Part shown: one piece after another, positions 1 to 13,163 of the stretch
Layout of the letters: each line of letters starts with the position of its first letter
Numbering within the stretch: position 1 is the first letter of the stretch
Virus record (IMG/VR): IMGVR_UViG_2526164663_000038
Source of the DNA: a virus
Taxonomy: Duplodnaviria > Heunggongvirae > Uroviricota > Caudoviricetes
Strand: one strand, 5' to 3'
Length of the DNA: 13,163 nt
Program-made: the position numbers and the translations under genes
Notes under the pieces: generated by a model
Database searches by the model: none
What the model was told of the DNA's origin: nothing
Seen by the model: the letters and a program-made list of their open reading frames with translations, nothing else

Positions 1-468
1 ATGCCAGATCAAAAAGAAAGTGAGAACACCAAACTCACTTGTGAAGAACAAAAGGATAATGAACTGGTTTCTCGAGTAATCGAAAATCCAGAGGTCTTAA
101 ACAGGGTTTTGGATAGTCCGCAGGTGCGGGCTATTGTTTGCCAGCATTTTCAGGGGCCTGTTCCGCCACCTTCAATGCTTAAAAAGTATGATCAACTGGT
201 GCCTGGGCTTGCAAATCGACTTGTTGAGTTGACCGAAAAAGAGCAGGCTCATCGCCATAAAACAGTGGCTGATAGCATTGATATTGCCAGAGATGGTCAA
301 ACAAAGGCTTTTTGGTTGGCAATATTGATCATCTTAGCTGCCACTGTCTTTGGCGTCATGGGGGAGACAGTTCTTGCCGGAACTCTCGTTTCAATAGATC
401 TTGTTGCATTGGTTACGGCATTTATTGTTGGAAAACATTATTCTAAGCAGGAACCTGATCAAGATTAG
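1..468 (+). CDS. DUF2335-like small membrane protein (155 aa)
   Basis: ORF starts at window position 1, so the true start may lie upstream. GPVPPP and EKEQAHRH motifs recalled as typical of DUF2335; two C-terminal hydrophobic helices; terminator 9 nt after stop. Confidence 0.55.
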   Translation: MPDQKESENTKLTCEEQKDNELVSRVIENPEVLNRVLDSPQVRAIVCQHFQGPVPPPSMLKKYDQLVPGLANRLVELTEKEQAHRHKTVADSIDIARDGQTKAFWLAILIILAATVFGVMGETVLAGTLVSIDLVALVTAFIVGKHYSKQEPDQD

Positions 469-476
469 TCTCCGAA

Positions 477-499
477 CCCCGGTTGATGCCGGGGTTTTT
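477..499 (+). terminator. Rho-independent terminator
   Basis: CCCCGG-ttgatg-CCGGGG hairpin followed by TTTTT. Confidence 0.6.
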
Positions 500-544
500 A
501 CACTAGCAAAGCAATATCAACATTTTTCAGCTGCATTTATTTCG

Positions 545-1663
545 TCAAACAACCAATTTAACCCATTCCTGACCACGAGTATCGTTATAACGATCGGTGG
601 TTGCCTGGACTTTATGTCCCAGTAATGTTTTTGTATCAATACCCTGCGTGCGGTACAGTCGTTCTGACAGGGAGCGTTGTTCATGAAATGTTGGCGGAGT
701 TTTTCCTGCTGGTGGAGTTATCCCAGCCAGATCCCGTGCTTTGGCAAAGTAGTCGCTCAGGTTGTCTTTACTCATCGGCTTTGGTTGTTTCTGGTGCCGA
801 CTATGGATTAGATATGGACTTAATATTCTGTCTCGGCACCCATCAATAACTTCTTTTAACGTTATCCCAATGGCATCACAGCGTAGTGTAAGCGGTAACG
901 CCAGACGCATTCCGGTTTTTCCCTGGGTGATATGCAAGTGTTCGTTCCACACATCTGAAAAACGCATGTGGCAAATGTCATCACGGCGCTGACCAGTAAC
1001 AATCGCAAGAAGCATTGCGTTACGGATAAAGTGTTTTTCAGGCGTTGCGTTGTAAATTTTTTGCCAGTCTTCCAGGGTGAGCCTGGCTCTAGTTACTTTA
1101 GGGATCGGTTTACGGGTAGCCTCCGGAGGATTCCATCCAGGAGGAACTTCCCCTGCATGCTGTGCTTCTTTATAAATATCAACCCATAATCCACGATTTA
1201 CTCTCGCTGTGCTGACCATGTCTTTATCCAGCCACTCATCCAGTATTAATGCAAAGTCTCTTACTTCCAGTTCTTTCAATGGGTGGTTTCCCAGACGGGA
1301 AACCAGGTATGCAGCCATTCGGGCTTTTTCTTTGTGAGTTGTAGCTGCAATATCTCCATTTTTCAGTCGCGTGTCCTGTATTTTCAGATATCGATCAACC
1401 CATGCCTTTAATCTGATACCCCGACGCTTTGTTGCTGACGGACTTTCATCAATTTTGCGCATGAAATATTCAGCCTCTGCTGCAGCTATTCGCTGATTGG
1501 CTGTGGAAGCGATTTTTTCTGCCTTACCTTTGTCTGTTCCGAGCCCGTGAAATTTTCCAGTCACAGGGTTTTTATACTGGTAGTAAACTCTGCCAGTTCT
1601 GCGATCAAATTTTTCGTAAAGTCCGGCTACGTCAGTGCTGTTTTTTCGTGGCCTCGGTGACAT
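545..1663 (-). CDS. int: Tyrosine site-specific integrase, lambda Int family (372 aa)
   Basis: N-terminal pattern LYEKFDRRTGRVYYQYKNPVTGKFHGLGTDK parallels lambda Int NLYIRNNGYYCYRDPRTGKEFGLGRDR; C-terminal catalytic region with LLGHK and Tyr in TDRY; 5' end overlaps the xis ORF as in lambda. Confidence 0.9.
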   Translation of the reverse strand: MSPRPRKNSTDVAGLYEKFDRRTGRVYYQYKNPVTGKFHGLGTDKGKAEKIASTANQRIAAAEAEYFMRKIDESPSATKRRGIRLKAWVDRYLKIQDTRLKNGDIAATTHKEKARMAAYLVSRLGNHPLKELEVRDFALILDEWLDKDMVSTARVNRGLWVDIYKEAQHAGEVPPGWNPPEATRKPIPKVTRARLTLEDWQKIYNATPEKHFIRNAMLLAIVTGQRRDDICHMRFSDVWNEHLHITQGKTGMRLALPLTLRCDAIGITLKEVIDGCRDRILSPYLIHSRHQKQPKPMSKDNLSDYFAKARDLAGITPPAGKTPPTFHEQRSLSERLYRTQGIDTKTLLGHKVQATTDRYNDTRGQEWVKLVV

Positions 1664-1901
1664 GAGTTAAAATCTCCTTCAGTGCATCATCATCGCCAGT
1701 ATGAATTTCCGGCGCAATTCCTGTTTCACCAGGTCCAACAAATACTGCTCGGCGATCTATCAGCCAACGCCCACGAATTTTTTGTGGTCTTGGAACGATG
1801 TATCCTAGTTTTCCGTATTTCACCAGGGTAGTGTTTGTTATTGGGAGACTGAACCGTTTTGGTTTCCACTCGTCGAGCGTTATCAGGTACTGTTCGCTCA
1901 T
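1632..1901 (-). CDS. xis: Excisionase (Xis-like), about 89 aa
   Basis: YLITLDEW...PRPQKIRGRWLI resembles lambda Xis YLTLQEW; ATG at 1901 has GGAG 8 nt upstream (the track ORF uses GTG at 1910); overlaps int start. Confidence 0.75.
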   Translation of the reverse strand: MSEQYLITLDEWKPKRFSLPITNTTLVKYGKLGYIVPRPQKIRGRWLIDRRAVFVGPGETGIAPEIHTGDDDALKEILTHVTEATKKQH

Positions 1902-1962
1902 GGCTATCACTCCGGAACGCGCCAGTTGCAGAATATCAACGACAACTGGCGGCGGTTGAACA

Positions 1963-2504
1963 TTAAAAATCAGCCTGACTCGGGATCAGTTTTTGCCAGA
2001 TAACTGAAACGTATTTTGCCTGGTAACGGGCGTCATCAAGTGCATTATGGCGCTCACCTTCGAATGGAATAGCCGTTCTGGCATCGAAGTCTATGGCTTT
2101 CCCCAGCTCAACGATTGTGCGTACATCGCGATCGTTGTAGTAACGCCACGGGCAGGGGATCCCCTGCCGTTCGTATGAACGGCGCAAAATCGTGTTGTCG
2201 AAGTTGGCTCCATTTCCCCAGACCTGAACAAAAAATTCACCGGAGTTTTCGTCGATAAATTCCCGCAATTGTAACAGTGCATCATCTAACGGGATTTCAT
2301 CGGTCATAATGGCAGATTGCGCTTCGCGTGATTGCTTAAGCCACCATTTAATGGTGTCCCGATCAATGACTCCGCCAGCAGTTTCCAGATCGATAGTCTT
2401 ACTAAATTCCGGTCCCATATCTCCGGTTTGCGGATCGAAAAATATTGCACCTATTGAGATGATCGGGGCATCAGGATTTTTCCCATGGTTTCAAGGTCGA
2501 TCAT
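1963..2504 (-). pseudogene. DEDDh (DnaQ-like) 3'-5' exonuclease domain, split by a -1 frame junction
   Basis: Exo I motif MIDLETMGK (ATG 2504) is in the frame of the upstream 366-aa ORF; the remainder (PDAPIISIGAIFFD..., Exo II FDNTIL, Exo III HNALDDARY) is the ORF 1963..2418 in the -1 frame; junction at GGGAAAA, plus 2478-2484. Confidence 0.7.
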
Positions 2505-3598
2505 TAGATGGTCACACGTCCTGCTGGTGGATGTGATTTCTTGATGACCGTTCACCTTAATTGGGTGATCTGCCGTCTCGCCAGTTTCATTATCGCTATC
2601 GTGATGCTGATTGCCGCCAGTGTTCTCCTTGTGTGGATGTTCAGCGCCTTCCATTTCCTCCGGATCATCTTCCTGAACTTCAACCTGATACTCTTCATCG
2701 AATGTTTCCTGGTATGTAGCGTCGCCCATCACCGCGCCACAATCAGGGCAGTTGCCGCCGCCGGTCTGACCGCAGGCGGTGCAGACTTTTTCCACTTCCT
2801 GTTGCACTACTGGTTCAGGTAGTTTCGTTTCTGGCTCGTTTTGTTGCGTATTTGGGCTGTTTTGTTCCGCTTTCTGGTCGTTCTGTTCCGTTTCTTGCTG
2901 GTTCTGGTTCACAGAATCGCGGGTTTCAATCCCCTTCACCCATTTCGGATCATTCGGGTCGCTAATCCCTGCAACAAATTCACCACGTGATGCGGCGAGC
3001 AACTGATTGGCGTCAGGCTGGCTGATATTGGCTGCCTGCATAATTTTCTTTACTTCGTCAGCGGTAACTTTTACCGGTTCTGGTTGTTCAGAATTTTGTG
3101 CGGTATTTGCATTTTGCGGTAAACCTGTGTATGTGCCATTTTTTCGGGCGAAATATTCTTCTTTCGTGATTTCAGTAGCCCCTGCAGCCAGTGCCTTATC
3201 CAGACCAGAAAGTTTGTTTGCGCGACCGTATTTTTCGCTATCCTTGTCGGTGAAGAGGAAGTAGAACGGCCCTTCACGCTCTACAGATGGTTCGACTTCC
3301 ACTTTGCATTCGGTTTTTTCGTTGTCCGGAATTGCCGTTTCCACTGCATCAGTTTCTGGTACTGGCGACGAGAGAGTATCAGTTGCGCTCTGATTTCTTC
3401 CTTCATCTTCAAACACGCCCTTTGTAGTCAGGTATTCAGTAATGTATTTGTTCAGTGCCACAGGGTCTTTGTGAATGTCGATCGGACGTTCACGGACAAG
3501 GCCAAAAATAGTCTGGCGGTCGTAGCGAAGGGCATCAGGCTGTTTGCGCATTGATGCCGAGATACGCTTCCAGTCTTCGCGGTCGTTGTCGATAACTT
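2451..3598 (-). pseudogene. Central segment of the large early-left gene: acidic, Gln/Glu/Asn-rich low complexity with CxxC-x7-CxxC zinc ribbon
   Basis: This frame is open from the slip site at 3599-3605 to 2451 and reads straight into MIDLETMG; motif CTACGQTGGGNCPDC; protein-like composition. Confidence 0.6.
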
Positions 3599-4142
3599 CT
3601 TTTTTGCCCAGCGATGGATGCTGCCGTCAATGTTTCCGGCATCCACATCACCAGGCCAGAGAGCGTAGGCCAGTTCGTCATCCAGTGTTTTCCATGTCTG
3701 CTTGTATTCGCGATGAGTGGCAGCAATGACCGGGCTGATTTTTCCTGTTGAATTTTCAGTGTTCTGTTGATTGGCTCTGGCGCGGGCGAGATCAACAACA
3801 GACGTGTATTTTCCGGTTTCCTTGCGTTCACCTTCGCGACGTTTTTTCCAGATGCGCATCTCTGCCTGAATTTCGGGCCATTTGGCACCAGGCTTACATT
3901 TATGCTTAACCCACCCGATGGCATGCAGCTTAAGCTCCGGATACATGGCGTTAACTTCTGGCATTTTCATCAACGCTTCAACGATATGTCCGTCGAATGT
4001 TGCCATGTCTTCCTGCAACAATTCCTGCGCGCTAATCACCATATCAACGGTGATGTTTTCACATGTGTCGAACTTAACCATGACAGCGTTCTGTACTTCA
4101 GGGGCCAGCTTGTCAAAAGTGACGTTCATCGGATCTGATTCA
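3599..4142 (-). pseudogene. Middle segment of the large early-left gene, from the IS junction to the slip site (possibly ydfE-like)
   Basis: Continues the frame of the 5414..5703 fragment once the IS and one TSD copy are removed (..PVET|ESDPMNVTFDKL..); the track ORF 3452..4168 begins with a GTG inside the IS end and runs out of frame after 3599. Confidence 0.6.
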
Positions 4143-5410
4143 TGAGGTAGCCTGAGTTTAACGGACACTCCTTCCTGAAATAGAATGGCATCAGAAGGAG
4201 CTAATAATGAGCAGAAAAACCCAACGTTACTCTAAAGAGTTCAAAGCCGAAGCTGTCAGAACGGTTCTTGAAAATCAACTTTCGATCAGTGAAGGCGCTT
4301 CCCGATTATCTCTTCCTGAAGGCACTTTAGGACAATGGGTTACCGCCGCCAGAAAAGGGCTCGGTACTCCTGGTTCCCGCACGGTGGCTGAACTGGAATC
4401 TGAAATTCTGCAACTGCGTAAGGCGTTAAATGAAGCTCGCCTTGAGCGAGTCGGAGATATTAAAAAAAGCAACAGCGTATTTTGCACAGGAGTCGCTGAA
4501 AAATACGCGTTAATCGAACAATGGCGACAACAATTTCCCATTGAAGCGATGTGTCAGGTATTTGGTGTATCCAGGAGCGGTTATTACAACTGGGTACAGC
4601 ATGAACCCTCAGACAGAAAACAAAGTGATGAGCGGCTAAAACTGGAGATTAAGGTGGCACATATCCGCACTCGCGAAACATATGGAACCCGGCGGCTCCA
4701 GACGGAGCTGGCAGAGAATGGCATCATCGTTGGTCGTGACCGACTGGCACGTCTTCGTAAGGAGCTAAGGCTACGCTGTAAGCAGAAACGCAAGTTCAGA
4801 GCGACTACGAACTCGAACCACAATCTGCCAGTTGCGCCAAATCTGCTGAACCAGACGTTCGCTCCTACAGCACCAAATCAGGTCTGGGTGGCGGACCTGA
4901 CGTATGTTGCCACACAGGAGGGATGGTTGTACCTCGCTGGCATCAAAGATGTTTATACGTGCGAAATTGTCGGCTACGCCATGGGAGAGCGCATGACAAA
5001 AGAGCTGACAGGTAAAGCTCTGTTTATGGCGCTCAGGAGCCAGCGCCCACCTGCCGGGCTAATCCACCACTCTGATCGAGGTTCACAGTACTGCGCATAC
5101 GATTACCGGGTCATACAGGAGCAGTTTGGTCTGAAAACATCAATGTCGCGTAAAGGTAACTGTTACGACAACGCTCCGATGGAAAGCTTCTGGGGAACGC
5201 TGAAAAATGAGAGCCTGAGCCACTATCGTTTTAATAACCGGGATGAAGCCATCTCAGTAATACGGGAATACATTGAGATTTTCTACAATCGTCAGCGTCG
5301 TCACTCTCGTCTGGGGAATATCTCCCCGGCAGCCTTCAGGGAAAAATATCATCAGATGGCTGCTTAAAAAAAGAACAAATGGTAGTGTCCGCTATTGCCA
5401 GTACACCTCA
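4143..5410 (+). mobile_element. IS3-family insertion sequence (IS600-like), 1268 bp
   Basis: Imperfect terminal inverted repeats TGAGGT...GGACAC (4143-4170) and its complement (5381-5410); flanking 3-bp direct repeat TCA at 4140-4142 and 5411-5413; DDE transposase inside. Confidence 0.85.
4207..5367 (+). CDS. IS3-family transposase, OrfA and OrfB fused in one frame (386 aa)
   Basis: N-terminal HTH and leucine zipper (LESEILQLRKALNEARLE); DDE catalytic region (VWVADLTYV, HHSDRGSQY, ESFWGTLKNE); N-terminus MSRKTQRYSKEFKAEAV matches my recollection of IS600 OrfA; SD GGAG upstream. Confidence 0.85.
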   Translation: MSRKTQRYSKEFKAEAVRTVLENQLSISEGASRLSLPEGTLGQWVTAARKGLGTPGSRTVAELESEILQLRKALNEARLERVGDIKKSNSVFCTGVAEKYALIEQWRQQFPIEAMCQVFGVSRSGYYNWVQHEPSDRKQSDERLKLEIKVAHIRTRETYGTRRLQTELAENGIIVGRDRLARLRKELRLRCKQKRKFRATTNSNHNLPVAPNLLNQTFAPTAPNQVWVADLTYVATQEGWLYLAGIKDVYTCEIVGYAMGERMTKELTGKALFMALRSQRPPAGLIHHSDRGSQYCAYDYRVIQEQFGLKTSMSRKGNCYDNAPMESFWGTLKNESLSHYRFNNRDEAISVIREYIEIFYNRQRRHSRLGNISPAAFREKYHQMAA

Positions 5411-5413
5411 TCA

Positions 5414-5703
5414 GTCTCAACCGGGACAAAGGAAGCAGACTCCTCATCCCAGCGGTTTTCCTGCATATATTCAGCATCCCAGGAATCGAGGGCAGGGCGG
5501 GGTATACCGGGTTTATCCTCGCAAACAAGAAATTTATAAGCGCAGTCCTGAGCAGCCGGATAATGTTCCAGGAATTGCCAGTGAAATTTTGCGCGGGCGC
5601 GACGTTCATCACCGGCTTCAATGGCAGTGGCTACAGCGACGGCACCTTCTTCCTTTATTGCCTGTTCGTCCGGAATGGCGGCGCAAATAAAGACTTTACT
5701 CAT
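5414..5703 (-). pseudogene. N-terminal fragment (97 codons) of the large early-left gene, truncated by the IS insertion
   Basis: ATG at 5703 with GAGG upstream; frame runs into the IS right end and resumes at 4142 after virtual excision. Confidence 0.6.
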
Positions 5704-5795
5704 TTTGTTTTAACCTCATTACAGATTTCAGGGTGAACGAATCCCTGCCATTGCTGGCATTTTTAATCCGTTGGTATGCGTTATATGGCTGCGGG

Positions 5796-5984
5796 TTATC
5801 CAGCCGGTATTTCGTTATTCAGGTTCAGCGATACTTTTTTTAACGGGAGGCATTCACCGGGGATTTTTTGTTCGTCCCTTACCTGAATGCAGGATGACTT
5901 ACTGTCATAAATTCCGGTAATCACATTTTGTGGCTCACCCGTTATAAGAAAAACGGTCATCACCAGTGCAAATGCTGAAGTCAC
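5796..5984 (-). CDS. ydfD: YdfD-like small membrane protein (62 aa)
   Basis: GTG start overlapping dicB stop (GTGA), GGAG 7 nt upstream; hydrophobic N-terminus SAFALVMTVFLITGEP and C-terminal EQKIPG...EIPAG pattern recalled for Qin YdfD. Confidence 0.6.
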   Translation of the reverse strand: MTSAFALVMTVFLITGEPQNVITGIYDSKSSCIQVRDEQKIPGECLPLKKVSLNLNNEIPAG

Positions 5985-6169
5985 TGCTGTTCTCCGATAA
6001 TACCAAGTTCAAGAAGGGCAATTCTGGAAAGTATGGAATTATCATTGAGAAGATAAGGTTCATATTTCCTCATCTTAATGGCATCTTCAGTAAACTCCCG
6101 GTTACTGAGCAGAACACCAATATCAAAACAACCTTCAGACGTATTAACGTTTGGTAATAACGTTTCCAT
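5981..6169 (-). CDS. dicB: Cell division inhibitor DicB homolog (62 aa)
   Basis: ATG at 6169 preceded by GAGGA; N-terminal half METLLPNVNTSEGCFDIGV...FTEDAI matches my recollection of E. coli DicB, C-terminal half differs; the track ORF start at 6274 is an upstream in-frame extension. Confidence 0.8.
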   Translation of the reverse strand: METLLPNVNTSEGCFDIGVLLSNREFTEDAIKMRKYEPYLLNDNSILSRIALLELGIIGEQQ

Positions 6170-6343
6170 TATCGCGTCCTCAACAATGAATTTTGTGATG
6201 CAGTGCCTGGTGCCTCCAGGTGACGTTAACCAGTTAACAATTAACGCCGGATACAGAGAATCCACCCATAACACTGTTTTTGGTTTTAACTGTTCCGCGT
6301 GCGCTCAGCCGCATTCACCGCATCACAAAATTCACTTTAAAAA

Positions 6344-6396
6344 GGGCGGCAGAGCAGTCACGGAGTAAAACTGATACCGCCAAACGTCACCAGAAA
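6344..6396 (-). ncRNA. dicF: DicF small regulatory RNA
   Basis: Minus strand reads TTTCTGGTGACGTTTGGCGGTATCAGTTTTACTCCGTGACTGCTCTGCCGCCC followed by TTTTT, matching the 53-nt DicF sequence as I recall it; sits just upstream of dicB as in Qin. Confidence 0.9.
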
Positions 6397-6657
6397 ATTG
6401 ATAACAGAGGGCGTTGCAGCGGGGTTGTCACTTAAGCGTATGGTCAACCTGACAACCCGGTGTCCTCAATGGGGAAGGAATAACCCCGCCATACTTACCG
6501 CCGCGCCATTTCGCGGATTGCCACAACCAGAAGCGCACGGTCGAAGAAATTTAACGACAAGACTTATATGCAAAGGGATCTCGCCGTGCGCTTTCGTGTT
6601 ATGCCCTGACTTTTCAGGGTAAATTAACCTGTGGAAACCTGTTTTTACTGGCGCTAA

Positions 6658-6810
6658 TCAGTTAGCGTTTCTTGCTAACCAGCGATGCGCGCCAGCTTCG
6701 GTTTTAAACGTTTTACTTCTGGTATACGTCATCGCGGTAAACGTGCCGTCGTGGTTGGGGAATACTCCGCACACCAGAGATTCATTGTTGCCAAGATTGA
6801 GCATATCCAT
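6658..6810 (-). CDS. Small early protein (50 aa), possibly YdfA/YdaF-like; first gene downstream of PL
   Basis: Not in the supplied track (under 60 aa). ATG at 6810 with GAGG 5 nt upstream; translation MDMLNLGNNESLVCGVFPNHDGTFTAMTYTRSKTFKTEAGAHRWLARNAN; position matches ydfA in the dicB operon. Confidence 0.5.
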   Translation of the reverse strand: MDMLNLGNNESLVCGVFPNHDGTFTAMTYTRSKTFKTEAGAHRWLARNAN

Positions 6811-6986
6811 GTTGACCTCATTTACCCTTAACGCCGGGTCGCGGAACTAAAAACCTGCTGCGCTGTTATACAAAGTGTTCCCGCCGTCATGTTCATACGC
6901 CTCGGGCTGGCTACTTAACCCCTGACCACTGCCGGGTAACTCGAGGTATTGCCCGACGTTCTGTGGGGCGAGGTAGGGTGGTATGT

Positions 6987-7035
6987 AATAAATCTAAAAG
7001 TATTTAGTTTTTCAGTCAAGATAAATCTAGATTAA
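6987..7035 (-). promoter_or_regulatory. Leftward early promoter PL with operator sites (OL)
   Basis: On the minus strand TTGACT (7019-7014), 17-nt spacer, TAGATT (6996-6991); overlapping operator-like inverted repeats AATCTA-N8-TAGTTT (6991-7010), AGTCAA-N8-TAGATT (7014-7033) and perfect palindrome AATCTAGATT (7024-7033). Confidence 0.55.
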
Positions 7036-7038
7036 TTT

Positions 7039-7063
7039 AAAAAAAAGGTCGGCATTGCCGACC
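7039..7063 (-). terminator. Rho-independent terminator of the repressor gene
   Basis: GGTCGGC-att-GCCGACC hairpin followed on the minus strand by a run of eight U; lies 22 nt downstream of the repressor stop. Confidence 0.7.
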
Positions 7064-7084
7064 TCAAGTAAAGGACGTGGCGGG

Positions 7085-7729
7085 TTATAAGTTGAACTGT
7101 ACACCTTTTGCTACGGCAACAATTTTACACTCTGGTGTAAGTAAGGATGACTGATAGCGTGGATTGAGAGGGCTTAAATACACAAGCTTCCCATCAATAA
7201 CTAATTTCTTTATAGTCATAGATGGTTCATTTTTAAGCGGATCCGGAACTATTACAGCGACGATGCTGCCATTTTTATAACTTTCTCCTGGCCTTAGGAT
7301 CACAGTAGCACCAACTGGGATACTCGGTGATCCTGATGGGTTATGCATTGTGTCATCAGGCATTGAAACGGCAAAATCACCTTCCTCGACATCAAAGAAT
7401 GTGGTGATCCTATCGACATTTCCCATTGTTTTCTCTCCTTTTAAGATTAGGAAAGAAATCGCCTCACCCCACGAAAGGTAGGGGATCTTGGTGCCTGAGG
7501 TACTTTGTACAAAAGATAATTCAGGAGACGATACTCCATATAGGAGATAGGACTCAGTAGTTCCTAATGCCTGGGCTAACTTACTTAGAGCTTTGCTACC
7601 TGGTTCGTTTAGATCTTTCTCCCAGTACCCTATAGTAACCCCAGTCACGCCTGAAAGCTTACCCAGTTCTACTTGGGTCAGCCCCTTATCTTTTCTAAGT
7701 CTCTTAAGCCTGATGCCAAGGCTTTCCAT
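7085..7729 (-). CDS. cI-type prophage repressor: N-terminal HTH_XRE plus C-terminal LexA-like S24 peptidase domain
   Basis: HTH LTQVELGKLSGVTGVTIGYWE; S24 signature Ser in FAVSMPD and Lys in TIKKLV; ATG at 7729 has AGGAGA 5 nt upstream (track ORF starts at TTG 7744). Confidence 0.85.
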   Translation of the reverse strand: MESLGIRLKRLRKDKGLTQVELGKLSGVTGVTIGYWEKDLNEPGSKALSKLAQALGTTESYLLYGVSSPELSFVQSTSGTKIPYLSWGEAISFLILKGEKTMGNVDRITTFFDVEEGDFAVSMPDDTMHNPSGSPSIPVGATVILRPGESYKNGSIVAVIVPDPLKNEPSMTIKKLVIDGKLVYLSPLNPRYQSSLLTPECKIVAVAKGVQFNL

Positions 7730-7744
7730 CATTTTCTCCTGCAA

Positions 7745-7825
7745 ATTGAATATAAATTATTTTAGATTGCATTGACCTAAAAAAATTATCTTGTAATCTA
7801 AAAATACTTAGATTTAGGAGGTAAA
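7745..7825. promoter_or_regulatory. Divergent immunity promoter/operator region (OR; PR rightward, PRM leftward)
   Basis: AT-rich 81-bp intergenic region between divergent repressor and cro; TTGACC (7772-7777) as candidate PR -35; inverted repeat AATCTA-N8-TAGATT (7795-7814) and extra TAGATT (7764-7769), same half-site as OL. Confidence 0.6.
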
Positions 7826-8053
7826 ATGCGAGTTGATGAACTTGTCCAGTTTTTTGGTTCTGTTCAGAGGGTTGCCGATTTTTATGGGATAACCCGCGAA
7901 GCTATTTACATGTGGCGTAAGCGTCCTGGTGAAATAGTTCCGAAGGGGAGGGCTGCGGAAGCTGCTGCATACTCCAAGGGGAAATTATCTTTGAACCCAG
8001 AACTTTACAAAAAGAAGGATACCACTCAGGGCGAAGGAAAGGGGGATTCATGA
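7826..8053 (+). CDS. Cro-like repressor, DicC-like (75 aa)
   Basis: Strong SD TAGGAGG; HTH-like FFGSVQRVADFYGITREAIYMW; divergent from repressor; overall pattern resembles recollection of DicC. Confidence 0.8.
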   Translation: MRVDELVQFFGSVQRVADFYGITREAIYMWRKRPGEIVPKGRAAEAAAYSKGKLSLNPELYKKKDTTQGEGKGDS

Positions 8054-8475
8054 AAATCAAACATGAGCACATCCGCATGGCGATCAATGCCTGGGCCTAT
8101 CCGGACGGTGAGAAAGTTCCTGCAGCTGAAATAGCCCGGACTTATTTCGAGCTGGGGATGACGTTCCCGGAACTGTACGACGACAGCCATCCGGAAGCCC
8201 TGGCTCGTAATACCCAGAAAATTTTCCGTTGGCTGGATAAAGACACCCCTGATGCTGTTGAAAAAATTCAGGCTCTGTTACCGGCGATCGAAAAGGCAAT
8301 GCCGCCTCTGCTGGTGGCCCGTATGCGCAGTCACAGCTCTGAATATTACCGTGAGATCGTCGAACGGAGGGATCGGCTGGTGAAAGATGTGGATGATTTT
8401 GTCGCAGCGGCGATCGCCTGGGGCACCCTGACTAACAGTGGTGGTCAGCCTGGTAATGCTGTTGTCGTGCATTGA
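8050..8475 (+). CDS. YdaT/CII-like regulatory protein (141 aa)
   Basis: ATGA overlap with cro stop; N-terminus MKIKHEHI recalled as typical of YdaT-family proteins encoded after cro-like genes in Rac-type prophages. Confidence 0.5.
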   Translation: MKIKHEHIRMAINAWAYPDGEKVPAAEIARTYFELGMTFPELYDDSHPEALARNTQKIFRWLDKDTPDAVEKIQALLPAIEKAMPPLLVARMRSHSSEYYREIVERRDRLVKDVDDFVAAAIAWGTLTNSGGQPGNAVVVH

Positions 8476-8543
8476 CCAACAATATTCATGCCGGATTTAT
8501 TCCGGATGTTCGAGGGTAAAGTTCGGTATCAGATGAGGTGAGT

Positions 8544-9581
8544 ATGGCTAATGCCTGGCTCAGATTGTGGCATGACATGCCAAATGATCCCAAATGGCGA
8601 ACCATTGCCAGGGTCTCAGGACAGCCAATCGCAACAGTGATGGCGGTGTATATCCACCTTCTGGTGAGTGCGTCACGAAATGTCACGACATGTCACGGCG
8701 TGTCACTACGTGGTCACATTGATGTCACGACGGAAGATTTAGCAAGTGCGCTTGATGTGACGGAAGACGTGATTGATTCAATTTTGCATGCAATGCAGGG
8801 GCGAGTTCTGGATGGTGATCTTATTTCCGGATGGGAAAAACGCCAGGTGATGAAGGAGGATAACGGTAATGTTTCGCAAACCGCAAAATCCCCGGCAGAG
8901 CGCAAGAGAGCGCAGCGGGAGCGGGAAAGACTGCGGAAGCAGAACACTGATTGTCACGATGAGTCACGACGCGTCACGCATATGTCACGACAAATCACGA
9001 CAGATACAGATACAGATAAAGAATTAAACCCCACACATAACGCGCGCATGCGCGAGAGTGCTACGACCGGTGAGTTGAATGACGCGTCGTTGCAGACAGC
9101 CGAACCTGAATACCTGGACGGCCTGAGCGAACCGATCGGGAAATTTCCGATGACTGGAGTCTGGCAACCGTCGCCGGATTTTCGACAGCGGGCAGCAGTG
9201 TGGGGTATGGCTCTGCCTGAGCCTGAGTTTACACCTGCTGAGCTTGCCGCATTCCGGGATTACTGGATGGCGGAGGGGAAGGTTTTCACGCAGGTTCAGT
9301 GGGAGCAGAAATTTGCCCGCCACGTGCAGCACGTCAGGGCACAGGTAAAACCAGTCAGCAAGGGGGTAAGCCATGCAGCACCAGGTGGCACCGCATCACG
9401 GGCAGTTCAGGAAATCCGGGCTGCACGCGAACAGTGGGAACGTGAAAACGGATTTATCAGCAACGGAAACGGCCTGGAAGCTGTGGGAGCTTATGGGGGA
9501 GGTGTATTCGAACCGCTGGACTCAGAAGAACGGGGCTGCGCCGTCGAAACTCTGGATTGCTCAGATTGGCGCGATGACTGA
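8544..9581 (+). CDS. Replication initiator, lambda O-like (origin inside the gene)
   Basis: ATG 8544 with GAGG upstream (track starts at GTG 8538); two arrays of phased direct repeats inside the coding sequence; immediately followed by a P-like gene. Confidence 0.6.
   Translation: MANAWLRLWHDMPNDPKWRTIARVSGQPIATVMAVYIHLLVSASRNVTTCHGVSLRGHIDVTTEDLASALDVTEDVIDSILHAMQGRVLDGDLISGWEKRQVMKEDNGNVSQTAKSPAERKRAQRERERLRKQNTDCHDESRRVTHMSRQITTDTDTDKELNPTHNARMRESATTGELNDASLQTAEPEYLDGLSEPIGKFPMTGVWQPSPDFRQRAAVWGMALPEPEFTPAELAAFRDYWMAEGKVFTQVQWEQKFARHVQHVRAQVKPVSKGVSHAAPGGTASRAVQEIRAAREQWERENGFISNGNGLEAVGAYGGGVFEPLDSEERGCAVETLDCSDWRDD
8672..8729. repeat. Iteron array 1: six direct repeats of GTCACG at 10-11 bp phasing
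   Basis: GTCACG-like hexamers start at 8672, 8682, 8692, 8702, 8713, 8724. Confidence 0.7.
8953..9030. repeat. Iteron array 2 (five GTCACG repeats at 10-11 bp phasing) followed by a GATACA x3 AT-rich tract
   Basis: Hexamers start at 8953, 8963, 8973, 8984, 8994; then cagatacagatacagataaagaattaaa. Confidence 0.7.
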
Positions 9582-10035
9582 ACAGCAAATCCGGCAGATC
9601 TGCCGTCGGTGCATGGACCGCTGCCGGGCGGGTGAAACGTGGCCTCCGGATCTGGCTGAGTTTGTGGCGTTGATTTCGGAGAGCGGGGCAAATCCATTTG
9701 GCCTGACGGTGGATGCCGTGATGGAGGAATACCGTCGCTGGAGGAATGAATCCTGGCGGTACGACGGGAGTGATAAATACCCGTGGCCACAGCCGGTGCT
9801 GTACCACATTTGCCTCGAGATGCGTTCAAAGGGGATTGAGCGCCAGATGACCGAAGGGGAGTTAAAACGGCTTGTGGAAAGGCAGCTGACGAAATGGGCA
9901 AAGCATGTTGGTAATGGCCTCAGTGTTCCGCCAGTCCGGCGACAACTGGCAGCACCCAAACGCCCGCCAGGGCCAACGCCAATTGAATTGCTGAAACAGG
10001 AATATGAGCGCCGGAAGGCGGCCGGTTTTGTCTGA
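9493..10035 (+). CDS. Replication protein P-like helicase loader
   Basis: MTEQQ...[15 protein letters not shown]...KYPW...[10 protein letters not shown]...[14 protein letters not shown] parallels lambda P MEQV...PFLPSPGQFVAWCRE...SYPW...AHYWLVTNLY...LTDAELRRKAADEL (recollection). Start uncertain: in-frame candidates at 9373, 9493, 9574; overlaps the 3' end of the O-like gene. Confidence 0.65.
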
Positions 10036-10069
10036 GTTGAGAAGTAATTTTTACCGGGAGGAAAATTTA

Positions 10070-10768
10070 ATGGAAACCGTTTTTGACGCACTGAAAGCAC
10101 TGAAAAAAGCCTCGTCGCACGAGATTGCAGCCCGTCTTGAAATCAGCCGTGACGATGCTGTTACCGAACTCTGGAAGCTGAAGCGTCGTGGCGAAGCTGA
10201 TAACAAGGGGTCGATGTGGTGGCTGACGAGTGAGGCAACTGAAGCGGCCCCAAAAACCACTGCAGAGATGCTGATTAACGCGATTGAACAGCATGGTCCT
10301 CAGTCGGCTGACGAACTGGCGTTAATGTTCGGGATTACCTCCCGCCGGGCGAATTCATCACTGGCGATGGCTGTCAGCAAAGGTCGTCTGATTCGCGTAA
10401 ATCAGGACGGTCAATATCGTTACTGCATACCGGGCGATAATTTACCGGCAGAGCCGAAAGCTGCATCGGTAACGGAAACCGATGGTAAAGCCTTTCCTCA
10501 GCCGGCAGGTGTTGCGTTACCAGTCCGGGAAGCGGAAACACAGGAAGAAATTAAAACTGAAAGTGTGGCGGTCACAGTGCAGTCACAGTCGTCGTTCATC
10601 AGAAAGCATCCGGATGGTCTGATTTTACCATCGCTGCATGTGGCTAACCGCGAGCTGCGCCGGGCAAAAGGTCAGGTTCAGAAGTGGGAGCGCTTATGCG
10701 CCGCGCTGCGGGAAATTAATAAGCATCGTGATGTCATACAGAAAATAACGACAGGAGATAACGGGTAA
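10070..10768 (+). CDS. Hypothetical protein with two winged-helix-like segments (233 aa)
   Basis: ATG 10070 with GGGAGG 8 nt upstream (track ORF starts earlier at 10004); helix-turn-helix-like segments [28 protein letters not shown] and [32 protein letters not shown]. Confidence 0.55.
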
Positions 10769-10789
10769 TTTTTACAGCAGGGTGATGAT

Positions 10790-11014
10790 ATGAAAATCAG
10801 ATATCATGATTTCGGCCCCGTGTCACATATGCTTATTTCCAGTACGGTGCTGGAAACAAGAAAACATAATCACATACTGGATATGCTGCGTCTTGCTGAC
10901 CCGTATCTGGTAATAAACACCAGTGGAATTTTCTTTCTGAGAAGCACTGTGTCAGGAAAAACATCGCATGTGCTTCGGGCATATAAAACAGCAGTGCGGG
11001 AGGAAGGAGAATGA
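10790..11014 (+). CDS. Hypothetical small protein (74 aa)
   Basis: ATGA overlap with the next gene; weak SD; no recognisable motif. Confidence 0.35.
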   Translation: MKIRYHDFGPVSHMLISSTVLETRKHNHILDMLRLADPYLVINTSGIFFLRSTVSGKTSHVLRAYKTAVREEGE

Positions 11015-11367
11015 GCGAGATTAACTATCAGGAGCTGCGTGTTGAGCTGGGAGCAGCAAAAAAACGCATAGAAGAGCTGGAGGCTAATCGTGTGGTGCTT
11101 GAGGTGGAAAATGAGAGGTTGAAACACGCAATGGCCGTAGCCCTTGAGCATATATCCGTCACAGATGCAGGACAGGCAGGTGTCGCTGCAATGATTATCT
11201 ATGATGCCATGTACCACAGTGAAAAAACTGACCCCTACGCTTTTCTGGCAGAATTGCGGGCGCAGGGTGTGGAGATGGTGCGCGAACATCCAGCAATCAA
11301 ACTTTGCTCTTTGACGCACATATGTGACGAGTTAGTCGCAGAGCTTCGCAAAGGAGGCAACAAGTGA
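11011..11367 (+). CDS. Hypothetical protein with N-terminal coiled coil (118 aa)
   Basis: Strong SD AGGAAGGAGA; heptad-like ELRVELGAAKKRIEELEANRVVLEVENERLK. Confidence 0.55.
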   Translation: MSEINYQELRVELGAAKKRIEELEANRVVLEVENERLKHAMAVALEHISVTDAGQAGVAAMIIYDAMYHSEKTDPYAFLAELRAQGVEMVREHPAIKLCSLTHICDELVAELRKGGNK

Positions 11368-11552
11368 GTAAAACGAATCCGGGCTGGGCAAGGCCACTTA
11401 TGGCGAAAAAGCATCATTATTTTGCTGAAGGTGAAATAACAAGTACTTGCGGTGGGTGGATGTATTTTGGCAATGAGCGTGAGCCGGATACATTCGAAAG
11501 TCCAGATGATTGTAAAAAGTGTCGTAGAAAATTAAATAAGGGGGGTAAATGA
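11364..11552 (+). CDS. Small Cys-containing protein, putative zinc ribbon (62 aa)
   Basis: GTG start with AAGGAGG 6 nt upstream, GTGA overlap with upstream stop; Cys pattern STCGGW...CKKC. Confidence 0.5.
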   Translation: MSKTNPGWARPLMAKKHHYFAEGEITSTCGGWMYFGNEREPDTFESPDDCKKCRRKLNKGGK

Positions 11553-11860
11553 GCGCAATTAAAGAAATGCCAGTGGAACGTAATGAATATGGCTGCTGGA
11601 CGCATCCTGAATATGAAAAATTCTGTGATGGTCGGGAATATATTTCAACGGAAGAGTTTAACGCCTGGATGGAGAAAAATAATCTTCAGTGGGCTATCCG
11701 TAGTATGGATGAAGATGATTTTAATCTGGACGCAGATGGCCCTGATATTTCAGCATGGGAACCTGAGCGACCAGAAGGTGAGGGATGGTTTATCGGTTCG
11801 ATACATGACACCGAAGATGGTCCTGTTTGTGTATGGCTGAGAAATAAGGCCGAAGCATAA
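11549..11860 (+). CDS. Hypothetical acidic protein (103 aa)
   Basis: ATGA overlap with upstream gene, GGGGGG SD; Trp-rich acidic sequence. Confidence 0.5.
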   Translation: MSAIKEMPVERNEYGCWTHPEYEKFCDGREYISTEEFNAWMEKNNLQWAIRSMDEDDFNLDADGPDISAWEPERPEGEGWFIGSIHDTEDGPVCVWLRNKAEA

Positions 11861-11986
11861 AGGCTATAAACCAACAACTAAACACTGAAAATTTAAATCA
11901 GAAATGATTTTTATTAAATCCTTAACCGGAGGGATTCCTGCACCCTCAGAACATCAGGAGACCGCCCGAAAGGGCGGTAGTGAAAA

Positions 11987-12550
11987 ATGACTGAATTAAC
12001 CAAAGAATGGCTACAGTACACGATTACCGGAATTGAGTCATCACGGGATGAAATACCGTTCGGACTCGATGAAGATCAAAACAACATGCTTACCGCATTA
12101 AAAATTGCACTGGCATCACTGGCATCAGTATCGGATGAACGGGCAGCCTATGAATTATTTATGGAGAAGCGTTTCGGGGAATCTGTAGATCGCCGCAGAG
12201 CAAAAAATGGCGATAGAGAATACATGGCATGGGATATGGCGCTTGGCTGGATTATCTGGTGTCACCGCGCCGCCATGCTTCAGGCTGGAAACTTTCGGGA
12301 AAATAAGGGTTCGTCAACCAATAATTTTCGGATAATCTCGGAAACGTCAACCAACTCTCCGGCAATCCCTGATGAGGTGTTGTCCGCAATCCTGAAGGTC
12401 GCCAGGCTTCGTGCAGATTTCGATGCTTCTGAAGTGGACAGGCGAGGTATCGGTAGTTGTCTGGATGAGGCCGAGCAAGAACTTATCGTTACCATTAACG
12501 AATACGCCAGTCAGATCGCAGTAGAAGCGACACAGGGGGAGAACCAATGA
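11987..12550 (+). CDS. Hypothetical protein (187 aa)
   Basis: Long ORF with protein-like composition; preceded by two hairpins instead of a clear SD; its stop overlaps the start of a 25-codon hydrophobic ORF. Confidence 0.55.
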   Translation: MTELTKEWLQYTITGIESSRDEIPFGLDEDQNNMLTALKIALASLASVSDERAAYELFMEKRFGESVDRRRAKNGDREYMAWDMALGWIIWCHRAAMLQAGNFRENKGSSTNNFRIISETSTNSPAIPDEVLSAILKVARLRADFDASEVDRRGIGSCLDEAEQELIVTINEYASQIAVEATQGENQ

Positions 12551-12624
12551 GCCGGCCAGATGCATTTGCAGGCGTTGCTATAGCTATTGCTTTTCTAGTA
12601 TATGTTATTTGTCGGTGGGGGTAA
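12547..12624 (+). CDS. Putative 25-aa single-helix hydrophobic peptide
   Basis: Not in the track. ATGA overlap with the 187-aa gene stop; MSRPDAFAGVAIAIAFLVYVICRWG. Confidence 0.3.
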   Translation: MSRPDAFAGVAIAIAFLVYVICRWG

Positions 12625-12659
12625 AAACGTTCGCCGGGATTCACACCAAGGGAGGGAAT

Positions 12660-12764
12660 ATGTCGGATGATATTTCACTGGTAATGGAAGGCGCTCTGGC
12701 TGTTATTGCTGTTGTGGGTGTTTACTGCCTGGTTGTGTTTTTGATGGAGCGCCTGGGGAACTGA
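12660..12764 (+). CDS. Putative 34-aa single-helix hydrophobic peptide
   Basis: Not in the track. ATG 12660 preceded by AAGGGAGGG; MSDDISLVMEGALAVIAVVGVYCLVVFLMERLGN. Confidence 0.4.
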   Translation: MSDDISLVMEGALAVIAVVGVYCLVVFLMERLGN

Positions 12765-13007
12765 ATTCATTCCGTATGGGAATTCCCATATCGGGCAAAA
12801 CGGTTTGCTGTAAAGCGAGAGTTAAGTAGAATTGCTGCGGGTGCTTGAGGCTGTCTGCCTCGGGCATGCCACCGTAAGGCAGACAGAGAAAAGCCCCAGT
12901 TAACATTACGCGTCCTGCAAGACGCTTAACATTAATCTGAGGCCCAATCTATGCTTCACAAACGTAGGTTAGCCTCTTACGCGCCGAAAGGCAAGGAGAA
13001 GCAGGTT

Positions 13008-13163
13008 ATGAAGCAGCAAAAGGCGATGTTAATCGCCCTGATCGTCATCTGTTTAACCGTCATAGTGACGGCACTGGTAACGAGGAAAGACCTCTGCGAG
13101 GTACGAATCCGAACCGGCCAGACGGAGGTCGCTGTCTTCACAGCTTACGAACCTGAGGAGTAA
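13008..13163 (+). CDS. hokD: Hok-family type I toxin (51 aa), HokD/RelF-like
   Basis: MKQQKAMLIALIVICLTVIVTALVTRKDLCEVRIRTGQTEVAVFTAYEPEE matches my recollection of E. coli HokD; SD AAGGAG 9 nt upstream; structured leader; in-frame upstream ATG at 12951 gives the 70-codon track ORF. Confidence 0.85.
   Translation: MKQQKAMLIALIVICLTVIVTALVTRKDLCEVRIRTGQTEVAVFTAYEPEE

Follow-up and report, generated by a model that had tools for sequence, protein, structure and literature searches.

Two apparent −1 frameshift junctions in a prophage exonuclease gene of Escherichia coli O26: probable homopolymer-length errors in a draft contig

The window, the whole stretch of 13,163 nt of prophage DNA analysed here, contains an exonuclease gene that is broken at two points, each of which has the appearance of a −1 frameshift site. 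We consider it most likely that both junctions are homopolymer-length errors in the draft contig and not a biological signal. Long homopolymers in this contig, AIGR01000022.1, would have been called one base short, and two such shortened runs within the 823-aa gene (A7 to A6 at 3600-3605 and A6 to A5 at 2477-2481) would leave it in three frames. As A-runs are where the bases were lost, the breakpoints look like slippery heptamers, both needing a −1 shift. Independently of any miscalled runs, an IS600 insertion has made the exonuclease gene of this strain a real pseudogene.

The exonuclease gene and its reading frames

The window carries an E. coli O26-type lambdoid prophage adjoining potC, and includes int, xis, the exonuclease gene, DUF1482, dicB, the repressor and cro genes, and replication genes. 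The features considered here are listed in Table 1. In intact homologues, the exonuclease gene is one ORF of 2,472 nt, encoding 823 aa. A Pfam scan of the intact homologue matched PF16473 to residues 642-813, starting at HLMIDLE, with a score of 226.6 bits (cut-off 27) and covering positions 2-177 of the 177 in the profile. In the window, the DEDDh motifs of this domain are split, with IDLE in frame B and NGANFD and HNALDD in frame C. Exo I (D-x-E), Exo II (...D) and Exo III (H-x4-D) are found in one polypeptide only in the homologues with A6 at junction 2. The Exo I residues on the minus strand are the Asp encoded by gac at 2498-2496 and the Glu encoded by gaa at 2492-2490. The catalytic role assigned to the motif residues is a putative one, based on general knowledge of the family and on the alignment to 8KEL.

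Table 1. Coordinates of the exonuclease gene segments, junctions, insertion sequence and homopolymer deletions in the window.
Feature	Position	Strand	Description
Rest of DEDDh domain (Rv2179c-like, PF16473), frame C	1963..2477	−	NGANFD and HNALDDA motifs; stop at 1965-1963
Deletion 2477	2477	+	T6 to T5 (RM8426 to window); exonuclease gene, junction 2
Junction 2	2478..2484	−	G_GGA_AAA on the A5 run 2481..2477; A6 in intact homologues
Exonuclease middle segment, frame B	2485..3598	−	Cys-rich CxxC...CxxC stretch and Exo I motif D-L-E (2498..2490)
Junction 1	3599..3605	−	gca aaa aag = A_AAA_AAG; A6 run 3605..3600
Deletion 3600	3600	+	T7 to T6 (RM8426 to window); exonuclease gene, junction 1
Exonuclease segment, frame A	3606..4142	−	Approximately residues 99-277 of the intact protein
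IS600 (IS3 family)	4143..5410	+	1,268 bp, complete with terminal repeats; target duplication TCA at 4140-4142 and 5411-5413
Exonuclease N-terminal fragment	5411..5703	−	Start codon 5703-5701 and roughly the first 98 codons
Deletion 6471	6471..6474 (run)	+	G5 to G4 relative to three other O26 genomes; intergenic
Deletion 7039	7039..7046 (run)	+	A9 to A8 relative to three other O26 genomes; intergenic, DUF1391 gene/repressor gene
Deletion 7779	7779..7785 (run)	+	A8 to A7 relative to three other O26 genomes; intergenic, repressor/cro control region

On the minus strand, the codons at junction 2 are atg (2486-2484), gga (2483-2481), aaa (2480-2478) and atc (2477-2475), so that the X_XXY_YYZ heptamer G_GGA_AAA lies at 2484..2478 in the zero frame of ORF 2451..3551. 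This minus-strand ORF encodes the 366-aa frame-B product, which carries the Exo I motif (MIDLETMGK) and ends ...RTCDHLMIDLETMGKILMPRSSQ at a TAG (2453-2451), nine codons past atG GGA AAA. The −1 frame reads HGKNPDAPIISIGAIFFD... (...HGKNPDAPIISIGAIFFDPQTG... in the translation) and continues to the stop at 1965-1963; a −1 slip at this point would give back the exact wild-type MGKNPDAP. The initial description of the locus, made from the sequence alone, had placed the Exo I motif MIDLETMG in the upstream frame and the rest of the exonuclease in the −1 frame, joined at atG GGA AAA, and both the codon positions and the −1 translation agree with this. That the motif belongs to the exonuclease domain is borne out by the start of the PF16473 match at HLMIDLE and by the alignment to 8KEL_A, a 227-aa chain named "Exodeoxyribonuclease". 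This is the closest solved chain by sequence, and it aligns from D-x-E across the junction (IDLETMGKNPDAPIISIGAIFFDP in the exonuclease alignment vs IDFETMGSGEKAAVIDLAVIAFDP). The same description had held that the ORF at 1963..2418 lacks Exo I. In the Pfam scan, this 151-aa ORF matched PF16473 profile positions 33-177 only, and it is therefore indeed without Exo I.

Junction 1 has the same origin as junction 2, in that one homopolymer base is missing: the homologues have either A7 or A6 followed by T at this position. It was also correctly noted in the initial description that both junctions fall on X_XXY_YYZ heptamers that need a −1 shift. The sequence GGGAAAA is not enriched in the window, where it occurs five times against an expectation of 2.9 ± 1.65, and at least five copies were found in 32 of 200 shuffles. 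By our own reasoning, the loss of one base within an A-run that follows GGG would create a slippery-looking heptamer in about one third of reading frames.

Homopolymer lengths in the source contig

The window is identical over all 13,163 nt (100%) to contig AIGR01000022.1 of assembly GCA_000250035.2, a draft E. coli O26 genome from 2012. The strain is likely to be DEC10C, an E. coli O26:H11 of the DEC draft-genome project of 2012, as interpolated from the neighbouring accessions in a series where DEC9A-E correspond to AIGK-AIGO and DEC10D to AIGS (PMC5592225).

Outside the IS600 region, comparison of the window with RM8426 over 10,856 aligned nt showed no substitutions, no insertions and five 1-base deletions. 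All five deletions sit in homopolymers, and three of the five are intergenic. The same pattern was obtained against two other public records (L016 and L021). The share of runs that are shortened in the window grows with the length of the run in the reference, from none of 121 runs of 4 nt, through 1 of 52 runs of 5 nt, 1 of 15 runs of 6 nt and 1 of 2 runs of 7 nt, to the single run of 8 nt and the single run of 9 nt, both of which are shortened (1/1 each). Two further independent O26 drafts side with RM8426, one of them being that of BEJV01000100.1, described below. In the other, contig BDHY01000022.1, all five runs have their full length and the sequence is otherwise identical, including a stretch of 5,070 nt at 100%. 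The occurrence of −1 events only, the lack of substitutions, the dependence on run length, the non-coding sites and the confinement to one assembly thus constitute a signature of homopolymer under-calling. We infer that errors in base calling or in the consensus, and not real mutations, account for the missing bases. The sequence-only reading had offered two alternatives for the junctions, errors in homopolymers or recoding. Error in homopolymers is strongly supported; recoding was not supported (see below).

Some features of the contig speak against error in homopolymers as the whole explanation, since they lie outside such runs: a net gain of 4 nt in the IS600 copy, and three 1-base deletions at 5778-5791. 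The latter (GG to G at 5778, AA to A at 5783 and GG to G at 5791) are clustered within a 420-nt patch at 5704-6122 that differs from the sister strains and comprises the region upstream of the exonuclease gene, the DUF1482 gene and part of dicB. The patch is 98.9% identical to the paralogous region of the O26 PPompW prophage (L002), and could be the result of inter-prophage recombination or an assembly chimera.

The IS600 insertion

The IS600 copy in the window shares 99.6% identity with the one annotated in RM8426. It cuts the start codon and about 98 codons (5703..5411) off from the rest of the exonuclease gene, so that no full-length exonuclease is possible, even with two frameshifts. The N-terminal fragment runs into the end of IS600 and then reaches a stop, forming an ORF of 103 aa (5392..5703). 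With the start separated by 1,268 bp of IS600, no ribosome from the native AUG reaches either junction, and hence no recoding could rebuild the enzyme in this strain.

None of the 5,426 complete RefSeq E. coli genomes has IS600 at the same site within the exonuclease gene. In RM8426, 2012C-4606, 2015C-4944 and 2009C_3996, IS600 is found at two other positions of this prophage. Since the sites differ among O26-type genomes, the prophage must have been hit at least three times independently. The 103-aa N-terminal product is on record in two contigs only, AIGR01000022.1 and the O26 draft contig BEJV01000100.1. The IS600 insertion in BEJV01000100.1 is the same as in the window, placing the two contigs in the same lineage, and its homopolymer runs are full-length at the three sites that it covers.

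The disruption of the exonuclease gene by IS600 implies that selection on the gene was relaxed. Homopolymer slippage also happens in vivo, and a gene that is already inactivated is free to decay. The two missing As might thus be real replication-slippage mutations that followed the inactivation by IS600, as part of pseudogene decay in a cryptic prophage. The disruption itself, with its clean 3-bp target duplication, is in keeping with such a history, but real slippage in a decaying gene leaves unexplained why three more −1 deletions, all intergenic, are found in the same 13 kb with no substitution and no +1 event. Furthermore, BEJV01000100.1 shares the insertion but not the three deletions that can be checked there, and five indels without a single SNP in 10.9 kb is far outside the usual E. 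coli divergence, judging by general knowledge of mutation rates. On balance, we consider real slippage unlikely, although the run-length alleles described in the next section lend it some weight.

The IS600 copy has a variant of its own at 4450-4456 (GAGCGAGTCGGAGATATT vs GAGCGAGATATATT in other copies), just upstream of its A-rich slippery run, an A7 at 4463-4469. As a result of the net +4 nt, orfA and orfB are joined in one ORF of 386 aa (4207..5367), and no frameshift is needed. The fused OrfAB reads ...LERVGDIKKSNS..., compared to ...LERDILKKSNS... in the frameshift product of other copies. In the 5,426 E. coli genomes, no full-length match above 95% identity was obtained with a 101-mer spanning the variant, and shorter exact patterns over it were absent from the GTDB representative genomes and from metagenome contigs. 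Neither the 386-aa fused product nor the 366-aa frame-B product of the exonuclease gene was on record in the gene-position collection. The +4 nt may have arisen as an error in the consensus, or else represent a private variant that is possibly hyperactive.

Run-length alleles among homologues

Intact homologues with one more A, and a single ORF of 2,472 nt, are present in the phages Tritos and PhiR42_1 and in the O26 strains RM8426 and 2012C-4606. In a multiple alignment, the window is one A shorter than every intact homologue at both junctions, with the aligned run sequences reading ATGGGAAAAATCC in the window vs ATGGGAAAAAATCC in the homologues, and GGGCAAAAAAGAAG vs GGGCAAAAAAAGAAG, respectively. 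The alignment to intact homologues, which the initial description had proposed as a way of finding the expected run, thus gave A6 and a single 823-aa ORF at junction 2. The alternative raised there, that the MIDLETMG match is coincidental, does not hold, because in every intact homologue, the distant solved 8KEL among them, one frame runs on directly into the other. The IS600 at 4143..5410, the three intergenic homopolymer deletions and the near-universal presence of A6 in finished genomes had not been part of that description.

The gene is carried by about 3,550 of 5,426 complete E. coli genomes, and about 3,400 genomes have the intact A6 gene at junction 2. Searches with exact sequences recovered the A5 allele at junction 2 (89-mer) in 2 of 3,758 RefSeq E. 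coli records. At junction 1, the A6 allele (86-mer) was present in 7 of 3,579 records, while the A7 allele at junction 2 (91-mer) was found in none of 3,445 complete E. coli records. Since the intact homologues have A6 and one ORF, and A5 is this rare, the two-frame arrangement is not conserved. By the same counts of A5 and A7, the run at junction 2 is stable in finished genomes, and we rejected the possibility that it is a phase-variable (contingency) run.

Both records with the A5 89-mer were called "frameshifted" pseudogenes by PGAP. They are DXE55_RS27260, from the O145 strain RM12275-C1, and NMD55_RS11935, from ET791 (L009). They resemble the window in having the A5 allele at the same run, and ET791 also has A6 at junction 1 of the same gene. 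Unlike the window, they represent other strains and prophage copies, with a different IS or none, and NCBI treats them as pseudogenes, not as programmed frameshifts. In ET791, the adjoining xis and int are frameshifted as well, a cluster that looks like the product of an error-prone assembly. RM12275-C1 is a finished RefSeq genome, and its pairing of an IS insertion with the A5 allele argues for real slippage in a disrupted gene. So does the presence of A5 or A7 at the same run in several independent public assemblies: A5 in L008, L009, L010 and L012, and A7 in L011 and L013. Some of these alleles may be genuine variants.

The exonuclease domain appears repeatedly disrupted, by differing lesions, across public assemblies. 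One of them (L016) has kept A6, but has a tandem duplication of ≈145 nt within the exonuclease domain.

Programmed −1 frameshifting

If the junctions were recoding sites, programmed −1 shifts at A_AAA_AAG (3605..3599) and G_GGA_AAA (2484..2478) would yield the full exonuclease from three frames. Real −1 frameshift sites are maintained among homologues, and they are usually accompanied by a stimulatory element, which can be a hairpin, a pseudoknot or an SD sequence upstream. The sites in dnaX and in IS3-family transposases, including that of the IS600 in the window, resemble junction 2 in that the X_XXY_YYZ heptamer is read in the zero frame and the ORF that follows is in the −1 frame. Unlike them, junction 2 is private to one draft assembly and rare pseudogenes, and has no downstream structure.

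In favor of recoding, there are in-frame X_XXY_YYZ heptamers at both breakpoints, a −1 slip at each restores the wild-type protein, and A_AAA_AAG is among the most efficient motifs in E. coli when stimulators are present (PMC4066793). At junction 2, on the other hand, G_GG.A_AA.A is inefficient in E. coli according to the early studies cited by Sharma et al. (PMC4066793), and frameshifting at heptamers that lack stimulators does not exceed about 10 times the background of ≈0.05% (PMC4066793). A7 runs are also prone to indel mutation (PMC4066793). No stimulatory RNA structure was detected in the 88 nt downstream of junction 2 (MFE = −12.6 kcal/mol, z = +1.72). This stretch is less structured than its shuffled versions, 194 of 200 being at least as stable, and the structure after junction 1 was unremarkable (z = −1.03). 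The upstream ORF has no functional start, with IS600 intervening and a second frame break at junction 1; the separation of the start and first 98 codons from the rest by IS600 leaves no translation to recode. Two low-efficiency shifts in series would in any event give a negligible yield. Finally, the runs are in frame in nearly all of the ≈3,500 genomes that carry the gene, and the exceptions that we inspected are annotated as pseudogenes. Programmed frameshifting was rejected because the split arrangement is not conserved and there is no downstream RNA structure at either junction, and we regard recoding as very unlikely.

A related possibility concerns the intact A6 gene, in which the G_GGA_AAA site might work in the manner of dnaX, giving rise to a predicted isoform of ≈653 aa without the exonuclease domain. 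In the intact allele (L004, 2977-2990), an in-frame G_GGA_AAA is found directly past Exo I, and a −1 slip there leads to a TGA two codons on (...MGKKS, then the stop). Geometry is the one point in favor of such an isoform. Against it stand the lack of downstream structure, the weakness of the motif in E. coli, and an A-run whose conservation is not distinguishable from the low overall divergence of the exonuclease gene. We therefore consider it very improbable. If it were true, the sporadic A5 and A7 alleles would be slippage products of a functionally maintained run.

Comparison with related nucleases

The nearest intact relative is WP_000048520.1, an 823-aa protein annotated as "exonuclease" or "3'-5' exonuclease" in RM8426 and 2012C-4606. 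The nucleotide sequence is identical to window positions 1..4142, save for the lengths of two A-runs. The neighboring genes are also those of the window (int, xis, DUF1482 and dicB), in a prophage beside potC. Unlike the window, this gene has runs of A7 and A6, forms a single ORF and has no IS600 inside it; IS600 is located elsewhere in the prophage. It is probably the same gene as ECO26_1771 of the O26:H11 strain 11368.

The C-terminal domain of the window gene, once repaired, has a full-length PF16473 match, as do DEDDh exonucleases of the Rv2179c-like type. In contrast to 8KEL_A, the PF16473 domain here forms the C-terminus of a multi-domain prophage protein of 823 aa. The long N-terminal part of this protein has YdfE/RecE-N-like matches, and N-terminal fragments of homologues match PF06630 (Exonuc_VIII) in a precomputed table. 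The gene also resembles that for RecE (exodeoxyribonuclease VIII) of the Rac prophage in its position beside xis/int and dicB/ydfD, and there is partial DNA similarity to recE of Rac-SA53. The catalytic C-terminal domain, however, is DEDDh (PF16473) and not the RecE-type nuclease, and no RecE-type nuclease domain was detected in the exonuclease protein by the Pfam scan. Several phage records, including L001 and L003, name this protein "exodeoxyribonuclease VIII", which is RecE's name. This label, "exonuclease VIII", seems to have been given on the strength of the N-terminal region alone.

Implications

Were the deletions real, the locus would amount to no more than a triple-hit pseudogene in a cryptic prophage. 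For the reading of such genes, the case carries a caution: single-base under-calls in A/T runs automatically create in-frame slippery heptamers, with the −1 frame taking over beyond them. In this way, drafts that contain homopolymer errors mimic programmed frameshifting. The mimicry here was close, since A_AAA_AAG and G_GGA_AAA both give back the wild-type protein after a −1 slip, but it disappeared once near-identical genomes were compared.

Follow-up and report, generated by a model that had tools for sequence, protein, structure and literature searches.

The Exonuclease Gene and IS600

The window, which is the whole 13,163-nucleotide stretch of DNA analyzed here, is a lambdoid prophage integrated beside potC. 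Contig AIGR01000022.1 of the draft genome GCA_000250035.2 of Escherichia coli O26:H11 DEC10C contains it without a single differing base. In the finished O26 genomes of strain 11368 (NC_013361) and RM8426 (NZ_CP028116) there is a single coding sequence of 2472 nucleotides annotated as exonuclease, which encodes the 823-residue protein WP_000048520.1. The domains of this protein are YdfE_N, YdfE_C, and a C-terminal Rv2179c-like 3'-5' exoribonuclease domain (residues 642–813). A local Pfam search of the intact protein returned the Rv2179c-like domain only, and YdfE_N and YdfE_C are taken from precomputed hits.

In the window the exonuclease gene is present as four pieces, split by an IS600 element and by two changes in run length. 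From the start codon onward, the features are as follows.

5411–5703, minus strand: exonuclease fragment 1, with the start codon at 5703–5701, codons 1–97, and the YdfE_N domain (PF27430); separated from the remaining pieces by IS600
4143–5410, plus strand: IS600 (IS3 family), inserted after codon 97, with a TCA duplication at 4140–4142 and 5411–5413 and inverted ends TGAGGT...
3452–4142, minus strand: exonuclease fragment 2, from codon 98 of the ancestral gene to about codon 278, followed by a 48-codon out-of-frame tail
2451–3599, minus strand: exonuclease fragment 3, in the -1 frame, EVIDNDR ... ETMGK, followed by the out-of-frame tail ILMPRSSQ and a stop
2477–2481, minus strand: second frame junction, T5 on the plus strand (A5 on the coding strand), with six in relatives
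1963–2476, minus strand: exonuclease fragment 4, the C-terminal Rv2179c-like domain (PF16473), with the stop codon at 1963–1965

The open reading frame listed for the second fragment begins at 4168, a position that falls within IS600. At the second junction the zero frame reads atG GGA AAA atc, and the addition of one A gives ETMGKNPDAPI. The remnant at this junction also fits the X_XXY_YYZ form. When IS600 and one copy of the duplication were taken out in silico and two A's were put in, a 2472-nucleotide open reading frame was obtained. It differs at one synonymous position, and its protein matches WP_000048520.1 exactly. The insertion of IS600 after codon 97 is the only lesion in the exonuclease gene that is strongly supported as real.

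Sibling O26 strains carry IS600 independently in or near the exonuclease gene, at differing positions and in differing orientations. In DEC10C and in BEJV01000100.1 the element is situated after codon 97 in the plus orientation, in 2009C_3996 it has the opposite orientation and is situated at about nucleotide 678 of the gene, and in RM8426 it is found upstream of the gene, with DUF1391 and dicB on either side. In several further genomes IS600 abuts the exonuclease gene.

The IS600 copy in the window contains four extra bases at 4443–4470 on the plus strand (GAGCGAGTCGGAGATATT versus GAGCGAGATATATT), just 5' of its own A_AAA_AAG site. The extra bases fuse orfA and orfB into an open reading frame of 386 amino acids (4207–5367), a transposase that would need no frameshift. 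No full-length match to this 4-nucleotide insertion variant was found in complete E. coli genomes and none in a search with one genome per species, and the protein collection searched has no entry for the 386-residue fused transposase. The fused variant could be a real hyperactive form, or it could be a consensus error in a multi-copy repeat of the draft assembly.

Two RNA genes are present in the window, the DicF antisense RNA (6344–6395, minus strand, 76.7 bits) and the sok antitoxin RNA of the hokD locus (12839–13013, plus strand, 114.9 bits), as expected for a Qin/Rac-like lambdoid prophage. A patch at 5630–6116, and especially at 5761–6057, spans the 5' end of the exonuclease gene, the DUF1482 gene, and dicB, and it differs from strain 11368, RM8426, and the sibling draft. 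About 297 nucleotides of the patch have no megablast match and its flanks are 96.5–98.6% identical, with no substitutions in the remaining window. Possible origins of the patch are recombination with a paralogous prophage and an assembly chimera between prophage copies. With its real-looking differences, the patch indicates that DEC10C is not identical to its relatives everywhere.

The Heptamer at the First Frame Junction

The minus strand at 3610–3596 reads tgg gcA AAA AAG aag, with the codons TGG (3610–3608), GCA (3607–3605), AAA (3604–3602), AAG (3601–3599), and AAG (3598–3596). This codon reading confirms the original prediction that the slippery heptamer is in the zero frame and falls exactly on the first frame junction.

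3599–3605, minus strand: A_AAA_AAG heptamer at the first frame junction, an A6 run at 3600–3605 followed by G at 3599, in the zero frame of the open reading frame 3452–4168

The coincidence of the heptamer with the frame junction is real. The heptamer itself is no rarer than chance in the window, where six copies of AAAAAAG are found against an expectation of 3.9 ± 1.9, and six or more were obtained in 40 of 200 shuffles.

Past the heptamer, the zero frame contains 48 sense codons, reading KLSTTTAKTG...TLWH, before the stop codon at 3454–3452; the unslipped frame had been placed at about 50 codons with its end at 3452, and so it was found. A -1 slip would give the product ...IHRWAKK EVIDNDREDWKRISASMRKQ..., with 382 codons to the stop codon at 2453–2451 (open reading frame 2451–3551); the -1 frame after the heptamer continues EVIDNDREDWKR.... 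The length of the -1 frame had been predicted as about 380 codons, which holds, but the further expectation that it continues into the exonuclease does not, as the frame halts at the start of the Rv2179c-like domain. It ends there at the second one-base homopolymer shortfall (T5 at 2477–2481 in the window, T6 in relatives).

The position of a canonical heptamer right on the junction, in the zero frame, together with a -1 product that is a sensible protein, would suit programmed -1 frameshifting of the dnaX/IS3 type. Such frameshifting would yield two products, a short one that stops at 3452 and a long transframe one.

One A Fewer than in Relatives

Over the 2245 nucleotides of the gene that lie 3' of IS600, strain 11368 and the window differ by no substitutions and by two one-base gaps, both of them in A runs. 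One gap changes A7 to A6 at the first junction and the other changes A6 to A5 at the second junction. At 3600–3605 the window has six A's and then a G, whereas seven A's is the length in relatives. Relatives at 99.9% identity contain A7 and one continuous open reading frame, and the base that is missing relative to them is seen directly when the sequences are compared.

The intact site reads TGG GCA AAA AAA GAA GTT ATC, in the stretch W275 A276 K277 K278 E279 V I D. The peptide WAKKEVIDNDR, which had been predicted as the transframe product of slippage, is ordinary sequence of the intact protein. Removal of one A from GCA AAA AAA GAA yields GCA AAA AAG AAG, so that the heptamer in the zero frame is a by-product. 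Because the heptamer at the junction and the sensible protein in the -1 frame are both automatic results of the base loss, they are not independent evidence for recoding. The original prediction had offered a one-base deletion in an A7 run as an alternative to recoding, and in view of the A7 run and the continuous frame of the relatives this is the correct description of the site. It had also named A7 with a continuous open reading frame in related genomes, and no conservation of the short product, as the finding that tells against recoding, and this is what the comparison returned.

Run Length and Products across Genomes

The 81- or 82-nucleotide stretch around the site is present in 3570 of 5426 complete E. 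coli genomes. The exact 82-mer with A7 was found in 1586 complete-genome records. The exact 81-mer with A6 was found 7 times among the matches listed and can occur at most 14 times. The seven complete genomes with the A6 allele come from different laboratories. Two of the A6 copies (BR1220 and NCTC9104) were inspected, and both are situated in a different, decayed prophage remnant. In RefSeq (PGAP) these two copies are annotated as "frameshifted; incomplete; missing N-terminus," that is, as pseudogenes. Judged by these genomes, the change from A7 to A6 does occur in nature, where it is annotated as pseudogenisation and not as a conserved arrangement. Among copies of the O26 potC-site prophage, the A6 allele is found only in DEC10C.

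The intact exonuclease protein is found on at least 1000 contigs. Of the frameshifted product of 225 amino acids, a set of about 15 billion proteins contains a single copy (EHW77401.1, from DEC10C), and the 48-codon zero-frame tail of this product was found nowhere else. Strain 2009C_3996 has been assigned to the clonal complex of DEC10C (PMC4711113), and its 3' gene fragment runs unbroken for 1803 nucleotides across both run sites and carries no frameshift flag. The single continuous frame in all close relatives, the excess of A7 over A6 copies, the pseudogene annotation of the two A6 copies examined, and the solitary occurrence of the tail all argue against programmed frameshifting at this site.

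Recoding Signals and Distant Homologues

The elements that accompany programmed frameshift sites were looked for around the heptamer. The 80 nucleotides downstream fold with -20.1 kcal/mol, which is no better than shuffled sequences (-17.5 ± 2.8 kcal/mol, z = -0.94) and gives no indication of a stimulatory RNA structure. Upstream, the 20 nucleotides before the heptamer contain no GGAGG, AGGAG, or GAGG that could act as a Shine-Dalgarno-like element. No Rfam frameshift element is present in the window, in which the Rfam matches are DicF and sok only. The open reading frame upstream of the junction also lacks a start codon and the first 97 codons, which were lost to IS600. Each of these points counts against programmed recoding.

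Conservation of the A run or of the frame break was not found among distant homologues, all of which read through the site in one frame, and this too argues against recoding.

Phage Tritos: GCA AAA AAA GAA
PPompW phages: GCA AAA AAT GAA
Stenotrophomonas phage: GCG GAG AAA
Klebsiella prophage: GCC AAA GAG
HK225: GCT AAA GAA
Gifsy-2: GCA AAA GAA

Distant homologues, HK225 and Gifsy-2 RecE among them, have only the middle region in common with WP_000048520.1, at 35–43% identity. Although many records name WP_000048520.1 "exonuclease VIII," it is not RecE proper. In phage PPompW_EH1846 (LC567839.1, 1632–4099) the depositors label the homologous gene a pseudogene "frameshifted by deletion of ...". 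The deleted position is a different one, outside the 139-residue region around the A-run site. Inactivation of the exonuclease gene has thus taken place repeatedly, in different prophage lineages.

Differences between the DEC10C Contig and Strain 11368

The DEC10C contig and strain 11368 are colinear for 17.7 kb. Along this span the contig has six one-base deletions, every one of them in a homopolymer, and not a single substitution. Grouped by length in the reference, the shortened runs amount to 0 of 203 runs of four, 1 of 75 runs of five, 1 of 22 runs of six, 2 of 4 runs of seven, and the only runs of eight (1 of 1) and nine (1 of 1). Four of the six reference runs of at least seven are thus shortened, and no run is lengthened. 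Three of the deletions are intergenic, two are in the prophage exonuclease gene, and one is in a core DUF3592 gene. The intergenic sites are as follows.

6471–6474, plus strand: G4, compared with G5 in relatives; intergenic
7039–7046, plus strand: A8, compared with A9 in relatives; adjoins the GGTCGGCATTGCCGACC hairpin downstream of the repressor gene; intergenic
7779–7785, plus strand: A7, compared with A8 in relatives; in the repressor-cro intergenic region

The DUF3592-domain gene is situated in the core chromosome outside the prophage, between ycfZ and potD. In the DEC10C draft its A7 run reads A6, and owing to the frameshift the gene is called as 124 amino acids compared with 153. Shortening that is confined to homopolymers and depends on their length is the signature of systematic homopolymer under-calling.

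An independent draft of a sibling strain (GCA_002734985.1, contig BEJV01000100.1) contains an IS600/exonuclease junction identical to that of DEC10C, which indicates that it descends from the same insertion event. At all three of the sites that it covers, this assembly has the reference lengths G5, A9, and A8. The contig ends in IS600, short of position 3600. By exact protein look-up, no match was found to the intact 3' products expected of the sibling (722 and 735 amino acids).

Discussion

We consider the first frame junction to be a one-base shortfall in the A7 run of a normally continuous prophage gene, and the comparisons point with good confidence to a homopolymer under-call in the draft assembly as its most probable origin. 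According to this explanation, DEC10C would contain an ordinary continuous prophage gene with an A7 run, and the run would have been called as A6 when the draft was assembled. The under-call would convert GCA AAA AAA GAA to GCA AAA AAG AAG, and a slippery heptamer would appear on the frame break. Given the pattern of errors, a technical rather than a mutational cause is most likely. The A6 run belongs to a set of six deletions that are found in homopolymers only and are accompanied by no substitutions, which makes an assembly error likelier than a biological mutation. Counting against an artefact are the presence of the A6 allele in seven complete genomes of other lineages, the fact that a gene broken by IS600 is free to gather such mutations, and the patch at 5630–6116, in which DEC10C departs from its relatives. 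Frameshifts in the cas genes of sister DEC drafts have been noted in a comparison of O26 genomes, in which sequencing or assembly errors were suspected (PMC5592225).

There is a small but appreciable probability that the deletion is real and private to the strain, and that slippage during replication shortened the A7 run when IS600 had already inactivated the gene. The junction would then reflect prophage decay and would be leaky without any selected function. In keeping with such decay, IS600 and its 3-bp target duplication separately interrupt the exonuclease gene, and the A6 allele is found in at least seven complete genomes, the two inspected copies of which are in degraded prophage, so that the run would be a natural mutational hot spot. 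However, six homopolymer deletions with no substitutions in 17.7 kb, and the shortening of four of the six runs of at least seven, are unlike mutation. Both the reference lengths at three sites in the sibling that shares the IS600 insertion and the restriction of the A6 allele of the O26 potC-site prophage to one assembly also speak against a real deletion. As a source of the six deletions we considered a mutator strain. Mismatch-repair-deficient lines gain more base substitutions than indels, and a mutator is unlikely in view of the absence of substitutions and the proportion of long runs affected.

If the deletion is real, leaky -1 slippage on the remnant heptamer is plausible at a low level. 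Few heptamers shift as readily in E. coli as A_AAA_AAG, but heptamers without stimulators there give frameshifting at just 2–10 times a background of about 0.05% (PMC4066793). A full-length product would in any case still be blocked, and the leakiness matters little because IS600 splits the gene upstream and a second frameshift follows downstream.

It is very improbable that a real deletion marks the A7 run as a hypermutable, slippage-prone switch, in which recurrent A6 alleles would be partly rescued by -1 slippage. Even in the wild type, the run forms A_AAA_AAA when read in the zero frame. Were the run such a switch, it would provide tunable expression of a protein with a 3'-5' exoribonuclease domain.

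Programmed recoding at 3599–3605 with two products, which the original prediction had offered as one of two readings and which would have made this a new -1 frameshift gene of lambdoid prophages, is effectively excluded by the comparative data, as relatives have A7 and one open reading frame, the short product is found in one assembly only, and no stimulator was found.

The site carries a caution for the annotation of draft genomes. One base lost or under-called in an A7 run creates a textbook heptamer exactly where the frame breaks. A -1 slip then appears to "restore" the protein, and sites of this kind in draft genomes are therefore very good mimics of programmed frameshifting. Three questions discriminate between the two: which run length do near-identical genomes have, are the other differences from them all in homopolymers, and is the short product conserved?

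Comparison with Known Systems

The junction resembles the frameshift sites of dnaX and of the IS3 family (IS600, IS911, and IS3) in having the same zero-frame heptamer and two long frames that a -1 slip links. A genuine site of this type is present in the window at 4463–4469 in IS600, 860 nucleotides away, and in relatives it is annotated in RefSeq as a programmed frameshift. In contrast, the two-frame layout at 3599–3605 is not conserved, the site has no downstream structure or Shine-Dalgarno-like stimulator, and its zero-frame product has no counterpart elsewhere. A likeness also exists to the translational "correction" of indels within slippery runs, which has been reviewed (PMC5009743), since the A6G remnant could in principle be partly corrected by -1 slippage to give WAKKEVID. 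With the decaying pseudogenes of lambdoid prophages the locus shares an accessory gene that has been struck by an IS element and by changes in run length, although here the deletion is seen in the draft assembly and nothing points to selection for leakiness.

Homopolymer-length errors are typical of flow-based and some long-read sequencing chemistries. The DEC drafts were presumably pyrosequenced, a presumption that forms no part of the evidence. For GCA_000250035.2 the assignment to this class of errors is made from the pattern alone: the differences of DEC10C from strain 11368 are single-base, run in one direction, rise with run length, fall in coding and non-coding sequence alike, and are accompanied by no substitutions. 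At the three intergenic sites that the sibling assembly covers, the short runs are absent from it.

Follow-up and report, generated by a model that had tools for sequence, protein, structure and literature searches.

The question raised by this locus is whether the segment interrupting a large prophage gene corresponds to the simple insertion of a known mobile element, and whether the reading frames found in and around it, among them a transposase gene that is open in a single frame, can be read as they stand. The window analysed, a stretch of 13,163 nt assigned to the Caudoviricetes, is 100% identical over its whole length to contig AIGR01000022.1 of the draft assembly GCA_000250035.2.

Megablast comparison indicates that the segment between positions 4143 and 5410 is a complete copy of IS600, a member of the IS3 family, sharing 99.6% identity over 1268 nt with copies named "IS3-like element IS600 family transposase" by RefSeq. 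By the convention in use at ISfinder, copies with more than 95% DNA identity are regarded as the same element. IS600 was first described in Shigella sonnei, and it was detected here by megablast in 3,487 of the 5,426 complete E. coli genomes, many of which contain multiple copies (up to 43 places per genome). The ends of the element were placed by a three-way alignment of the window with two canonical copies of 1264 bp having unrelated flanks, one being located in a ninF gene and the other between lacY and lacZ. In this alignment the identity starts at TGAGGTAGCC (4143) and stops at GTACACCTCA (5410), with TGAGGT...ACCTCA at the tips. The two terminal inverted repeats (Table 1) agree with each other at 19 of 27 positions, with the outermost TGAGGT and, further inside, GCGGACACT among the matching stretches. 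They were not reported by an inverted-repeat finder run on positions 4100-5450, their longest exact seed being short and the repeats too imperfect; indeed, the element is not considered a chance pattern because it is 99.6% identical to IS600 over its whole length, and not because of its inverted repeats.

The insertion is bordered on both sides by the trinucleotide TCA, and other IS600 copies are likewise flanked by 3-bp duplications (CGC, GGT and GAC in the three cases recorded). The site before insertion was searched for with a query in which 600 nt of the left flank, including one TCA, were joined to 600 nt of the right flank. These joined flanks align in one unbroken piece in ca. 795 complete E. 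coli genomes, with identities of up to 99.1%, as well as in phage records, for example those of Escherichia phage 204576 (97.8%) and PPompW/Stx2a phages (93.4%). In uninterrupted homologues, including that of JNE132847, the sequence is GGATCTGATTCAGTCTCAACC with a single TCA, the exact site having been read at two loci, so that the empty allele consists of the left flank, one copy of the duplication and the right flank. A simple transposition into the gene, rather than a rearrangement or a composite element, is thus fully supported by these comparisons. Together with the imperfect TG...CA terminal repeats, the short target duplication (3 bp, as in the IS3 group), the near-identity over the whole element to RefSeq-named copies and a transposase having an HTH, a coiled-coil, a DD(35)E rve core and a match to the curated family model, they agree with the preliminary description of the locus, which had proposed an IS3-family insertion with imperfect terminal repeats and a TCA/TCA duplication in a large gene: uninterrupted homologues do exist, and the alignment fixes the ends of the element where they had been placed.

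Table 1. Position of the IS600 copy, of the interrupted exonuclease gene and of associated signals in the window
Feature	Position	Strand	Details
IS600 copy	4143..5410	+	1268 bp, against 1264 bp for the canonical element; full-length identity and ends fixed by alignment
Left terminal inverted repeat (IRL)	4143..4169	+	Begins 5'-TG; 19/27 positions match the right end when reverse-complemented
Right terminal inverted repeat (IRR)	5384..5410	+	Ends CA-3'; direct alignment of both ends
Target duplication TCA, left copy	4140..4142		Single TCA in empty sites
Target duplication TCA, right copy	5411..5413		Same right junction in GCA_002734985.1
Fused orfA-orfB transposase ORF, 386 codons	4207..5367	+	HTH_Tnp_1, HTH_21 and rve core; D230, D290, E326, K333
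Sequence change seen in none of the other IS600 copies searched	4450..4456	+	+GTCG (4450-4453) and T>G (4456)
A7G slippery run	4462..4469	+	Programmed -1 frameshift site in canonical IS600
Hairpin just 3' of the slippery run, usual position of a frameshift stimulator	4471..4511	+	Minimum free energy -13.1 kcal/mol, z = -2.95
Exonuclease gene, 5' fragment	5411..5703	-	Codons 1-97 plus 2 nt; Pfam YdfE_N
Exonuclease gene, 3' remainder	1963..4142	-	Codons 98-823 of the intact homologue; C-terminal Rv2179c-like domain
Promoter-like site for the transposase (TTAACG-17-TAGAAT), inward-facing, in the IRL	4158..4186	+	Only sigma-70-like match in 3900-5800
GTG inside the IRL	4166..4168	-	Opens ORF 3452-4168 (238 codons), which shares the frame of the gene segment downstream
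First ATG after the IS (native Met102)	4127..4129	-	Start of the 225-residue fragment in the deposited annotation

IS600 interrupts an exonuclease gene of 823 codons on the minus strand, the insertion having taken place after nucleotide 293 of the CDS, at codon 97/98, with the element lying antisense to the gene. The intact homologue in JNE132847 is a gene of 2,472 nt annotated as "exonuclease" (823 residues), which is located after dicB and a DUF1482 gene and before the excisionase and integrase genes; in the window, an Rfam search detected DicF at positions 6344-6395 of the minus strand. The position of DicF and the gene neighbours therefore place the gene in a leftward operon of the dicBF type (dicF-dicB-DUF1482-exo-xis-int) belonging to a Qin-like lambdoid prophage of E. 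coli, and "large early-left gene", as it had been called before, is a fair label for a gene that follows DicF/dicB and precedes xis/int. The product combines N-terminal and middle regions of the YdfE type with an Rv2179c-like C-terminal domain: precomputed Pfam matches on the gene fragments correspond to YdfE_N and YdfE_C, and the Rv2179c-like 3'-5' exonuclease domain (PF16473) occupies residues 642-813 of the intact protein (E = 6.9e-68) and was also found by Pfam on the last fragment in the window (E = 1.3e-49). The insertion inactivates the gene: the catalytic domain is cut off from the gene start, with over 540 codons between it and the insertion or any start following the IS. What is left of the 5' part is an ORF of 103 codons (5392-5703) composed of 97 native codons followed by six IS-encoded residues, DEVYWQ, and a stop. 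The assignment of this gene as a RecE/exodeoxyribonuclease VIII equivalog was considered and rejected, as the match to NF007259 reaches only 277.6 bits for a cutoff of 1269 and covers only positions 270-602 of the 877 in the model.

Removal of the IS does not by itself give back a complete exonuclease gene. Deleting positions 4143-5413 joins SFVPVET directly to ESDPMNVTFDKL in one frame, and the uninterrupted frame announced in the preliminary description is in this respect recovered locally; the resulting ORF however extends over 328 codons and not over the full 823. Alignment against the intact homologue reveals 56 mismatches in 2461 nt together with two further deletions of 1 nt in the window. 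The first, at ca. 3599/3600, corresponds to TTCATTTTTTG in the homologue and to TTCTTTTTTG in the window, and the second, at ca. 2481/2482, to a run of six T in the homologue and of five T in the window, both deletions being thus found at T-runs. In the GCA_000250035.2 sequence the frame is lost after native codon 277, and the ORF fragments made by these deletions, of 225 and 336 residues, are recorded for no other assembly. Comparison with a second assembly, GCA_002734985.1, over 7 kb that are otherwise identical further indicates that the window lacks 1 nt in each of three homopolymer runs. The two additional frameshifts in the exonuclease gene are thus probably homopolymer undercalls, and the pattern of deletions points to undercalls of flow sequencing, the platform being putative, rather than to biology.

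The transposase gene raises a related issue. Canonical IS600 encodes an OrfA of 100 residues and, through -1 slippage at the A7 run, an OrfAB of 385 residues, and canonical copies carry a "programmed frameshift" annotation in RefSeq. In the three-way alignment, the copy in the window is identical to the canonical ones apart from a single change (4450-4456), by which the string GAGCGAGTCGGAGATATT in the fused frame stands in place of the canonical GAGCGAGATATATT. The 4 additional nt upstream shift what follows into precisely the -1 frame and therefore result in one ORF of 386 codons. Its product matches the IS3 transposase model NF033516 (transpos_IS3) in one stretch over model positions 1-369, with 398.5 bits for a cutoff of 160, and scores above the cutoff for PF01527, PF13276 and PF00665. 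It corresponds to the canonical OrfAB except for residues 82-84, where DIL is replaced by VGDI (82-85), with the DD(35)E motif and the K intact; as a result of this replacement, the Leu of the last coiled-coil heptad is lost and a Gly is gained. The slippery run and the hairpin located 3' of it (inverted repeat 4475-4486/4497-4508, 92% complementary) have been kept, yet the frames are already fused by the change upstream.

Whether this fusion is genuine was addressed by looking for it elsewhere. BLAST searches with an 83-nt probe detected only the canonical version, at 94.0%, both in the complete E. coli genomes (5,426) and in a set of 72,556 plasmids, 129 of them Shigella records; exact-pattern scans of GTDB representative genomes and JGI metagenomes gave 0 matches to the fused variant, and an exact-protein look-up returned no record of the 386-residue product. 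As every other sequence covered by these searches lacks the variant, nothing indicates that it has spread. In addition, the change gives rise at positions 4448-4457 to GAGTCGGAGA, a 10-mer present in the reverse complement of adaptor A of the 454/Ion Torrent systems, CCATCTCATCCCTGCGTGTCTCCGACTCAG, an adaptor used on 454 instruments. This is the only 10-mer in the window that matches adaptor A or B on either strand, ca. one being expected by chance in 13 kb, and only 3 of the 4096 possible 6-mers replacing AT at this site would give an adaptor match of 10 or more (p ca. 7e-4, for a coincidence that was noticed post hoc). The same adaptor sequence appears in 378 papers and has been used as an adapter-specific primer (PMC4162668). 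Because the adaptor 10-mer occurs together with the homopolymer errors of the draft, which is 1 nt short in three runs and has both gene frameshifts at T-runs, we lean towards the view that the 4 nt fusing orfA and orfB are an error of the draft assembly, in which case the element would be a canonical IS600 with a normal -1 frameshift control.

Several observations weigh against such an error. A gain of 4 nt with one substitution is not of the homopolymer kind, no worked mechanism places adaptor bases at an internal consensus position with the reading still in register, and the sequencing platform is putative. The GCA_002734985.1 contig, which stops 62 nt inside the IS, says nothing on position 4450. 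The change is located ca. 310 nt from the end of the IS, within reach of reads of ca. 400 nt anchored in the unique flank, and if recorded by such reads it would be specific to this copy and real. A private mutation of an ordinary IS600 insertion, leaving a natural copy with a permanent fusion of orfA and orfB, is therefore possible, though we regard it as the less probable origin of the 4-nt change. It would agree with a 386-codon frame that is open and collinear with the transposase model, with differences from the canonical OrfAB confined to residues 82-85, with a gain of nucleotides that gives exactly the -1 frame downstream, and with the identity of the remainder of the copy to canonical IS600, as expected of a recent event. 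There is also an experimental precedent in IS2, where engineering A6G into A7G makes OrfAB the principal product (PMC3219604). Against it stand, besides the lack of any match in the collections searched and the adaptor coincidence, the demonstrable indel errors of the draft and the prospect that a fused product may be inactive anyway, point mutations in the leucine-zipper-like motif of IS2 being known to abolish transposase function (PMC3219604).

If real, the fusion would result in a constitutive full-length OrfAB produced without ribosomal frameshifting and in the loss of the OrfA regulator, and circle formation and transposition should rise by analogy with the engineered frame-fused IS2, IS911 and IS3; the other outcome would be a dead transposase, should the replacement of DIL by VGDI break the coiled coil. 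A confirmed fusion would represent a modestly interesting natural escape of an IS3-family element from frameshift control and the spontaneous counterpart of the hyperactive IS2 and IS911 constructs, in an IS600-rich pathogenic E. coli lineage. Neither the fused transposase ORF nor the extra frameshifts of the draft, which lie next to clear signs of flow-sequencing indel errors and an adaptor-like 10-mer, are to be taken at face value.

A further proposal of the preliminary description concerned the fate of the 3' part of the exonuclease gene, for which the left end of the IS would supply both transcription and translation starts, giving rise to an N-terminally truncated exonuclease initiated at the GTG at 4168. 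This GTG is indeed in frame with the downstream gene segment, and the ends of IS3-family elements are generally enriched in proto-promoters, at least 26% of characterised IS3s being estimated to encode promoters (PMC12095673). In the region scanned (3900-5800), no outward-facing sigma-70-like site was found on the minus strand at or near the IRL, the only match being the one facing inward, and the counts of sigma-70-like matches were not above shuffle expectation. No usable ribosome-binding site was identified for the GTG either: the only Shine-Dalgarno-like motif, AAGGAG, overlaps or abuts it with zero spacer, and the deposited annotation starts the fragment at the ATG at 4129. Moreover, a frame opened at this point would, in the GCA_000250035.2 sequence, be broken after codon 277 and fall short of the exonuclease domain (codons 642-813), and read-through from the leftward promoter of the prophage would be a simpler source of any transcript of the fragment. 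Although not absurd in view of what has been reported for IS3 ends (PMC12095673), expression driven by the IS is without support here; the in-frame GTG stands, while the truncated product that it was thought to initiate appears very improbable.

The insertion itself is not confined to a single assembly. The chimeric ORF of 103 residues is on record on two contigs, AIGR01000022.1 and BEJV01000100.1, the latter from GCA_002734985.1, and BEJV01000100.1 displays the same right junction, with GTTGAGACTGA directly followed by TGAGGTGTACTGG. Because this second assembly has both the junction and the chimeric ORF, the insertion is considered real and common to a lineage, and its occurrence in at least one other assembly indicates that it is inherited. 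The possibility that a multi-copy repeat had been mis-assembled in a draft having indel errors, with no true insertion at the site, was rejected as scarcely credible given that the 3-bp duplication is perfect at both junctions and single in empty sites, and that the right junction is identical in an independent assembly. A probe for the left junction found no identical insertion in the complete E. coli genomes, the sole near-match being E. coli EH031 (NZ_AP027162.1). In EH031 an independent IS600 insertion occurs in the homologous prophage gene, in the same orientation and with a 3-bp duplication, but at a site 27 bp away, with GAC as the duplicated sequence and with a canonical IS of 1264 bp that has two SNPs. 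The two halves of the EH031 exonuclease gene are annotated by RefSeq as pseudogene fragments.

Overall, the reading that we consider probable, with some reserve as to its second part, is that IS600 entered the prophage exonuclease gene by transposition at codon 97/98 and that the fused frame and the frameshifts at T-runs are errors of the draft. The event, whose element, ends, duplication, intact catalytic triad, empty site and disrupted gene are seen directly, would have followed the copy-out/paste-in pathway established for the IS3 family: OrfAB would cut one end of the element, leading to a figure-of-eight and then to a minicircle; the abutted ends would be integrated by the DDE transposase at a staggered 3-bp cut in the target; and repair of this cut would generate the TCA duplication. 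It is an ordinary event of an already known kind, insertions of IS600 in prophage genes being routine in E. coli and Shigella, and it matters little in itself, as the gene is already recorded by RefSeq as split in an equivalent manner in EH031. In the lineage concerned the exonuclease gene is inactivated, and its interruption by IS600 could be of use as a marker of that lineage.

With respect to known systems, the interrupted gene resembles recE of the Rac prophage in being a large gene located just upstream of xis/int in a leftward operon and in having a similar central region, but differs from it in that its C-terminal catalytic domain is the Rv2179c-like domain PF16473 and not the RecE nuclease. 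The IS copy shares with canonical IS600 the TGAGGT...ACCTCA ends, the 3-bp duplication, the A7G run with its downstream hairpin and the whole transposase outside residues 82-85, and departs from it by its length (1268 instead of 1264 bp) and by the gain of 4 nt with one substitution that fuses orfA and orfB. Fused orfAB derivatives have been made in the laboratory for IS911, IS3 and IS150 as well as for IS2. If the change is real, the window copy would share with the engineered frame-fused IS2 an orfB set in the frame of orfA and an OrfAB produced without ribosomal slippage (PMC3219604). This copy, which would be natural and not constructed and which may not be real, would nevertheless differ from the laboratory fusions in its architecture: in these, one base has been added or removed within the slippery run and the protein junction has been kept, whereas in the window 4 nt have been added 6-12 nt upstream of the run.

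The IS600 junction is identical in the window and in L005 (BEJV01000100.1, a contig of GCA_002734985.1). The two assemblies diverge strongly in the DUF1482/dicB segment adjoining the insertion (ca. 5760-6120). Beyond this segment, from 6122 to 13163, the window is identical to L005, apart from the homopolymer lengths given below. From sequence comparison, this pattern suggests that the DUF1482/dicB segment may have undergone mosaic replacement next to a common IS600 insertion. A less likely alternative is that IS600 hit this site twice. A canonical IS600 also occurs in the homologous exonuclease gene of E. coli EH031, where it is independent of the window copy, lying 27 bp away in the same orientation with GAC as target duplication; the two nearby insertions could reflect either a local hot spot or coincidence.

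In the window copy, a GTCG insertion and a T>G change at 4450-4456 join orfA and orfB, the two transposase reading frames, into a single ORF of 386 codons. This variant was absent from all other sequences searched, and because of it positions 4448-4457 form the sole 10-mer of the window matching the 454/Ion adaptor A. When compared to the intact homologue, the exonuclease gene (minus strand) carries two further 1-nt deletions, at ca. 3599/3600 and 2481/2482, both located at T-runs. Since the resulting ORF fragments are confined to the source assembly, these deletions are probably sequencing undercalls. Three other homopolymers (G4, A8 and A7 at 6471, 7039 and 7779, respectively) each lack one base relative to the L005 contig, which is otherwise identical around them.

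Coordinates of further features in the window and of the IS600 copy in EH031
Feature	Sequence	Position	Strand	Description
DicF small RNA	window	6344-6395	-	Rfam RF00039, 76.7 bits
cI-like repressor ORF	window	7085-7744	-	open, 219 codons, TTG start
sok antitoxin RNA	window	12839-13013	+	RF01794, 114.9 bits
hok-like ORF	window	12951-13163	+	overlaps sok RNA; extends to window end
Canonical IS600	NZ_AP027162.1 (EH031)	3728-4991		in homologous exonuclease gene

In L005, a 214-residue product is called for the cI-like repressor. At this ORF, the source contig was deposited with just a 44-residue product. Finally, the location of DicF upstream of dicB identifies this arm as an operon of the dicBF type, belonging to a Qin-like prophage.

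What the first reader, a model, noticed from the sequence alone, without database searches (positions are those of the whole stretch)
4444..4500. IS transposase OrfA and OrfB are fused in frame, so no programmed frameshift is needed
IS3-family elements normally encode OrfA and OrfB in separate frames and make the OrfAB transposase by -1 slippage. Here one 386-aa ORF runs from the OrfA N-terminus through the DDE domain. The offset frame after the A7 run (4470-4476) still reads EILKKATAYFAQESLKNTR-stop, a typical OrfA C-terminus, so the ancestral two-ORF layout is visible. The fusion corresponds to 1 or 4 extra nucleotides just upstream (around cgaGTCGgagat). A constitutive OrfAB without the OrfA regulator could be hyperactive or deregulated.
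Basis: partly seen in the sequence, partly recalled or inferred. Interest (0 to 1): 0.5.

Follow-up and report, generated by a model that had tools for sequence, protein, structure and literature searches.

The report
IS600 frame fusion, probably adaptor artefact
The single long transposase gene is really in this sequence, but the few extra bases that create it match a 454 sequencing adaptor in an error-prone draft assembly, so it is most likely an assembly artefact and not a deregulated jumping gene.

Summary
Window 4143-5410 is an IS600 copy with a 3-bp TCA target duplication, inserted in a prophage exonuclease gene. One 386-aa ORF (4207-5367) runs from the OrfA N-terminus through the DDE domain.

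The only difference from canonical IS600 is TCGGAG (4451-4456) replacing AT, a net +4 nt, just 5' of the A7 slippery run. That run is at 4462-4468, not 4470-4476.

The fusion is probably not biological:
- The window is 100% identical to draft contig AIGR01000022.1 (inferred E. coli O26:H11 DEC10C).
- The new bases with their context (GAGTCGGAGA, 4448-4457) exactly match the reverse complement of 454 adaptor A. Only 3 of 4096 possible 6-mers at that site would give such a match.
- The same 13 kb carries five one-base homopolymer contractions and no substitutions against two independent relatives. That is the 454 error signature.
- The variant is absent from about 6,400 other matching places in complete E. 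coli genomes and from every other collection searched.

A genuine in-frame IS600 fusion does exist elsewhere. A 17-nt deletion gives a 379-aa ORF at a fixed locus in roughly 430-520 complete-genome records. Low interest; checking the raw reads or PCR would settle it.

The parts
4143..5410 (+). IS600 copy (IS3 family), 1268 nt against the canonical 1264 nt. Ends are 5'-TGAGGTAGCC...ACACCTCA-3'.
   Evidence: Aligns to canonical IS600 of E. coli O26 RM8426 (L003 5393-6656) with 1263/1268 identities, 1 mismatch and one 4-nt gap. Multiple alignment with two further copies.
4140..4142 (.). Left copy of the 3-bp target-site duplication (TCA).
   Evidence: Read. In the uninterrupted exo gene of L003, positions 4342-4344 match both window 4140-4142 and 5411-5413.
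5411..5413 (.). Right copy of the 3-bp target-site duplication (TCA).
   Evidence: The same right junction is present in the independent Illumina draft contig BEJV01000100.1 (L005).
4207..5367 (+). Single 386-aa ORF spanning the OrfA N-terminus (HTH), leucine-zipper region, HTH_21 and the DDE (rve) domain. This is the recorded in-frame OrfA-OrfB fusion.
   Evidence: ORF; Pfam domains; alignment with the PGAP frameshift-joined 385-aa IS600 transposases; the window reads LERVGDIKKSNSVF where these entries read LERDIFKKSNSVF; slippage on the A7 run would give LERDILKKSNSVF, my inference.
4448..4457 (+). GAGTCGGAGA, a 10-nt exact match to the reverse complement of 454/Ion 'adaptor A' (...GTCTCCGACTCAG). 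It contains all six non-IS600 bases, TCGGAG at 4451-4456, which replace the canonical AT.
   Evidence: the only adaptor match of 10 nt or more in the 13,163-nt window, and only 3 of 4096 possible 6-mers at this site would give such a match. Adaptor sequence verified in PMC3420255 and PMC4921037.
4462..4468 (+). A7 slippery run (canonical A AAA AAA G, the -1 frameshift site), unchanged in this copy.
   Evidence: PGAP annotates a 'programmed frameshift' for canonical copies.
4475..4508 (+). Hairpin starting 6 nt 3' of the slippery run (GCGUAUUUU...AAAAUACGC), a candidate frameshift stimulator, unchanged in this copy.
   Evidence: the repeat finder I6: 12-nt arms, 92% complementary. RNA fold -13.8 kcal/mol, but z-score only -1.2 against shuffles, so it is not statistically distinctive on its own.
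4469..4513 (+). Vestigial OrfA C-terminus in the offset frame (ATAYFAQESLKNTR then TAA).
   Evidence: Identical to the canonical OrfA frame in the alignment.

Best explanation
The in-frame OrfA-OrfB fusion is most likely an assembly artefact, not a mutation in the bacterium. The window is a stretch of a 2012-era draft contig (AIGR01000022.1, inferred E. coli O26:H11 DEC10C) that carries 454-type errors.

About 310 nt inside the left end of a multicopy IS600, the consensus appears to have absorbed the untrimmed tail of a read that ran into 454 adaptor A. Overlaying ...GAGTCGGAGA(C) on the genuine ...GAG----ATA(T) gives exactly the recorded TCGG insertion plus T->G change. The net +4 nt happens to join the two frames.

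The real element is then an ordinary IS600. It would make OrfA (100 aa) and, by -1 slippage on A AAA AAA G, OrfAB.

Shown: the adaptor identity, the platform-typical errors in the same contig, and the uniqueness of the variant. Inferred: the sequencing platform and the exact way the read tail entered the consensus.
For: 1. The window is 13163/13163 identical to AIGR01000022.1, so the feature is in the public draft record and nowhere else.
2. The novel bases plus context, GAGTCGGAGA (4448-4457), equal positions 3-12 of the reverse complement of adaptor A, CCATCTCATCCCTGCGTGTCTCCGACTCAG. This is the only adaptor match of 10 nt or more in the window. Only 3 of 4096 (0.07%) possible 6-mers at that site would create one. 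The adaptor identity is documented in PMC3420255 and PMC4921037.
3. Over 10.8 kb of otherwise identical backbone, the window differs from complete genome RM8426 by 0 substitutions and 5 one-base homopolymer contractions. At the three sites also covered by an independent Illumina draft (L005), that draft agrees with RM8426 and the window is the outlier. Two of the contractions split the exo gene into spurious ORFs.
4. [quoted passage not shown]
5. No match carries the change: 6,378 places matching the 76-nt region in 2,819 complete E. coli genomes, best full-length identity 93.4%, which is the canonical sequence. The pattern is also absent from GTDB genome contigs, IMG/VR and JGI metagenomes. 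The 386-aa product is not on record among 153 billion gene positions.
6. No nearby direct or inverted template explains the change as a templated mutation. Only chance-level 8-9-mers were found.
Against: - The raw reads were not examined, and the genome announcement (PMC3370608) was not available. Use of 454 chemistry is inferred from the error signature and from memory.
- The reverse complement of adaptor A is not the adaptor normally met at the 3' end of standard Lib-L shotgun reads. It needs an A-A or double-adaptor fragment, or bidirectional chemistry.
- A consensus normally needs more than one supporting read.
- The adaptor hypothesis was formed after seeing the sequence, so the 0.07% figure is post hoc, although it covers both adaptors in both orientations.
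- The change is not a homopolymer error, so the five contractions show that the contig is error-prone but do not prove this particular error.
Confidence: 0.8

Rival explanations
1. The +4 nt change is a real private mutation of this IS600 copy in strain DEC10C. Translation then yields mainly a 386-aa OrfAB-like protein without frameshifting and no authentic OrfA. Rare slippage on the retained A7 run would give short products: a -1 slip gives ...KKKQQRILHRSR-stop, and loss of one A gives an OrfA-like ...KKATAYFAQESLKNTR-stop. Depending on whether the altered zipper (LERVGDIKK) still multimerises, the copy would be either deregulated in cis or dead.
For: - The sequence is in the public record exactly as given.
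- The IS insertion itself is genuine. It has a TSD, and its right junction is seen independently in L005.
- The change is not of the homopolymer class seen elsewhere in the contig.
- Natural frame fusions of IS600 do occur, as the 17-nt deletion variant shows.
- Engineered one-base fusions in IS911 and IS2 give OrfAB as the principal product (PMC2909936; PMC3219604).
Against: - The six new bases match a sequencing adaptor, with a chance of about 0.07%.
- It is a singleton among thousands of copies and all collections searched.
- A complex AT->TCGGAG substitution has no local template.
- The host contig is demonstrably error-prone.
- There is no evidence that this variant proliferated.
Confidence: 0.13
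2. It is a sequencing or assembly error of some other kind, for example a consensus glitch where a unique-flank unitig was joined to a collapsed IS600 repeat unitig. In that case the adaptor resemblance is coincidental.
For: - The site lies about 310 nt inside a multicopy repeat, roughly one 454 read length from the unique flank (inference).
- The contig has other errors.
- The variant is unique.
Against: All IS600 copies compared are identical across this region, so mixing copies cannot create new bases. A random glitch would match the adaptor only about 0.07% of the time.
Confidence: 0.07

Closest known systems
Canonical IS600 (IS3 family), e.g. WP_085948186.1 in E. coli O26 RM8426 and many STEC and Shigella genomes
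   Same: 99.6% nucleotide identity over the whole element. It has the same TG...CA ends, a 3-bp TSD, the same A7 slippery run, downstream hairpin, OrfA tail and DDE domain.
   Different: The canonical element has orfA and orfB in frames 0 and -1, joined by programmed -1 frameshifting (PGAP 'programmed frameshift'). The window record has +4 nt that fuse the frames and change DIL to VGDI.
Natural frame-fused IS600 variant with a 17-nt deletion (379-aa 'IS3 family transposase' WP_000088357.1)
   Same: An IS600 derivative (3 mismatches plus the deletion over 1264 nt) in which OrfA and OrfB form a single ORF without frameshifting.
   Different: The fusion comes from deleting AAAAGCAACAGCGTATT, which destroys the slippery run and half the hairpin. 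It is confirmed in many independent assemblies from NCBI, ENA and Logan, and in roughly 430-520 complete-genome records (6 of 40 evenly spaced rows of 3,365). It always lies at one locus, capU-virK-lpxM | IS | BCCT transporter. It lacks a clean TSD (CAA against ACA). It is often the only match in its genome. The window's variant is a singleton.
Engineered fused-frame OrfAB mutants of IS911, IS2 and IS3
   Same: The idea is the same: adding nucleotides at the frameshift window so that OrfAB becomes the main product and OrfA is lost (PMC2909936; PMC3219604).
   Different: [quoted passage not shown] Here 4 nt are added upstream, which alters three residues and adds one in the leucine-zipper region.
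Residual 454 adaptor or homopolymer errors in draft assemblies
   Same: A 10-nt identity to the reverse complement of adaptor A, and one-base homopolymer undercalls in the same contig.
   Different: It is too short (10 nt) to be flagged by vector screens. It is embedded in the consensus, not at a contig end.

Membership tests
IS600 / IS3 family insertion sequence | Near-identity to reference IS600 over the full length (about 1264 bp) | tested here: met
   1263/1268 identities with one 4-nt gap against L003 5393-6656. Hits are annotated 'IS3-like element IS600 family transposase'.
IS600 / IS3 family insertion sequence | Terminal inverted repeats ending 5'-TG...CA-3', and a 3-bp target-site duplication | tested here: met
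   TGAGGTAGCC... at 4143 and ...ACACCTCA at 5410. TCA at 4140-4142 and 5411-5413 corresponds to a single TCA in the uninterrupted exo gene.
IS600 / IS3 family insertion sequence | N-terminal HTH plus a C-terminal DDE (rve) catalytic domain | tested here: met
   Pfam HTH_Tnp_1 at 1.9e-23 and rve at 5.9e-26, plus HTH_21, rve_2 and rve_3. D230, D290 and E326 are present, with 35 residues between the last two.
IS600 / IS3 family insertion sequence | Two partly overlapping ORFs (orfA in frame 0, orfB in frame -1) joined by programmed -1 frameshifting at an A-rich slippery site | tested here: not met
   As recorded, the two frames are one ORF. The slippery A7 run, the hairpin and the OrfA tail are all still present. 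The failure is caused only by the 4 extra nt, which are suspected to be artefactual.
Genuine frame-fused (constitutive OrfAB) IS3-family copy | A single continuous OrfA-OrfB reading frame in the DNA | tested here: met
   386-aa ORF at 4207-5367.
Genuine frame-fused (constitutive OrfAB) IS3-family copy | The fusing mutation is confirmed by independent sequence data | tested here: not met
   Absent from every other copy or dataset searched. The only other contig with this insertion site (L005) ends 81 nt inside the IS.
Genuine frame-fused (constitutive OrfAB) IS3-family copy | The fused protein keeps the native OrfAB sequence and an intact leucine zipper, and is active | tested here: inconclusive
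   LERDILKK becomes LERVGDIKK, so Leu84 at a d position is lost and a Gly is introduced (heptad reading by inspection). Activity cannot be tested here.
Sequencing-adaptor or assembly artefact | The novel bases match a platform adaptor | tested here: met
   GAGTCGGAGA equals reverse-complement adaptor A positions 3-12; 3 of 4096 by chance. Adaptor verified.
Sequencing-adaptor or assembly artefact | The same assembly shows errors typical of that platform | tested here: met
   Five homopolymer contractions and 0 substitutions in 10.8 kb. The window is the outlier against two independent assemblies.
Sequencing-adaptor or assembly artefact | Raw reads lack the variant, or carry it only with clipped adaptor | not testable with these tools
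   There is no access to SRA reads of GCA_000250035. The genome announcement PMC3370608 is not held.

The most novel reading that the evidence does not exclude
The +4 nt is a real private mutation in E. coli DEC10C. It would be a spontaneous frame-fused IS600 that keeps its slippery site. It would make an OrfAB with an altered last zipper heptad as the main product, and OrfA-like peptides only by rare slippage. That would be a natural inversion of the OrfA:OrfAB ratio, which could be compared with the widespread 17-nt deletion fusion.
Probability: 0.13. Interest if true: 0.3.

Novelty: not a real feature. Interest (0 to 1): 0.1.

Why it matters
If the fusion were real, it would be a natural counterpart of the laboratory fused-frame IS3-family mutants. 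It would allow a test of how loss of OrfA and constitutive OrfAB affect IS600 activity in an EHEC-lineage genome.

The main value of the analysis is cautionary. A 10-nt adaptor remnant inside a draft consensus can create a plausible-looking 'regulatory mutation'. In the same contig, homopolymer errors create spurious split genes in exo.

The by-product is more interesting. A genuine in-frame IS600 fusion, made by a 17-nt deletion, is fixed at one locus in hundreds of E. coli genomes and has not visibly proliferated there. This argues against the idea that fusing the frames is enough to make IS600 hyperactive.

Tried and rejected
1. Other carriers of the exact variant. I searched E. coli complete genomes (76-nt query), GTDB genome contigs (two patterns), IMG/VR, JGI metagenomes, and an exact-product look-up. 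None carries it.

2. A complete genome with IS600 at the same exo site, to read an independent copy. None exists. Only draft L005 shares the junction, and it stops 81 nt into the IS.

3. A templated mutation (direct or inverted donor, quasi-palindrome). Only chance-level 8-9-mers were found elsewhere in the window, about 1.5 expected and 3 seen. Rejected.

4. Mixing of divergent IS600 copies as the source. Rejected, because all canonical copies compared are identical across the region.

5. The hairpin as a statistically supported frameshift stimulator. The fold z-score is only -1.2, so it is described but not relied on.

6. The DEC genome announcement, to confirm the sequencing platform. It is not held, and a search for AIGR00000000 gave nothing. 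Strain identity (DEC10C) is inferred from the accession series in PMC5592225.

7. A literature search for IS600 with OrfAB and frameshift found no papers.

8. The possibility that the window had been altered after download. Rejected, because it is 100% identical to the public contig.

Full report
**What is there**

The window is the early region of a lambdoid prophage (int, xis, exo, dicB, cI/cro, ydaT, dnaT-like, P, hokD). It closely matches prophages of E. coli O26:H11.

At 4143-5410 lies an IS600 copy. It has the family-typical TG...CA ends and a 3-bp TCA target duplication at 4140-4142 and 5411-5413. It interrupts the prophage exonuclease gene.

The ORF listing gives a single 386-aa ORF at 4207-5367. 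That ORF contains the OrfA HTH (HTH_Tnp_1), HTH_21 and the rve DDE domain.

**The difference from canonical IS600**

I aligned the copy with three canonical IS600 copies: plasmid pE2865-2, chromosome 7_26_9A and chromosome RM8426. PGAP annotates all three as two frames joined by a 'programmed frameshift'.

The alignment shows one difference in 1264 bp. The window reads GAGCGA-GTCGGAGAT-ATT where the others read GAGCGA-GATAT-ATT. TCGGAG (4451-4456) replaces AT, a net +4 nt.

The change lies 5 nt upstream of the A7 slippery run at 4462-4468.

These features are untouched:
- the slippery run
- the hairpin at 4475-4508
- the OrfA tail ATAYFAQESLKNTR-TAA in the offset frame

**Where the sequence comes from**

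The chimeric 103-aa ORF that crosses the right IS/exo junction is on record in two contigs.

The window is 13163/13163 identical to one of them, NCBI draft contig AIGR01000022.1 of GCA_000250035.2. In PMC5592225, AIGK-AIGO are DEC9A-E and AIGS is DEC10D. From that accession series I infer that AIGR is DEC10C, an O26:H11 strain also called 1557/77 (PMC4711113).

The other contig, L005 (BEJV01000100.1, which I take to be an Illumina-era draft), shares the right junction, so the insertion event is real. That contig ends 81 nt inside the IS. No RefSeq complete genome has IS600 at this site. Other O26 genomes carry it about 1 kb away, between dicB and a DUF1391 gene.

**Is the +4 nt real?**

Three lines of evidence say probably not.

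1. Uniqueness.
   - A 76-nt query across the site finds 6,378 places in 2,819 complete E. coli genomes. The best full-length identity is 93.4%, which is the canonical sequence.
   - Exact-pattern scans of GTDB genome contigs, IMG/VR and JGI metagenomes find nothing.
   - The 386-aa product is not on record.

2. The contig is error-prone in a platform-specific way.
   - Across 10.8 kb of backbone the window differs from RM8426 by zero substitutions and five one-base homopolymer contractions: T6->T5 at 2477, T7->T6 at 3600, G5->G4 at 6471, A9->A8 at 7039 and A8->A7 at 7779.
   - At the three sites that L005 also covers, L005 agrees with RM8426 and the window is the outlier.
   - Two of these contractions break exo into the 366-aa and 238-aa ORFs seen.
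   - This is the classic 454 (or Ion Torrent) signature.
   - Others have already suspected such errors in sister DEC assemblies (PMC5592225).

3. The new bases match a sequencing adaptor.
   - With their context they read GAGTCGGAGA (4448-4457). This is an exact match to positions 3-12 of the reverse complement of 454 adaptor A, CCATCTCATCCCTGCGTGTCTCCGACTCAG.
   - The adaptor sequence is confirmed in PMC3420255. The same sequence is the Ion linker in PMC4921037.
   - It is the only match of 10 nt or more to adaptor A or B, in either orientation, in the whole window.
   - Only 3 of the 4096 possible 6-mers at that site would produce such a match.
   - Overlaying the adaptor tail ...GAGTCGGAGA(C) on the genuine ...GAG----ATA(T) reproduces exactly the recorded TCGG insertion plus T->G.

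No local direct or inverted template could explain the change as a templated mutation.

**Most likely mechanism (inferred)**

A read with an incompletely trimmed adaptor, for example from a double-adaptor or A-A fragment, ended about 310 nt inside the repeat. That is roughly one 454 read length from the unique flank, and its tail was absorbed into the consensus.

Caveats:
- I could not see the reads, and the genome announcement is not held.
- The reverse complement of adaptor A is not the usual 3' adaptor of Lib-L shotgun reads.
- The adaptor idea was formed post hoc.

I put about 0.8 on the adaptor artefact, 0.07 on another kind of error, and 0.13 on a real mutation.

**If it were real**

Engineered fusions in IS911 (one bp added, OrfAB sequence unchanged; PMC2909936) and in IS2 (A6G to A7G; PMC3219604) make OrfAB the principal product.

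This change is different, because it rewrites LERDILKK to LERVGDIKK. By inspection of the heptads, the a/d positions are V60, L63, I67, L70, L74, A77, R81 and L84. The change removes Leu84 and adds a Gly in the last heptad of the leucine zipper. In IS911 this motif is reported as essential for activity (Haren et al. 1998 and 2000, cited). The protein could as easily be dead as hyperactive.

The A7 run is retained. A -1 slip from the new frame would give ...KKKQQRILHRSR-stop. Loss of one A would give an OrfA-like ...KKATAYFAQESLKNTR-stop. The regulator would therefore not be entirely absent. This is inference.

**Comparison with what is known**

Natural frame-fused IS600 already exists. The protein search returned a group of 379-aa proteins from NCBI, ENA and Logan gene calls. 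They read LERDILN-CTGVAEK.

Their DNA carries a 17-nt deletion, AAAAGCAACAGCGTATT. It removes four of the seven A's and half the hairpin, and it fuses the frames. Otherwise the element is full-length IS600 with 3 mismatches.

- It always lies at one locus, between capU-virK-lpxM and a BCCT transporter gene.
- PGAP annotates it as an intact 'IS3 family transposase', WP_000088357.1.
- It accounts for 6 of 40 evenly spaced rows of 3,365 matching records, which is roughly 430-520 complete-genome records.
- It is the only match in the record in 7 of the 12 top hits.

A fused frame in IS600 is therefore neither unprecedented nor, in that natural case, associated with proliferation.

**Verdict**

The feature is most likely not real biology. 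Interest is low. Read mapping or a single PCR with Sanger sequencing would settle it.

Noticed in passing
L006 1937-3183 (gene 2001-3140); L011 2297-3436; not in the window: A genuine in-frame OrfA-OrfB fusion of IS600 made by a 17-nt deletion (AAAAGCAACAGCGTATT) that removes the slippery site. It gives the 379-aa protein WP_000088357.1. It always lies between capU-virK-lpxM and a BCCT transporter gene. It is present in roughly 430-520 complete E. coli genome records and in many Logan, ENA and NCBI drafts. It is often the only IS600-like copy in the genome, and it has no clean TSD (CAA against ACA). It may be a fixed, non-proliferating or domesticated copy.
   Followed up: partly
window 2477-2481, 3600-3605, 6471-6474, 7039-7046, 7779-7785: Five one-base homopolymer contractions relative to both a complete O26 genome (L003) and, where it overlaps, an independent draft (L005), with no substitutions in the same 10.8 kb. 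This is a 454-type error signature. The first two split the 823-aa exo gene into spurious 366-aa and 238-aa ORFs (2451-3551 and 3452-4168, minus strand).
   Followed up: yes
window 4140-5413, compared with L003 5393-6656: IS600 sits in exo in this strain and in BEJV01000100.1. In RM8426 and several other O26 complete genomes it sits about 1 kb away, between dicB and a DUF1391 gene, and that site is empty in the window (around 6455-6458). No RefSeq complete genome shares the exo insertion. This looks like lineage-specific IS600 movement within one prophage.
   Followed up: partly
window 5630-6120: A short mosaic patch covering the exo N-terminus, DUF1482 and dicB region. About 300 nt (5761-6057) do not align to the O26 reference, and the flanks are 96.5-98.6% identical. 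The rest of the prophage is identical apart from homopolymers. The patch matches other E. coli prophages at about 99%, which suggests a small recombination tract.
   Followed up: no
window 4459-4470 and PGAP proteins P0005, P0025: PGAP's joined IS600 transposase reads ...DIFKKSNS... Slippage on A AAA AAA G would give ...DILKKSNS... The annotated join position appears to lie one codon upstream of the likely slip site.
   Followed up: no
L004 gene calls (GCA_000250035.2 annotation): The deposited annotation calls only a 272-aa OrfB (from the internal ATG at window 4549) for this IS copy and no OrfA, so the recorded fusion went unnoticed. The cI-like (214-aa) and cro genes that are called in L005 are also missing from the L004 gene list.
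   Followed up: no

Follow-up and report, generated by a model that had tools for sequence, protein, structure and literature searches.

Replication origins whose iterons lie inside the gene of their own initiator are already well known. Lambda has four O-binding iterons, each about 19 bp long and dyad-symmetric, and in its layout the AT-rich tract is followed on the right by a GC-rich palindrome. Lambda-type layouts contain four to six iterons in a single cluster, and in Stx phages extra iterons add 13 amino acids to the initiator (PMC7466680). In phage SPP1, the iterons and DNA-unwinding element of oriL lie inside gene 38, and a 356-bp oriL suffices for replication in vitro (PMC5737612); gp38 also binds at a further site in SPP1 (PMC6316719). 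TP901-1 ORF13 and Tuc2009 Rep2009 bind direct repeats within their own genes, where the repeats serve as the origin (PMC8965321). In plasmid pSK41, the Rep boxes are central in rep, and the segment encoded by the origin is the linker of the protein (PMC5703833).

Here we describe a phage initiator gene that contains two arrays of short direct repeats, located in a 13,163-nucleotide stretch of DNA (the window). The features of the locus are collected in Table 1. The initial annotation called the gene "O-like", which is true of its position only. PF04492 (Phage_rep_O) gave no match at E ≤ 0.01 in a Pfam search of the whole protein, in which the DnaT domain was the sole hit, nor at E ≤ 1 with the N-domain alone, and because this domain is absent we rejected homology to lambda O. 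Judged by profile and fold comparisons, the protein is instead a DnaD-like "phage replisome organizer" N-domain joined to a DnaT-type C-domain. RefSeq names it "DnaT-like ssDNA-binding domain-containing protein", relatives at NCBI are named "phage replisome organizer", and it matches PHROG 1408 and 3729, "replication initiation protein". The N-domain has a DnaD-NTD-like winged-helix fold and matches PHROG 10469, "DnaD-like helicase loader" (E = 4.4e-8), and PHROG 4880, "replisome organizer" (E = 6e-5); its match to PF09681 (Phage_rep_org_N) spans profile positions 1 to 116 of 121 but, at E = 0.016 and 15.6 bits, falls below the cutoff of 23.3. Alignment of the N-domain with the single sequences of TP901-1 ORF13 and SPP1 G38P by hhalign gave no significant match, and a search of its profile against PDB sequences returned nothing relevant. 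The C-domain scores 63.6 bits against PF17948 (cutoff, 25) and has Foldseek matches to 4ou6 and 6aeq (E = 3e-5, 58% identity, target-normalised TM about 0.9). Against the NCBIfam DnaT equivalog the protein reaches 93 bits, below the cutoff of 201, over aa 192 to 269 only; full-length DnaT (primosomal protein I) was ruled out as an identity, as only the ssDNA-binding domain is held in common. The next gene encodes a helicase loader that matches Pfam Phage_lambda_P (E = 4e-16) and PHROG 109, "P-like helicase loader".

Table 1. Features of the initiator gene and its surroundings (positions in the window)
Feature	Position	Strand	Remarks
Initiator gene, 345 aa	8544-9581	+	ORF and translation; RefSeq annotation in E. 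coli O26:H11 11368
N-terminal winged-helix domain coding, aa 1-101	8544-8846	+	Presumed iteron-binding domain
Array 1	8672-8729	+	Six GTCAC(G) cores, 10-11 bp apart; encodes aa 43-62
Inverted GTCAC copy (GTGACG on + strand)	8757-8762	-	33 bp past last array-1 copy
Array 2	8953-8999	+	Five (G/A)TCACG cores, 10-11 bp apart; interdomain-linker coding, aa 137-152
A-rich, purine-rich tract (ACAGAT)3 AAAGAATTAAA	9000-9030	+	Candidate DNA-unwinding element
Conserved joint AACCCCACACATAACGCGCGCATGCGCGAGAGTG with palindrome	9026-9060		Left edge of C-terminal module
DnaT-type three-helix ssDNA-binding domain coding, aa 201-267	9144-9344	+	Pfam PF17948
Lambda-P-like helicase loader gene	9373-10035	+	Start uncertain; RefSeq start 9574

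Two phased GTCACG arrays in one orientation, each of five or six copies, had been described at this locus from the sequence, and a pattern search and TRF agree in recovering them. Array 1 has GTCACG at 8672, 8682, 8692, and 8724, GTCACT at 8702, and GTCACA at 8713 (core spacing 10, 10, 10, 11, 11), whereas array 2 has GTCACG at 8953, 8963, 8973, and 8984 and ATCACG at 8994 (10, 10, 11, 10), which amounts to four exact copies and one or two single-mismatch copies per array. TRF assigns a period of 10 to both arrays and reports ACAGAT ×3.8 at 9000 to 9022. The arrays share the same core and orientation and lie 229 bp apart. GTCACG occurs 12 times in the window, compared with 5.2 expected, and 8 of the 12 occurrences fall inside the arrays. 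Same-orientation repeats at this helical periodicity exceed chance: none of 500 dinucleotide shuffles of the window gave any 5-mer chain of at least 4 copies spaced 9 to 12 bp apart, versus observed chains of 6 and 4 to 5. The peptides originally quoted across the arrays (VTTCHGVSL and CHDESRRVTHMSRQITT) match the translation. However, a period of 10 to 11 bp is no multiple of 3 and places successive copies in different reading frames; the repeat is therefore one of DNA, and a peptide-repeat reading was ruled out. The inverted copy beyond array 1 is kept in L001 to L003, and Ralstonia phage Firinga has inverted CGTTGC copies at the matching position, though such a copy may merely mirror conserved D-V-T codons.

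Close relatives have fixed cores, but their spacers and synonymous sites drift. Only 1 of 30 core positions is variable, compared with 79 of the 320 other positions in the N-terminal coding sequence, and the difference extends to third codon positions (1 of 10 variable in the cores, 61 of 106 elsewhere). The array-2 core reads GTCACG in 130 of 132 instances, set among nine spacer variants. As judged from this pattern of variation, the cores are under selection.

The arrays extend well beyond close relatives. Both are present, at unchanged offsets within the gene, in E. coli phage Evi, Pseudomonas phage phi1, and Aeromonas phage pAEv1818, whose initiators share 61 to 87% amino acid identity and whose neighbour genes and C-domains differ. 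We de-duplicated 84 N-domain loci at 90% identity into 72 lineages; the array-2 position is phased in 65 of these (90%), normally followed by an A-rich (GATAMA)n tract. The presence of two arrays had seemed unusual, and it is so relative to lambda, SPP1, and TP901-1, but not within this protein family, as 45 of the 72 lineages (63%) have one and the same 5-mer phased in both zones. Counted by locus, this holds for 55 of 84, against 0 of 4,200 codon shuffles. Copy number also varies: array 1 has six copies here and four in Evi, phi1, and pAEv1818, and has expanded further in L135 and L165, and array 2 has three to six. The extra iterons lengthen the initiator by 7 aa here. Arrays 1 and 2 are the sole GTCAC clusters of the whole 40-kb Evi genome, and searches of the 13-kb window and of 19 kb of the O26 prophage likewise found no third cluster.

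The repeat sequence covaries with the initiator lineage. Five core classes were distinguished by lineage (GTCACG, GAACGC, TAACGC, GCAACG, and GTGACG), all of which fit GNNACG(C), and the class switches jointly in arrays 1 and 2 from lineage to lineage; Firinga, for example, has GCAACG at both array positions, and MW202785 has CGAACGC at both. With array-coded residues left out, the nearest N-domain neighbour belongs to the same iteron class in 46 of 60 cases. We sought specificity residues in the recognition helix and found no determinant, the helix being conserved across iteron classes. The only N-domain segment that differs systematically between classes is the loop encoded by array 1 (aa 43 to 62), a loop or hairpin of low confidence that connects helices H1 and H2 of the winged helix. 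In phages of E. coli, Pseudomonas, Aeromonas, and Ralstonia and in metagenomic phages, the array-containing N-domain is the only gene segment that always accompanies the arrays, whereas neighbours and C-domains differ. Eru7 (Stx2_14040) shares the C-terminal half only.

The tract that follows array 2 reads GATACA GATACA GATAAA and is a length-variable (GATAMA)n microsatellite, with three to seven units among close relatives, that encodes (TD)n or (KD)n. It had been likened to a DNA-unwinding element, and both its low duplex stability and its spread across the family are in keeping with this. The GC minimum, 32 to 35%, falls within the tract; the 40-mer at 8989 to 9028 is the least stable duplex of the initiator gene, and 40-mers starting at 8981 to 9001 are among about the least stable 2 to 5% of all those in the window. 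Over 78 loci, the 36 nt past array 2 are 64% AT and 51% A, compared with a background of 44% and 27% (p about 1e-38), and the A-rich tract is present family-wide, in every iteron class. No such tract accompanies array 1, past which AT content is 48%. To the right of the tract, the conserved joint contains a 12-bp palindrome, CGCGCATGCGCG, at 9043 to 9054, and its minus strand scores as a hairpin plus T run. A mosaic boundary lies directly past the tract: megablast matches to other phages begin at window positions 9004 to 9018, and L173 and L174 have the same joint behind different N-domains and repeats. The C-terminal module is thus common to phages with unrelated N-domains and iterons, in which another N-domain is fused, together with its own repeats, to the same C-module. 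The same swap of modules is seen in pPR9 and pSK41 (PMC5703833).

By analogy of layout, array 2 and its A-rich tract match SPP1 oriL, the TP901-1 origin, and the pSK41 origin. In SPP1, the origin likewise lies in the linker-coding part of the initiator gene (gene 38, encoding G38P), about 350 to 450 nt in, and comprises short direct repeats (GAAACGACA and related boxes) followed by a coding-strand A-rich tract starting GATAAAC. The SPP1 initiator is likewise annotated as DnaD-like, and its gene is followed by a helicase-loader gene. However, SPP1 has one repeat cluster in the gene and oriR about 13 kb away, whereas here there are two clusters in the gene; hhalign detected no homology between the initiators, the C-domains differ, being DnaT-like here, and the hosts are Firmicutes in one case and Proteobacteria in the other. 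As in replisome organizers, direct repeats lie in the linker-coding part of the gene beside an A/T-rich tract, and the TP901-1 cluster occupies a mid-gene linker as array 2 does here. The lactococcal P335 phages TP901-1 and Tuc2009 differ in having a single cluster of A-rich repeats with a 15-bp period, none in N-domain coding sequence, and no hhalign match to this initiator. pSK41 Rep (RepA_N) is likened by layout and differs in being a plasmid protein with one set of four boxes and copy control by antisense RNA.

The proposal that this is an origin inside an initiator gene, resembling lambda ori, holds in part. As in gene O of lambda, 933W, and P27, iterons and an AT-rich tract lie mid-gene (array 2 and the tract at aa 137 to 160 of 345) with a P-type loader gene downstream; a GC-rich palindrome stands to the right of the tract in both; and the N-terminal domain with the origin would form a specificity module while the C-terminal domain forms a partner-interaction module. 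The resemblance does not extend to the repeats, which are 6- to 7-bp direct cores every 10 to 11 bp in two arrays rather than four to six iterons in one cluster, or to the protein, which has no Phage_rep_O domain.

Together, these comparisons support the view that the repeats behave as iterons of an origin within the initiator gene, with array 2 and the A/T-rich tract as an origin-like unit. Our main reading, to which we assign a probability of roughly 0.7, is that a lambdoid E. coli prophage starts its replication here, from an origin contained in its initiator gene, with array 2 and the tract as the core origin and array 1 as a second binding site. Binding by the initiator, opening of the tract, and the part played by array 1 are inferred from sequence comparison. 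The N-terminal DnaD-like winged-helix domain would bind the GTCACG cores; as these recur on the same face of the DNA once per helical turn, monomers bound to them could oligomerise along the duplex. Assembly of the initiator on array 2 would destabilise the adjacent (GATAMA)n tract, after which the DnaT-like C-domain would hold on to the single strand, bring in the P-like loader with host DnaB, or do both. Array 1 would serve as an auxiliary site for the same initiator, raising its local concentration or bridging to array 2 by a loop. The arrays appear to sit in protein-tolerant places, a surface loop and the interdomain linker, so the DNA sites could evolve and change copy number without harm to the fold.

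It had been suggested that only one of the arrays may be the origin, the other being an autoregulatory or partition-like site. The split of roles fits the data, since array 2 is near-universal and has the A-rich tract, whereas array 1 is optional and lacks it. A partition-like role found no support, with no ParB-type gene nearby and no third cluster in Evi. We consider that array 1 is probably an auxiliary initiator-binding site, and that it most likely helps without being essential, because about one lineage in three does without it.

Several other roles for array 1 were weighed. It could act in negative control, either as a roadblock on transcription of the initiator and P-like loader genes or by titrating or handcuffing initiator away from array 2, which alone would be the origin. 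Such two-iteron-set control logic is established in plasmids. P1 (incC/incA), F, and R6K have two clusters of the same initiator repeat, one at the origin and the other acting distantly (control or looping), and the second sets, P1 incA and F incC, titrate or handcuff the initiator. In these plasmids, the sets stand on either side of the rep gene or are separated by kilobases, and they control copy number, whereas both sets here are inside phage initiator coding sequence. Apart from this precedent, a control role is favoured by the lower AT content past array 1 (48% versus 64% past array 2), by its loss from about 35% of lineages, and by its expansion in others. On the other hand, no sigma-70-like site was found in 7700 to 9700 and no promoter or operator at the arrays, neither of which is overlapped by a promoter-like site; a lytic-cycle phage origin has no obvious need of copy-number control; and the shared orientation and roughly in-phase spacing suit cooperation equally. 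On balance, negative control seems fairly unlikely.

Array 1 might instead be indispensable, the two arrays forming one obligatory bipartite origin in which initiators bridge a loop of ~230 bp that is needed to melt (GATAMA)n and in which the loop peptide encoded by array 1 helps set iteron specificity. The distances between arrays may be phased, as looping would favour: a Rayleigh test over 56 loci gave p about 5e-5 at a 10.0-bp period, but with each distance counted once only 18 of 28 are near phase. We regard this arrangement as improbable. If it were true, a binding site and the protein part that reads it would be the same DNA stretch, evolving as a unit.

There is a slim chance, by analogy with SPP1, that array 1 is a fork or helicase barrier, where bound initiator would halt the leftward fork and bring about unidirectional replication or a theta-to-sigma switch. 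The geometry would suit this, as the A-rich tract follows array 2 on its right, with both arrays to the left of the tract in one orientation, and SPP1 theta replication starts unidirectionally at oriL, with gp38 at oriR proposed to stall forks (PMC5737612, PMC6316719). However, about 13 kb separates oriR from oriL in SPP1, as against 230 bp between the arrays here, and array 2 alone could do the same job. Finally, it is very improbable that the repeats are bound by some other protein (from the host, or the YdaT/CII-like or Cro-like regulator encoded alongside) or are neutral and slippage-prone: array copy number does shift as in microsatellites, but only the N-domain always accompanies the arrays, the cores are kept at synonymous sites, and both arrays switch core together by lineage (0 of 4,200 codon shuffles).

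We found no mapped origin in the literature for any member of this initiator family and no description of the family in literature on iterons with replisome organizers, DnaT, or prophages; papers on Stx-phage "Eru" replication types do not discuss the origins or this initiator. Across the relatives compared here, the possession of a second array is a conserved family trait, of which we found no earlier description. Since the basic design is well known, the advance is incremental, not conceptual, unless the role of array 1 proves unusual. The comparative pattern nevertheless gives a concrete, testable origin for the whole initiator family, and a clean example of how DNA sites can occupy permissive coding segments. 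It also provides a natural series of initiator/iteron specificity switches from which to learn how a DnaD-like winged helix reads DNA. The replication module occurs in 644 of 5,426 complete E. coli genomes, including O157:H7 and O26 strains, in up to four copies per genome, and has relatives in Pseudomonas, Aeromonas, Ralstonia, and many environmental phages. Where one cell carries several prophages that have the same iterons, these could activate one another on induction, a point of relevance to prophage induction and gene amplification in pathogenic E. coli.

Two phased GTCACG arrays lie inside the initiator gene, and the repeat copies, positions, spacings and single orientation that the initial annotation had described at 8660-9030 all match the sequence; in a pattern search, every copy of both arrays falls on the plus strand. 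Tandem Repeats Finder gives a period of 10 for each array and reports ACAGAT x3.8 at 9000-9022. Eight of the 12 GTCACG copies in the window fall within the arrays, whose observed chains number 6 copies in one and 4-5 in the other, whereas a chain of at least four copies of any 5-mer at 9-12 bp spacing occurred in 0 of 500 dinucleotide shuffles of the window. Successive copies encode SR, VT and CH, i.e., they are read in differing frames, and since its period is not divisible by three, the repeat belongs to the DNA rather than to the peptide. GC content drops to 32-35% at 8980-9039, and the least stable 40-mer duplex in the gene is 8989-9028. Judging from sequence, we consider it likely (probability roughly 0.7 to 0.8) that array 2 and the adjoining A-rich tract are an origin with cognate iterons. 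We also observed an inverted core, GTGACG, 33 bp past the last array-1 repeat, which is kept in the GTCACG class and coincides with conserved D-V-T codons that may by themselves account for it; in Ralstonia phage Firinga, CGTTGC copies are inverted at the equivalent relative position (loci compared: L001-L003 at locus 1693, and L004).

Coordinates of the replication module and of other features in the window
Feature	Position	Strand	Remarks
Apparent exonuclease-gene fragments	1963-2418, 2451-3551, 3452-4168	-	Around the transposase ORF
21-bp tandem repeat	2822-2906		GTTCCGTTTCTGGCTCGTTCT x4, 75% matches; within ORF 2451-3551 (-)
Transposase ORF	4207-5367	+	386 aa; one frame with both IS3-family transposase domains, HTH_Tnp_1 and rve
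CI-like repressor	7085-7744	-	First in module order
Cro	7826-8053		Second in module order
YdaT/CII-like protein	8050-8475		Third in module order
Repeat-bearing initiator gene	8544-9581	+	Fourth in module order
Array 1 cores	GTCACG 8672, 8682, 8692, 8724; GTCACT 8702; GTCACA 8713	+	Spacing 10, 10, 10, 11, 11
Inverted core GTGACG	8757-8762
Array 2 cores	GTCACG 8953, 8963, 8973, 8984; ATCACG 8994	+	Spacing 10, 10, 11, 10
(GATAMA)n tract	9000-9022
Joint with GC palindrome	9026-9060		AACCCCACACATAACGCGCGCATGCGCGAGAGTG
Lambda-P-like loader	9373-10035 (long ORF) or 9574-10035 (RefSeq)		After initiator gene; Pfam Phage_lambda_P, E 4e-16
DUF1627 protein			After lambda-P-like loader

A lambdoid E. coli prophage matches the window, whose stretch 8400-9700 is 100% identical to the prophage adjoining potC in E. 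coli O26:H11 strain 11368. The initiator gene had been called O-like, which holds for its position but not for its domains, as Pfam finds no Phage_rep_O domain in the protein. What Pfam does find, at aa 201-267, is a DnaT ssDNA-binding domain, and the modelled C-domain superposes on DnaT 84-153 structures with 58% identity. DnaT itself was considered and rejected, its NCBIfam equivalog score falling under the cutoff. The N-terminal 100 residues are predicted with high confidence to fold as a winged helix. Two PHROG families match this N-domain, "DnaD-like helicase loader" at E 4e-8 and "replisome organizer" at 6e-5; the Pfam profile Phage_rep_org_N aligns along its full length with a score below threshold (E 0.016), and NCBI labels relatives "phage replisome organizer". 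Compared directly by profile, the N-domain matched neither TP901-1 ORF13 nor SPP1 G38P. On these sequence comparisons, the N-domain is probably a distant member of the replisome organizer family. One homologue of the N-terminal module, in NZ_CP062204.1 (1951166-1951632, 88% nucleotide identity), is labelled "pyocin large subunit", probably a mis-annotation. Where the P-like gene starts is ambiguous. Its long ORF and the 3'-terminal part of the initiator gene overlap by 209 nt, and the Pfam match sets in at nt 9535 (aa 55 in the long version), ahead of the start that RefSeq gives. Elsewhere in the window, the transposase ORF lies among apparent pieces of a prophage exonuclease gene that is intact in 11368 as one 2472-nt gene; the source strain of the window thus seems to carry an exonuclease gene disrupted by an IS. 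The 21-bp tandem repeat in one of these pieces is probably a peptide repeat, since its period is divisible by 3.

Searching by tblastn with the N-terminal 167 aa of the initiator, we found relatives in E. coli phages Evi and Tritos (87%), Aeromonas phage pAEv1818 (68%), Pseudomonas D3-like phages (61%), uncultured phages (44%) and Firinga (35%). In Evi, Pseudomonas phage phi1 and pAEv1818, whose C-terminal domains and gene neighbours differ, the two GTCAC(G) arrays keep identical offsets within the gene and have tracts of the GATAAAGATACAGA type after them, and the complete Evi genome contains no GTCAC clusters beyond the two in the initiator gene. Both array positions are occupied by GCAACG repeats in Firinga and by CGAACGC in MW202785; MW202613 retains array 2 alone. 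For a wider survey, IMG/VR was scanned twice, with loci anchored on the DPKW and W..RQPKRE motifs and a phased array defined as three or more copies of the same 5-mer 9-12 bp apart. The same 5-mer was phased in both zones at 55 of 84 loci (codon shuffles, 0/4200), the array-2 zone was phased at 77 (51/4200) and the array-1 zone at 58 (28/4200). After de-duplication at 90% identity, both arrays were present in 45 of 72 lineages and array 2 in 65. The core classes GTCACG, GAACGC, TAACGC, GCAACG and GTGACG fit GNNACG(C).

Among close relatives (80 sequences including the window, 36 distinct), 1 of 30 core positions varied, compared with 79 of 320 in other N-terminal coding sequence; for third codon positions the fractions were 1/10 in cores and 61/106 elsewhere. 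Array-2 cores read GTCACG in 130 of 132 instances, while spacers show nine variants, and the window's fifth array-2 copy, ATCACG, is GTCACG in most relatives. Copy number ranged from 3 to 6 in array 2 and from 3 to 7 units in the GATAMA tract. In the 36 nt past array 2, AT makes up 64%, purines 74% and A 51% (78 loci), against a gene-wide background of 44%, 57% and 27%, respectively (p about 1e-38); the segment past array 1 is 48% AT. The tract stays recognisably GATAMA-like in every iteron class. It behaves as a hexanucleotide microsatellite, exceeding 12 units in some environmental phages (loci L123, L116, L120 and others), whose linkers thereby gain long stretches of (TD)n, (SD)n or (KD)n.

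In the predicted structure, array 1 encodes aa 43-62, the link between helices one and two of the winged helix and the one N-domain segment modelled with low confidence (pLDDT 62-67; <50 at aa 48-53), and array 2 with the GATACA tract encodes aa 137-160, the beginning of a disordered linker. The window's initiator has seven residues more than those of Evi, phi1 and pAEv1818, corresponding to two additional repeats, and 13-20 additional residues occur in the loop at loci L165, L135 and L140. Because relatives tolerate such large changes in loop length, both arrays occupy permissive coding segments. The putative recognition helix, AMQGRVLDG, is conserved between iteron classes; the N-domain residues that distinguish the classes are mainly ones encoded by array 1 itself. 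We speculate that the array-encoded loop contributes to iteron specificity at the variable dinucleotide.

Nucleotide matches to other phages start at window 9004-9018, right past the A-rich tract. Stx2 phage Stx2_14040/PPompW and phage pPE4 have the same C-terminal half and P gene joined, at the conserved sequence AACCCCACACATAACGCGCGCRTGCGCG, to unrelated N-domains that bring their own mid-gene repeats (e.g., ACCCAAA x6). The unit of exchange is therefore the N-domain with iterons and A-rich tract on one side and the palindrome with C-domain and P on the other, a pattern expected if N-domain and repeats are cognate partners. Staphylococcal plasmids pSK41 and pPR9 undergo the same kind of exchange (PMC5703833). 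The joint, with its 12-bp GC palindrome, is conserved and recurs in phages (L173, L174) whose initiators differ in their repeats and have unrelated N-domains. Its minus strand scores as a hairpin with a T run behind it. The joint may be functional as the right-hand element of the origin, comparable to the palindrome right of ori-lambda, or no more than a recombination joint.

Array 2 and its tract share the well-established design of SPP1, TP901-1, pSK41 and lambda-type origins. In SPP1 gene 38, short boxes (GAAACGACA and related ones) form one cluster between about +355 and +415 nt, an A-rich tract starting GATAAAC comes next, and the gene has no other phased repeat; SPP1 oriL is bound by G38P and suffices for theta replication in vitro (PMC5737612). 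TP901-1 orf13 has one mid-gene repeat cluster, and ORF13 and Rep2009 of Tuc2009 bind such repeats (PMC8965321). The Rep boxes of pSK41 are central in rep, with the ori-encoded segment forming a linker (PMC5703833), and lambda-type origins place iterons and an AT-rich tract in mid-O, where added iterons lengthen the O protein (PMC7466680). In contrast, none of the SPP1, TP901-1, Tuc2009, pSK41 and lambda-type systems has an array inside the region coding for the DNA-binding domain. The validated SPP1 oriL boxes (L172, 530-640) resemble TGTCACGACA, the consensus of the present arrays, and the SPP1 unwinding element repeats GATAAC after its GATAAAC start; this resemblance may stem from an origin design inherited from a common ancestor or may be coincidental.

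In our model, initiator N-domains would bind the GTCACG cores spaced one helical turn, assembly on array 2 would open the adjacent A-rich tract, and the DnaT-like C-domain and P-like loader would then recruit the host helicase. Array 1 would be a second site of the same protein, given its identical core and orientation and its covariation with array 2. Since it has no unwinding element and is absent from about a third of lineages, we rate it auxiliary, perhaps in cooperative loading or looping, and assign it any particular role only tentatively. Inter-array distances lie near multiples of 10 bp when all loci are counted (Rayleigh p about 5e-5), and this clustering was not upheld for unique distances only, of which 18 of 28 are near phase. 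The main rival is that array 1 exerts negative control as a roadblock or through titration or handcuffing; no promoter-like site was found overlapping either array. A fork barrier is the weaker rival; SPP1 oriR, a second G38P-binding site about 13 kb off, has been proposed to act in fork stalling (PMC6316719).

Iterons and a DNA-unwinding element inside an initiator gene are already known; the conserved second array in N-domain coding sequence, the series of iteron classes and the (GATAMA)n tract appear to be new. The literature searched yielded no description of this N-domain family's origin, which does not prove that none exists. The array-bearing N-terminal module is present in 644 of 5426 complete E. 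coli genomes, at 1207 places and up to four per genome. Several prophages in one genome may thus have iteron specificity in common, and a single initiator might fire several of their origins.

Follow-up and report, generated by a model that had tools for sequence, protein, structure and literature searches.

Two predicted single-helix peptide genes directly upstream of a hokD-type toxin locus in Escherichia coli prophages

Two very short hydrophobic ORFs lie between a gene for a 187-aa protein and a hok toxin gene in an E. coli prophage, and their position raises the question of whether they are genuine genes and, if so, to which of their neighbours they belong. The stretch of DNA analysed here, hereafter the window, comprises 13,163 nucleotides of the Caudoviricetes record IMGVR_UViG_2526164663_000038 (Table 1). 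At the equivalent place, the K-12 prophage Qin carries relB-relE-hokD, as stated in the initial annotation of the locus, and the slot of relBE is held here by ORF187, ORF1 and ORF2. The basic layout described in that annotation stands: the tetranucleotide ATGA (12547–12550) contains the TGA stop of ORF187 and the start of a 25-codon ORF, the 34-codon ORF that follows has a strong Shine–Dalgarno (SD) sequence, and each small ORF encodes one hydrophobic helix, apparent as a single 17-residue window (mean Kyte–Doolittle hydropathy of 2.66 for ORF1 and 2.95 for ORF2). Neither small ORF is in the track supplied for that annotation; ORF1 is also absent from RefSeq though occasionally annotated elsewhere (ETJ68712, ASL59204), but ORF2 is the RefSeq ‘hypothetical protein’ WP_001278460. 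We consider it probable that positions 12547–12764 comprise two genuine genes for single-pass peptides, predicted to insert in the inner membrane, which form a cassette with the hokD-type locus rather than with ORF187.

Table 1. Features of the locus, with positions counted from the first nucleotide of the window.
Feature	Position	Strand	Description
ORF187	11987..12550	+	Soluble modular prophage protein, 187 aa
ORF1 SD-like GGGGGAG	12535..12541	+	Inside the last ORF187 codons; GGAG-to-ATG gap of 5 nt
ORF1	12547..12624	+	25-codon ORF; predicted single-helix peptide MSRPDAFAGVAIAIAFLVYVICRWG
ORF1–ORF2 spacer	12625..12659	+	35 nt
ORF2 SD AAGGGAGGG	12648..12656	+	3 nt 5′ of ATG 12660
ORF2	12660..12764	+	34-codon ORF; predicted single-helix inner-membrane peptide MSDDISLVMEGALAVIAVVGVYCLVVFLMERLGN
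Palindrome CCG-TATGGGAATTCCCATATCGG	12772..12794	.	Between ORF2 stop and hok −35
Putative hok promoter	12805..12832	+	TTGCTG 12805–12810, 16-nt spacer, TAGAAT 12827–12832; read from sequence
hok mRNA leader/sok region	12839..13013	+	Rfam RF01794, 114.9 bits, E 4.5e-27
mok frame, 70 aa	12951..13163	+	Overlaps hok; MokW-like in phage record annotations
hokD-type toxin gene, 51 aa	13008..13163	+	Pfam PF01848, E 1.2e-23, 82.9 bits; RefSeq hokD WP_000813254

The three ORFs had been proposed to form a unit, an idea that the comparison of loci does not support: the upstream gene varies, and the C-terminus encoded just before the peptide pair is of at least three kinds, namely, ..PQEVRQ of DUF551 proteins, ..TQGENQ of the window type and ..EDALR. 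ORF187 (RefSeq WP_000137957, hypothetical) consists of an N-terminal module, a linker AMLQAGNFRENKGSSTNNFR..STN and a C-terminal module VLSAILKVARLRADF..., with matches to PHROG 660/60 over aa 1–98 and to PHROG 14306 over aa 93–181; it has no Pfam match and no DUF551 (PF04448) domain. Most of its 4,319 relatives share aa 1–~135 and finish in DUF551 (PF04448), and only the N-terminal module and the linker are common to ORF187 and the DUF551 proteins. This combination recurs in thousands of DUF551-containing or Ead/Ea22-like modular prophage proteins; longer relatives continue from the PHROG 14306 module into a second linker and then DUF551, whereas ORF187 stops after that module. ORF187 is thus a shuffled member of a ‘beads-on-a-string’ DUF551-associated family and one of several exchangeable genes that can precede the peptides, rather than their dedicated partner.

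ORF1 is an add-on that, judging from its start overlap and internal SD, appears to be translationally coupled to whichever modular gene precedes it. Its start overlaps the upstream stop as ATGA in the window and as ATGA or TAATG among the loci, and an equivalent SD (GGAGG, 7 nt before the ATG) lies within the unrelated DUF551 C-terminus of L002, L003 and L005. ORF1 occurs in two of the four lineages that we distinguish (A and B) and is absent from the other two (C and D). About 120 of the 126 loci retain an intact copy, which encodes 25 aa in the window but 27 aa in most relatives, the two forms differing by an in-frame 6-nt indel; a common allele, A17D, puts an Asp in the helix (41/126 loci), and another has lost two C-terminal residues. 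Two simple relationships between ORF1 and ORF2 were rejected. The best alignment of the two as candidate tandem paralogues reached p 0.0075, yet against composition-preserving shuffles p exceeded 0.05 in the majority of 30 comparisons. Nor do they appear to be a single gene interrupted by a read-through stop or by programmed frameshifting: the spacer measures 35, 33 or 34 nt among loci, and the frame relation of ORF1 and ORF2 is therefore not conserved. In L129, ORF1 and ORF2 share a frame that only one TAA interrupts, and the 74-aa fusion alleles P0049 and P0052 have the appearance of homopolymer variants.

ORF2, by contrast with ORF1, is represented in all four lineages, and it defines a previously unnamed family that we propose here. 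The members are 29–34 aa long and share the core A[IV]xAV[VM][GA][IV]YCL[VA][VI][FV]L[MI][DE][RH], which is seen in the alignment of lineages A–D and in a copy on the Shigella plasmid pINV; they lie almost always directly 5′ of a hokD-type promoter. The window ORF2 occupies this position and carries the core as AVIAVVGVYCLVVFLMER. Relatives were sought with a 51-aa upstream-extended frame, a family HMM and degenerate DNA patterns. Protein sets of 5.8 billion and 1.84 billion sequences yielded relatives from E. coli only, and a scan of 185,579 species-representative genomes for the codons of VYCLVVFLM alone gave two chance matches (an archaeon and a member of the Flavobacteriaceae); no family member was found in these searches beyond E. 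coli and Shigella. Among 5,426 complete E. coli genomes, 732 were matched by the A/B-type query and 1,440 by the C/D query, counts that may overlap. Carriers include BL21(DE3), in which the 29-aa ORF starts with GTG, REL606, EHEC O157 and O26, and several temperate phages, and a relic persists on Shigella virulence plasmids. In addition to ORF1, RefSeq misses most lineage D copies of ORF2. For phage HannyBb, minus-strand ORFs are mis-called in RefSeq. Literature searches with the peptide sequences and WP accessions returned nothing, the EDL933 translatome supplements hold no entry for the peptides, and papers on Pro-SMP and on the UPEC small proteome contained nothing relevant to them.

One line of published evidence does bear on expression. 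The ribosome profiling called for in the initial annotation already exists for ORF2, in the form of RIBOseq data that show translation of its homologue XECs145 in O157:H7 Sakai, where it was reported as a ‘novel small gene’ and predicted by its authors to encode an inner-membrane protein (Huecker et al., 2017, PLoS One, PMC5597208). In LB, XECs145 had a transcriptome RPKM of 79.1, a translatome RPKM of 346.1, an RCV of 4.35 and a coverage of 0.99 (PMC5597208, S2/S8 tables), which ranks with the higher values of ribosome coverage in this strain during growth; several near-identical prophage copies may contribute to the reads. XECs145 is the same gene as the window ORF2, represented by the allele MSDDISLAMEG...LMDRLGN at the same place 5′ of hok, but its annotated start is a non-canonical one further upstream (MCYLSV...) instead of the SD-preceded ATG, and it was one of 465 candidates listed without follow-up; the study describes neither ORF1 nor the relationship to a family nor the linkage to hok (PMC5597208). 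With 25 codons, ORF1 falls below the 30-aa cut-off of that study. Of the features by which small membrane proteins are recognized (≤50 aa, a single transmembrane segment, an own ribosome-binding site and translation), ORF2 displays hydropathy, an SD and RIBOseq coverage, and ORF1 hydropathy, an SD and coupling.

Whereas the upstream gene changes, the downstream one persists. The hok leader follows in every lineage A/B locus read, and hok follows the lineage C/D ORF in 92 of the 102 IMG/VR loci with enough flanking sequence. In lambdoid prophages and phages, the stop codon of the ORF2-family gene lies 7–40 nt upstream of the hok −35 element; in the window the distance is 40 nt, and about 75 nt separate the end of ORF2 from the hok transcript. 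The putative hok promoter is nearly invariant in alignment A1 and ends 7 nt before the Rfam sok/hok-leader match. The palindrome between ORF2 and this promoter is predicted to form a hairpin that has no U-run. Most relatives have it as a perfect 24-mer, the window copy has a 1-nt deletion, and lineages C and D lack it. The conserved linkage is thus that of ORF2, with or without ORF1, to hok, and not that of ORF187 to the peptides, although mere co-inheritance across a gap of <50 nt could account for such lasting adjacency.

A functional explanation of this adjacency, which we regard as unlikely, would make the ORF2-family peptides, alone or together with ORF1, partners of Hok. Such a small membrane protein would damp, delay or potentiate Hok pore formation and add an antidote or co-factor at the protein level to the RNA-controlled hok/sok system. 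Four diverged lineages all reside directly 5′ of the hok promoter despite unrelated intervening DNA, in which the palindrome is confined to A/B. ORF2 is translated in lysogens, a state in which hok has to remain silent, and its helix contains a conserved Cys (YCL), a residue on whose chemistry Hok activity also depends. However, most hokD-type loci lack the peptides: a 1,101-nt query that takes in the hok leader matched 4,320 genomes, compared with 732 and 1,440 for the peptide queries, and 933W and PPompW have hok alone. Conversely, the peptide is intact where hok is disrupted by an IS, replaced or lost (L022, L032, L055, L133, L139 and 124 Shigella pINV plasmids). Furthermore, one and the same Hok protein, WP_000813254, accompanies distinct peptide lineages, and hence Hok and the peptide do not co-vary. 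Still more tentatively, the ORF2-family peptide might be a dedicated component of prophage hok loci, a constitutive inner-membrane modulator that attaches to Hok, or to the membrane target of Hok, and determines at what threshold Hok kills, with ORF1 as a second subunit in some lineages; if true, some hok/sok cassettes would consist of three components, a toxin, an RNA antitoxin and a membrane modulator.

That one or both peptides are additional membrane toxins of type I-like character, as had also been suggested, appears distinctly improbable. The Hok/Gef toxins (PF01848) are likewise small, single-helix inner-membrane peptides that are prophage-borne and, in this case, physically adjacent, and a weak promoter-like site on the minus strand (12625..12597, 9/12) lies antisense to ORF1. 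Yet this site has no terminator and does not support an antisense RNA, Rfam finds only the sok family, and no terminator-like site was found in any lineage. A structured leader that would hide the ORF2 SD was rejected, the ribosome-binding region folding like its shuffles (z-scores of 0.01 for lineage A and −0.25 for lineage B). Neither Pfam, NCBIfam nor PHROG returned a toxin-family match; local alignment to Hok was no better than shuffles (p 0.09–0.5), PF01848 was unmatched at E≤1, and ORF1 and ORF2 have neither the periplasmic C-terminal domain nor the mok-like coupling frame of the Hok/Gef group. The high ribosome coverage of the ORF2 homologue in growing Sakai lysogens is unlike that of silenced type I toxins.

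It is very unlikely that the ORFs are non-functional, their conservation reflecting recent ancestry or DNA-level constraints 5′ of hok and the RIBOseq signal being noise. The family is confined to one species, divergence within lineage A is low (88–100% identity), the flanking non-coding DNA is about as conserved there as the ORFs, and the changes in ORF1 of this lineage do not favour third positions (3/5/6 variable columns at the three codon positions), although these codon-position counts are biased by the search pattern, too shallow and superseded by between-lineage tests. Between lineages, synonymous sites are near saturation and replacement sites are not. For ORF1, the comparison of lineages A and B gave pS of 0.60–0.78 and pN of 0.19–0.25 (Fisher p 1e-5 to 7e-3), compared with omega of 0.8–2.5 in the off-frames; for ORF2, pS was 0.32–0.49 and pN 0.11–0.15, and the synonymous-biased divergence was confined to the called frames. 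The ORF2 core yielded pS of 0.55 versus pN of 0.24 across lineages A–D, and the Shigella pINV copy pS of 0.38–0.52 and pN of 0.11–0.14 relative to lineage D. With effectively four lineages in one species, diversity is shallow and these tests accordingly rest on few independent branches. Indel lengths are multiples of three, as in ORF1 and in a 9-nt AVV duplication in ORF2 (P0061), and ATG to GTG changes preserve the start codon. The first ~20 nt of the spacer have diverged between lineages A and B, whereas the block that includes the ORF2 SD, within the last 14 nt (CAARGGAGGGAAT), is invariant. These patterns, together with the RIBOseq values in the case of ORF2, argue that ORF1 and ORF2 are genuine conserved coding sequences, with synonymous bias in related prophages; the refuting outcome named in the initial annotation, a lack of such conservation, was not observed. 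Least credible of all is a holin/antiholin-like pair or a set of membrane anchors for ORF187, to which two tandem small transmembrane peptides and the coupling of ORF1 to ORF187 might point. The peptides lie between replication genes and hok/DUF968/RusA, in the early-right part of the prophage (replication/nin-like), and its class II holin, lysozyme and Rz-like genes form a cassette of their own ~8 kb downstream (L001 23049–24476). Most loci replace ORF187 by unrelated C-terminal modules, and known holins are longer than 25–34 aa.

We return to the cassette of small membrane-peptide genes and hok. From the sequence we infer that the prophage-expressed peptides would insert in the inner membrane as single helices and might act there as non-lethal microproteins, in an accessory, moron-like role that hok/sok does not require despite the genetic linkage. 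Morons have their own promoter and terminator and are expressed from a repressed prophage. Here, expression in a lysogen is seen for the ORF2 homologue, and lineage D retains the promoter-like site TTGAA[TG]-N17-CATATT ~45 nt 5′ of its ORF even where the flanks diverge, which may be the own promoter of that ORF. The window allele has no recognizable plus-strand promoter belonging to the small ORFs, so that lysogen expression may be due to read-through, and no terminator was found in any lineage.

Among known small membrane proteins, the toxins TisB, ShoB, Ibs, Ldr, DinQ and ZorO (19–35 aa, a single hydrophobic helix) share size and helix with ORF1 and ORF2, but the latter have no NCBIfam or Pfam match or cognate sRNA and possess a strong, accessible SD. 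Closest in form and expression are MgrB, AcrZ, MgtS, CydX and KdpF, single-pass peptides of 25–50 aa with good SDs and harmless expression that bind larger membrane proteins; unlike these, ORF1 and ORF2 are carried by prophages and occur in one species only, and they have no homology to this group.

Small membrane proteins tend to be missed in annotation, and a role is known for few of those that prophages carry. Should the peptides be mere passengers, the result would be an ordinary one. Even so, the analysis corrects the annotation of ORF1, of the lineage D copies and of phage HannyBb, and provides a defined peptide family, a genomic rule by which the peptide gene lies directly 5′ of hok, and existing evidence for the translation of ORF2. 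Collectively, these observations raise the question of whether a microprotein expressed in lysogens modulates a classic type I toxin or serves an independent accessory function.

The segment upstream of hok in this lambdoid prophage carries ORF187, which encodes a 187-aa protein, followed by ORFs of 25 and 34 codons (ORF1 and ORF2), an arrangement that the initial annotation had read correctly; each peptide contains one strongly hydrophobic stretch of at least 17 residues by hydropathy, in agreement with the single helix proposed for it. The window is identical to a lambdoid prophage that, in many EHEC strains and in E. coli O26:H11 11368, is inserted beside potC/ycfZ and has the gene order repressor, cro, ydaT-like, dnaT-like, P, DUF1627, four small genes, ORF187, ORF1 and ORF2, hokD, DUF968, rusA and Q-like. 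In K-12 Qin, relB-relE-hokD indeed occupies the equivalent slot, in agreement with the initial annotation. That the small ORFs lack annotation holds in RefSeq for the 25-aa ORF1 but not for the 34-aa ORF2, which, like ORF187, is already called there as a hypothetical protein. The genes upstream of ORF187 (11011-11860) are likewise small, modular prophage genes.

Features of the peptide/hok region and of the genes preceding it
Feature	Position	Strand	Remarks
Ead/Ea22-like 118-aa protein	within 11011-11860		weak PF13935, PHROG 492
Cys-rich 62-aa protein	within 11011-11860		PHROG 2358; RefSeq uses a later start, 50 aa
103-aa protein	within 11011-11860		PHROG 1372
ORF187	11987-12550	+	stop inside the ATGA that starts ORF1
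ORF1, 25 codons, MSRPDAFAGVAIAIAFLVYVICRWG	12547-12624	+	start in the ATGA overlapping the ORF187 stop
ORF1-ORF2 spacer, 35 nt, containing AAGGGAGGG	AAGGGAGGG at 12648-12656	+	read from sequence
ORF2, 34 codons, MSDDISLVMEGALAVIAVVGVYCLVVFLMERLGN	12660-12764	+	read from sequence
Palindrome CCGATATGGGAATTCCCATATCGG	12772-12794		between ORF2 stop and hok -35
Putative hok promoter, TTGCTG-16-TAGAAT	12805-12832	+	downstream of palindrome
hok leader/sok region	12839-13013	+	Rfam RF01794, 114.9 bits
mok	starts 12951	+	upstream of hok start
hok	13008-13163	+	PF01848, E 1.2e-23

Both ORF1 and ORF2 are conserved protein-coding genes, each specifying a hydrophobic peptide with a single helix. Diversity inside lineage A, the window's own sequence type, is too shallow to decide this, and a first codon-position count was biased by the search pattern used. 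Lineage B, reached through the protein match P0058 and found in gut metagenomes (L129-L132) and IMG/VR (L133), encodes MTLPDAFAIVGITIAIAIIVYSICRWL (ORF1) and MSDDILLAMEGALAVVAVMAIYCLVVFLIDRRGS (ORF2). Between A and B, in relatives from one species and few lineages of rampantly recombining prophages, Nei-Gojobori estimates revealed synonymous bias in both ORF1 (pS 0.60-0.78, pN 0.19-0.25; Fisher p 1e-5 to 7e-3) and ORF2 (pS 0.32-0.49, pN 0.11-0.15; Fisher p 2.5e-4 to 0.07), with omega of ~0.5-2.5 in the two off-frames. Length differences preserve the reading frame, with a 6-nt indel in ORF1 and a duplicated 9-nt stretch in ORF2 of P0061; in the spacer, the first ~20 nt are scrambled between the lineages, with CAAAGGAGGGAAT-ATG invariant. 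Lack of synonymous bias, which the initial annotation had named as refuting the small ORFs, is therefore not what the sequences show. Alleles P0052 and P0049 differ by 1 nt in the G5 run (equivalent to 12617-12621) or the T6 run, which fuses ORF1 to the ORF2 frame and yields 74-aa two-helix proteins; they could reflect sequencing error or natural, phase-like variation.

ORF187 is an interchangeable neighbour of the peptides rather than a partner, because the upstream gene varies among loci and most ORF187 relatives share only its first part. Small-ORF segments with 88-90% identity have a DUF551 protein encoded before them instead. Among 126 loci, the gene whose end meets the ORF1 start is built in many ways, from a variable N module, a low-complexity linker (AMLQAGNFRENKGSSTNNFREISETSTN) and either a DUF551 domain (ending ..WMPLPEPPQEVRQ) or the window-type module (..VTINEYASQIAVEATQGENQ); other ends are ..EDVLR in one case and ..EDALR in a metagenomic lineage. 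Most of the 4,319 ORF187 relatives are alike only over residues 1-~135, with DUF551 thereafter, and in longer relatives the C module is internal, followed by another linker and DUF551. No Pfam domain was found in ORF187, its halves match different PHROGs, and EaA/Ea22/DUF551 genes of sequenced phages contain its N module at ~97% identity. Constant features are the ATGA (or TAATG) junction at the ORF1 start and an SD-like GGAG(G) 5-7 nt ahead of the ORF1 ATG, set within unrelated upstream coding sequence. The three-ORF unit envisaged in the initial annotation is, thus, not conserved. The site adjoining the peptide/hok block, just upstream or downstream, is a cargo slot, holding relBE in K-12 Qin (L142), paa/adfO in phage PPompW (L126), an AIPR abortive-infection protein (L136) or two unknown genes (L137); in locus L002 an HTH and ImmA/IrrE pair follows hok, and in L133 a C5 DNA methyltransferase gene stands in place of the hok coding region.

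The linkage of ORF2 is to hok, not to ORF187. A profile search of 1.84 billion representative proteins retrieved E. coli peptides only, among them a 30-aa relative, MLAALKGFVAILAVVAIYCLVVVLMDRLSD (lineage C), which in E. coli TA447 lies between an ORF6N gene and hok, without ORF1 or the palindrome. Lineage C DNA matched 1,440 of 5,426 complete E. coli genomes, and every match examined carried a 29-aa, GTG-initiated relative, MLVLKCALAI[AT]AVMAIYCLA[VI]VLMDRLSD (lineage D), mostly unannotated, its stop codon 7 nt ahead of the hok -35; BL21(DE3) and REL606 carry it under the GenBank name 'membrane protein'. The lineage C/D ORF is intact in ~118 of 120 IMG/VR loci, and hok is next in 92 of the 102 with enough flank. 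The 29-aa ORF also occurs in phages mEp460_ev081, Evi, Tritos and HannyBb and on 124 Shigella plasmids. The Shigella flexneri pCP301 copy (L140 1725-1814; MLVLKGTLAIAAVMTIYCLIVVLMERFSD, 29 aa, lineage-D-like, ATG start, GGAGG) is intact, lies ~285 nt upstream of icsP/sopA and is followed by the decayed, truncated remains of a hok leader; it resembles a relic of a prophage ahead of icsP. Synonymous bias extends to the 24-codon core shared across lineages (mean pS 0.55 vs pN 0.24) and to the Shigella virulence plasmid versus lineage D (pS 0.38-0.52, pN 0.11-0.14). No family member was found outside E. coli/Shigella in protein and genome searches. Lineage A/B-type sequence occurs in 732 genomes and a 1,101-nt query including the hok leader matched 4,320; only some hokD-type loci, therefore, have the peptide, and nearly every examined peptide copy adjoins hok or a hok remnant. 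In three IMG/VR prophage contigs (L022, L032, L055), the same IS element sits within the hok Shine-Dalgarno (..GGCAAGGAGA|TGTATGGGTCC..) beside three different peptide alleles with ORF1 and ORF2 intact, which suggests that hok inactivation is recurrent or spreading. Probable annotation problems are a pair of minus-strand 'hypothetical proteins' in HannyBb (L141 2437-2726) that cover the small ORF and hok leader, and a BL21(DE3) DUF977 gene running 40 nt into the 29-aa ORF in a different frame (L138 2159-2518).

ORF2 is translated in lysogens: its O157:H7 Sakai homologue, XECs145, had transcriptome and translatome RPKM of 79.1 and 346.1 in LB (ribosome coverage value, RCV, 4.35 against a group mean of ~2; ORF coverage 0.99) and of 121.3 and 150.1 in the BHI control (RCV 1.14; coverage 0.84), in a study whose 30-aa cut-off places ORF1 below its range (Huecker et al., 2017; PMC5597208). 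XECs145 was rated 'real' in that study and predicted to be an inner-membrane protein. Its annotated start there is a non-canonical codon further upstream; translation more probably begins at the ATG that follows the SD. In lineage D, a promoter-like TTGAA[TG]-N17-CATATT ~45 nt upstream of the ORF is kept although the flanks diverge, which suggests independent transcription entering the hok promoter region; a search of the window revealed no such promoter upstream of ORF2. Antisense to the ORF1 3' half lies a promoter-like TTTACC-17-TATACT (minus strand, 12625..12597; 9/12 matches), with TTTATA-17-TATACA in lineage B and no terminator after it; its conservation may merely reflect Val-Tyr codons. 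Most lineage A copies have the palindrome as a perfect 24-mer (in L002/L003, columns ~309-332 of alignment A1), as does PPompW (L126 2524-2547), which lacks the small ORFs; the window copy has a 1-nt deletion, the L129 copy is degenerate, and lineages C and D have none. Having no U-run, it is not a classic terminator, and could be an operator, RNA processing site or recombination joint.

Most likely, these conserved, hok-linked genes encode accessory microproteins of the prophage that would insert in the inner membrane and be tolerated there. The main rival, that the peptide is a modulator or antidote of Hok, gains from the position kept by four diverged lineages but is unlikely, since some hok loci lack the peptide, the peptide can be intact at loci that have an inactivated hok or have lost it, and peptide and Hok do not co-vary; a three-component version (toxin, RNA antitoxin, membrane modulator) is slightly less probable still. 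That the peptides are further toxins, as had been proposed, is quite improbable: ORF1 and ORF2 gave nothing above noise in Pfam, NCBIfam and PHROGs and no significant similarity to Hok or to each other, an Rfam scan found sok only, the peptide region has no terminator-like site and one weak antisense promoter-like site, and folding of the ORF2 RBS region does not exceed that of shuffled sequence. A silenced toxin would be hard to reconcile with the high ribosome occupancy of the ORF2 homologue in growing cells. Because pS exceeds pN in both ORFs, there is very little chance that they are non-genes. A holin/antiholin-like pair or anchors for ORF187, both considered initially, are scarcely credible, with the holin-lysozyme cassette lying elsewhere in the prophage and the gene upstream being interchangeable.

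ORF1 and ORF2 belong to the known kind of prophage-borne small membrane proteins. ORF2 had already been recorded as existing and translated, with no function assigned. Within the searchable literature, the new points are the coding evidence for ORF1, the four prophage lineages and Shigella plasmid relic of the ORF2 family, the rule placing this family directly upstream of hok and the exclusion of ORF187 as a partner. The interest lies mainly in the possibility, open to a simple experiment, that a protein accessory forms part of a classic type I toxin locus.

Follow-up and report, generated by a model that had tools for sequence, protein, structure and literature searches.

A perfect palindrome lies between two small peptide genes and the leader of a hok/sok toxin-antitoxin cassette in a lambdoid prophage of E. 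coli O157:H7. The question raised by this locus is whether the palindrome is an operator, a recombination site, part of the hok/sok system, a structure that acts in RNA, or a relic with no function. The window (the whole stretch of DNA that was analysed, 13,163 nt) comes from a prophage integrated beside tRNA-Ser/mtfA, and its genes are ordered int, exo, dicB, a LexA-family repressor, cro, ydaT, O, P, small ORFs, a 187-aa ORF, pep25, pep34, the palindrome, and hok/sok. Beyond the window, hok/sok is followed by DUF968, rusA, and Q. The features around the palindrome are as follows, where variants A to F are forms of the palindrome in hok loci and variant A is the form in the window:

12547..12624, + strand: pep25, an ORF for a 25-aa hydrophobic peptide (MSRPDAFAGVAIAIAFLVYVICRWG), in ATGA overlap with the stop of the 187-aa ORF
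12660..12764, + strand: pep34, an ORF for a 34-aa single-pass hydrophobic peptide (RefSeq WP_001278460), with the palindrome in its 3' untranslated flank
12758..12774, + strand: conserved left flank GAACTGAATTCATTCCG, containing the pep34 stop TGA (12762-12764) and an 8-bp palindrome TGAATTCA (12762-12769)
12758..12763, + strand: predicted, weak 5' strand of an outer helix, GAACUG, pairing with 12801-12806 in the MFE folds of variants A, B, and C
12771..12795, + strand: extended imperfect hairpin with a 10-bp stem, a U-G wobble, and a single bulged U (12791)
12775..12790, no strand: perfect 16-bp palindrome TATGGGAATTCCCATA, the invariant core in hok-linked variants A-D
12795..12808, no strand: small inverted repeat GCAAA-ACGG-TTTGC, overlapping the hok -35
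12801..12806, + strand: 3' strand of the outer helix, CGGUUU, predicted from MFE folds
12804..12832, + strand: putative hok promoter, with -35 TTTGCT (12804-12809), a 17-nt spacer, and -10 TAGAAT (12827-12832)
12839..13013, + strand: hok mRNA leader and sok region (Rfam RF01794, 114.9 bits, E 2.5e-27)
12951..13163, + strand: mok/hok reading frames (Pfam HOK_GEF 3e-23; annotated hokD; mokW/hokW homology), with the hok ATG at 13009 and the hok stop at the window end

We infer the hok promoter from a TAnnnT hexamer, whose spacing to GCGGGTGCTTGAGG is constant across 74 distinct sequences upstream of hok, together with the TTTGCT found 17 nt upstream of it. Because the RF01794 match sets the hok mRNA 5' end at about 12839-12840, the centre of the palindrome falls at about -57 relative to this end, and 49 nt separate the end of the 16-bp palindrome from it.

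The preliminary description of this DNA, made from the letters alone, had claimed a perfect 14-bp palindrome with imperfect extended arms. The 14-mer, ATGGGAATTCCCAT, does exist at 12776-12789, and the perfect palindrome is in truth two bases longer, a 16-mer at 12775-12790 that encloses both the 14-mer and an EcoRI site. The stop codon of pep34 is separated from the 14-mer by 11 bases and from the 16-mer by 10. The extended arms were confirmed as well: CCG (12772-12774) pairs with CGG (12792-12794) around a bulged T12791, and the outermost pair is a wobble between U12771 and G12795. A search of the window found only one copy of the 14-mer, and related prophages hold homologous perfect forms of 22, 24, and 26 bp.

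By itself, the copy in the window is near chance and without significance. Markov-1 random sequences gave 0.84 expected perfect palindromes of at least 14 bp per 13,163 nt (P(>=1) = 0.57) and 0.21 of at least 16 bp (P(>=1) = 0.19). The window holds four perfect palindromes of at least 14 bp (581-594, 2151-2168, 9592-9605, and 12775-12790) against the 0.84 expected; the one at 2151-2168 is an 18-bp palindrome, GGCAGGGGATCCCCTGCC, within a frameshifted integrase pseudogene. The palindrome upstream of hok is nevertheless not a chance feature, since relatives carry a perfect 24-bp form for which the analytic expectation is 8e-4 per window.

These relatives fall into several variants at the homologous position. 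Variant A, the O157:H7 form in the window, is the most abundant and occurs at >=99% identity in 644 records. Variant B, ACGATATGGGAATTCCCATATCGG, is the commonest form in IMG/VR and is perfect over 22 bp from its C. Variant C, in PPompW-type phages, is perfect over 24 bp (CCGATATGGGAATTCCCATATCGG) and variant D over 26 bp (CCCGATATGGGAATTCCCATATCGGG). Variant E reads CCGATGCGGGACTTCCCACATCGG, and variant F reads CCAATGTGGGAATCCCACATCGG (8 loci) with one central base lost. Comparison of these forms indicates that the palindrome has been conserved by descent and that its ancestral form was a much longer perfect palindrome of 24-26 bp. Variant A is then a slightly decayed copy, derived from the 24-bp form CCGATATGGGAATTCCCATATCGG by a one-base deletion (the A of the left arm). 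At two PPompW-type loci (L371 and L381), unrelated sequence breaks the hok leader after ...GGCTATCTGCCTCG, and the hok cassettes of these loci are probably disrupted.

The alignments of flanking sequence indicate that the palindrome is the core of a portable intergenic unit of about 40 nt, composed of a left flank and the palindrome, that borders one hok/sok subfamily on its left. The consensus of the left flank is AACTGA(TTG)AATTC(A/G)(T/C)TCC, and the flank in the window is homologous to AACTGATTGAATTCGTTCC of variants E and F and of a copy found away from hok (L360). At least four different upstream genes precede the unit, and the usual gap from their stop codons is 10-15 nt. The upstream gene is pep34 in variants A and B (stop 10-11 nt before the palindrome; homologs 91-100% identical in A/B-type loci), a gene ending in ...KLMEL* in variant D (13 nt past the stop), and a gene ending in ...MSL* in variants E and F (15 nt past the stop). 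Variant C, which follows the paa/adfO region (LC567818), is the exception to this spacing. On the right, the palindrome of variants A-C runs directly onto ...AAAACGGTTTGC, and variants D-F have 19 extra nt that resemble the 3' end of a pep25-like ORF (GAGAACATTACCAYCGGGGATAAAA); the remnant of this ORF end that follows the D-F copies measures about 19-28 nt.

In a scan of viral and metagenome collections, the flank-plus-core pattern was almost solely adjacent to hok. The one clear exception was L360, an enterobacterial prophage in which the unit lies about 65 nt past an hkaP-like gene (putative superinfection exclusion); comparison with the hkaP region of HK620 added nothing further on this copy. 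Of 5,426 complete E. coli genomes, about 732 carry the unit linked to the hok promoter, and among the genome matches sampled, those spanning the unit always ran on into the hok promoter.

Of 225 hok loci, 103 have the palindrome and 122 do not. Many prophages, 933W and pPE4 among them, are homologous to the window only from about 12797 onward (AAAACGGTTTGC...). In 933W-type loci a pep25 homolog (...ICRWR*) leads straight into the hok promoter, and in another large group of hok loci a pep34 homolog (...LMDRLSD*) abuts the -35 directly. Because many hok loci, including that of 933W, are without the palindrome, hok/sok does not need it. The palindrome thus matters little to hok/sok biology, as the toxin-antitoxin cassette functions without the element, and the function of hokW-sokW has been demonstrated in Sp5 (PMC8621323).

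Short direct repeats mark the edges of the segment that distinguishes these loci. The 3' end of pep25, GGGTAAAAACG, recurs as GGGCAAAACG at 12793-12802, and such repeats bracket the segment of pep34 plus palindrome that is absent from 933W-type loci. In the window the repeat reads GGGGGTAAAAACG at 12617-12629 and GGGCAAAACG at 12793-12802; in variant B it is exact over 11 bp (GGGTAAAAACG). Either an insertion or a deletion between the two copies could have produced this arrangement, and the region of pep34 and the palindrome is prone to rearrangement. In E. coli O55:H7 TB182A, for example, pep34 is tandemly duplicated (107 bp, GAAT microhomology; L245 1600-1811), and another locus (L092) has a deletion in the left flank.

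A recombination role is one reading, with the palindrome serving as a hotspot or linker for module exchange (homologous or illegitimate) or as the target of a site-specific recombinase. At least five left contexts and three right contexts surround the common core, the 12-2-12 layout is superficially like that of Hin/Gin-type sites, and the rearrangements nearby include the pep34 duplication, the L092 deletion, and the 19-nt difference between A-C and D-F. Against this, the junctions beside the palindrome lie at short direct repeats and none lies within it, the window holds a single copy, and no recombinase co-occurs with the element. Its half-site is also unlike what we take to be the Hin/Gin/Cin (hix/gix) consensus, and a fully symmetric recombination site gives no directionality. 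We consider such a role quite improbable.

The same joints bear on the possibility that the palindrome has no function at all, having arisen once (e.g., by template switching at a recombination joint) and now hitch-hiking with the hok cassette while it slowly decays. The unit lies exactly at a mosaic joint, as the 933W-type homology from 12797 and the bracketing repeats of the GGGTAAAAACG type illustrate, the D-F copies trail the remnant of a pep25-like ORF, and hok loci lacking the unit are common. A stem defect is present in each of the diverged lineages, and perfect symmetry is gone from the O157:H7 form, the most abundant one. All copies are close relatives, and their conservation may be identity by descent. 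A relic would not be expected to have its pairing restored by two-sided changes, as seen at three pairs (see below), or to persist as perfect 24-26 bp forms in many independent prophages with different flanks, and the left flank and core at the non-hok site L360 suggest that the element was retained or moved as a unit. We regard a relic as possible, if somewhat doubtful.

The preliminary description had favored a protein-binding operator or a site of recombination or processing. Processing fits the RNA stem-loop reading that we develop below, recombination found little support even though the element sits at a mosaic joint, and five lines of evidence (half-sites, immunity modules, neighboring genes, spacing, and the loss of a central base) speak against its serving the resident repressor or Cro as an operator. 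The operators between cI and cro (7745-7825) are built from TTAGATT/AATCTAA half-sites, unrelated to the palindrome, and the half-site of the palindrome, TATGGGAA, occurs in the window at a chance rate when up to one mismatch is allowed (12 found, 10.6 expected). Prophages bearing the palindrome have at least three different immunity modules. Upstream DNA of at least 5.5 kb was available for 48 palindrome loci; of these, only two have the CI of the window, both identical to the window, and the Cro of the remaining loci is about 30-36% identical or absent. We rejected a CI/Cro operator on these grounds: unrelated half-sites, the chance rate of TATGGGAA, and no link to immunity type.

Neighboring genes were compared using 533 ORFs from seven representative loci, evaluated across the 103 positive and 122 negative hok loci, and no real case was found of a gene tracking the palindrome within +-8 kb. 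The association test yielded spurious antisense frames overlapping the palindrome and sub-lineage markers such as paa. With no associated gene over the 225 hok loci, a locally encoded cognate binding protein was rejected. The distance from the palindrome centre to +1 is 57 nt in variant A, 58 in B and C, 76 in D and D2, and 77 in E, so that the shift between A-C and D-E is about 1.8 helical turns and out of helical phase. Dyad spacing has been broken twice, by the central base lost in variant F and by the base lost inside one arm in the window. As in lambdoid CI/Cro operators, the element is palindromic DNA of operator-like length in a prophage; unlike them, it has an unrelated sequence, a single copy, no overlap with a promoter, and no co-variation with the immunity module. 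Considered together, this evidence weighs heavily against an operator bound by the resident repressor or Cro, and to a moderate degree against a promoter-linked site for a dimeric protein of any kind. A PurR-like box, GCAAAACGGTTTGC, was also discarded as it is not conserved in variants B and D-F; its central spacing is 2 bp off what we take to be the PurR consensus.

A site for some other protein must be weighed with a further observation, the occurrence of the 24-mer away from hok. A degenerate pattern, CCGATNNGGGANNTCCCNNATCGG, scanned over viral contigs matched 46 loci linked to hok and about 20 that are not (some 16 of them independent), whereas two arm-permuted, composition-matched control palindromes matched 4 and 0 loci. 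The variable positions in the non-hok copies are mostly complementary (GT/AC, GC/GC, AC/GT). These copies belong to three groups. The first group is found within KilA-N-like genes and encodes S-D-M/A-G-I-P-I/A-S, in a protein common to six loci; the genes come from very distant bacteria and phages, with cyanobacteria, Dehalococcoidia, and Betaproteobacteria represented. Copies of CCGATATGGGAATTCCCATATCGG or a palindromic variant in KilA-N-domain genes were seen at L150, L188, L202, L351, L355, and L374 and on plasmid NC_011737.1 (187091-187120), and the gene around the cyanobacterial plasmid copy carries a KilA-N-domain annotation. A second group (L378, L393, L387) consists of unrelated phage CDSs with the 24-mer in frame as ...DMGIP(I/A)SE... 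in acidic or Q-rich low-complexity stretches. The third is intergenic and comes from unrelated viral contigs (L353/L373/L391, L375, L389, L390, L349, L388, L366, and L045/L394), and its copies often lie within longer palindromes (32 and 38 bp) or near a second palindrome or partial half-sites. Comparison of the genes next to the non-hok copies clustered just the KilA-N-like coding set, and the intergenic copies shared no neighbor. The idea that the hok-linked palindrome is a fossil of a KilA-N gene was rejected; the similarity is limited to the palindrome, the flanks are unrelated, and the frame is not open.

The recurrence outside hok loci may reflect coding constraint combined with a large population of phage hairpins, or it may be a real sequence-specific enrichment. 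We give little credence to the stronger proposal that CCGATATGGGAATTCCCATATCGG is no generic hairpin but either a sequence-specific recognition element, common to unrelated phages and bound by some DNA- or RNA-binding factor, or else a mobile palindromic insert of very small size. The scan of the exact 16-mer over 596 Gb of genome contigs is uninformative because its matches in unrelated phyla, at least 120, compare with about 140 estimated by chance. Finding the 24-mer in unrelated phages and also in KilA-N genes warns that an exact-word match to a palindrome cannot be read as homology; though small and unexplained, the enrichment might merit a proper statistical survey.

With these data in hand, a DNA site for a dimeric, sequence-specific protein, supplied by the host or encoded by the phage more than 8 kb away and modulating the hok promoter or acting as a roadblock, appears unlikely. 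Such a site would account for perfection through the centre, which a hairpin does not need, and a length of 24-26 bp upstream of the hok -35 would suit a dimer. The recurrence of the exact 24-mer and close palindromic variants in unrelated viral contigs (about 16 independent loci away from hok, compared with 4 and 0 for the controls) and the extra partial half-sites near some of these copies point the same way. It is harder to reconcile with the difference from CI/Cro operators and the co-occurrence of at least three immunity types, with the lack of a tracking gene within +-8 kb and of a shared neighbor among the non-hok intergenic copies, with the unphased spacing of 57/58 and 76/77 nt, and with the broken dyads of variant F and the window. 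The hok promoter, moreover, works in relatives that lack the palindrome, as for hokW-sokW in Sp5 (PMC8621323).

Known RNA elements offer partial parallels. The palindrome would form a G+C-rich stem-loop of 10-12 bp (-12.8 to -21 kcal/mol), in most contexts 10-15 nt past a stop codon, as a terminator might. The U-tract that had already been reported missing is, however, absent from every copy and lineage on both strands, and a terminator scan of 12300-13163 found 0 terminator-like sites. The sense 3' flanks read GCAAAACGG, GTAAAAACGG, GCGAAAACGG, or GAGAACATT, and the antisense 3' flank reads AATGAATTCAG. Because no copy carries a U-tract, the element is not an intrinsic terminator. It shares with the lambdoid nin terminators (lambda tR2-tR4) a delayed-early site between P and Q and a G+C-containing hairpin after a gene, but not the U-tract that defines them. 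T7 and lambda RNase III hairpins are likewise intercistronic and could leave a protective 3' stem, and variant C has about 20 irregular bp when the predicted outer helix is included. Unlike the largely continuous duplex of about 20 bp typical of RNase III sites, the continuous stem here is 10-12 bp, and about 20 bp is reached only with outer helices that are weak, non-homologous between A-C and D-F, and different among lineages.

The hok/sok elements themselves (leader, tac/fbi, mok, and Sok; RF01794) are adjacent, and the palindrome is nearly always beside hok. It nonetheless lies outside the transcribed hok unit and the Rfam model, which starts at 12839, and its spacing to the promoter varies. 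A part or terminator of Sok RNA was rejected, as sokW is annotated some 100 nt to the right, at about 12889-12959, and a promoter reading out of the palindrome was rejected for either strand for lack of an acceptable -10 hexamer. The many dispersed copies of a REP/BIME/ERIC-like element or MITE were not seen, flank-plus-core being hok-linked at all loci but one. No Rfam family covered the palindrome even at E up to 10. A literature search with its sequence returned only irrelevant eukaryotic matches and no relevant paper, and its position is untreated in the hokW-sokW study (PMC8621323) and in a 2026 preprint on prophage Pas sRNAs (bioRxiv 10.64898/2026.05.13.724894).

Another parallel is with 3' stem-loops that lack a U-tract and protect bacterial mRNAs against 3' exonucleases or mark the processed ends of Rho-dependent or read-through transcripts. 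Like these, the element is stable and self-contained, lies in the sense orientation mostly about 10-15 nt past a stop, and is dispensable for what lies downstream. It differs from them in that the palindrome is perfect including the loop and travels with the downstream hok cassette rather than with one upstream gene.

Evidence for a structure in RNA comes first from folding. Predicted energies were -12.8 kcal/mol for the window and -17.9 and -21.0 kcal/mol for the perfect 24- and 26-bp relatives, and in longer context the z-scores were -5.3 for variant C (24 bp) and -2.5 for the copy in the window. A stable hairpin is retained in all lineages despite sequence change. Over all variants (11 distinct sequences), 94% of cells were paired, and 1 of 11 pairs showed a two-sided change. 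This is stem pair 6/19, where A-U became G-C on both sides in variants E and F. Within the D-F group, two-sided changes occurred at 3 of 16 pairs, in the inner stem and in a closing helix, and the covariation score was 0.256 against 0.187 for shuffles (0 of 500 reached it) and 0.04-0.14 for slid controls. These counts come from 7-11 distinct sequences of about three lineages, with possibly a single event per pair, and related sequences can beat all shuffles without any structure. The closing helix of D-F has 5 bp, with its left strand, C(C/U)G(A/G)U, just past the upstream stop and its right strand reading A(U/C)(C/U)(G/A)G; two of its pairs change on both sides, and it is analogous rather than homologous to the outer helix of A-C. 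The loop positions vary freely (AATT to ACTT in E and to AAT in F), and the three G-C pairs beside the loop never vary. G-U wobbles slightly favor the sense strand (92.9% of cells paired, against about 88% by our count for antisense). We take this evidence for RNA structure as suggestive only.

Several observations pull the other way. Three of the six lineages have one stem defect (the bulge in the window, a C-A in E, and an A-C in F), substitution density in the stem is not clearly below that of the loop, and many hok loci have no hairpin at this position. The palindrome is also perfect through its centre, beyond the needs of a hairpin, and the recurrence of the exact 24-mer in unrelated phages hints at sequence-specific recognition.

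On balance, the likeliest reading is that the palindrome forms an ordinary RNA hairpin between genes, where two modules meet. In rightward transcripts from the early region it would adopt a self-contained stem-loop of 10-12 bp. This stem-loop could act as a barrier to 3' exonucleases or as the end-point of processing for the upstream message (here that of the pep25 and pep34 genes), and it could hold the upstream RNA structurally apart from the elaborately folded hok leader 44 nt further on. Both the transcription of the palindrome and the stabilizing or delimiting of upstream RNA are steps that we infer. As the leading explanation we tentatively put forward a stem-loop in the sense transcript that lacks a U-tract and, located at a mosaic joint, would mark the 3' end of the message upstream or protect that end, and we consider a functionless relic nearly as likely. 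If the hairpin does delimit the upstream message, it would be a simple example of accessory genes insulated from a toxin leader with a critical folding pathway.

Whatever its role, the unit flags a place between P and Q where a mosaic joint recurs in Shiga-toxin-era E. coli prophages, and it helps to delimit a mobile subfamily of hok cassettes and two unstudied small membrane-peptide genes. Neither pep25 nor pep34 matched a Pfam or PHROG family, and pep25 is without RefSeq annotation in strain NE122. A promoter-like match to consensus, TTTACC-17-TATACT, is directed leftward at 12597-12625 on the - strand, antisense to the pep25 ORF; it is a consensus match only. The diverged pep34 homolog ending in ...LMDRLSD* is present in other hok loci, and phage 933W carries a 27-aa pep25 homolog, likewise unannotated, directly upstream of hokW.
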